NCBI GenBank assembly: GCA_002633005.1
Contig: NMRA01000795.1
Location: 64,328-128,327 of the forward strand
Direction: 5' to 3'
Length of the DNA: 64,000 nucleotides
DNA from: Phoronis australis
Taxonomy: Eukaryota; Animalia; Phoronida
The position numbers and the translations under genes were made by a program. The notes under the pieces are model-generated. The model saw nothing but the letters and a program-made list of their open reading frames with translations, did not search any database and was not told the DNA's origin. Shown in pieces: positions 1-64,000 of the stretch. The stretch's first letter is position 1; each line of letters begins with the position of its first letter.

Positions 1-879
1 AGTTTTGTAATATCAAGGCTAGTCTTAATTAGTACAAGAAGCTGGTTGGCTAGACAAGTGTTTAACAGGTGAGCTGCATAGCGGCTAAATATTTTAAAAT
101 GAGATTACAAGAGCTTTGTTGACGAAAAATTGTTGATTGTAGGAGTGTTTCTTTTAGATTAAAGGCTTTAAAGGCTCCAACTTCTTCCAAAGGTATCCAT
201 CTACATTCGAAAGGTACACCGAAAATAACATGACTTCATAGCCAGGGATAAAAGTAATTTGATGACATTCTTCCAGCATATACAACTGATTAGGATGTGC
301 CGCCGCCACGATAGCTAAGGTGCAAAGCTGTATAAATATACAGATTTGTTTTGGAACGATCTGGGTAAAAAAGTGGAAAGATTAATGCTTGCCAAAGTTA
401 ATGTCTTTAAAACTCTTTCTTGAACTTGAATGCTACCATGAAAGGAATGTCATTATAATCTGTTATTCTACCGTTAATTTTGTAGAGCGATCATATGTCA
501 ACTTCTAGCACCATGAAATTGACACGCTATCTGTTAGTCAGAAGTGCAGGCTGAACTTTGTGAGTACCAGTAGTTTTGAGTACTAAATACCGGTACCATC
601 AGCGAATTGAAATTATCAGGAAATTTTTCTTCGGAATAGTTGTCATCATCTCCCAGGACGTCACCTTACTTTATCAAAATTCGACCAAATGGCATTTCCA
701 ATACCGACATCCGACGTTTCTTTGTAAGTGGGTAAGTGATCTAAATCTAAGAATATGACATTCATCATCAGATTGCGTTTCTTTCTAATGGTGGTAACAA
801 AGACGTCATTTGAATGTCGATGTTGCAAAAATTTACGCTCGATTGGATGTGCTAGATTTTGATCTATAGAGTTGTGACG

Positions 880-3500
880 AAATAAACGAGAGCGCTCGGA
901 GGAGCGACACTTGGCGAAATTACGCGAAAACAGGACGATGGGGAGGACGACGACGACGATCATGACGATGAAGGCGGAGATTATGAACAAAACGATAACA
1001 TTAAAGTGACTAGTGAACAAGTCAGTAAGAAATAGCCTGAAGTCTTGTTCACGTACCCGGTAAACTGGCAACAGTGCGAGAGCGCTCGGAGGAGTGACAC
1101 TTGGCGAAATTACGCGAAAACAGGACGATGGGGAGGACAACGATGACGATCATGACGATGAAGGCGGAGATTATGAACAACACAATAGCATTCATACGAC
1201 GAACTTAGATATCATAAATTAGTAAGAAATAAGCTACAGTCTTGTTCAAATAAACTAAACCAACATCAATGCAGTAAGAGCGATCAACAAAGGAACAGCG
1301 CTATCAGAAAATCTCGATGAATTCAAAAAGTAGACGTCCTAGCGAAAAATGGAAAACATCTTCTGAAAGCCCGTTCCAATCTCTATCTAAATTGATAGTT
1401 TCGCAACATTTCATAATTTTTTCGAAAAAATTGAAATTTTGCATTTTTTTGAAATTCAAAGTCAAATAACTCGAAAACAGTAAGTCTGTGAAAACCGTTA
1501 TCGCAGAACTTTTGAAAGAGCATACTTCAAGGAATCCACATGCAAATATTCACGTCATTTGCTCTTCCCGTTAAAAAGGCGACAGCAGAACGATTGAAAA
1601 TGGGTGAAAATGCACCAGAGCCGCCATCTTGAAAGTGACTTCCGATTAAACAAAATTTTATAAAAGCTGATCAATACCAAAAAACACGTGATCAGTTTGA
1701 AAGTGATTGATTCGCCAATGCGCCCTCTACAGAAGAAAATGTTTTTGGCCAGATATCGAGATGCGCATGCGCCATTGTCAATATTTACGCCATCTTTAAC
1801 CGGAAGACAACGTTTTTCAGCACAGTTGTAGCACATGTGTTCTATAATAATCGTATCAAGTTTCAGCTCTGTATGTCAAAAAATGCGGCCTCTATGAGCA
1901 TTTGAATGTGAAATCGGAAACAAAATGGCCGCCACTTCCGCCATTTTGAATCCGATCGTGACCAAAAGCAATAGGCTTCCAGGACTTTCTGATCTACACG
2001 TCATGTGCAAATTTCATGAGAATCAGACGAAAATTGCGACCTGTAGAGTGCGAACAAGCAAAAAAAATGAAAGCACTCCGAGGAGCGACACTTGGCGAAA
2101 TTAACAAAAAAGATGACGATAAAGATGATGACGAAGATGACGACGACGGTGGCGAGGATGAACAATAGAAGTAATAATAACATACACATGACGAATGTAG
2201 AAGTCCGAAATCAGTAAGAAATAGGCTACAGTCTTGAGCGACACTTGGCGAAATTAACTGAAAAGACGACGGAGATGATGACGAAGATAATGAATATGAT
2301 GACCAGGGCTCGACATAACGAGCTGCAGGCCGCATTTGCGACCTGAAATTTGGAAATGCGAGCTGAGATTTTTGTCAGCTCGTATCAAGTCGCTAAATGC
2401 GACCTGGAATTTTCAACGTATGCGAGCTGAGTTTTTACACTTCTCGGAAGAAATGTGCCTCCCGTTCAGTAACACTAGGACCTCGCTAAAAAGTAAGACT
2501 TCGCGAGATTACGTGAGATATTGCCGTGCATTTTAAACTAGAACACGTGACCTTGACTAGGTTTTTGTGGTATGTTACATAGTGAATTCTGAGGTTGCGG
2601 CATGATAAATAATTTTGCTCAGTTGAGTGTCTGAACTGAGTCCTCTGTGGGTACTGGGGCCTACTGCGAATGGCCACGATACTTAGTATGCAGAGGTTGT
2701 GTAAAACTTACGTTTGAGCTTCTCATGATTTACGGCAGTGATAAGACGTCTGCTGCCTGTGAGTTGAATCCGGCCGAGCATTCGGTTATTTTGTTTTTCA
2801 TTATTAAAATATTGAAAGTTTTGTCGAGCAAAATGGTATCTTTTGTTCATCCCAGGCTAAGTCGAGTCGCATTTGCCAAAGGGATTTTTCTAAAAATCCC
2901 TAAATAATTCCATTCAAGAACAGCACTGTCCGTGGCCTGGCATACATACAAGCAAATGTTTGCGCCTCAGCTGCCATCTTGAAAGTGACTTTTAATTCCG
3001 GTTCAATAAACTTTTATAAAAGCTTATTAACCTCAACACACACGTAACCAGTTTGAAAATACGCCCTCTACAGAAGGAAACGTTTTTAGCCATATTTCGG
3101 GGTGTGCATGTGCCACTTCCCATATTTCCGCCACCTTTAACTGGACATTAACGATTTTCCGCACAATTGTAGCACATGTTTTCTAGTATAATCGTACCGA
3201 TTTTCCGCCCTGTACGTCGCAACATGCGGCCTCTACGAGCATTTGACTGTGAAATCGGATACAAAATGGCCGCCACGTCCGCCATTTTGTATCCGATCAT
3301 GACCAAAACAATAGCGTTCCAGTACCTCCCGATCTACACGTTGTTTGCAAATTTCGTGAAAATCTGACGAAAATTGCGACCTGTAGGGAGCGAACAAAAA
3401 AAAAACTTGGTGTCAGACCAACATACTTGGCGAAATTTATTACGCCAAGTAAAAAACTTGACGTCAGACCAACATACTTGGAGGAAATCCCAGAATTCCG
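880..3500. repeat. Cluster of composite interspersed repeats with GAC/GAT microsatellite modules
   Basis: A ~190-bp module (AGCGCTCGGAGGAGCGACACTTGGCGAAATTA plus GACGAT runs) occurs at ~889, ~1080, ~2074 and ~2236. A ~500-bp module (GCCATCTTGAAAGTGACTT...CAAAATGGCCGCCAC...AAAATTGCGACCTGTAG) occurs at ~1620-2060 and ~2970-3400. Confidence 0.65.
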
Positions 3501-4683
3501 CTAAGTAAACATCAAGCTTCACCTAAGTTTCCAAATTTTTAATTTTACTCTACTAGCTCAGTAGACAGTAGCTGTGCGTGTTACTGTTTTGATTTGATGT
3601 TCAGTCATGCACTCATACACTACTTTACACTACTGACTACACTCTAGTCATACACTAAGCAATGACCATCGCCTGTTGCCGGTGGTTCGGGCCAACAGAG
3701 CCAGAGGCGGTCATTGCCTAGTGATACTCATGCCTAACTAGCCGGGTGGCTATTGCCTAGATGGAAAGCAGTATAAGTCCCTTTATTCCATATAGTATTG
3801 CATAGAGGTATGTTCTAAAAAGATCGAGATGAGCTCCAGCACGTGTATTTCAGAAGAGGGCAAGAGGACTATGTTATAATATTCTAATCTAATTCAGTAA
3901 CGCAAGCGGCAAGGTCAAGGCTTTACTAAGGTCACGGACAAATGTTCCAACTCCTAATCCAAAGTGAAACTAGCGAAAGTTCATCTTGGTTACACCTTGC
4001 CCTTGGCCAGTCTGTGGCGACCTGTGTACCTATATTCAGACTACAGCCTTTACCAGTTTACATTGGTCTAATACGTGATGCAATAACCCGTAATAGACAC
4101 AGCCCAAATGTGTCCAACTTACCATTGGCGCTTGCTCCAAATAACTAACACACGATGCGATTGGTACAAACGGCGCACACCTTTACTGTTCTAGGTCAAT
4201 GTAGTTCAAAATGGTTCTGTTACTACATTCTGAAGGAGGTGTACGACTTACGACCAGTTGAAATTCCCCCTACAGGTGTCTCTAGAAGAAAATCAATCGA
4301 CTGCGCATGTGTATGTTCTACACCCTAACTCGTCATCGATAGAAAATAGCTTTGAGACGCAAATCTATAAAATGACAGTAATGGTCTTTGCCTGTGATTT
4401 TTTCTCTGATCGCAGTAGTTAGCAACGATTGGCGAACCGAAGATTTTACGTTGTTTGTCAAATTCGCTATGTGATATCCAAAAGAGAATTGATTACAACA
4501 ATCGATTCCATTATTCGTCGTGCTCGTCTCAGTCGCAGGGCAGACGAAGCAGAACTCAAAGACCGGCTCGAAGGGAGGAGTCCCGTGGAAGGGTTAGGCA
4601 TTGCGCAGCATCCAGTTGGAAATTGTTGTTTGACAGAATCCTTCCGATTGTGAAAATTCGTCATCACCTTTGCCCCTGTCAAC

Positions 4684-7600
4684 ATGTCTGGGGAGCACAA
4701 AACAGTGATAAAGGGCACAGAATCAAAATACGTTAAACTCAACGTGGGTGGTTCGTTGCACTATACAACAATTGGGACATTGACGAAACATGACAACATG
4801 TTACGGGCGATGTTTAGCGGACGCATGGAAGTTCTCACGGATTCTGAAGGTGTTTAGCTTTGCTTGTGTGATGTGTTAAAGACTTGCACTGTATTAAACA
4901 TAAAGCAGCGTGCTTTCTGTGTCAAAAAATACGTAATTGATATTCAGTCCTTTTATCTCTGTAAAATTAAGTCTCATTTTGTTTCTTAGTGTAGGGCTTG
5001 GGAAGAAAAAGCTCTGCATAAAAATATTTTAAATGCAATTCTGTGGATGCGCCCTTCTTGTGCAGTTGTCTCAGGGGAGTTTCTATGAAATTTCAGGCTG
5101 GATTTTGATAGATCGTTGCGGAAAGCACTTCGGTACCATTCTCAACTTCCTTAGAGATGGTGGGGTGGTTTTACCCGAAACCAGGAGAGATTTACAGGAA
5201 CTTTTGACAGGTAAATCCACCACATGTCAGGTCTTAAAGTAATTGCCTGGTGCAGAGTTGATCAATTAAGGAGATCTATGATTTCATTGCCAATCCCATG
5301 ACTGTTTTTTGTCTCAAAAACAAATATGGGTCATAATAACCAAATGTAGAATTACTTTGCTTTAGCAAATGTTGGAAGGGTTTCAATGGGTTGACCATAC
5401 ACTTGTTTAAGTCTGAAGTTGTTCTACTTGCAAGTGGTGCTGTTTGTAAAGCCTAAACATTGCTCTGCAATTGCGCGCTGAACGAAGGGACAAACTGTTT
5501 CGGGGTATAAAATAAAATATCATTAAAGTTGTGCACTATGTTGTTCACACTTCCAATTTCTTCTTTGTCTTCACAGAGGCCAAATATTACCTAGTGCAGC
5601 CTTTGGTGGAGTCTTGTGAACAGGCGTTGAAGAAAAAGCAAGAAGAGTTAGACCCAGTCTGCAGGGTACCTCTGATCACCTCACAGAAAGAAGAGCGGCT
5701 CTTGATAGAAGGAACATTAAAGGTAGATCTCTATTCTGTTTTACATGTTGGGCAGAGCTTGGCCATTCTTTGGACACGATTAAAAACAAAAACAAAGTTG
5801 CCTGTCCAGTTTAGGAGTACTGTGAATGTATATCCTTTGGAAATTGGAGTCACAGTTCTCTCTAGTTCATCCTAGATTTGCCAATGTAGTGTTACTCAGT
5901 GGTTTGTTCAGACGATTCAGTAATTCGCTCATGCATACAAATGTTCAGTTTATCAGAACTTGTTTGAAAGTGTCTATTATGTGAACATATTTAATGGTCG
6001 CAGTTAAAAGCTTTACTATTTTGAGAGAAATTTCACCAACTGAGTGTTGTTTTTCTCTGCATAAGCCTTTTTAATAAATGCCTCTTTCCAGTTATCTCTC
6101 CCCTGTGTCAGTATGTTTTTTACAATCGCGTTTAATTCATTTATTTTCAGCCTATAGTCAAATTGAGTTGCAACAGGCACAATAACAAGTACTCATATAC
6201 AAGGTGAGTGTGAAAAGTAATTTAATGTCTGTCCATTGTCCTTAAGTGCTCTTTCCTGGATCTGACGAGGCTCTCTTCTGATTAGGTATGTTTTATTCAG
6301 GGCTTGGAATTTTCCGCGGAAACGCGGATTTCCGCTTTTTTTATAATATTTCCGCGTAAAAAAATCGTATTTGATATAAAATTTCCGCAGCAAATTCCTT
6401 TCTTACCGCGGCGTTGCAGACGACGTTGACCTCGAAAAGCGGAAGTTGCTCTTTATGTTCGGAGGAACGTAAATTGTCAACATTGCCGGGGCATCTGGGA
6501 TAGCGTGGTGTGATTTTCAATGGCGTCTCGTGTTATTGTTAAGCGCGGCGACAAATACTACCGCTCTGCAGCCAAAAATGTGTGGGTTGGGAGTAGACGG
6601 GCGAGCTAAAAGGACGCAGACGCATGCTACTGATGGTGGTAACGTTTTTTTTTTTTTTTAGTCCTCCCGATTTTTGTCGGGGAGAGGTTCACATCTAGCC
6701 TGGTTATCGGGCGATGATTTGGGCCGTAAAAGTTTCAAACTTTCCGCGTTTTTTGTCATTGGTCATTCCAAGCCCTGTACCCTGTCGTGGTGGGTTCTGA
6801 TGATGAATTCTGCTTGCGCTCAGCTGTCATGACTGGTTGTTCTGTTTTAATTTCGGTGACTACCTTATTCTGATAAATCAAGGACTTGTTCCAAGAAACT
6901 GAAAAGTTCTTTTTTACTTAAGCCTAAGATTTGTCTCGGCTTCCAAAGTTTGAATCTTCTACATCCGATAAGGGAGTCAAAATTAAGACAAAACTTGAGT
7001 CAAAGACTTAAGTCAAACTTAAGATCTCTTTCTTGAAACATTCTTGAGACAAATTTAAGTTTTGTCTTGAAATTGTCTGAAATTTAAGATTTGTCTTAGC
7101 TTAGTCAGTTTTCTTGGAACGGGCCCCTTGTCTTCATTATTTAACTCTATCAGTATTGGTAAGATACATATCTAACATCATATTTCATTTGATGGACAGT
7201 AAACAACAACTTAGTTCTGTATTTTGTCTTTTCAGTCATTCGGATGATAATCTCCTACGTAACATAGAACTCTTTGACAAGTTATCGCTGCGCTTCAACG
7301 GTCGTATTCTGTTCATCAAAGATGTTATAGGAAGCAATGAAATCTGTTGTTGGTCGTTTTACGGGCATGGACAGAAAATTGCCGAAGTCTCCTGTAATTC
7401 TATAGTTTATGGAACGGATAAGAAACATACAAAGGTGAGCTATGTTTTGGCTGCTTTTGTTCCCTCATATTATGTGTGGTTGCTCTAAGATGTGGGCATG
7501 GCTGATACAATTCGGGGGTTTTCGTCTACAGCAAAACTCAGTCAGTGGCAACTGGTGTCGTTTTTAAGGCATTGTGGGACGGTTGTCTGCTCGTAAACAT

Positions 7601-10090
7601 TCAGTGACATCGCAAAAGACTTGGTGACTCGTAAACAGCACCACAGAAAACAATACTTCTCCCTTAAGCTCAATATAATTGTTATCACAGGTCCACTGCA
7701 AGGTCGTGCTTAGTATATGACTAAACAACCATCGTATAAAGAAAAAATTGAAAGTAAGCATCAGAATCCTTTAATAAACAAAGATAGTCTTGAGTGAAAG
7801 ATTCTCGAGGTACACACCATCCAGTAGTGCTGAGGTAGATCTCACCACCTGAAACGCCAGGCCTGCATTCCGTAGACTCAAGAGAATAATGAGAATACAC
7901 CAGACATCATGAGATATGGCCATGTATTACAACTGAACCACATGAGAACTCTTATTGTCTAGCTTTACTTGCTTATGGTCTAACAAAGGGTTAGGTTTCT
8001 TAATTTTGACATTTTTTGTTTTTCTGTGTATTTGATTTCATCTTTATTAAAAAGGTGATTGAACAATAAATTTGTTTATTTTTTCACGAAGTGTTGTTTT
8101 TAAGCACTCTGTATTCTGTTATATTCCTGTTCTTCAGTTATCGATCATTGACAGGTAAGCAAGTTATTTAACCCTTCACTGTCTCACTGTTGTGTTTTGA
8201 CCAATTTATAAAACACACAGAAATTCCGATTCGGTTTACGGTTATCATTTTCTTGATTAGCAGATATGAACATCTTAAAAAGGTAGAGGGAACTATTATA
8301 CAAAACACAAAATGGATTATCAGGCTTAATTCTTGCATTACAGAATTTAGCCTATGTCTCCCAATTTTCAGTGAGGTCACTGGATGTTTACAGGTGGACA
8401 GCCGGCCCAGAATGCAAAACAAAATACTAAAAAATGTCAGTAGCACGGTAGATGAAATACCCCAAACTTGAGTTCAGTTGGTACCAGAGCCTAACTTGTC
8501 CTGTTTGCTTTATTGCCATACAGAATACAAGGATAGTTGTAAAACAGTATGGAACTGAATCAACTCCTGCACGTTCTATTCATACCTTTGGCCGGAACAC
8601 TTTGAAACAAATGATTAGCAGCTTGGCACAGGTTATATAGCCACATATGGTAGTAAAGCTTACATAAGTTGGAAGTGCATTGGTTAGTCAAATTTCCACT
8701 TCATTCAGGTAAAGTCCCTTTGTATGACTTTTGTTCTTGTTTGTGAACTCAGAACCTTTCTCGTACAAAATCTCCTGGTATTGTTGGATTACAAGATTCA
8801 GTTAATGCTAAATTGCTGTCCACACTTAGTATAATTGAAGTTCCTTGGAGGTACGATTGAGGACACACAGCTGTATTTTTTACATCATACATGGTATGCA
8901 TTTGAAATTCACTTCATGGTACCATTTAGGCACACCGGTTCCTAAATTCTACCTTTTTTATGAAAAAAGATAATTTGCTGTAAAAATGGTGTAACTATCC
9001 ACCATTACTGTAAGCCTCAGCTAATCACTATTTTACTCTATTTTATGTTGTTTATTCATCAAATTGTACATATTAACTAATTTTATACTAATTTGTTTTA
9101 TTTATTATCTGTTCAATCTAATTGTACATAGCTGTCTGTATTTTACTTCATGTAATTATTTCCGACTGGGTCCACTTGAAAGTCGGTGTATTCACTGATA
9201 AGTGGTCACCCAGTCTTTTAAAAAAGTTTAAATAAATAAATAAAATTATATTTGAAGTGTTACTAGATGCTAACTTTCTTTTTTCTGCCGGTCAATAATT
9301 ATTGATGAAGAAGATAAAGCATACTAACTATAACAAGTTTTTCTTCAAGGTTTGGGATAAGAGTCCTTACCCCCATAATTGCTTATAGAAACTGATTGGT
9401 GGGGATTAAGCGTGCATTACTGTTAGTAGAAAAATAAATTGTCATGAATTTCTACAATGTTTGTACTGATATGTACAGATCAGAAATATTAAAATTAACT
9501 TTGTTTTCCCTCACACGACCAAGCTTAAAGTATGTGCCCTACTCAAAATATTTCGTTTGATGCCGGACAAGGTTTTTTTCACTTGTAAATACAACATATT
9601 TGTGGCAGCAACAGTGGCACTAAAAAGTGAGAAAATAAAATGTTTTGCCTTTAAGTCTTCAGGTTCACTTCCAAGCATTGAGGGTTGGCCAAAGGGAATG
9701 GAAAAATACTTTAGGGTGGTCAAACGTAATTCAGTAATAGTAGCATTTCTTACTAAGTGGAGAATATAAATCGGTAAATAAAACAACAAGAATGGATCAA
9801 CTGAAATTTGAAATTTTCGGACGTAATAACTTCCTTTGTCAACAAAAACAGAAGTGGGGTATTAAATTGTATGTTTAATTAGCGTACATTACATTTTGCA
9901 GGTTGAGTTTCCCGAGGCAAGAATCTATGAGGAGACGCTGAATGTTCTTCTTTATGAGAACCGTGACGGTGGTCCGAATGCCGAATTAATGGATGCAATA
10001 CGTAAAGCCAATGGAAGCTCAGGATACCAAAGTGATGAAGAGGCTGACGAGAGAGTCGAAAGAGGTGTTGACAAGTTACGACGAAAATAA
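4684..10090 (+). CDS. KCTD10: BTB/POZ domain CUL3 adaptor, KCTD10/KCTD13/TNFAIP1 family; 6 coding exons
   Basis: Exons 4684-4849, 5097-5210, 5577-5722, 6151-6203, 7236-7434, 9902-10090, all GT-AG with compatible phases. Translation includes [93 protein letters not shown] and [19 protein letters not shown], all characteristic of KCTD10. Confidence 0.95.
6298..6777. mobile_element. MITE with CAGGGCTTGGAAT TIRs (hAT-like termini) in KCTD10 intron 4
   Basis: Perfect 13-bp TIR CAGGGCTTGGAAT / ATTCCAAGCCCTG. No clear TSD at this copy. Confidence 0.65.
6882..7126. mobile_element. Small palindromic MITE (AAGACAAA/CTTAAG-rich)
   Basis: Imperfect TIRs GTTCCAAGAAACTGA / TCAGTTTTCTTGGAAC. A related copy lies at ~54983-55230. 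Confidence 0.5.
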
Positions 10091-11249
10091 ATGTCCAAGG
10101 GACAGCACTTCTGTAGACTGTTGCTTGGATTGCATGTCACATTGACAATGCACTTAAACAATTTAGTTTCACACTTATTATATGTGTATATATTAACTTA
10201 TATGACAGATTGACTTGTCAGGCACCATGGAAAAAGGCCAGTCAATGACTGACTATTCAGTCTGCAAATTTTATTTAAAAATCAAATTGCTGTTCCGTTA
10301 TTGAATTCCACCAATGAAAGGAGAGGAGTGTTATTCAATACCTGCTTTAAAGTAACTGTCTACCTTCAAAAATTCAATATTTACATTATTTAATTAGAAA
10401 TTATATCTTTATTTTTATTCTTCTCCATAACATTTCTTGAACGCATTATTTATGCGCCAGGTAAGCTAGTTCTTTGGGAACTTATTTCAATTACCTGGCA
10501 AAACTGTCTTTGCCATTTTCACGCCTTTTGATTTCCGGTGCCTTTAGCAGCAGTTTTGAATATTCGTATTCCCTTTAGGGGGATTTGCATAAGCTAGGTA
10601 TAGTCATTTTTGAAAATCGTATTCAAGGCAAAAACTACAGCTTTCATTCGGAATAGTGGTAATGGCGTTTCAAGGCGTGATTTAAAAATTGTCAGTCATC
10701 AGGAATTCAGGAAATATGTGCTTTTATGGGTTGAAAGTCAAGTTTTAAAGTTATTTAATGAAACATGAAGACTTCATGAAGGTTGAAATTTACCATAAAT
10801 ACTGTTCCGTAATCAAGATCACTGTATAATTCTCTGTGAACACAGAAGTTGAGAATTTTGCTTAACATTTGAAAGTGCAGTCGTCTTTGTAATTTTGAGA
10901 CCAGCATTGAAATACTTAGTCCTATGAATGTGTCTGAAATTGTGTAAAATACTTTCCCCAAGAAAATAGAAATGCGATTATTTTTTCTCTAGCAAGTGTC
11001 AGTATTAAGAATTGATTAGACTGCTTAAAATGAAGGAATTTTAACTGTAAGAAACTTTTTCGCAACCTCACTGAATGCTGTAACCTTTCGTTTGTGAAGT
11101 TTATTAGTGTTATTTTGTAACAGTGCAGGTATTTGAATGTTCAATTAATTAACATGATACGTGCGTGGTCTTTCATTGCAATTGCTGTAAATTTGTTTTT
11201 CTTTTCCGTTGAATTTGTTTCTCTGTTCTTAAACTTCACACTGCAGGTG

Positions 11250-11357
11250 AACTATTGACGTCTTGCAATGCCCAGTCCATGCACAATAACTGACGACGCC
11301 TTGCATTGCCCAGTCCATGCGCGTTAACTGTTGATGTCTTGCAATGCCCAGTCCAGG
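11250..11357. repeat. 38-bp tandem repeat, ~3 copies
   Basis: GTCTTGCAATGCCCAGTCCA occurs three times with minor variation. Confidence 0.7.
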
Positions 11358-11628
11358 TGCATTTCATTTGTGATATTTCATTAGTCGTGTAGAATTCTGC
11401 GCATATTTCAGGTTTGGGGCAGACTCTATTCTTGACACTTTAAAAATTAAAAGTAAAATGCGACTTCAATACTAGTGTAGACACAAGGGCGTCGTCATGT
11501 GTATGTTTAAGTAGGAAACTCTGAAAATATATGTGGTTTGAAAGTCCAGCAGTAACTGATTCTCCCATTTCCTGTGTAACGAAACTGAACTCCACAGTGG
11601 TTGTTTGCGAGTGTTCCTCTCGTGTACT

Positions 11629-11861
11629 CAGGGCTTGGAATGACAAAATGACAAATAGGAAAATTTTCCTGATGTATTGTTCACAAATACATTGGTGAAA
11701 TAGAATATTTCTTGTGTTTAAAATTTAAGTGAATTAACGTCTTTGCATGAATAAAATCAAAATAATGAAAAAGACTAAGGAAGCGGGAACTGGAAATCAA
11801 ATAAGAGGAAATCAAAACCAAAAGAGGGTGTGCTCTTAGAAGAGGAAAATTCCAAGCCCCG
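11629..11861. mobile_element. MITE with CAGGGCTTGGAAT-type TIRs and 6-bp TSD TGTACT
   Basis: TGTACT|CAGGGCTTGGAAT...ATTCCAAGCCCCG|TGTACT. Interior is homologous, in inverted orientation, to the copy at 25285. Confidence 0.7.
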
Positions 11862-12559
11862 TGTACTGCTGGTTCCCAATTAAACATGTGCTGGATGTAG
11901 GCTACCACCTCCAGTGTGTAGATGTATTGGTTCTGGTGTGGACATACCTGACTTGTGGTTTGAAGCCTTATCATGACTCTGGAGGTCATATGACGGACAG
12001 AACCCATGTGTACCTGAGATTGTAAAGATTGTCACCTGTTCGTTATACGCAAATGTATGGACTTGAAAATGCACCAGTTACTGTTGTAAGGATTTGATCA
12101 AGTGCCCAACATTTGCTATAAAAACATTCTACATTTCAGTTCTTCCCCTCCCCAAGTACTGCTTGATTTTCCCACATTGTCTGCACACTAATGCGTTGTA
12201 TGCATATGGTTTGTAAGTCAAATATAACGGGCAACTTTTCACATAACACTGTGTATTGATCACTTCTTCATCTCTTTATTACACACGCTATAATAAATAT
12301 CTTCCGGTGCAGTAGAGTAGAGTAGACACCACTCCGATAATTTCCATTAACATACAGTAACACGAGCACTCCTCTTATCTACTTGTATTTTAATAGAAGT
12401 TTCAAAAGAATCATAGCAACACCCAACATCAATGGCCAAGGTATGCTGTTTAGCGAGAATATTAATTACACTCGTAATGCAAAACGTAGTGGGGTTGATG
12501 TGGAAATAGTTCGCCTATTTACGAGTCCTTCCATAAACTGTAGCCTAATCATTGTTAAG

Positions 12560-15500
12560 TTAGTGGTGGTCGTCTTCGTATCCCTCTGGTAGTGGATTCA
12601 CGTGGGCGTTGTGGAAAAGTGTGTGGTTGCCATCTCCCCAAGGAAATTTCTGCAAAATAATGAAACGGGATATTACTACTCGAAGCTAAGCTGAGAACAA
12701 TTACAGAATTGTAGAATTTGTGTAAATTCATTTACACAGTACAATAATTTATCATGTTTGTGAGTTCAGAGACACTCGTCATGTGGAATCAAGCCACATT
12801 TCTACGTGCCCGGTTTGTAACATTTTTTTTCACTTATGTTCTCAGTCTGAAGGCAATTGTGCCGATTCGGTTACAGCGATCTTCGAAAGCAAACTTTTTA
12901 GAGAAGTCCCGAAGGGGGGGGGGGGGTTGATGGACTACATAGACGCGTACATGTTGAGTTGTACAAACATCCATATCTCTGTGGCATCACCTATTGAATG
13001 CCGTTTGACAGGTGAAGAGGAGGATTTAACTATGTTGCTGAACCTGCAGAAAATGTCAACCTGGACCCTTCTTGTCTTCAATAAAATTACCATACACTAC
13101 CGTAGAAATCCTCATCTAAGCAGGCACCATAAAGGTAATAGGATGCCGTCGATACCGAGCATCAAATTTCTTAAAGGGCCATTAAACCTGCGCTTTCTGT
13201 CAAGAAACCAAGTTTTGATTGAGGCCACGTAATTGGTCTACAGTTTTCTTACTAGCTTAAGAAGTGATCGCTGTACTCGGAATGAACTGACGTTTCATTA
13301 TGTCTTCAGAACAAGGTCATGAAATGTCAGGTTACACTTATTTTGACTAAGAAACAATTTGACATCAATTTCATGACAGAAAGTGATCTAGAGGTAATTT
13401 GGACAATCGGAGTTCTTTGTGTATAAGAAAACACTTGTGTAAGATCATAACAGGCTCAGGGCCCCTCCACATTCACACTTCGGTTTATAATGGAGGAATC
13501 TTGAGCACCCCTATGTTTATACCTTGTCAGAACTCTGGACAAAATAGTGTATCCGCGAATGCATAATTCTGATAACACCTGTGTACGTTCGCAGCAAATT
13601 TTCTTCTAGTTATTTAATAGATTTTTCTCTGACATTGACGGATGTGTCAGATCAAATATCCAGCAACAAATGGACGTTCTGCATTCATTTATTAAATGTT
13701 TTGTCCATTTTTGCAATAAATATTGGACAGCTGTTACAGTGCGTACGTACACAAGAGCATTTGTCATTCCGAGCTTAGCAGAGGACTTCGATGAAGCTAG
13801 ATTCCGCAGAAGCCATAATACTTGCTTAAATTCTGAATTACCATATAATCTGCACATCAACGGACATCATAACGCAAACTTCAGATGCAAGCGGAAAGAC
13901 ATCGTTAAACTTGAGGAGTGAACAGATGATACTAGTTCCTGTTCAGGCAAGTCAAAGGGAGTGTAAAGTTAAATAATTTGTACACGCCACAGCACCTCAC
14001 TGAATGTACACTAGTAGTTGGTGACGGAAAAAAATCCTGTGCCCGCCAACACTATAAATACCCCACGCAATATGGGTGAAGGCTGAGTCGAGACTTCAGA
14101 TTTACCACACTGAAGCAGTAATGCATGATTGGCAAAAACAGGTCACACCGCAGTGCAGTGGTTTTCTCTATCTATTGTAAACAAACCGCGAAAGAATGGA
14201 CCTATCAAATTTTTGACAGCCCCAAAAGACCACCATACTATTTTCAGGTGCTTCAAATGACTTGTAACTATCTGTTTAACAGTCAGATATCAGTTTGAAT
14301 GTGATAGATGGGCATTGAATGGCAACCTGATTGTGATTTGAACAAATAAAATTTTGGTAACGACTTTGTTAAACAAGTATCAAGGAAGCCAAACACCAAA
14401 TGTATCAAAACCTGGAACATTGGAAACTAGCTTACAGTAAAAATTCTTCAATTTGAGACAAAAATAATGGCTACCGCTTTGTCTCTTTCCACATCATTAC
14501 TGCACGCAAATGCTCAAAATTTCAATAAATGTCAGTTGGGGGACAGTTATATCAACAAACCATGTTAAAATCACAGCAAAATTTCAAGAACAGTATTTTT
14601 GAGAAATTTGACAAGTTCTCTTCTCCGTCATATTGAGCCCCAAACTGAAGTATTTTTACTGTAATTATCCAATGGCCATGCAAGACTAGCAGTTACAGCA
14701 AAAAACAACATCCGCGCTACTCGATTTGGCAGGAAATGTCAAAAAAGGATAATTATGAGAACAGCTTCAAGCAACAAATGAAAATTCAGCAGCATACAAT
14801 ACACAAATCCATAAAGCGTATGAAAGCATTAGACAGTGCTGTAGAAAAAAACTGACTGTGAAGACAATTATAGTCTTCCAAGAACTGAGATCCATCAGCA
14901 GAATTAAGTCGTTTGCTCAGACATTCATTTCTGTTTTGAAAAATGAGATTTGCAACAGGATTTTCCACAGCACTGTCAACTAGATATTGTCAGGCTTTAC
15001 GCCACCTGCAGATGACAATAACATCTAGTGCTCATCTTCATAGCCGTCAGGAAGTGGGTTTGTATGGGGGTTGTGAAACAGCGTGTGATTGCCGTCTCCC
15101 CATGGAAACTTCTGAAACAAAATAGAAACACACGGTGATGTTGATCTACGGAATACCATGTGGTCAAGAGGGTGTTCCTAGGTATCAATCTGAATATAGG
15201 GGACACTTTGTAACAGCTTAGCTAAGTTATGAAGAAATTCACAAGTGATTGAAGGTCACATTTGCAGGATATATAAGTTTTTGGATGTTATTTCAGGTAT
15301 ATAGTGATGACGTGTTATCTGCCACTATTACAATGCGGATGGGACCATGCATAGCAACGCACAGTCAAATCATATTTTCAACAATTTCGCCGGTCTTGCA
15401 TTCTTTCCGATTCAAGTAATCATGGGTGCAATTTAGCACTTGAGTTTTTATAAACTTACATTTGGAATAATCGGTATGCCTCGACAACGGGTTTTGATGT

Positions 15501-18500
15501 TCTCATCGGAAACAAAAATTGAATCCAGCCATGGTGGGAAATTATGATTATGATTTTATGAGCGCAAAGAGCGAGATTTAAAATCAACGCAATTCCTTCA
15601 GTGTTCTTCACAAACAATTTCAACTCGTCGCTGCATCGAATTTGAATTTAGCCGAGACGTGCTTGGCTTACTTGCGTCGAGTTTCAAATGTTGGGTGATT
15701 AGTAATTACTTAAGAAATTGCACTTTTGGTACCAGCTCAATGCATTTACAGTCAAGTTTGAATTTTCTTTTGCGGAGAACACTATTCCTTATCATGGAAT
15801 GCGACAAATAGAATTTTTCCTTCAGAATATATCTTTCAAAAATTTGTTAAGTAAATTCTTTTAGATACATTATGTAGGCAGTGGTGATCTAGCAAACAAG
15901 TAGGAACAAAAAGTTTAATTTACCTTTGTCCTCCTCCTCAGATGATCATATGCAACAAACTCTGGTCTTTCAGGCTCGGGGTTGCCCATTAAAAAGGCAT
16001 TGGCGTAACACAGTAATACGCCAGGTACAGCGACAAAGATTGAGAGAAGTTTCCACATTTTGGAACCGCCTGCAAATACACTGACATCGTCACAGACACA
16101 AACATTCCGCCATTTCGCATAAATACTCATAAGACTGAATTCCTAACTCGGAGGTTTCAAATCAGCATCAGAATAATCAAGAAGTAGACATTAAGGCTGT
16201 AACCGATCAGTTTTTCCGGACGTCTGTTGCACCGCAAAGCTTCCGGCTTATGAAGGCACTGTGGGAGTATCACCATCTCTACTGCAAAGTAGAAACGGTG
16301 GCACTGTCACCAGGGTACACAGTGACCACTGTCTCTACTACCACCGCCAGTAGAGGCGTTGGAGCTCCAATAGGTGCTTCATAAGCCGGAAACTTTTCGG
16401 CGAATTATACCTCGCACTGACTGAAACGTCAAAGTCATGTTGTTATAAATACCTTTTGCGCATAGTGGGACACCTTAGGAGGCCGTCAATGTATTCAGTT
16501 CCTTCAAAGTCGATCAAATACTCCCGTTACCAAACTTTTGCTACGAGAAATCAGTAACCCTACACTTTCACAGTGCGCATGCCAGGGGATAAGACGTCAT
16601 ACAACCTGCTGCGCGCAGTGTTAAAAATGGCGNGACAAAAATAATGGCTACTGCTTTGTCTATTTCCACATCATTACTGCATGCAAATGCTCAAAATTTC
16701 AATAAATGTCGTTTGGGGGACGGTTATATCAACAAACCATGTTAAAACCAAAGCAAAATTTCAAGAACAGTATTTTTGAGAAATTTAACAAGTTCTCTTC
16801 TCCGTCATATTGAGCCCCAAACTGAAGTATTTTTACTGTAATTATCCAATGGCCATGCAAGACAAGCAGTTACTGCAAAAACAACATCCGCGCTACTCGA
16901 TTTGGCAGGAAATGTCAAAAAAAAGATAGTTATGAGAACAGCTTCAAGCAGCAAATGAAAATTCAGCAGCATACAATACACAAATCCATAAAGCGTATGA
17001 AAGCATTAGACAGTGCTGTAGAAAAAAAACTGACTGTGAAGACAATTATAGTCTTCCAAGAACTGAGATCCATCAGCAGAATTAAGTCGTTTGCTCCGAC
17101 ATTCATTTCTGTTTTGAAAAATGAGATTTGCAACAGGATTTTCCACAGCACTGTCAACTAGATATTGTCAGGCTTTACGCCACCTGCAGATGACAATAAC
17201 ATCTAGTGCTCATCTTCATAGCCGTCAGGAAGTGGGTTTGTATGGGGGTTGTGAAACAGCGTGTGATTGCCGTCTCCCCATGGAAACTTCTGAAACAAAA
17301 TGGAAACACGTGGTGATGTTGATCTATGGAATACCATGTGGTCAAGGGGGTGTTCCTATGTATCAATCTGAATATAGGGGACACTTTGTAACAGCTTAGC
17401 TAAGCTATGAAGAAATTTACAAGTGATTGAAGGTCACATTTGCAGGATATCTAAGTTTTTGGATGTTATTTCAGGTATATAGTGATGACATGTTATCTGC
17501 CACTATTACGACGTGGATGGGACCATGCATAGCAATGAACAGACAAATCACATTTTCAACAATTTCGCCGGTCTTGCATTCTTTCCGATTCAAGTAATCA
17601 TGGGTGCAATTTAGCACTTGAATTTTTATAAACTTACGTTTGGATTAATTGGTATGCCTCAACTGTTACAATGGTTGCACCCATTATATACTCCTGGGCA
17701 GTTGAGAAGAATTAAGCCAGGTAATAATTTTCGAAGTGATTAGCAACTTACAGCACTACATAAGTCACAATAATTAATATTTCTTCTCTTAATTTTCAAA
17801 TTCACAATTAAGGTTAGCCGACCCCCAATAAATTCTGAAGCATCTTTTTGAGTCGTTGATGGTATTAATGTTCTCATCGGAACCAAAAATTGAATCCAGT
17901 CATGGTGGGAAATTACGAGACTGATTTTATGAGCGCAAAGAGCGAGATTTACAATCAACGCAGTTCCTTCAGTGTTCTCCACAAACTATTTCAACTCGTC
18001 GCTGTGTTAAATTTGAATTTAGCCGTGACGTGTTTGGCTTTCTTGCGTCGAGTTTCAAATGTTGGGAGATTAGTAATTACTTAAGAAATTGCACTTTTGG
18101 TACCAGCTCAATGCATTTACAGTCAAGTTTGAATTTTCTTTTGCGGAGAACACTATTCCTTATCATGGAATGCAACAAAAAGAATTTTTCCTTCGAAATA
18201 CACCTTTCAAAAATTCTTTAAGAAAATTCTTTTAGATGCATCATGTAGGCTGTGGTGAGAGCAAACAAGTAGGAACAAAAAGTTTAATCACCTTTGTCCT
18301 CCTCCTCAGATGGTCATATGCAACAAACTCTGGTCTTTCAGGCTCGGGGTTGCCCATTAAAAAGGCATTGGCGTAACACAGTGCCACGCCAGGTACAGCG
18401 ACAAAGATTGAGAGAAGTTTCCACATTTTGGAACCGCCTGCAAATACAAAGACATCGTCACAGACACAAACATTCCGCCATTTCGCATAAATACTCATAA

Positions 18501-21364
18501 GATTGAATTCCTAACTCGGAGGTTTCAAATCAGCATCAGAATAATCAAGAAGTAGACATTAAGGCTGTAACCGATCAGTTTTTCCGGACGTCTGTAGCAC
18601 CGCAAAACTTCCGGCTTATGAAGGCACTGTGGGAGTATCACCATCTCTACTGCAAAGTAGAAACGGTGGCACTGTCTACCACCAGGGTACACAGTGACCA
18701 CCGTCTCTACTACCACCGCCAGTAGAGACGTTGGAGCTCCAATAGGTGCTTCATAAGCCGGAAACTTTTCGGCGAATTATACCTCGCACTGACTGAAACG
18801 TCAAAGTCATGTTGTTATAAATACCTTTTGCGCATAGTGGGACACCTTAGGAGGCCGTCAATGTATTCAGTTCCTTCAAAGTCGATCAAATACTCCCGTT
18901 ACCAAACTTTTGCTACGAGAAATCAGTAACCCTACACTTTCACAGTGCGCATGCCAGGGGATAAGACGTCATACAACCTGCTGCGCGCAGTGTTAAAAAT
19001 GGCGAGTTACAGATTTTGGGAACTGAACAAGGGACTGCTCAAAGAAAAGGTTCGATAATGTGAGTATTTGGTCGAGTTGGAAGGAATTAAGTACATTGAT
19101 GGCCTCCTAAAGTGTCCCTCTATGCGAAAACGTTATTTATAACAACGTGACTTTGATGTTTTAATCAGAGCGAGGCATAATTCGCCGAAAAGCTTCCTGC
19201 GTATGAAGCGCCTACAGCCTACTTCTTCTTGTTGGTTTAAGTGACCACACTCTCTCCAGAGTATTATGTCACTGTATAACAGTGAAGTCTGAAGATCAAC
19301 AAAAACGAGAACAAGTATACAGGTTTAAAAGGAAATATATTATAGTAGTGGACGTCACTTCAGAGCAGGCCTTTATGCAGCGTACATCCATTTGGACGCC
19401 CTAGCACTAATGTGGACACCCTGGCAAGGACGCCAATGTATCATTTGGATGCCCACTGTCAATAGGAACCTTTCAAGTTTGGACACACACATTGTAATGA
19501 ATACTAGGAAGCCTTTGAAGGCTCATAGTGGGGGCTTTTTTTTCAAAGCAGGAAGAAATATAAAATATACAAAGTATATACAATGTTGCTATGCTCACAC
19601 TTGGTTGATAGCATTGTAAAAGTCTTGGTCTACATTTTTTTAGTAAAAATGCTCACTACAGTAGTACCGTCAGAGGTCCTAAAGTCGTAAGTGTCCTAAA
19701 GTCGTGAACAATCTTATTTCCTCTTCTGCGCGGTCCTGCGACATTTGGTGTTGAAGTTTCTAGCGTTCGTCTGCTTACGAACATCAAACGAATACCCGGA
19801 CGTGTTCGTATTCACAATATGATAACAAACAGTGAGTGAGTGGCTAATTTTTTCAAATGTATCTTAAAAACAGCATATTTCACTAATTCACTTTTTTGTG
19901 CGTTTTTGGGATATATTTTCGAAAATATTCATCGTTTAGATTTACTCAAACACGTGCTCCAGGGGTAGCTTGAACAATGTATCAAAATGTCCCAGGGTCG
20001 ATCAAGTTTTGTAAGGCCAAAACAATAAAATACAGAGCAATAATTGATGCTGGGTTCTTAGCGTTTTACGTGTACAACCTCATTGAAAACGTCTTTGCAC
20101 ATCAAAGTTGGGTGCAAAACATATAACAATTTATTTCAATTGAAACTGAATTAATAAACAATGCAATGCAATGCATTTTTATGTCATCTAGAGTAACTGT
20201 AAGCACTGTAGTTGACTTGTGTGGTCATACTTCGTGCATTTCTGTCTAAACGAAACGTTCACGACTTTAGGGCCTCATTCAAAATGGCCGGCGATATCAG
20301 CGACTGTTTTAAAACTCTGCTTACGGATACAAACAAGGATTAAGATTGTCAAAACATGTATATTTGTGAAGGCTGATATATGTCCATGACACCACATGAG
20401 CAGTTGTAAACGGACATTGGGTAGTATGACAATCAACTGCTTATTAAGCTTATATTCACAACTTTAGGTCACCGGTGTATACAGAAGGCTGCTTTGTAAA
20501 CTTAGATGTGTAGTAAATGTCGACGTCAGTCTCGGCTGTGGCGTCTCTATGTTGTGATGTCCTTTTGTTAACAATGTTGGTCTTGGCCTGGTGCGACATC
20601 TAACGCCAGAAGAGCCCAGCCGAGGTCACCCTTCTATCACGTGACCAGTCACCCTTCAAGACCACGTGACAAGATCGTCTGGGCCTTCTGGAGTTCGCTG
20701 CCGTCCTGCACGGACATAATGTGAGTATACTCCGGACTTTTCTCTTGCACCGCGTTAATAGGCCCGAACCTGTGTGTCTGCTTAGCCAGCCGACCCACCT
20801 CTTTTTATTACAACAGATGTAAAAGCCTTGGTGTATGCATTTTTTGCAAAAAAAAATCTGTGTTTTGGGGGATGTTGCTGGGGGTGGGGGTTACGTGTGG
20901 GAATCATGGACGTCCTGGAATATTGGGAACCCCATTTTGGACATCCTATTTTCGAAATCCTGGACAAAGCCAAGGCCTGCTTCAGAGGTCGGTTAACATA
21001 GCCAGATCATTAACATGGTGGGGTGCCCCAAATGGAGGCAGCCCACTATGTTACTTCAGACAGGCAGATAGCTTGGTGAAAAAGACATCGAGAGAAGGAG
21101 CTCCACCGTCTGGCGTCTCCGTCACACTCAGTCACAGTTCAGCCTCCGCTCAGCCCAACCAGCCTGGGCCCCAGGTCACGTACGTCTAGATTGTGAAATT
21201 ATATCCAACTATCTAAACAATTAAATAACAATCAACACAAATATTGTACCAGCATGTTCGCCAGCAGCAGCAGAAGGCCCGTGAGCCATGCCTCGTCCTG
21301 CTACTACGTCTCTCGAGGCAATTGTGAGGCGGCGGAGAGGACCCGAAAGTAATCTGGACGCCAT
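12560..21364 (-). CDS. COX6A: Cytochrome c oxidase subunit 6A, mitochondrial; 3 coding exons (exon 2 present in two copies)
   Basis: Exon 1 21364-21250 ([38 protein letters not shown], presequence-like). Exon 2 18437-18292 or 16069-15924 ([26 protein letters not shown]...[16 protein letters not shown]). Exon 3 12649-12560 ([29 protein letters not shown]), the COX6A signature. Confidence 0.95.
15924..16069 (-). CDS. COX6A: COX6A exon 2, copy A (146 nt, GVLLCY variant)
   Basis: Intact AG acceptor and GTAAAT donor; lies within duplicated block 14457-16632. Confidence 0.8.
18292..18437 (-). CDS. COX6A: COX6A exon 2, copy B (146 nt, GVALCY variant)
   Basis: Intact AG acceptor and GTGATT donor; lies within duplicated block 16634-19004. 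Confidence 0.8.
18743..19214. mobile_element. Foldback/palindromic non-autonomous DNA element with long imperfect inverted arms
   Basis: TAGGTGCTTCATA...TATGAAGCGCCTA, with arms pairing over ~170 bp or more. A half-copy lies at ~16371-16632 and a homologous copy at ~47350-47765 in METTL9 intron 1. Confidence 0.65.
19669..20478. mobile_element. Degenerate DNA-transposon relic with CCTAAAGTCGTGAA inverted subrepeats
   Basis: CCTAAAGTCGT twice at the left end, and TTCACGACTTTAGG / TTCACAACTTTAGG at ~20258 and ~20455. Confidence 0.4.
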
Positions 21365-21718
21365 TTTCTTTCTAAAGTTCCCGGATACGGAGTTATAAAC
21401 GGATACGAGATACTTTTTATCAAAATGCAGTTTCGTGTTATTTGAATTTTCTTCATTCATAACAATTTTGTGCTGAAAATGTACAGATATTTTTATGATG
21501 ATAATTATTTTAATCGACTTGGAAATTGGTTCATTCTGGTGTAGAATGTATAAATCTTAAATACGAAGCTGTTTCTCATATAACGTCTTTACCAAAACTT
21601 GACCTACTTCTTTCACCTTCATTGCTGCAAGACAGAGATCGAGAGAAGATTTTGACTTTTGACTTGGCAATGGCAGATTTTAAGGTCGCCGTGACTGTGT
21701 CACATTTCACTTAATCAA
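21365..21718. promoter_or_regulatory. Probable bidirectional promoter / 5' UTRs shared by COX6A and the clathrin terminal-domain gene
   Basis: Divergent start codons lie only ~350 bp apart. Transcription start sites cannot be determined from sequence. Confidence 0.55.
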
Positions 21719-24700
21719 ATGGCTTTTCATATAACCGAAGCAAATAATGATCTGGTTCACATCAGTGAGTTAATACAGGTAAACCTGATGATTATAGTTT
21801 TGTAGCTTTGAGTTGTGGCAGTTTTGTCAACCCATCTTAGCTAGACCTGGGCCCGGTCTCTAATCTTTGTACTCGAAACGAACTCGAAACTATTTTTGGC
21901 AATTTCTCTGCTCCTTTTGTGCGAACGTAAGATATTCAGACTGTGCTCGAATACATTATAGTTTATGCATAGGAGTTTCTAGTTCAAGTTTGCCCTTGAA
22001 GACCCTTATTTTCGTGCTACAAACTCGAGTAAAAACTCGAAATTTCAAGTTCAAACTCGAACTTATTGCTTTAATATTGGGTTTACAAACTGTGAACGAA
22101 AGGCAATAAATTATCTACGTAAGTTATTGTGTACTCGAGCATAGAATAACAGACACTTATCTTGAGTTCGCCCAAAAGTAGAGTAGAAAATGCCAAACCT
22201 AATTTCGAGTTCCATTTCGAGTAAAAAGATTGGAGACCGGGCCCTGGTCGGTCGGTCAGTGTCAGTGAGTCGCAACTTGTGGCAGTGCCAACTTACATCC
22301 ATTGAATCATTGATTCCTTGGTATGGCAAATGGATTATTGGGTGACAAAATGACTGGGCAGTGGAGTGCTCTGTGATGTTCAAACACTTTACTAGGAAAT
22401 GGTAATAGTGTGCCTGAACTTGGAATCCTGCTTAGTTAAAGATAATCTCGGAAGTGAGTCACTGAGTGTTGCTTGAACTTGGAATTGAATATTCTTTTGA
22501 GCAAAAAGATAAAATTTTTGTTCAGTGAAAAGAATTTTTGTAATTATTGGCCTCGCGACATTTTTCCTTTACCGTAACTAATGTGTCGCTTAACCGGAGN
22601 CTTCTTTCACCTTCATTGCTGCAAGACAGAGATATGAGAGAAGATTTTGACTTTTGACTTGGCAATGGCAGATTTTAAGGTCGCCGTGACTGTGTCACAT
22701 TTCACTTAATCAAATGGCTTTTCATATAACCGAAGCAAATAATGATCTGGTTCACATCAGTGAGTTAATACAGGTAAACCTGATGCTTATAGTTTTGTAG
22801 CTTTGAGTTGTGGCAGTTTTGTCAACCCAATTTTCCCATCTTAGCTAGACCTGGTCGGTCGGTCAGTGTCAGTGAGTCGCAACTTGTGGCAGTGCCAACT
22901 TGCATCCATTGAATCATTGATGGCTTCTGATTCCTTGGTATGGCAAATGGATTGTTGGGTGACAAAATGACTGGGCAGTGGAGTGCTCTGTGATGTTCAA
23001 ACACTTTACTAGGAAATGGTAATAGTGTGCCTGAACTTGGAATCCTGCTTAGTTAAAGATAATCTCGGAAGTGAGTCACTGAGTGTTGCTTGAACTTGGA
23101 ATTGAATATTCTTTTGAGCAAAAAGATAAAATTTTTGTTCAGTGAAAAGAATTTTTGTAATTATTGGCCTCGCGACATTTTTCCTTTACCGTAACTAATG
23201 TGTCGCTTAACCGGAGGAATATGTGAATGGCTAAATCGATTATTGTTGGTGAAACTGATCGCCTATAGTATAGTTGAAGAAGTTGGTTAAAATTAACATT
23301 ATTTTATTCAAATGTAACTTGATTTAGTGCAGTGAAAATTTTTATGAACATGAACGCAATTATTTGAGTGAACTTGTCAAGTTGCTTGCGTATTTCAAGT
23401 TCACACAACACTTTTTTCCGTTTAATCTTGAGATTAAGCAGGATTCCAAGTTCATGTACAGCAGTAATCGGGCAATTTTGGAAATGTTAGTAATCTGTTC
23501 ACATTAGACAGGTGACCCTAATCATTAATTGCATTTTTAACATCCTTCCTTCCAATCATCACTCTTCACAGTCACTCGGCATTGTTTTCAAACAATTGAG
23601 TTCCAAGTTGCAACAGTAGTAGATGTTCTTTCGGTGAATCATATGAGCCTCTGTTAGCTACTTGCTAACGGGCAATTGCCTATTAGCCGAATGGTTAGCA
23701 CGCTCGCCGGTTTCATCGGGGTCACTGGTTTAAAAGCCATGTTGGGTAATCTTGGCTATTACTACATAACTTACATCTGCCAAGAAATTTTTTTCTGATC
23801 ATGAATAGTAAATCTTGTTCAATAATGACAAAAGGCTTTTTATTACAATTGCTCGACTGATTCACGACTTTGTCCGTAATTTGTCTCAGTGACTAATTCC
23901 AATGTGCCATTTTAAAGCAATTTACTCGAAACATCTGCAACTGTCAAAGGTGCGTCTTGAAGAGATCGAGTAATTAACATCAATGATGTTGCGTTGTTTT
24001 TAATCAATTTAGTACTCATGTCTGCGACTGCACATCTTTCTGTAGGTGTTTGAATTGCATTAATAATGTGAAAGAAATGGACAAAAATTGATTTTGTTTA
24101 GTATATACTGCCCATACAACGGGTTGTAGTCGTTCGATGTCTGCAGTCTTGATACATGTTAATTAATTAAAACTGATTGCGTAAATAAGGATTATTCTTT
24201 GTATTTTTAAATGAGTTTTTACTGGAGACGTTTTTACTGCCTGCGGTCTTACCTAGTTAGTCCCTGATTTTTGGAATTTTTTAAGATTTGATCACAAGCC
24301 TTGTACTCAAAGTTGCTTTTTCCCCCACTTAGTAGACAAAAAAGAAAAAAAATTTATACATTTATTGAAAATGAGAACATCACAAAAAGACAAGAACGCC
24401 AAATACACGCATACCCAGCACCTTGACTACTAAGAAAAACAGTTTCAAAGTTACACCATCTTTTTGTATACAATTCTGAATTCAAATCCTTTCGATCACT
24501 ATACTTTTCACTTATATCATATTTTTGATAAAGTTAATAAATCTACTTAGAAGTAATCTTTTCGATACGAACTTTTAGGTATAAATAAACTGTTTACCCA
24601 ATAATAAAACAATGTTTTTAAAATTTCCCTTTTTATCAAAAAAGCCAAAAATAACATTGCTGCAGGAGAGAGTGCTGACACACTGAGGATTTGCTTTGTT

Positions 24701-27700
24701 TAAAATTTGGTTATTATCTTTTGTCCAAAATGAATTTATTGTTTCACATTCCCAAAATAAGTGTTTCAAAGTCTCTTTCGATTGTCCAAAGAAGGAATAA
24801 GAGTCGTCATCCGTAACTGTCACAAAGTTGGTCTCATGATGTTCCGTATTGTAGCAGGATCTTATTTCTCCTACCAACTCCAGTCACAGGCAATGCGTGC
24901 GTGCATCATTTTCAAATTCGCAATTTTAGGGTTGGCTATCCTCAATAAACTTTGAAACGTTTCATTGAGTTTCTGGTGGTCTCAATATTGTTGTTGGTTA
25001 GGAAAATAGCTAGTTTTGTTGTGGTGAAGAACATTTTGAGACTGATTTTATGAGAGTAAAAGGTCCTAATTCAAATTTCGGCTTTAACCAGCTTAACTGG
25101 CTGCTTTAAGGATCTGTAGATTTTCATGAAATTTATCATCAGTAATTGAGGTCCTTGATGTGCTCGCGAATAATTATTCCACTCAGCTATGAACAATAAA
25201 ATACTAACTGGATGACTTTATTCTTCTGACAGAGTAAAAAGAATGTGTGGCTTTTGATTTACTAGATGGCAATAGTAAAATGTTCACGGTTTGGAATTTT
25301 CCTCGTTTTTGGTTTCAATTTCCTCTTGGTTTCACTTTGATCTTATTTGATTTCCAGTTTCCTATTTTTCCACCTCTTTTTATCATTACTTTGCTTTATT
25401 TATGCGAAACGTTTGTTTCACTTGAATTTTACAATACAACACAAGCTTATTTATTTGTAGAACGATGCAATAACATCACGGGGAAAGTTGTCCTCCTTTT
25501 TTGTCACTGGTCATTCCAAGCCCTGAATGTTCTTACCTAACAGAAACATACACGCATTCAAGTTTTCAGCAGATACACCAACACAGCTACAACTATTTAC
25601 CTGATAACGTTTTGTCATAAATAAGTAAATTATGAAACTCGGCTAACAAGAATCGTTATGGGCATTGCCATCAGAATAAGTTGGCCTGCAATGGATGATT
25701 TTATGCTTGCGTCAAAGTAAATTATGATTGGAAGAACTAGTAGCACTCTCGTAGACTTTGTTTGGGTTGTAAGGAAGTTGTTAGTATGTTGTATTTCACT
25801 TTCTCACGTCATGAATTGCTTTCTCTGTCTTCAGTTACAGGATGTGGGAATTCCATTAGACCAGGTCACCTGGTGTCGTGTTACGCTTACCTCCGACACA
25901 TGGATATGTGTTCGACACAACCCTGACGACAAGCCTCAGAAGAATGGTGGCAAACATAAACACCGATGCCTTGTAAGTTTGCCTATAGTTTCCATCCACC
26001 TGTTTGTGCCTGTGCGTGTGTAAAACCAAGTCACAATGCTTCCTACAGTATTTTTCCTTTTAAAATAGGGGAATGTTTCGTGACATGTGACTTAGGACTG
26101 AAGACAGAAATTTCGTCTCGCGTTCCTACTTCACAATTTTTGAAAAGACGATTAGCCAAGTAATTATGCCTCTGCATCTATCAAGTTCCTTTATGGATTT
26201 TTATTAGATTTGGCTAATAGATTTCTATTAAAGAGTCGATGGCACGTTCCATTTTCGGTTGGATTCATCATATTCTGCGTCCCTATTGGACATCTTTATT
26301 CTTTTCACAACTGTGTTTGGCGTCCGTCTCTCTAGCTGCTGAAGCATTTGAAGGATTATTATTGAAACTTACAGTGGAGAAGAGTACACCTGACATTGAA
26401 TTTGATACGATGAGACCGACTACTGTGGCGTCCCCAATTGGCAATTTAGGTTTTCTTTCCTTATGGCTCTATATCCATCAAGGAGATGACAGTTATTTTG
26501 TTTCAGACATATTTCACTTATGCTCTGCCCACTAGTTACTTGTTATATGATATTAGATGGTACTTAGAAACACCTCTAGAAACATACCACTTGCGATGCA
26601 GCCGTGAGCACATTTCAACGCTTTGCGTTTCTTTTGTTCCATGCTCAGTGGCTTATTGCATTGGCTGCAGATATTTCAAGTTTTCTTTTCTTGACAACAG
26701 CTATCTGGTGGAAGTTAGATGAACAGTAAAGTAAACTGTTCACATTTTAAATGAAATTTTTTTTTCCTCCATATTGCACACTAAATTGAAGAACTTTTCT
26801 TCACAAACGGAGTTTTCACCAAACAATTCCATGCTAGGGTGTCTTTTTTGCCAAACTGTCTGTGATATGATCGCAAATTCCAGAACATCCCTTCAGTCCT
26901 ATTCTATTTTGATGACTGGCTTGTGGGGGGGTGTGCCAAGATATTAATAGCCACATACTGAAATACCACAGCACCCCCTGATTCTCCAAAAATTACCCAT
27001 GATGCTAGGTGCCTGTATAGAAAAAATTGTCCAGACTTTCATCATTCTAGTATAAGTGAAGTTTAACTGCAGCATCGCATGTAGTGAGTTGTAATATAGA
27101 CGATAAGATTTGTGGGCCGTAATTTGTTGTAGGTTTCTTGTTGCCTCGCTCAAAACGTTTCCTAGCCTAATCTTAGAACTAAATGAGAAGCCAGTGTGAC
27201 CCTCAGTGGGATAATTGCTCGCTTTCTCTACAAAAGGCTGTGGGTTCAAGTCCCATTATGGCACACTGTTAGACCCTTGAGTCAAGTCTCTAGCTCCTGA
27301 GCTTGGGTTTTAACATTATATATTTTATTTTTTAGCCTTTCTAAAGCTTTGTCAATCATATAATGCATTTTTGTTCAAAAAGGTGAAGTCAAATTCAGGA
27401 TTTCATCATCATTTTAAACTCTCCAGCTACTTTTTTACTTTGTTTGGCCTTAAATTGTGACCAGTGTGCTCTGCCTTGATATAATTTATCGTATATTGAC
27501 ATTGGTTCTAATGTTATAAACCCGAGTACAATGACTCACTGATAAAAGTTGATGTTTGTTCCTTGATTGGATTGTAATTGACATGTACATCCTGTTGATG
27601 GTGACTGGAACATGTGCGATTTGTGTTATTTAAATGTCTGGATGTATTACTTAGCTCTACGTAGGATTCGATCCTAGGTTAAACACTACTTTAAGTATTT

Positions 27701-30700
27701 GTTGATTAGTGCAACAGACAGACTTTTAATGTTTTGACTAAGCTTTTACCCTTAAGGTCACATTCTGGTATTTGTAAATAAACAAGTGTAACTGAACAAT
27801 ATAACTGTGTTATTCAGTGAAAATCTGTTGAAACTAAAACTTGCAATCAGACGTGTTTAATCTATGAGATATTGTCGGGTATTTAGCCAAGTCTATAAAC
27901 CTTGAGATTTTTAGAGGGTTAAAACTCGGTAATATGTATTTTCTAAAAGTAGAAGGCCTGGATACTTCTGTAGCAAAATAACATACAGCGTATCAATAAC
28001 ATGGCCAAATTTTGTTCAATAGTTAAATTTTCATTATGAAATCTCAAAAACGCTATTACAGTTTCGTAATTTATCAGATTGTTTTCGTTTGATGGAACTT
28101 TTTTTAAAAATCATAAAAGTGTACTATTTTGATAGCCCCTGATGCAATCGTGGAAAATTGTAAAAGCAATTCCTAATAGTATTTCGGAGAACAATCCATA
28201 AGGTATGGTGTCTGAAAGTTTCATATGAATCCAATCTGCCGTTTCTGAGATATGTTGTTTGAAAGTTTCCCAAATTTGACCATATTTCAATGGGCTGTAA
28301 GAAAAGCAAGACTGCTTTATGCAAAATTATGCAAGACATGAGTGTTTCACAAGTAAGTTTGGGACTGTACTTGTGCATACGATCAAAATAGCTGCCACCT
28401 AAATAATTGGTCGACAAGGCTGTAATGTTGGGATGTAGTAAAAGTCACCATTTCCGTTCAGTGAGTGCTGATTTCACTTCGCAAGGGCCTTGCGTTTATG
28501 TAACATGTCCTTGCTACTACGATTTGCATTCAGCATCGTTGTTTTGCGAAACACTTGATCATTGGGTCATCTTGTTTTTAGGTGACTATACTGAACCCAT
28601 ACAGGAACAGTCTTCCCAATGACAGTTGGCATGCTGTGGCAGACTCAGCCATGATGAACTCTCATCAGCCAATCATTGCCTTGAAAGGTTAGTAGCCCCA
28701 TTATGGTCTATCCTATGATATTTGGTATTTTAGCAACTACAGTAAATACTGCCATTGGTGAACTTTGATTAGCCAATTGAAATGTTAGTGGCCTCATTTT
28801 GAGCACAGACTGTGGATTGTGCTCAGCATTCATGCGTGTAACAAATCAGTGGCTCCCACAATTTTCTTTTTAATTCTCAACAATAGCTTGGACGTTTTGG
28901 TGACATTAACATTTTTGTTTGTGTGGCTTTGAGATGTGGTATTTTTTGGTCGCTGTATTTGAGGACTCTCCATGTATAAACATTTTGAATTTCAGCCGGA
29001 TCTCGTTTTCAAGTGTTTAATCTTGAATCCAGGGTGCTACTTCATCAGTATAGATTTCAGGAGGTCATTCATTTCTGGACATGGATCAGTTCAGACGTCA
29101 TCGCCATAGTTACGGAAACAGCTGTCTATCACTGGTGCTTATTTAAAGGTAATAATTACACGTTAATTAGGCACCTCATTGCCCATTTCTATAATTGCTC
29201 CAGCAAATGTTCAGTGTCATCACCAACTCAATATGTCTGCCACTATTTTGTATGTAATCCATCGTGATCAAAGAGAAGCATTTCTTCTTGTCTGCTTCAG
29301 GGTTAATGTGAGAATAAACAGACACTGTCTCCTGGTTTCACTGCTATGCCTGCTTGTATCGCTTAGACTCCACAAAATTATTTGTTAAGGTTATGGAGAG
29401 CCTTATCGACAAGTTGACGTATTTAGCCAAATGTCTACAAAACTTTAGATGTCGACTCCATAGAAGTGTGAATTTTCTGATAGACAGTAGAAAGCTTGTG
29501 GAGTTTCATTTCTTACTTTATACCAATCTGCCCTCTATTGGGTGGGTCGCATATCCAAATCTTAAATGAGTGAAAAAGAAAATTACATTGATCCTAGCAA
29601 AACAACAGTATCAGTTAAAATGATCAAATTTCATTTGATATAAATGTTCGAGATGAAGTCTCAAAAACACTGTTGTACTAAATTGTTTTTCAGTTTTCAT
29701 TTCATGCAGCATTTGAGATTTTTCATATAAATCATTAAACTGCTATTTTTGATAGCCTCAGAATGGAGCGTTTTCAAAGCAATCCCCGACAGCGTTTTGG
29801 AAAACGTAGCTTAAATCATAACATCTGAAAGTTTTATATGAATCTGATGTGCCATTTTTGAGCTATGACATTCCGAAATTATCCAATTTTGGACGCTTTC
29901 TAGGGTCCTCCGTCACCTTAACACCACTGTTGTTGAAAATTTATCTGGTGCATAGAGGGTGGTTGGTGATTAAGGCTGAACACATGGATAGAAAATATCG
30001 GTAAAATGATACCAATAGTGCAGTTTTTTTCGTATCTGTTCCAGACAAATTAAGCTACAGGAAATGTATTTAAAAACTCAGACACTGAGCGCTATTTAGC
30101 CACATTACTACGGAACATCTAGATCCACTCAATGTTTATGTGTTGAAATTGCTCTCTAATTGAAATCGTTCCTTGACATTTACAGAGTGTGGTATTTTTG
30201 TTTTGAAATACAAAAATACCCTCAGACACTTATTGTATTGGCTATGCCTGGATACGTGTGATTGAAGAGGCGTGTTGAAAACATTGCACGTCTTTGTAGT
30301 TAACGTTGATTATCCCCCATCATCTCGCTGTTCATTGATTACACTTGAGGTGCCCACAATGATCATTACTATAGTCATGAATTGCGTTCTGCAAAAGTTC
30401 ATCATACCTCTATAGTGGCATGATTTGTATACTAGTCTGTTTTGTAGACAATTCCTATTAATTGTATACTCAACATGTGGGCGCTTTTGTAACGTTACAC
30501 ATCCTGATTGCTTCACTGTCTAGGTGAACATCAAAGGTATTTTACACCCTGTTCTCGCCAAAGTGAATGTAACTGTTAAAACCAATTTGAATGTTATAAC
30601 TCTTAGTCAGTACCGTTTTTTTAAAAATGTAACTGTAGCGCGGTAATAACTCTAATGAGGGTGTTTTAGAAAGAGGTTTTAACAGTATGTTGTAGCTCAA

Positions 30701-33700
30701 TGTGAACATAGCAGTTGGAAAAGTTATAACTCAGTAGGTGGCGCTTTTGTCAAATCTCAGAAGTAATGGTGCACTGAACCACTTACTGAGCAAGCACCAA
30801 ATGGCAAGATTGTCTACAGCACAAATTGGCTGACCTAGAACTGCCAAACAACATGTTGTGGAAATCAACGACATTTTGTGAGTCTGCTCAAAAATAGCTC
30901 GGCAAAAGGACAATTTATGAGAAAGGGAAGCAAGAAAATTACAAAAACAGACTTGGTAGCTTGGTATTACTTTTGATGTACAATATTATATTTGATGTCA
31001 TGCTTTTTGGTATGAAAATGGCACATCCGGTTTGACTGGAGATAATTTGATCAGATGTAAGATAATTTGTTAGTGTTGGCTAGAACATGTGAATTAGGGT
31101 TGCAAAAGTTAGAACTGTCAGTGTGAAGGTTAACTGTTACATAACAGTTACAGCTGTTGAAAGAGTTACAACCTGGACTTCTCAGTTCTTGTATCACGTC
31201 CAACGGTTTGCCTTAAAAGTCGACCGAAATTTTCAAAGGCCTAGTTATTGTCTATGCCTTCTTCAGTGTAGGTAGTGCTATATGAAGTACTACGTCATAA
31301 ACACAGGAAAGTTTGTCACCTTCTTCATCCCAGTTCGTTGTACACTCATTTTTTTCTGATTTCTACAGTCAGTGTTATTTTCTTTTCCTACTATATTGGA
31401 GCTGTGATGCCTCCTACATTTGAGAGATGTCCAGGAATTTTGGTTCTCGACTTACAGAACATAGGAAAGAGGTGCATGAGGTCATAGACCGAGTGTTTGC
31501 AGGATCGGAAAGAAAAGCCTCTTACTGTAATTAATAAGTCTGCAATTACAGATCATGTTATTGACTGTGACAACTAATAAGATTTTTACGGCTTTTGTAA
31601 AATCCCTGCAAGGCTCTAGCTGTAATGAAACTCCAAATTGTTTATATCGGAGGAGAATACTAGTAGTTACCATGGCAATCACAAGCACATGCACCACTGT
31701 GGTTTCAGTTTGATTAACTGCTGTTTTGGAAGGGGACTTTAGCCGTTAAGGAGTCGTGAAAATTGGTTTATGAGCTGAACAGGTCATGATATTTACCAAG
31801 TTCCTTGATGGATGTACATGAAATTTGACAAATAAATTACTGTCATGGAGACAATACTTGCCCCGTTTCAGATGGATTTGACCTACGCTAAGCCCATTTG
31901 GGCTTTTTTATTATATTTGCATCTGTTCTTCATTACCTGCCTCCCAAACTGCTTGAGAAATCTTGATGAAAGGTGGAAGGTGTGTTCTTATATTGGCCAC
32001 GCTTTGTGCTCCCTACAATAAACTTAATACTGACGCTGTATTAAGTTTATTAGTATTGTTCCATCTAATGAGAATGTTTTAACAATGACCATTCCTTGTA
32101 TCTACTGTCACTACCACTTTTATTGCTATTGGATGTTATGGTTATTATTACACGATGTTTCATCTCCATACTTGATCTTCTTCAGAGGACTCTATGCCCG
32201 ATCTCATGTTCAAAAGGCATCATAGACTGGTGTACTACGAAATAGTCCAGTACAAGACAGACAAGTCGTTCCGTTGGTTTGCTCTCACCGGCCTACTGCC
32301 TGATGTAAGTCAGTTGCCTTTGTTTTGTCTCTGATGCGTGTATTTGTTGCCTGGGTCAGCCTTCTGTCCATCCAACCCTGCTGTTCTTGTAGTTTAGGTG
32401 CTAAGTTTACGTAAAGTATGTTAATGTTGTAGGGATAGTTCAGAGAAACTTGGATGGCTGTAAAATTCGGACAAGCCTAAATAAACGTCAAATATATTAA
32501 CAATCAAGATGTCTTACCACTAAATGAAAAGATTATTCACTTCTTTGAACAACAGTAGGAATTTATTCATCACCTCACTTGAATTACAACAAAGTTTCAA
32601 CACATATGAGGCATGTTCAGCACCTTATGTCGCTCTGCCGTCTGTTTCGCGTGGTGATTTCGAAAGTCTGCGGTAGGTACACTGACTTTTCCAAGTTTTA
32701 TTTAGGTCACTTGGTCACTTGTCATGTAAATGAACTTGAATTTACTTGATGCATAATTCATCACTATTTGCAGTTTTATGTGTTAACTCCAATAGAAAAA
32801 CTTACAAAAAGCATGATTTTATCAAAAAACGGGTGTCCGAATTTCCCTCCAATTTTTTGTATGCTGCGGGGAAATTCGGACACCCGTGTTTTTAGGCTAC
32901 TAGATGCTTTTGTTGACGTTTTCTTAGAGAGATTTTCGTAATCACATGATGACCTCCTGTGTTAAGAGGTCAATCCAAAACTTAATTTGTCAACAACAAT
33001 GGCACTGTTTACCACGTGTGCTGCACACTAATTGGTAAGGGCAGACGTAATTCTACGTTGTTTATGTGGCCAGTACATGATGACTTCTGAAATTTTATTA
33101 TTCGTCTGATGATAAGACTACTAAATAATACCTAAAATCATTTTTTGAAATCATAAAGTACTGTTATGTGTTTTGTCCGAGTTTTACCTATTCAGAATTT
33201 GCTGGTCCGAATTTCCCCGACACTCCGTCCGACTTTCCCCACCTGCGTCCGAATTTCCCCAATTTTGACCAATGTTATTATTCTTAAAATTCGAAGGCAT
33301 TGAAACTGAACTAGTAACGGAGAATCTCATTGGTTGCTTTCTCAAAAGATTTGCGGATATCTCATTACTCGTCTAATGTTATTAGCTGACACATAAACCT
33401 TCAGTAGTAGGTAAGCAAGTCAAGCTAGGTGAATTTACCCGAACTTCCCCTATTCATGCTGTCGTAATGCAAAAGATCATTTTTGTAAGATTAGGACTAA
33501 CTGGCATAGTCAGAAGTAATCAACAGGGGGAGACAAATGCGAAATAGTTGGCGATGGGGGGTTGAGATGGGTGGCAATCTGGGGGCACTTTTAAATGAAC
33601 TGGGGTACCATAGGCAAAACTGAACTACGAATTACGTAAGTTTTGATTGAGGGGACTTTTTAGCGAGAATGCTAGACATGTCTTTTGTTTAAGGAATATT

Positions 33701-36270
33701 GGAGTTGGATATATGTTTTGATTACTATTGACAGGATGACTGTATTCAAGGAGTGACTCAGCTCTTCTCTGTAGACTACAACATCACGCAGTGTATTGAA
33801 GCGCATACCGTCTGTTTTGCCGAGTATCACTTCGAGAGCAACAAATTCGCATCCACGTTATTGGTGGCTGCAGTGCGCCATGAATCTCAAGTTTTTGGAA
33901 AGGTAATAATTCCTAGAATTGTTATGGATGTTGTGTGTGTCAATCTTTCTTAATTTTAAATGTGACCAATTGAAGGCAGTATTGGATAATGATGATACAG
34001 TATTCTCCACAACAGAAAATTCAAACTCTACTGAAGTTTTGTAATTACTGTATGCGTTCGAAAGTTCATTTCCAGACAGTGGAGAGATTGTATGTTAAGT
34101 CTTGGAATAAATGCTTTGAATTGGTACCAAAATCCATAGCGTACTAATTTGCCTATGAAATGGCTAATTTCTCAATACTTTAAACGCGTTGCCCAGGTTT
34201 TCAAACTGGGTGTAAGCAAGCCAAATTCGCCATGACAAAATTCAAACTCGACGCAGTGACTAGTCAAAACAGATTGTGGAGAACACTGAATTTAGTTAAT
34301 CTCCACAAGGCTGTTGCTTGGCTTATTTATTGGAGATGCAATATTTCCGTCAGTGGGTCTGTTTAAAACGGTAGAGTCTTGATTGAAGCCGTAAAATAGA
34401 ATCCTATATCTATGACAAAGAATTTAGTCTGAAATGTATAATGTTACCAGTTAATGACTCAATATGGCTGACAGGTGAATTGTTATCATTTTCTCATATA
34501 AGTGATACACTACCAAATTAATGTTTTTACCATTTTCAAGTTTTTTTTTGAGTTTAGTACCACAACTCAAAATTTTGAAAATTTCTAAGCACTTGCAACA
34601 ATGTAAGAAAACCTTGGAAAATGCGCAATTATTTTTCTCCAAAATTGCAACATTAGTGACGTTATACCATTTGGAATAAGAAATCAAACGTTTAGTAAAC
34701 CCCTTAATAAATAGTGCTATAAGAACCCTTGCAAAGCATTTTGGATGTTCCTGAATAGTCCGTTGGAATCTTGGCATAACTATTCTAGGTTCATACTGTG
34801 GAACTGGGGCCTTATGTGGAGGGCAACTTGGCCCTCACCAGTCACTACGACACGATTACGTTCAAAGACGACACAGAAAAATATGACTTTCCAGTGTCAC
34901 TGCAGGTTCGTGTCTCAATTCATATTTATTGGATAGATTCATGCTCTCGTAATTGAATAAGTTTTATTTAGAAGAATATCTTCAGGTTATTTTCTAACAA
35001 TTAAAAAAGTGATTTTCTTCAAATTGCTGAGTGATTTTACCCTATAATGAAGGTTGTGTCAGAACCCTGACCATTTATTAGATTAAGGCATGATTCAGAA
35101 CTGACCTCTGTTTGTGAACAACGCTGGTAACCTGTTCATTTATTAATTAGAAATTAGCTAGGCAAGTGAAAATTGTTTTTGCCTGTCGTACGCACAAAAA
35201 TGTATCATATATTTGCCTAGTATTGGAGTCCCGAGTTTATTGGAGACGCGCAGTTTATTGTTAAAATCAGCATGCCTGATCCTGCGGCTTCTATGAGGGA
35301 TCGATGTCTGTTGGAAACTAAGTTTCTATTGGGATTTGACGGTAACTTTGACAGAGTTAGACAGTCTTGTGTTCCATTCCAGGTCAGTGTTCACTATGGC
35401 CTTGTTTATGTGATAACCAAATATGGGCAACTGTATGTGTGTGACTTAGAAACCAGCGCGTGCCTGTTTACCGAACCAATCTCTCCAGGTGTTGTATTCG
35501 CCGCCACACTCGACACATCCAATCAGGGTTTAATCAGTGTCAACAGGTTTGGCCAGGTAAACACAGTTGCTTCATTTTGTATTGTTTTGGCGTTCTTGCC
35601 ACAGTTATTTCTTCTTCATATAATGGGTAGAGTTTCGGAGTGTAATGTAATTGGCTCCTGCTTAGTTTTCATGAAATTTTAAGGAAACTGCGTAGTTTCT
35701 CTTATGATTCTAGCATAAGTTTGATGGAATAAGATATCTTTGATTTTGTCTTATTCAAAGTGGTGGTCTTAGTTGGAGTGATCCAATCAGACTATTACCG
35801 AGTTCTGTATGGTTTTGACCACTTGTTTATTTTTAGTAGGCCATAGTCATTTAAAGAGGTCCCAGAACCAGTTAGATGCTCGTTATTCTGTGGTTCTCAA
35901 ATCTAGTCCCGTATGAGTGACTATTACCTTATTGTGCGCTTGTGTGTATCTGACAATTGAAAAATCAACTGCGATTACTGTATCTTTATGTTATTCTCAG
36001 TATTTTTGGTAGAAACCTCAGCACATAAGGCTTGAGCGGCCATCGTATGATCTACCATGTAAACTGTATGATGTTCGCTTCTGTTTCATTTTTATCATGA
36101 ATACTGGGAATGTCTATATATTTCAGGTTCTTTCAATTGCTTTGAAGTCTTCAAAATTGGTGGCGTACATACGAGAAGAATTGAAGAAGACCCGAGAAGC
36201 AGAAAGGCTTGAGACAATTTTACGAAGGGATGGAGTTTGCATTGAGACAAATCACCTGATTGACTTGTGA
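21719..36270 (+). CDS. Clathrin heavy chain terminal-domain-only protein (7-bladed beta-propeller plus short linker, 392 aa); 9 coding exons
   Basis: Exons 21719-21778 (duplicate at 22714-22773), 25835-25972, 28582-28687, 28996-29148, 32186-32304, 33735-33902, 34789-34905, 35383-35556, 36127-36270 give 1179 nt of open frame with GT-AG introns. Peptides are collinear with CHC residues ~1-350: [110 protein letters not shown]. Stop codon follows NHLIDL. Confidence 0.9.
21850..22243. mobile_element. PIF/Harbinger-like MITE, 394 bp, CTG target-site duplication
   Basis: TIRs GGCCCGGTCTCTAATCTTTGTACTCGAAA ... TTTCGAGTAAAAAGATTGGAGACCGGGCC. The empty site TAGACCTGGTCGG is visible in the duplicate copy at ~22846-22858. 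Confidence 0.8.
22714..22773 (+). CDS. Second copy of exon 1 of the clathrin terminal-domain gene (probable haplotype duplicate)
   Basis: Identical MAFHITEANNDLVHISELIQ plus GTAAAC donor inside duplicated block 22601-23216, after the N at 22600. Confidence 0.7.
24340..24880 (-). mobile_element. Non-LTR retrotransposon 3' relic (zf-RVT-like region, L1/Tx1-type)
   Basis: Translation ETLKHLFWECETINSFW...SNVIFGF...IVLLLGKQFIY resembles the Cys/His region downstream of LINE RT; it is disrupted by stops. Confidence 0.6.
25285..25525. mobile_element. MITE of the same family, 6-bp TSD AATGTT
   Basis: AATGTT|CACGGTTTGGAAT...ATTCCAAGCCCTG|AATGTT. Confidence 0.7.
27198..27315 (+). mobile_element. tRNA-derived SINE-like relic
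   Basis: B-box-like GGGTTCAAGTCC followed by GGCACA.TG.TAGACCCTTGA.TCA...CTC.AGCTCC, which is also seen at ~53992-54110. Confidence 0.45.
29389..29917. mobile_element. Kolobok-like non-autonomous DNA transposon (TTAA TSD, GG...CC termini)
   Basis: TTAA|GGTTATGGAGAGCCT ... AGGGTCCTCCGTCACC|TTAA. Interior motifs (CTGAAAGTTT.ATATGAATC) are shared with the ~27750-28400 relic. Confidence 0.55.
32431..33451. mobile_element. Degenerate TA-flanked DNA transposon relic with GTCCGAATTTCCCC subrepeats
   Basis: Imperfect termini AGGGATAGTTC... / ...GAACTTCCCCT. Several direct and inverted copies of GTCCGA(A/C)TTTCCC occur between 32465 and 33260. Confidence 0.4.
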
Positions 36271-36496
36271 CGAAATTAGGCCATGGCGTAATTCGTAGAA
36301 ATGATGGAAAGCTGTGATTACGGTTACGCACGTATTAAGCCTATTTCGAAAATCTACAAGAATGGTGTCCTATCCGAAGTGCTGGAAGTATTTTCAATTG
36401 TTATGCTGTTGGTTTATTGTCATGATCAGTTGTATGTTAGCTTTAAAATGAATTAATCAATAACAGAATGACTTCATAGGTGGCGCCGTTACATAG

Positions 36497-37139
36497 TAGA
36501 GGATAGAGTAGTTACCTATCGGCCACCTGTTTATGTTTGCATACCTAGTTTTCAAGCCCATCCTGGGCCCTTCGTCGGAGTCACCAGTGGGTGGTCCTTA
36601 GAGAAGGCTGTTACTTGCAAGAAGGCGCGGGTAAATAGCTGGTAATTCATATTCACCGTCTCTGTTCAATTTTGGTTTATTGCTCATGACTTCAACTGCT
36701 TCTCTGATTTTATGATACCAATATTGATTTTCTCCTGATAGTATTTTGACTATGTTTTGCAACTGTTGTGTGATGTGTCCGTACGGTGTTCTCCTACGGC
36801 TGTAGTGTTGCCTGATGATATGTTGGAGTGTTCTTTTAGTCTGGCACCAAGATTCCGAGCAGTTTCACCAACATATTTGGCAGAACAATCAGGGCATTCA
36901 ATCATGTATACCACCCCGCATTTCTTGTTGTCGTCTGACTTGTCTTTCGCATGGACCAAGGCACTCCTTAGGGTGTTGAATGAATTGTGTTAGGTTTCTC
37001 TGAAGATGTTAGACAGTTTTTCCAAAAGACGGTGAATGCACGGAAGGGCCACATTTATTCTATTAAAAAAGGGTCTCAGCTTCTTAGCTAGATCCACAAA
37101 CACAAACAGATTGCCGATAGGTAACTACTCTATCCCCTA
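36497..37139 (-). mobile_element. Penelope-like retroelement fragment (GIY-YIG endonuclease) enclosed by inverted repeats
   Basis: Minus-strand translation GVVYMIECPDCSAKYVGETARNLGARLKEH...AVGEH...KIREAVE...PKLNRDG is typical of the PLE GIY-YIG domain. Flanks carry a 26/27-identical inverted repeat TAG(A/G)GGATAGAGTAGTTACCTATCGGC. Confidence 0.8.
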
Positions 37140-39768
37140 AATTAATTAATAGTTCATAACAGAGGTTCTGTCTAACACGCAGGTTACTGGTTTACAGCCT
37201 TACCAACATCAGAACTTTAATGACAATAATATCTTGATTTTACTCAGCGTGGATATCGATGGTAATCCTCAGATAGCAACAATTACACATTGCAGTTTCT
37301 CATTTAGCACCTTTAGTTTTTGCAATTTCATTTGTTTTTCCCATACTGTTACTTGTTTTCATCTTATTCTGTTTGTGAATGATAAAAAGCAATGTCTTTC
37401 AATTGACATGTTCTGATTTGTTACTGTCATGGTAGATGTCGCACAAGATCCTGTACCTGTATTATTGCCAGGTGAGAACATCTTCAGATTCAATTATTCT
37501 GTCCATGGCTGGTGATGCCTGTACAAATGAGGAATCTGTCCCGTAGTTACTAAGGAAGTGTGCTGGAGTCGCTAGTAACACGTCACATATGGTTTTATCT
37601 TGCTCCTTTTCTTTATATACTCAGTTTAGAAATGATCTCTGGACTCACGAAGAAAAGACAATTTGTTATTTATTCATTCCAAGCTTGGTCTGAGACAAAT
37701 AAGAACTTTAAAGCCATAAAATCCCTCCCAACTTGGTCTCTTCTATTGTTCCTTACTTGGATAAGAAGTGGTTTCTACGATTCCACAAAACGAAACACCG
37801 TGAGGAGGCATCTTGTACAGCCTGGTCTTCAGCAATAACCAGACCAAGACTGGTTTGAATAAATACAAAGAAACTTTTTTTTTCAAAGCCATGAAATCGC
37901 TTCCCATTAGACAAAGCAAAAATTTGTGGTCAGTTTGGTAACGGTAAGTGGTAAAAGTTAAAGGTTGGTTTTTGAGATAGAAGGCAGGTTTATGGGTGCT
38001 TCAATTTCTTTTCGGCTTCTGGGGACGGCTGGAATGTTTGGTGTGTACTATGCGCGCAATTTATTGGTTGATGATTAAGTCACTAAATGGCATTGTTTTG
38101 TATGTAATCCAATACTTAAGCATTGTTGCCTAATGAATTATTTTGCACAATTGACCACTGTCTGTTATAAGCATGTCTAATAAGCAACTGTGTTGTCAGT
38201 TTTGGCAATACGATTTGCTATTAATTTCCACTGGTCTCGATATTCACAATTTTGACAGGACATTCAACATGTATTCTGTTGGTGACTTTGTGCTGTTTTT
38301 GCCTGTGGAAAGACCAAGAGTAAGCAGTGGTCTTTTGATGGTTTATTATCGCATGCTACCGTGGTACGTTTCTGTTTTTCAAAGGTTTGTGAAGAAATAC
38401 TACTTCGTACAGATTTTGGGTTGACACGTTGTCGCTGACTTATGAGGTTGCATTTCTGATGGTATTGTCATATGATGGGCTGCATCTAGTTACTGCAGAA
38501 AAATATCTGCTCGGCATATACCTTGAAGATGATGTTGCTGTCTTGTAAGGCATTTAATGTGCACCAAAGTAATAAAATTAATAGACTTGCTGTTTGCAAT
38601 ATCATAAATAGGTGATAAGTTCAGTCTTGATGACAAGGTATGCCAGCCAAAACAGTCAAGACCAGTAGGACTCCACGTTATTAAGTACGGTAAAATTTCC
38701 TTAAATTTAAAGAAACAATGGCCAAAACAGTGTTTTGATTTTTCAAACGCTCACAGTATTGTCAAAAATGTTCAAAATTTCATCTGTTGACGACAGCCGT
38801 ACTATATGAAATTCAAATAATAAGTAAAATTGTCTTGCTTACTCTTCTTGAAATTTTGGATAAAATAGCTGTTTTGCCATATTGTTTTATAATTTAAAGA
38901 CATTTTACTATACTTCGAATTTACATCTTGTCAGTAATGCCTTTGGAAATGTGCAGTCCATAGAACGGACTTCGTCAAGTGCACTGCATTAAATTTTTGC
39001 AGGATTGCAAATGCATATAGTGTCTATTTTCTGGGTTTTTTCTGAATAGATCTCACTCAAATAAAGTTAAATATAATCATTAATACTTAATTTTTCGTTT
39101 CATCAATAACAATAAAAACCCAGTACACATTGTGCGTACTAAAATACTTTTAAGCAATAACAGTGTCTCGTGTTACATTGCCCAAGTGTCAGTAGTAGAG
39201 AAGCTAAGTCGAATACTTTAACTTGGATCAACTTCAAGGTAGTCATGGTAACGTAGGACCTCCTCAATAAGTCTGCGTGTTTAACCAAGTTAACTGAACA
39301 AGATTTTAACTAGTCGGTAAAAGTATATTTTTTCAGACAGTAGAAAGCCTGTTCAGAAAATCAGTTATCTTAATTGCAAATCTTATTAATTGGGTCATAT
39401 CTTTCTAGTATAATTTAGTGGTAAAAAACATTATAGTAAAACAACAGTATCATAACATGACCGTGGACCTTGAATATATATACATATATATCTATCAAAA
39501 TGCACAGACCTGTTGATAAAGTCCTGTACAACCTTGAATTAGAATGGGTTACACTAAATCGCCCAGAATTCCCCTGGCAGCCATATTGCTTCGGTAGCTA
39601 AAACTAAATGGTTATGAGAAGTAACAGTTCTGGTCCGAAGCAATAACAAAGGAAATTATTCTCAAGATTAGAAATTAATTTCGTAATGTTTTAAAGACTG
39701 GGGTTAAATCAAAAAGTTGCTTTGGTTTATTGCACCTTTGAGACTTGTGAACACGATGGTTACTCGAA

Positions 39769-47895
<8,127 letters not shown>

Positions 47896-48129
47896 GAGGA
47901 GAGGATGCAAGAAAACAACAATAAAACCGCATACTATGTGGACCACCATGAAACTCTCATACAGATGACAGGAAATAAGTTTAAGGTGCCATCTAGCGGT
48001 AATCTCAACACTTGTTTCCCAGCGGCTAACGTACTCTATTGCATGCCGCATACAAACACACGTACATAAATTCGTGCATTCACAAATACAAAAAAATTAA
48101 CCGAAGCCTTGTCGGATGAAGCAGAGTGT

Positions 48130-48830
48130 TAAATTGATAACAACAATAACAAGGAGTATTTACAAATGTACAGCTATATATAAAAGGTCAAAACGACATT
48201 TTAAAAATTAACAGGGAGCTACATTGTAACAAGGGAAACTAAACCCGAGACCAGAGACGTTAACACTGAAAACTTACATGAGGCAGTGTAATCTAGATCT
48301 TTAGGAATTGAACGTCCAGTGAAGTATGTACAGTAAAATAGGAAAAAAAATATGAACTGGACATACAGATTATGCATTTACCATAAAACTAGCTAACATA
48401 CAGGAGTACGATAGTTGCCTTAAAATGTAAAAAAGATATGTACAATATAAAACTAAAGTTTAGCTAATAAATAGTACGAGACTAATAAATAGTACGAGAT
48501 AAAAAAGAAAAAGTGAATAAACGGGTTATGATCATAGACAGGTCTCTAAGTTTCCGGATTCCGTGTTTGAAAGTTTGAATTGTTTTTGCCGGCGTTCAGT
48601 TTTGATGTGGTTGTCTATTGAGTTTTACAGTTTGGGTACTAAAAATCTAAAACTGTGCAGGCCATATTTTTGTTGTGTTGACGTTGGGAATACAAAGATT
48701 CATTAATCCTCTGTGGTTACATGGATTATCACGCGGATCAAAAGGTCACCGATGTAGTGATGGGGTTTGGTCGGATGAAGAGCTTTATCATTAAGTTGTA
48801 GGCGTCTATTATAAAGGGAAGCTTGATTTG
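48130..48830 (-). mobile_element. Possible CR1/L2-type LINE 3' relic
   Basis: Minus-strand SFRFLVPKL*NSIDNHIKT...QFK resembles the 'p.lWNsLp..ik....Fk' ORF2 terminus; heavily decayed. Confidence 0.3.
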
Positions 48831-49770
48831 TTTGTGCTAGTAAATCTTTATATTCAGTTCTACCATGAAATTGTAAATGATTTTGAGTGCATATTTGAAA
48901 GATTTTTTGTCGTATTTTTTAACAGAAATGCCAGACAATGTCACAGTAGTTGTAGTAGCTATTGATGAAAGCTTAATTTAAAAATCGTGACCCGGAGTCA
49001 TGAGAGAGAAGATTCTTTAGTTTTATTATGGCGATACGATATACCATTTATTTAACGTCAAGTTCCTTATGATAAAAGAAAACATTAGCCGTAGGTTAAT
49101 ACTACTGACATTGAAAAGACAAAAATAAAAATTAAGAAGAAAGAATGCAAGCGGCCTGATTTCTCTCGCTGGTTCCCTTGTATGGCACTGCTGTGCGTGA
49201 ATCCCGCTTAATCTCAAGGTCTCGTATGCGTGAACTTGGAATACAGGAGGAAACTTGACAATTAATTTAAATTCACTCAAATAATCACGTTCACGTTGAT
49301 AAAAGTTTGCACTGCACTAAATCGAATTACATGTTAACAAAAAACGTAAATTTGAACCAATCTTTTTCAAATGTTGGCGATCTCATTCACCAAACAATAA
49401 TTGACAGAGTATTAGCCAGGATTTTGCCCGTCAGACATTCACACCTCCGAATTGCCAAATGGAGACTGGGAGAGTTTTGGGGGACATGCCCCCTTGCCCC
49501 CTCTAAATCCCCCACTGCATTCACATATTCCTCAGATTCTTTGACACAAGTTACGCTAAAGGAGAAAATGGGTGATCATGAGGCTGATAATTACAAAAAT
49601 TCTTTACAAATGAATATTCATTTCCAAGTTCAAGCGTACACGATCTTCACTTTACATATATATATGCATGGAAAATGTGACCTTTGATCTTTGGTGTAAA
49701 CAAAACAATGGTGATTTCATCTGCAGCCAATCCGTGACTTCTTTGAGCGAATGAGCACATATCATTAGAG

Positions 49771-49981
49771 CATGGGCGCGCAGCACTGAAAAAAGTGGGG
49801 GGCTAAAGCCCCCTCAGCCCCCCTGTGGTGCACCGCCTATAGACCATGTGCGGCGTAGCGCTTAAAAAAGTGAGGGCTAAAGCCCCTCAGCCTCCCTGTG
49901 GTGCACCGCCTATAGACCATGTGCGGCGTAGCACTGAAAAAAGTGGGGGTTTTCACAGCCCCCTATGGTGCGCCGCCCATG
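49771..49981. repeat. ~73-bp tandem repeat, ~3 copies
   Basis: CATG(T/G)GCGGCGTAGC...AAAAAAGTG.GGG...CAGCC.CC...GGTGC.CCGCC.AT is repeated with period 73. Confidence 0.8.
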
Positions 49982-50588
49982 TACTAGGGACTTCGGGAAT
50001 GAAACTGGGTTCCCTATTATCGACGATTTGAAAACATTATTCTCGGCAAATGCTGTGTGGACTAAAAGTAAACACGATAGTTAAATCCGGATCTTTAATG
50101 AATGTGCTTTAATTAATCGAAACTTCGGGAATTTTGACGCGATTGGATATTCCAGCTGCTGGCTACTACACTAGACATAACGACGTGATTGCGTTATGCA
50201 TGCCTCTAACAACGGACAATTTTGGCAGTCTTTTTACAGAATCGAAACCTCGAACAATCTGCCTACTGGTCAGTTTTCATCTGGACATGCAGTGTGTAGA
50301 TGGCTGTGTAACCTGTCTTGTGGTGTCAGTCTAGATAGGCGGCAAAAGAAAAGTGTCTCATTACACTGAAAGTATATCCGTTACAGAGTACTCAGCGTAC
50401 TTTCAGCTTAAGCACACTTAAAATAAACTTTGCAGCTGCCCTTTCATTTATTTTGCCTATCCTCGTGCAATTTACATTCAATATGTGTGCACAGCAGAGA
50501 CTTTATGGTTCCGAAACATACAAGGATGTACAGCGTATTTTATGATCAAAAAACGTTAAAAGTGTTAAAAAGGCGCTCAAGATTGAGC

Positions 50589-51998
50589 TTACACTTCTGT
50601 CCGCCAGTCTTGTAATCTGGCGTAGGTGTTCTCGTCTTCACCAGCACTACAACACATCAAAAGCCGCCATCGTGAGGCGAAACTTTGCGCCTGCACAGAG
50701 GAAGTAGCACAGACCTTGACCACGTGACGATTCCGTCTGAATCGTGATTTCAAACGCTTGAAAAGTCCCTCGCGTTTTACAATGTTTGATTTATCTGTAA
50801 AATCACCGATAATCCTGTGGGTGTCCTCTGAATCAGAAGAAACGGCATCAAGAGGCACATCCACAAACGTCTTGTCGTCTTCTGAAGAAATGCCATCAAT
50901 TGTGTATGGCTTGTTGCTAATTTGCAAACTTGTTTTACTTTTACCGTTGTATTCAGTGTCCATTGAATAATCCCCACCAGCAAAACAAAAATCATACTGA
51001 GGCAACGTTGCAAAAGGAGACGATCTGCGTTCTTCTAGGCGAGCATCCTCAACCTCCCTTGGCTCGTTCTTATCTTGAAGGTATGTGGTATTAATTTCAT
51101 CATTACCGATTACGGACATATCAATATTCGTTGAAAAATGCAACGTCACATACGAAATGTGACTGTGAGGCCAGGTGGTGACACTAGAAGGTTTAATATC
51201 GTCCAGTGCCAGTGGCATGTCTTCACGCTTGCTGGGCAGACCACTGCTTTGAAATTTTATTTTGTCCTTCTCAAAAGTTTCATCTATTAACGTGTACTCT
51301 AAAAGATTTACACTACGAGACGAAATGGCATCTTGGGGAAACTTAGCGAAGCTGTGCAAATTTGCATCTTCTGGGCTTTTATCTTCGATGCTGCGTGATT
51401 AATTGCTGCACAGAGTCTCAGAAGTGGATCGTCGTGAGTCCTGTGTAAAAGTTTCCCCAATCGCAGAGGAAATTGTAGGCTCAGTCGAATCACTGAAATC
51501 TATCAGTGTGATGTCGTCCAAGTGGCGACCTCCAACGGATATACTTTCAGATTTCAGGACTTTCTCCTTGCTATCATCATTGTCAGCGAAATCAACAATA
51601 CTTGACGAATGCATGACTTCCTGTCGAACATCTTCAACGTAGCCTGACTTGTTTATGCCTTCCAGTTTACCGGCTTCTTTCTCTCCAGTACATGTATCAA
51701 TCATACACGTAGAGCTACGGCGGATGATTTCTGAAGCACCTATTTTAATAGAGAAAAAAGTTGCACCGTAAGGCAACCCATGGATATCACAATCTTCAGC
51801 GTCCGCAGGAATTTCCTCAATATTTCGTATTTCGATGCAGTTTTCTTCCTCGGGTGTAATAATAGGGATTTGACTTGCCAGTAACTCTGACAGCTCAGTC
51901 GTTCCATGGACATTCTTATTCAGCAATTCATCCTTGTCTGTGGAGATGTGGTAAACAAAGCAAGTACGTCCATTGGCGTATTTTCGGAAAAATTTCAA
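50589..51998 (-). pseudogene. Orphan acidic/Ser-rich reading frame (~470 codons) interrupted by one in-frame TAA at 51399-51401
   Basis: ORFs 51399-51998 and 50589-51359 are in the same frame and joined by 13 sense codons (SRSIEDKSPEDAN). Such a long open frame is unlikely by chance in AT-rich DNA. No recognisable domain; the 5' end is unresolved. Confidence 0.5.
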
Positions 51999-53991
51999 AA
52001 AAGTACAAGTATTTTCGGTACGGTTAGCGTGTCTTGAAAATCGGACGGACTCGTTTCATCATCCGTATGTAATGTGTTTTGAAGTAAAGATTTATTTTGG
52101 CGAGATATTATATTTTGGGTCTCGCGATTTCATCGGCTCAAATGACTATCATTTATCAAGATGTTCGTTGATTTTGCTGGTAATTGACAATTTAAACAAT
52201 TTGTGTTTGCCTAATGATAAATAAGTATAGAAGAATAAAATTCTTACCACCGAGATACAATTACATACATTAAAAACAACGAAAGTGTTTCTTTAAAATT
52301 TCACTAATATGTTTAAAAACCACATAAAATGTTTGACTGTTTCGGAAAATATGCCCGCCTTCTTTCCGAAAATACGGCTGACTGGCTACATAATCAACCA
52401 CCTCTCATCCTCTGTACCTGGACTTGAGAGAGCATAGTGATGAGCACACTGCACAGAGGCTGAAAACTGTTCAATCATGGGTTGTCGGAGCTAGGGAGCT
52501 TGTCGAAGAGGTATGTCCAGTGGAGAACATCAACAGGGCAATATTAGACGGCCCGGGCGGATTTGGCGGCCGAGCTGCCAAAAGAAGCTTCTCCCACACT
52601 TTTTTCGGGACAAGGGTGCGGTAATCTTTGAAAAATAAGTGGTCCCCCGGGTATCCCACGCGGATCCGCTAGTGGGTGACGGGGAAAAGTTGCTGTAGGG
52701 CGAGTAAACCACGAGAGAGCTCACCGCGTCCGCGAGCAAGTTGCCAGTCGTCCGGTCGGCGCCCGAGTTTTCCAAGGGGAGATTCGATTGCCGAACCCAT
52801 GCTCTGTGGCTACGTGCCCACATTACTATAGTTTACCGGATTTCGACTTGGGGGCAGATTTCGGAAAATTTGGAGTCCCTAGTTGATAGGAAGCTGGTGA
52901 GGCCCCCTCCCCACTACCTTAAATCGCCGTACATTCGGTGTTTTTTTTCTAGTTCTCACGTCTTTCGCTTCCGTATAAATTTTAGACGAAAAGGGCTTCC
53001 TTTCGTAGAGACTGAAATTGACCGGAAAAGTGACCTTTCCGGGCGGCACATGCCGTACACCCCACATATTGAAGTATCCCCCAGGCCTATCCCCCTTCTC
53101 AGTTTGGATGCAGGCTTCTCTAATACTTTCAATCGTAGCACATCGTGATCTACGTATCGAGTTGACGTGTTTTCCACAATTTCTCTGCGGGTGATACGTT
53201 CGTGACATTGGATGGTGCCATTTTGAAGATTCTTAGATAACCAACAGGAAAGACAGCAAACTGTTAGACCAATGTAACACTATTTGACATTTGAACAAAG
53301 AGGAACATTCGTTCATAGGGCATTGACAACTTATAAACAACACTGGGCAACGGTGCGGACTTCCGTTTTAGAAATATGCCATACGTGAACTGCTGTCATA
53401 TTAAGCTGTGAAACCATAGATTAAATATTTAATCTATGGTGAAACCTTCTCAATTCATCATGCAAACGTTACTGGTTAATGTTAATTTTTTATTTTTACT
53501 GTGTCAAGGTGCACTGAAAACAAAAGAAAAAAATGTCACTGTACTTTTTTTCTATGAGAAATGCATATATTTATGTAGACGAATTCGTTGTTTAGTGTTT
53601 GTAGGAAGGCAAGTTGGCTTTGAGAAAATTGTTACAGAAATAGAATCTGCCACAACGCACTACGAACATTTCCTTATACCTTGCCATTTGAGTCCAGACA
53701 GGAGCAGGTTTGAGATATAAAGTAAGACTTGTCTCGATTATTGAGAATTCAGTGTAGTTTAGGCATACACCATACAGAGGGAAGCAAAAAATCAATGTGA
53801 GATATGTTTTGGTAGGCCTACTATGGAAAGTCCAACGTTCTGTACTCTGTTCACTTTTGTAGCAGTAGGAATGAAATAAAGTCACATCCAAATCTGTGCA
53901 TTGTGTAATAGTCATGAGACATGACCAAAGCGGTTTGTAGCATAGTTTTTGCAAGCACAGTTCAGCCCTTGCAGTCAAGAGGAGGCACACA

Positions 53992-54110
53992 GAGCGACCT
54001 AGCATGATAAGTGTTGGTTTCCTTTACTCAGGGTCGTGGGTCGAGTACCACTGAGGCACATTGGTAGACCCTTGAATCAGATCTCAAGCTCCACAGCTCA
54101 GTTTAAGGTA
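53992..54110 (+). mobile_element. Second copy of the SINE-like relic
   Basis: GGTCGTGGGTCGAGTACC...GGCACATTGGTAGACCCTTGAATCAGATCTCAAGCTCC aligns by eye with 27240-27300. Confidence 0.4.
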
Positions 54111-54430
54111 TATTAATCAAGAGTAAAATGATTCCAGGTGATCAGTGAAATGGGCTCACTTAAGTGTCTTTGCAAGTCTGATCCAACGTGTACCAGACCG
54201 CCTGCAATTATTTTTGACATAAAATTTCACTAGTCCACTGCATTGGTGAGATTATGCTATTAAAGTAATTTTAAAAACTTGTACATAAGTAAGCACAAGT
54301 GTAAAATCAGGCAAATATACAACTCATTAAATTACAAAACAGGATCTTTATTGTAATCTTGTTTTAGGTTAGAACAAGGAAGCTAAGGAAGAGAGTGTGA
54401 GAATCAGAAGACAAGAGACAAATTCTAATG

Positions 54431-63212
<8,782 letters not shown>

Positions 63213-64000
63213 CTGCAACAATACACAGCGATGGATGAATGAATAAAGTTATGCAAAAAGTTTGCATCATTGTGATAGATTAAGCCGTTAAGGGCGTACC
63301 GGATTACACTGCGGCACTCAAATCTCGCTTTATTTACCCACCATGCCGCAAACATCTGTTAGGCACACTTTCTGCCTAGTTTTCGTGCCATTGAAATTCC
63401 ACATGTTATTTGTTGTCTGATTCTTTGCAAGTTTTTCTCTGCAGGATTACTCTATTCGTCCTTCCAATGCCAATGAAGTATTACTGCTGAGCTGTGGCTG
63501 CAACTCCAACATTAAAAAGTTTCGTAACTATCAAATACCCGTGGATGCATGATGTGAAGTTCTTCACCTTCACAATATCAATGAGACAAGAAAATGTGAA
63601 GCGAGTAAGTAAAACAAGTTTGTCGAGTTAATTTTGAACAGAGAAGAATTCCTTTTCTTGAAGACACCCATTCAATTACTGTACTAATTTTTAAATGGCT
63701 GAAAATGGGAATATTTCCACGGGCCCTCTCCGGTCTCCCACATGAACTGCGAAAAACATGCCTGATTTCCAAAACGAGGTGACACGCTTCCTTATTTCCG
63801 AGACAAAGGAGAGTTCTATCGTTATGTAATCTAGGACACCACCATCACATCTGAGTCTGACACAGCCACAGTTAAACCACCAGAAACTGCAATACCGATT
63901 CCAGTCTGATAATTTCGTTATTCACTCCTGGTCTAAATATCGTCAGAAAAACGCATTCCGAAGACAAAACAAAGAAATTGGCCTTACTAAGCCACTATCA

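Follow-up and report, generated by a model that had tools for sequence, protein, structure and literature searches.

The window, as we call the whole 64,000-nucleotide stretch of Phoronis australis DNA analysed here, holds a short gene for a clathrin-like protein (mini-clathrin) that ends in what looks like a clathrin box. Read directly from the sequence, positions 36241-36270 are ATT GAG ACA AAT CAC CTG ATT GAC TTG TGA, which gives IETNHLIDL*. The free LIDL-COOH matches the clathrin-box sequence pattern, L-phi-x-phi-[DE] or its variant with a terminal carboxylate, the consensus being that given in PMC5182127 and the terminal LIDL form that of PMC11543927. A sequence-only reading of this DNA had proposed that a single protein carries both the receptor, a clathrin terminal domain, and its ligand. 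Is the tail a clathrin box, or is it read by something else, and what is the protein that bears it?

The mini-clathrin gene lies on the + strand and has nine exons joined at GT-AG, with an open coding sequence of 1179 nt (392 aa). The coding part of exon 1 (22714..22773, aa 1-20) shows a putative start ATG, an open frame and a GT donor, and its end agrees with the N-terminal motif of the short-clathrin family described below. It is followed by exon 2 (25835..25972, aa 21-66), exon 3 (28582..28687, aa 67-102), exon 4 (28996..29148, aa 102-153), exon 5 (32186..32304, aa 153-192), exon 6 (33735..33902, aa 193-248), exon 7 (34789..34905, aa 249-287), exon 8 (35383..35556, aa 288-345) and the coding part of exon 9 (36127..36270, aa 346-392). 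At least six of the eight predicted junctions were present in three stranded RNA-seq runs labelled as this species, in + strand orientation and with 8-51 reads each. The joint of exons 2 and 3 (25972>28582) was found in 15/10/34 reads, that of exons 4 and 5 in 12/11/36, exons 5 and 6 in 9/9/28, exons 6 and 7 in 20/14/27, exons 7 and 8 in 10/8/36 and exons 8 and 9 in 15/11/51. The exon 1-2 and exon 3-4 junctions were absent from those listed, and the start ATG would lie in exon 1. Exon 1 is also flanked by a near-identical 360-bp direct duplication (22243-22599 and 22850-23216, with an N at 22600), which is likely an assembly overlap and thus makes the 5' end of the gene less certain.

Exon 9 encodes the last propeller strand, a helix pair (predicted from the model of a Lingula relative), an 18-residue tail and the stop. 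RNA reads spanned the stop codon at a depth of 10-35 in 3/3 raw runs. Within 35300-36700, the sole joint was that of exon 8 to exon 9, the depth over intron 8 was zero and no loose read ends left the coding part of exon 9. RNA depth continued for ~2.5 kb past the stop as a long 3' UTR (36271..38800, + strand, end approximate; same-strand depth to ~38.6-38.8 kb), and AATAAA occurs around its end at 38571, 39060 and 39111. Alternative splicing into further clathrin exons is excluded, as reads run across the stop, no splice leaves exon 9 and a methyltransferase gene occupies the opposite strand at 40.7 kb. All six coding variants in the raw reads were synonymous (P about 0.002 for transitions), while the two contig-only coding variants were one synonymous change and one Q303K. 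No variants were listed in 36202-36278, the stretch around the C-terminal LIDL (L389-L392, 36256..36267, + strand), in the 3 raw runs. A pseudogene or an assembly fragment is excluded by the open coding sequence, the spliced RNA and the 6/6 synonymous raw-read variants.

Antisense within the 3' UTR lies a GIY-YIG endonuclease fragment (36753-36989, - strand, E 8e-7), presumably from a Penelope-like element. Further along, a DREV/METTL9-type methyltransferase gene is found on the opposite strand at 40.7 kb (40719-41069, DREV E 1e-21), and a tandem array of 8.1 copies of a 54-bp unit, 98% alike (42734-43169), adjoins an apparent methyltransferase exon. An AAA + peptidase M41 protease is encoded at 55264-59644 (- strand). 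The frames at 21224-21556 (- strand) and 5516-5872 (+ strand), which had no Pfam match, we take to be COX6A-like and ARPC4-like, respectively.

The clathrin likeness of the gene shows in exon 8, which aligns to clathrin heavy chain residues 268-323 (18 PDB sequences at E<=1, best E 1e-7). A word search with exon 8 scored 0/11 candidates, and single exons gave a clathrin match in Pfam in 0/8 cases. Searched against solved structures, exon 9 returned two matches at E<=10, neither of them clathrin, and the tail is thus not detectably clathrin-derived. The predicted fold of the Lingula relative is a propeller plus two helices (pLDDT 88.9; residues 381-385 of its tail have pLDDT <50), and this model superposes on clathrin terminal-domain structures with TM 0.87-0.88 and an rmsd of 1.7 A to 5M5R. 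Another relative, P0170, aligns with clathrin residues 6-351 (E 2e-75). Matches to PF13838 or PF00637 were found in 2/2 canonical rows and in 0/8 short relatives. In the canonical P0183, Clathrin-link lies at 341-364 and Clathrin-H-link at 366-429; the short members end where Clathrin-link ends, before Clathrin-H-link, and either domain was matched in 0/8 of them. The stop at 36268-36270 likewise leaves the window protein without the linker, the heavy-chain repeats and the trimerisation domain (about 1680 aa). The window gene is therefore an expressed clathrin paralogue reduced to the terminal-domain propeller and two helices. On these points the sequence-only reading was borne out: the protein does end in IETNHLIDL, closing exon 9 with RNA reads across the stop, the mini-clathrin gene is real, and its tail has no clathrin counterpart among solved structures.

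Mini-clathrin belongs to a family. When exon 8 was searched against 1.84 billion representatives, 260 matches were obtained at E<=0.001, and at least 43 of the best 150 of these fitted a profile of short paralogues better than a canonical profile, a descriptive count because the former profile was built partly from the same matches. Two profile searches brought in more members, with 17 and 30 matches, some of them canonical. The named members, mostly 340-460 aa long, come from gastropods, bivalves, annelids (Ridgeia, Owenia), the brachiopod Lingula, the nemertean Tubulanus, Priapulus, horseshoe crabs, scorpions, mites, myriapods, hemichordates and the starfish Asterias, and bear automatic pipeline names only. 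Over the propeller, the window protein is 39-53% identical to most full-length short members, the closest relative found being ~52% identical, and 32-34% identical to the best canonical chains. It ends right after the first helix pair, as do the other short members. Five features are shared among the short proteins, namely F27W (25/30), I170L (33/33), V233L (33/33) and the loss of R64 and of K98, and the window protein carries all five.

In one tree the short proteins, including that of the window, split from the canonical ones (27 v 3 rows) with support 100/100, and in a second tree (24 v 11 rows) with an SH-aLRT of 100; both trees are unrooted, with a canonical side lacking a named full-length bilaterian chain. 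Deuterostome, arthropod and mollusc short members cluster by phylum, and in the 24 v 11 tree the window row is closest to Owenia by path, without support. The split together with the grouping by phylum fits one duplication before the protostome-deuterostome split, which these sequences would suggest as the origin of the family. Searches of the literature outside subscription journals brought up no paper on such a propeller-only clathrin family. In our view this family is a more interesting find than the LIDL tail.

Several sequences lie at its margins. The Owenia protein P0051 has a propeller followed by 700 low-complexity residues ending in IVWL, an extension that may be real or a fused gene model. 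A divergent, longer clathrin of Trichoplax (P0156/P0029), which sits on a long branch and has Cys in place of R64 and K98, groups with canonical chains and is possibly a separate duplicate. Chordates may also have the family: the top ESM Atlas cluster for P0180, of 324 aa and mostly Chordata, is named 'clathrin heavy chain 2-like', with PF01394 on 37%. CLHC1, a protein without the propeller, is named for the clathrin heavy chain linker domain, and the short proteins stop where Clathrin-H-link begins; a clathrin duplicate might thus have been split, with each of the two representing one half.

The receptor side of the proposed pairing was assessed at the adaptor-binding pockets. Mammalian numbering was transferred through the alignment of P0170 with 1C9I, the segment 50-70 being realigned without gaps, and a check of the R64 column found Arg in 8/10 canonical rows. 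Site residues were taken from PMC5182127 and PMC11543927, those at I66, I80, L82, F27 and I170 only in part. Over 33 short proteins, the clathrin box retained R64 in 0, K98 in 0, Q89 in 11 and F91 in 17, the W box retained Q152 in 10/33, and the Royle box retained F9 in 0/30. In the arrestin box, W164 was kept in 33, Q192 in 31, I194 in 28 and H229 in 26 of the 33, and R188 in none. According to PMC11543927, three of the boxes each rely on an anchoring glutamine, and among these three only the arrestin-box anchor is conserved family-wide. The retention of W164 and L183 may reflect the needs of the fold rather than those of binding.

The window protein follows this pattern. Its clathrin box keeps V50, I80, L82, Q89, F91 and a basic residue at 96, and its arrestin box keeps W164, L183, S185, Q192, I194 and H229, while its pocket substitutions are R64W, I66A, T87R, K98L, R188Y, Q152E and F9I. 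In its own numbering, W82 (exon 3) occupies the R64 position; Q107, F109, R114 and L116 (exon 4) the positions of Q89, F91, K96 and K98; E171 and W183 (exon 5) those of W-box Q152 and of W164; and L202, Q211 and I213 (exon 6) those of arrestin-box L183, Q192 and I194. The clathrin box of the window protein is altered, though not obviously dead.

We then compared the tails of 41 relatives whose sequence runs on beyond the last helix, leaving out Strigamia, two early-stopping short isoforms, three partial proteins and single-exon fragments. A strict clathrin box (L[LI][DEN][LF]) stood at the C-terminus in 0/41 and a loose one in 1/41 (Lingula, LIRL). The expectation that orthologues would keep a terminal clathrin motif thus failed, among relatives of which the closest is only ~52% identical. 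PDZ ligands carry Ser/Thr at -2 in class I and a hydrophobic residue at -2 in class II. A class I PDZ-type end ([ST]-x-hydrophobic) was found in 13/41 relatives, as VTRL/ITRL/VTHL in a mite clade, QTRL in a scorpion, DTTV in a hemichordate and ISTL in Haliotis, and a hydrophobic-x-hydrophobic end in 3/41. When the rows other than the window and Owenia were sorted manually into 18 lineages, with patterns picked after seeing the data, the strict box occurred in 0/18, the loose box in 1/18 (P 0.13), class I PDZ-type ends in 4/18 against 0.77 expected (P 0.006), and class I or II ends in 6/18 (P 0.03), or 5/18 if P0178 represents its lineage. No PDZ-type end was seen in 12/18 lineages.

The terminal motif persists even though the linker before it ranges from ~6 to 30 residues, the pattern one would expect if a partner recognises the free carboxylate. 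One or two changes separate LIDL from Lingula LIRL, from scorpion QTRL and from mite-clade VTRL/ITRL/VTHL. The mite-clade proteins P0026, P0021, P0046, P0162, P0070, P0038, P0041, P0045 and P0079 have an acidic run and then VTRL/ITRL/VTHL, and this tail is the best conserved in the family although the propeller is 31-37% identical to that of the window. By family composition, the chance per protein is 2.4e-4 for a strict end and 7.6e-3 for a loose end; these are not test p-values, as the case was chosen for its motif, and the bias of the family towards hydrophobic ends raises the real chance.

The same four residues are known in both roles. Yeast Ent1/Ent2 LIDL-COOH peptides bind the terminal domain with KD about 138 and 177 uM and at three boxes, flanking Asp raising the affinity (PMC11543927); on this the sequence-only reading was correct. 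What it overlooked is LIDL-COOH as a PDZ ligand and the PDZ-type lean of the relatives' tails. According to PMC13346677, the C-terminal LIDL of AAK1 binds the PDLIM5 PDZ domain (Kd about 94 uM), with its last Leu and the preceding Asp making the contact in a crystal structure, an AAK1 C-terminal peptide enriches both clathrin and PDZ proteins, and the motif is dispensable for transferrin-receptor uptake and matters for migration. PDB entry 9F8T, by its title, pairs the clathrin terminal domain with the AAK1L C-terminus. Sequence alone thus cannot separate a clathrin box from a PDZ ligand here. The window LIDL occurs once, and its flanks are poor in acidic residues (His at -1, a single Glu at -4). 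L392 is the last residue, with a free carboxylate and a stop supported by RNA, and Ile, not Ser/Thr, stands at -2; the end is of class II or of the Asp-Leu type seen in the PDLIM5 ligands LIDL and ESDL. The other tails in the family point to PDZ domains. Overlapping LIDL, E385-T-N-H-L-I390 (36244-36261) fits what we take to be the acidic dileucine pattern [DE]xxxL[LI]; C383 lies just upstream, and many relatives have a Cys soon after the last helix.

Tentatively, we favour the reading that mini-clathrin is a propeller that binds adaptors without polymerising, and that its terminal docking motif varies between lineages and is likely of PDZ type, weak clathrin binding being a possible side activity. 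The LIDL end would then be a general docking tag, likely read mainly by a PDZ domain. The relatives' PDZ-type ends, the AAK1 LIDL precedent, the kept arrestin box and the 6/6 synonymous variants speak for this reading, and Ile at -2, the exact strict box with its low compositional chance and the 12/18 lineages without a PDZ-type end speak against it. Another possibility, which we rate as somewhat unlikely, is a lineage-specific clathrin box acting in trans, whereby the tail docks on canonical terminal domains and coats gain a further propeller with changed specificity. That an exact strict motif ends a clathrin-derived protein (2.4e-4 by composition), that Ent1/Ent2 and AAK1 peptides engage clathrin, and that Lingula LIRL satisfies the loose motif would all suit such a box; its absence from the relatives (strict 0/41, loose 1/41, and 1/18 lineages at P 0.13), the single copy with poor acidic flanks and the dispensability of the AAK1 motif for uptake argue against it.

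It is less probable still that the functional protein stops at the helix pair while the last 15-18 residues drift, LIDL being a chance product. In many members (gastropods, Priapulus, Asterias, horseshoe crabs, Tubulanus) the C-terminus lies 5-6 residues past the last helix, so no tail is needed, and although the last 30-45 coding bases carry no variant, this is no significant shortfall at the rate of the adjacent UTR (P 0.06-0.26). The low chance of a strict motif and the family excess of PDZ-type ends weigh against drift. Least probable, and in our opinion very doubtful, is that the tail binds its own propeller, in cis as autoinhibition or head to tail in chains. The window does retain part of the clathrin-box and arrestin-box residues, and in canonical clathrin peptides of this kind are ligands of both boxes (PMC5182127). 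The seven pocket substitutions listed above count against self-binding. It is further weakened by Chamberlinius and Asterias, which share the W64/Q89/F91 pocket and yet have no such tail, so that pocket and tail are not linked. Complex prediction of the millipede protein P0180 (1-368) with the last 30 residues of the window protein scored 0.00 in both runs, performed without an alignment and with a tool unproven on peptides, and is not counted for or against any of these readings. Receptor and ligand in one protein are not a design of the family, whose receptor side is remodelled throughout; the combination could hold at most in this lineage.

Under the favoured reading of a docked, adaptor-binding propeller, mini-clathrin, having no legs or trimerisation domain, would be unable to build a lattice. 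It would bind leucine-rich adaptor motifs chiefly at the arrestin box, as the family keeps the anchor glutamine there. The free LIDL-COOH would anchor the protein to a PDZ scaffold, with a PDLIM/Zasp-like protein as the first candidate, and the xTRL/xTTV ends of relatives would do likewise. In vitro, the LIDL peptide would probably show weak binding to canonical clathrin too, like that of AAK1, and this would not be its conserved job.

A bolder interpretation, which we consider unlikely, is that Bilateria inherited a third, propeller-only clathrin whose LIDL tail, here, plugs into canonical clathrin as well as PDZ scaffolds, so that coats gain a propeller for arrestin-box ligands. If true, a clathrin fragment would have turned into a clathrin accessory protein. 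In laboratory work, free terminal domain serves as a competitor for adaptors; a natural free propeller, kept from a time before protostomes and deuterostomes parted, would be a regulator or scaffold of clathrin traffic that has gone unrecognised, and such proteins are now masked by 'clathrin heavy chain-like' labels. Since the arrestin-box anchor is kept and the other sites are remodelled, the family also offers a natural experiment on the importance of each of the four adaptor sites outside the lattice. The LIDL tail is of lesser weight, being lineage-limited and ambiguous between clathrin and PDZ partners.

Among known systems, mini-clathrin resembles the terminal domain of the clathrin heavy chain (CHC17 1-363; 1C9I, 5M5R; PF01394), with which it shares the seven-bladed propeller, the first helix pair and the arrestin-box anchor. 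It differs from CHC17 in having no Clathrin-H-link, heavy-chain repeats or trimerisation region and in its remodelled clathrin, W and Royle boxes. CHC22 (CLTCL1) is likewise a second clathrin, a duplicate with a separate role (PMC6548504), but is full-length and found in vertebrates, whereas mini-clathrin is propeller-only and its family spans protostomes and deuterostomes. The short proteins named 'clathrin heavy chain-like' or '2-like' (XP_013398554 of Lingula, XP_059169269 of Physella, XP_067126185 of Centruroides and XP_077996151 of Glandiceps) belong to the same family, with the same end point and on the same side of the 100-support branch, yet 0/41 relatives end in LIDL. The long isoform of AAK1 has the same last four residues and a free carboxylate, but is a kinase whose motif is conserved across jawed vertebrates, whereas the nearest mini-clathrin relatives are only ~52% identical. 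Yeast Ent1/Ent2 also end in a LIDL clathrin box; these epsins are membrane-binding adaptors with long disordered regions, whereas the motif of mini-clathrin sits 14 residues past a folded propeller.
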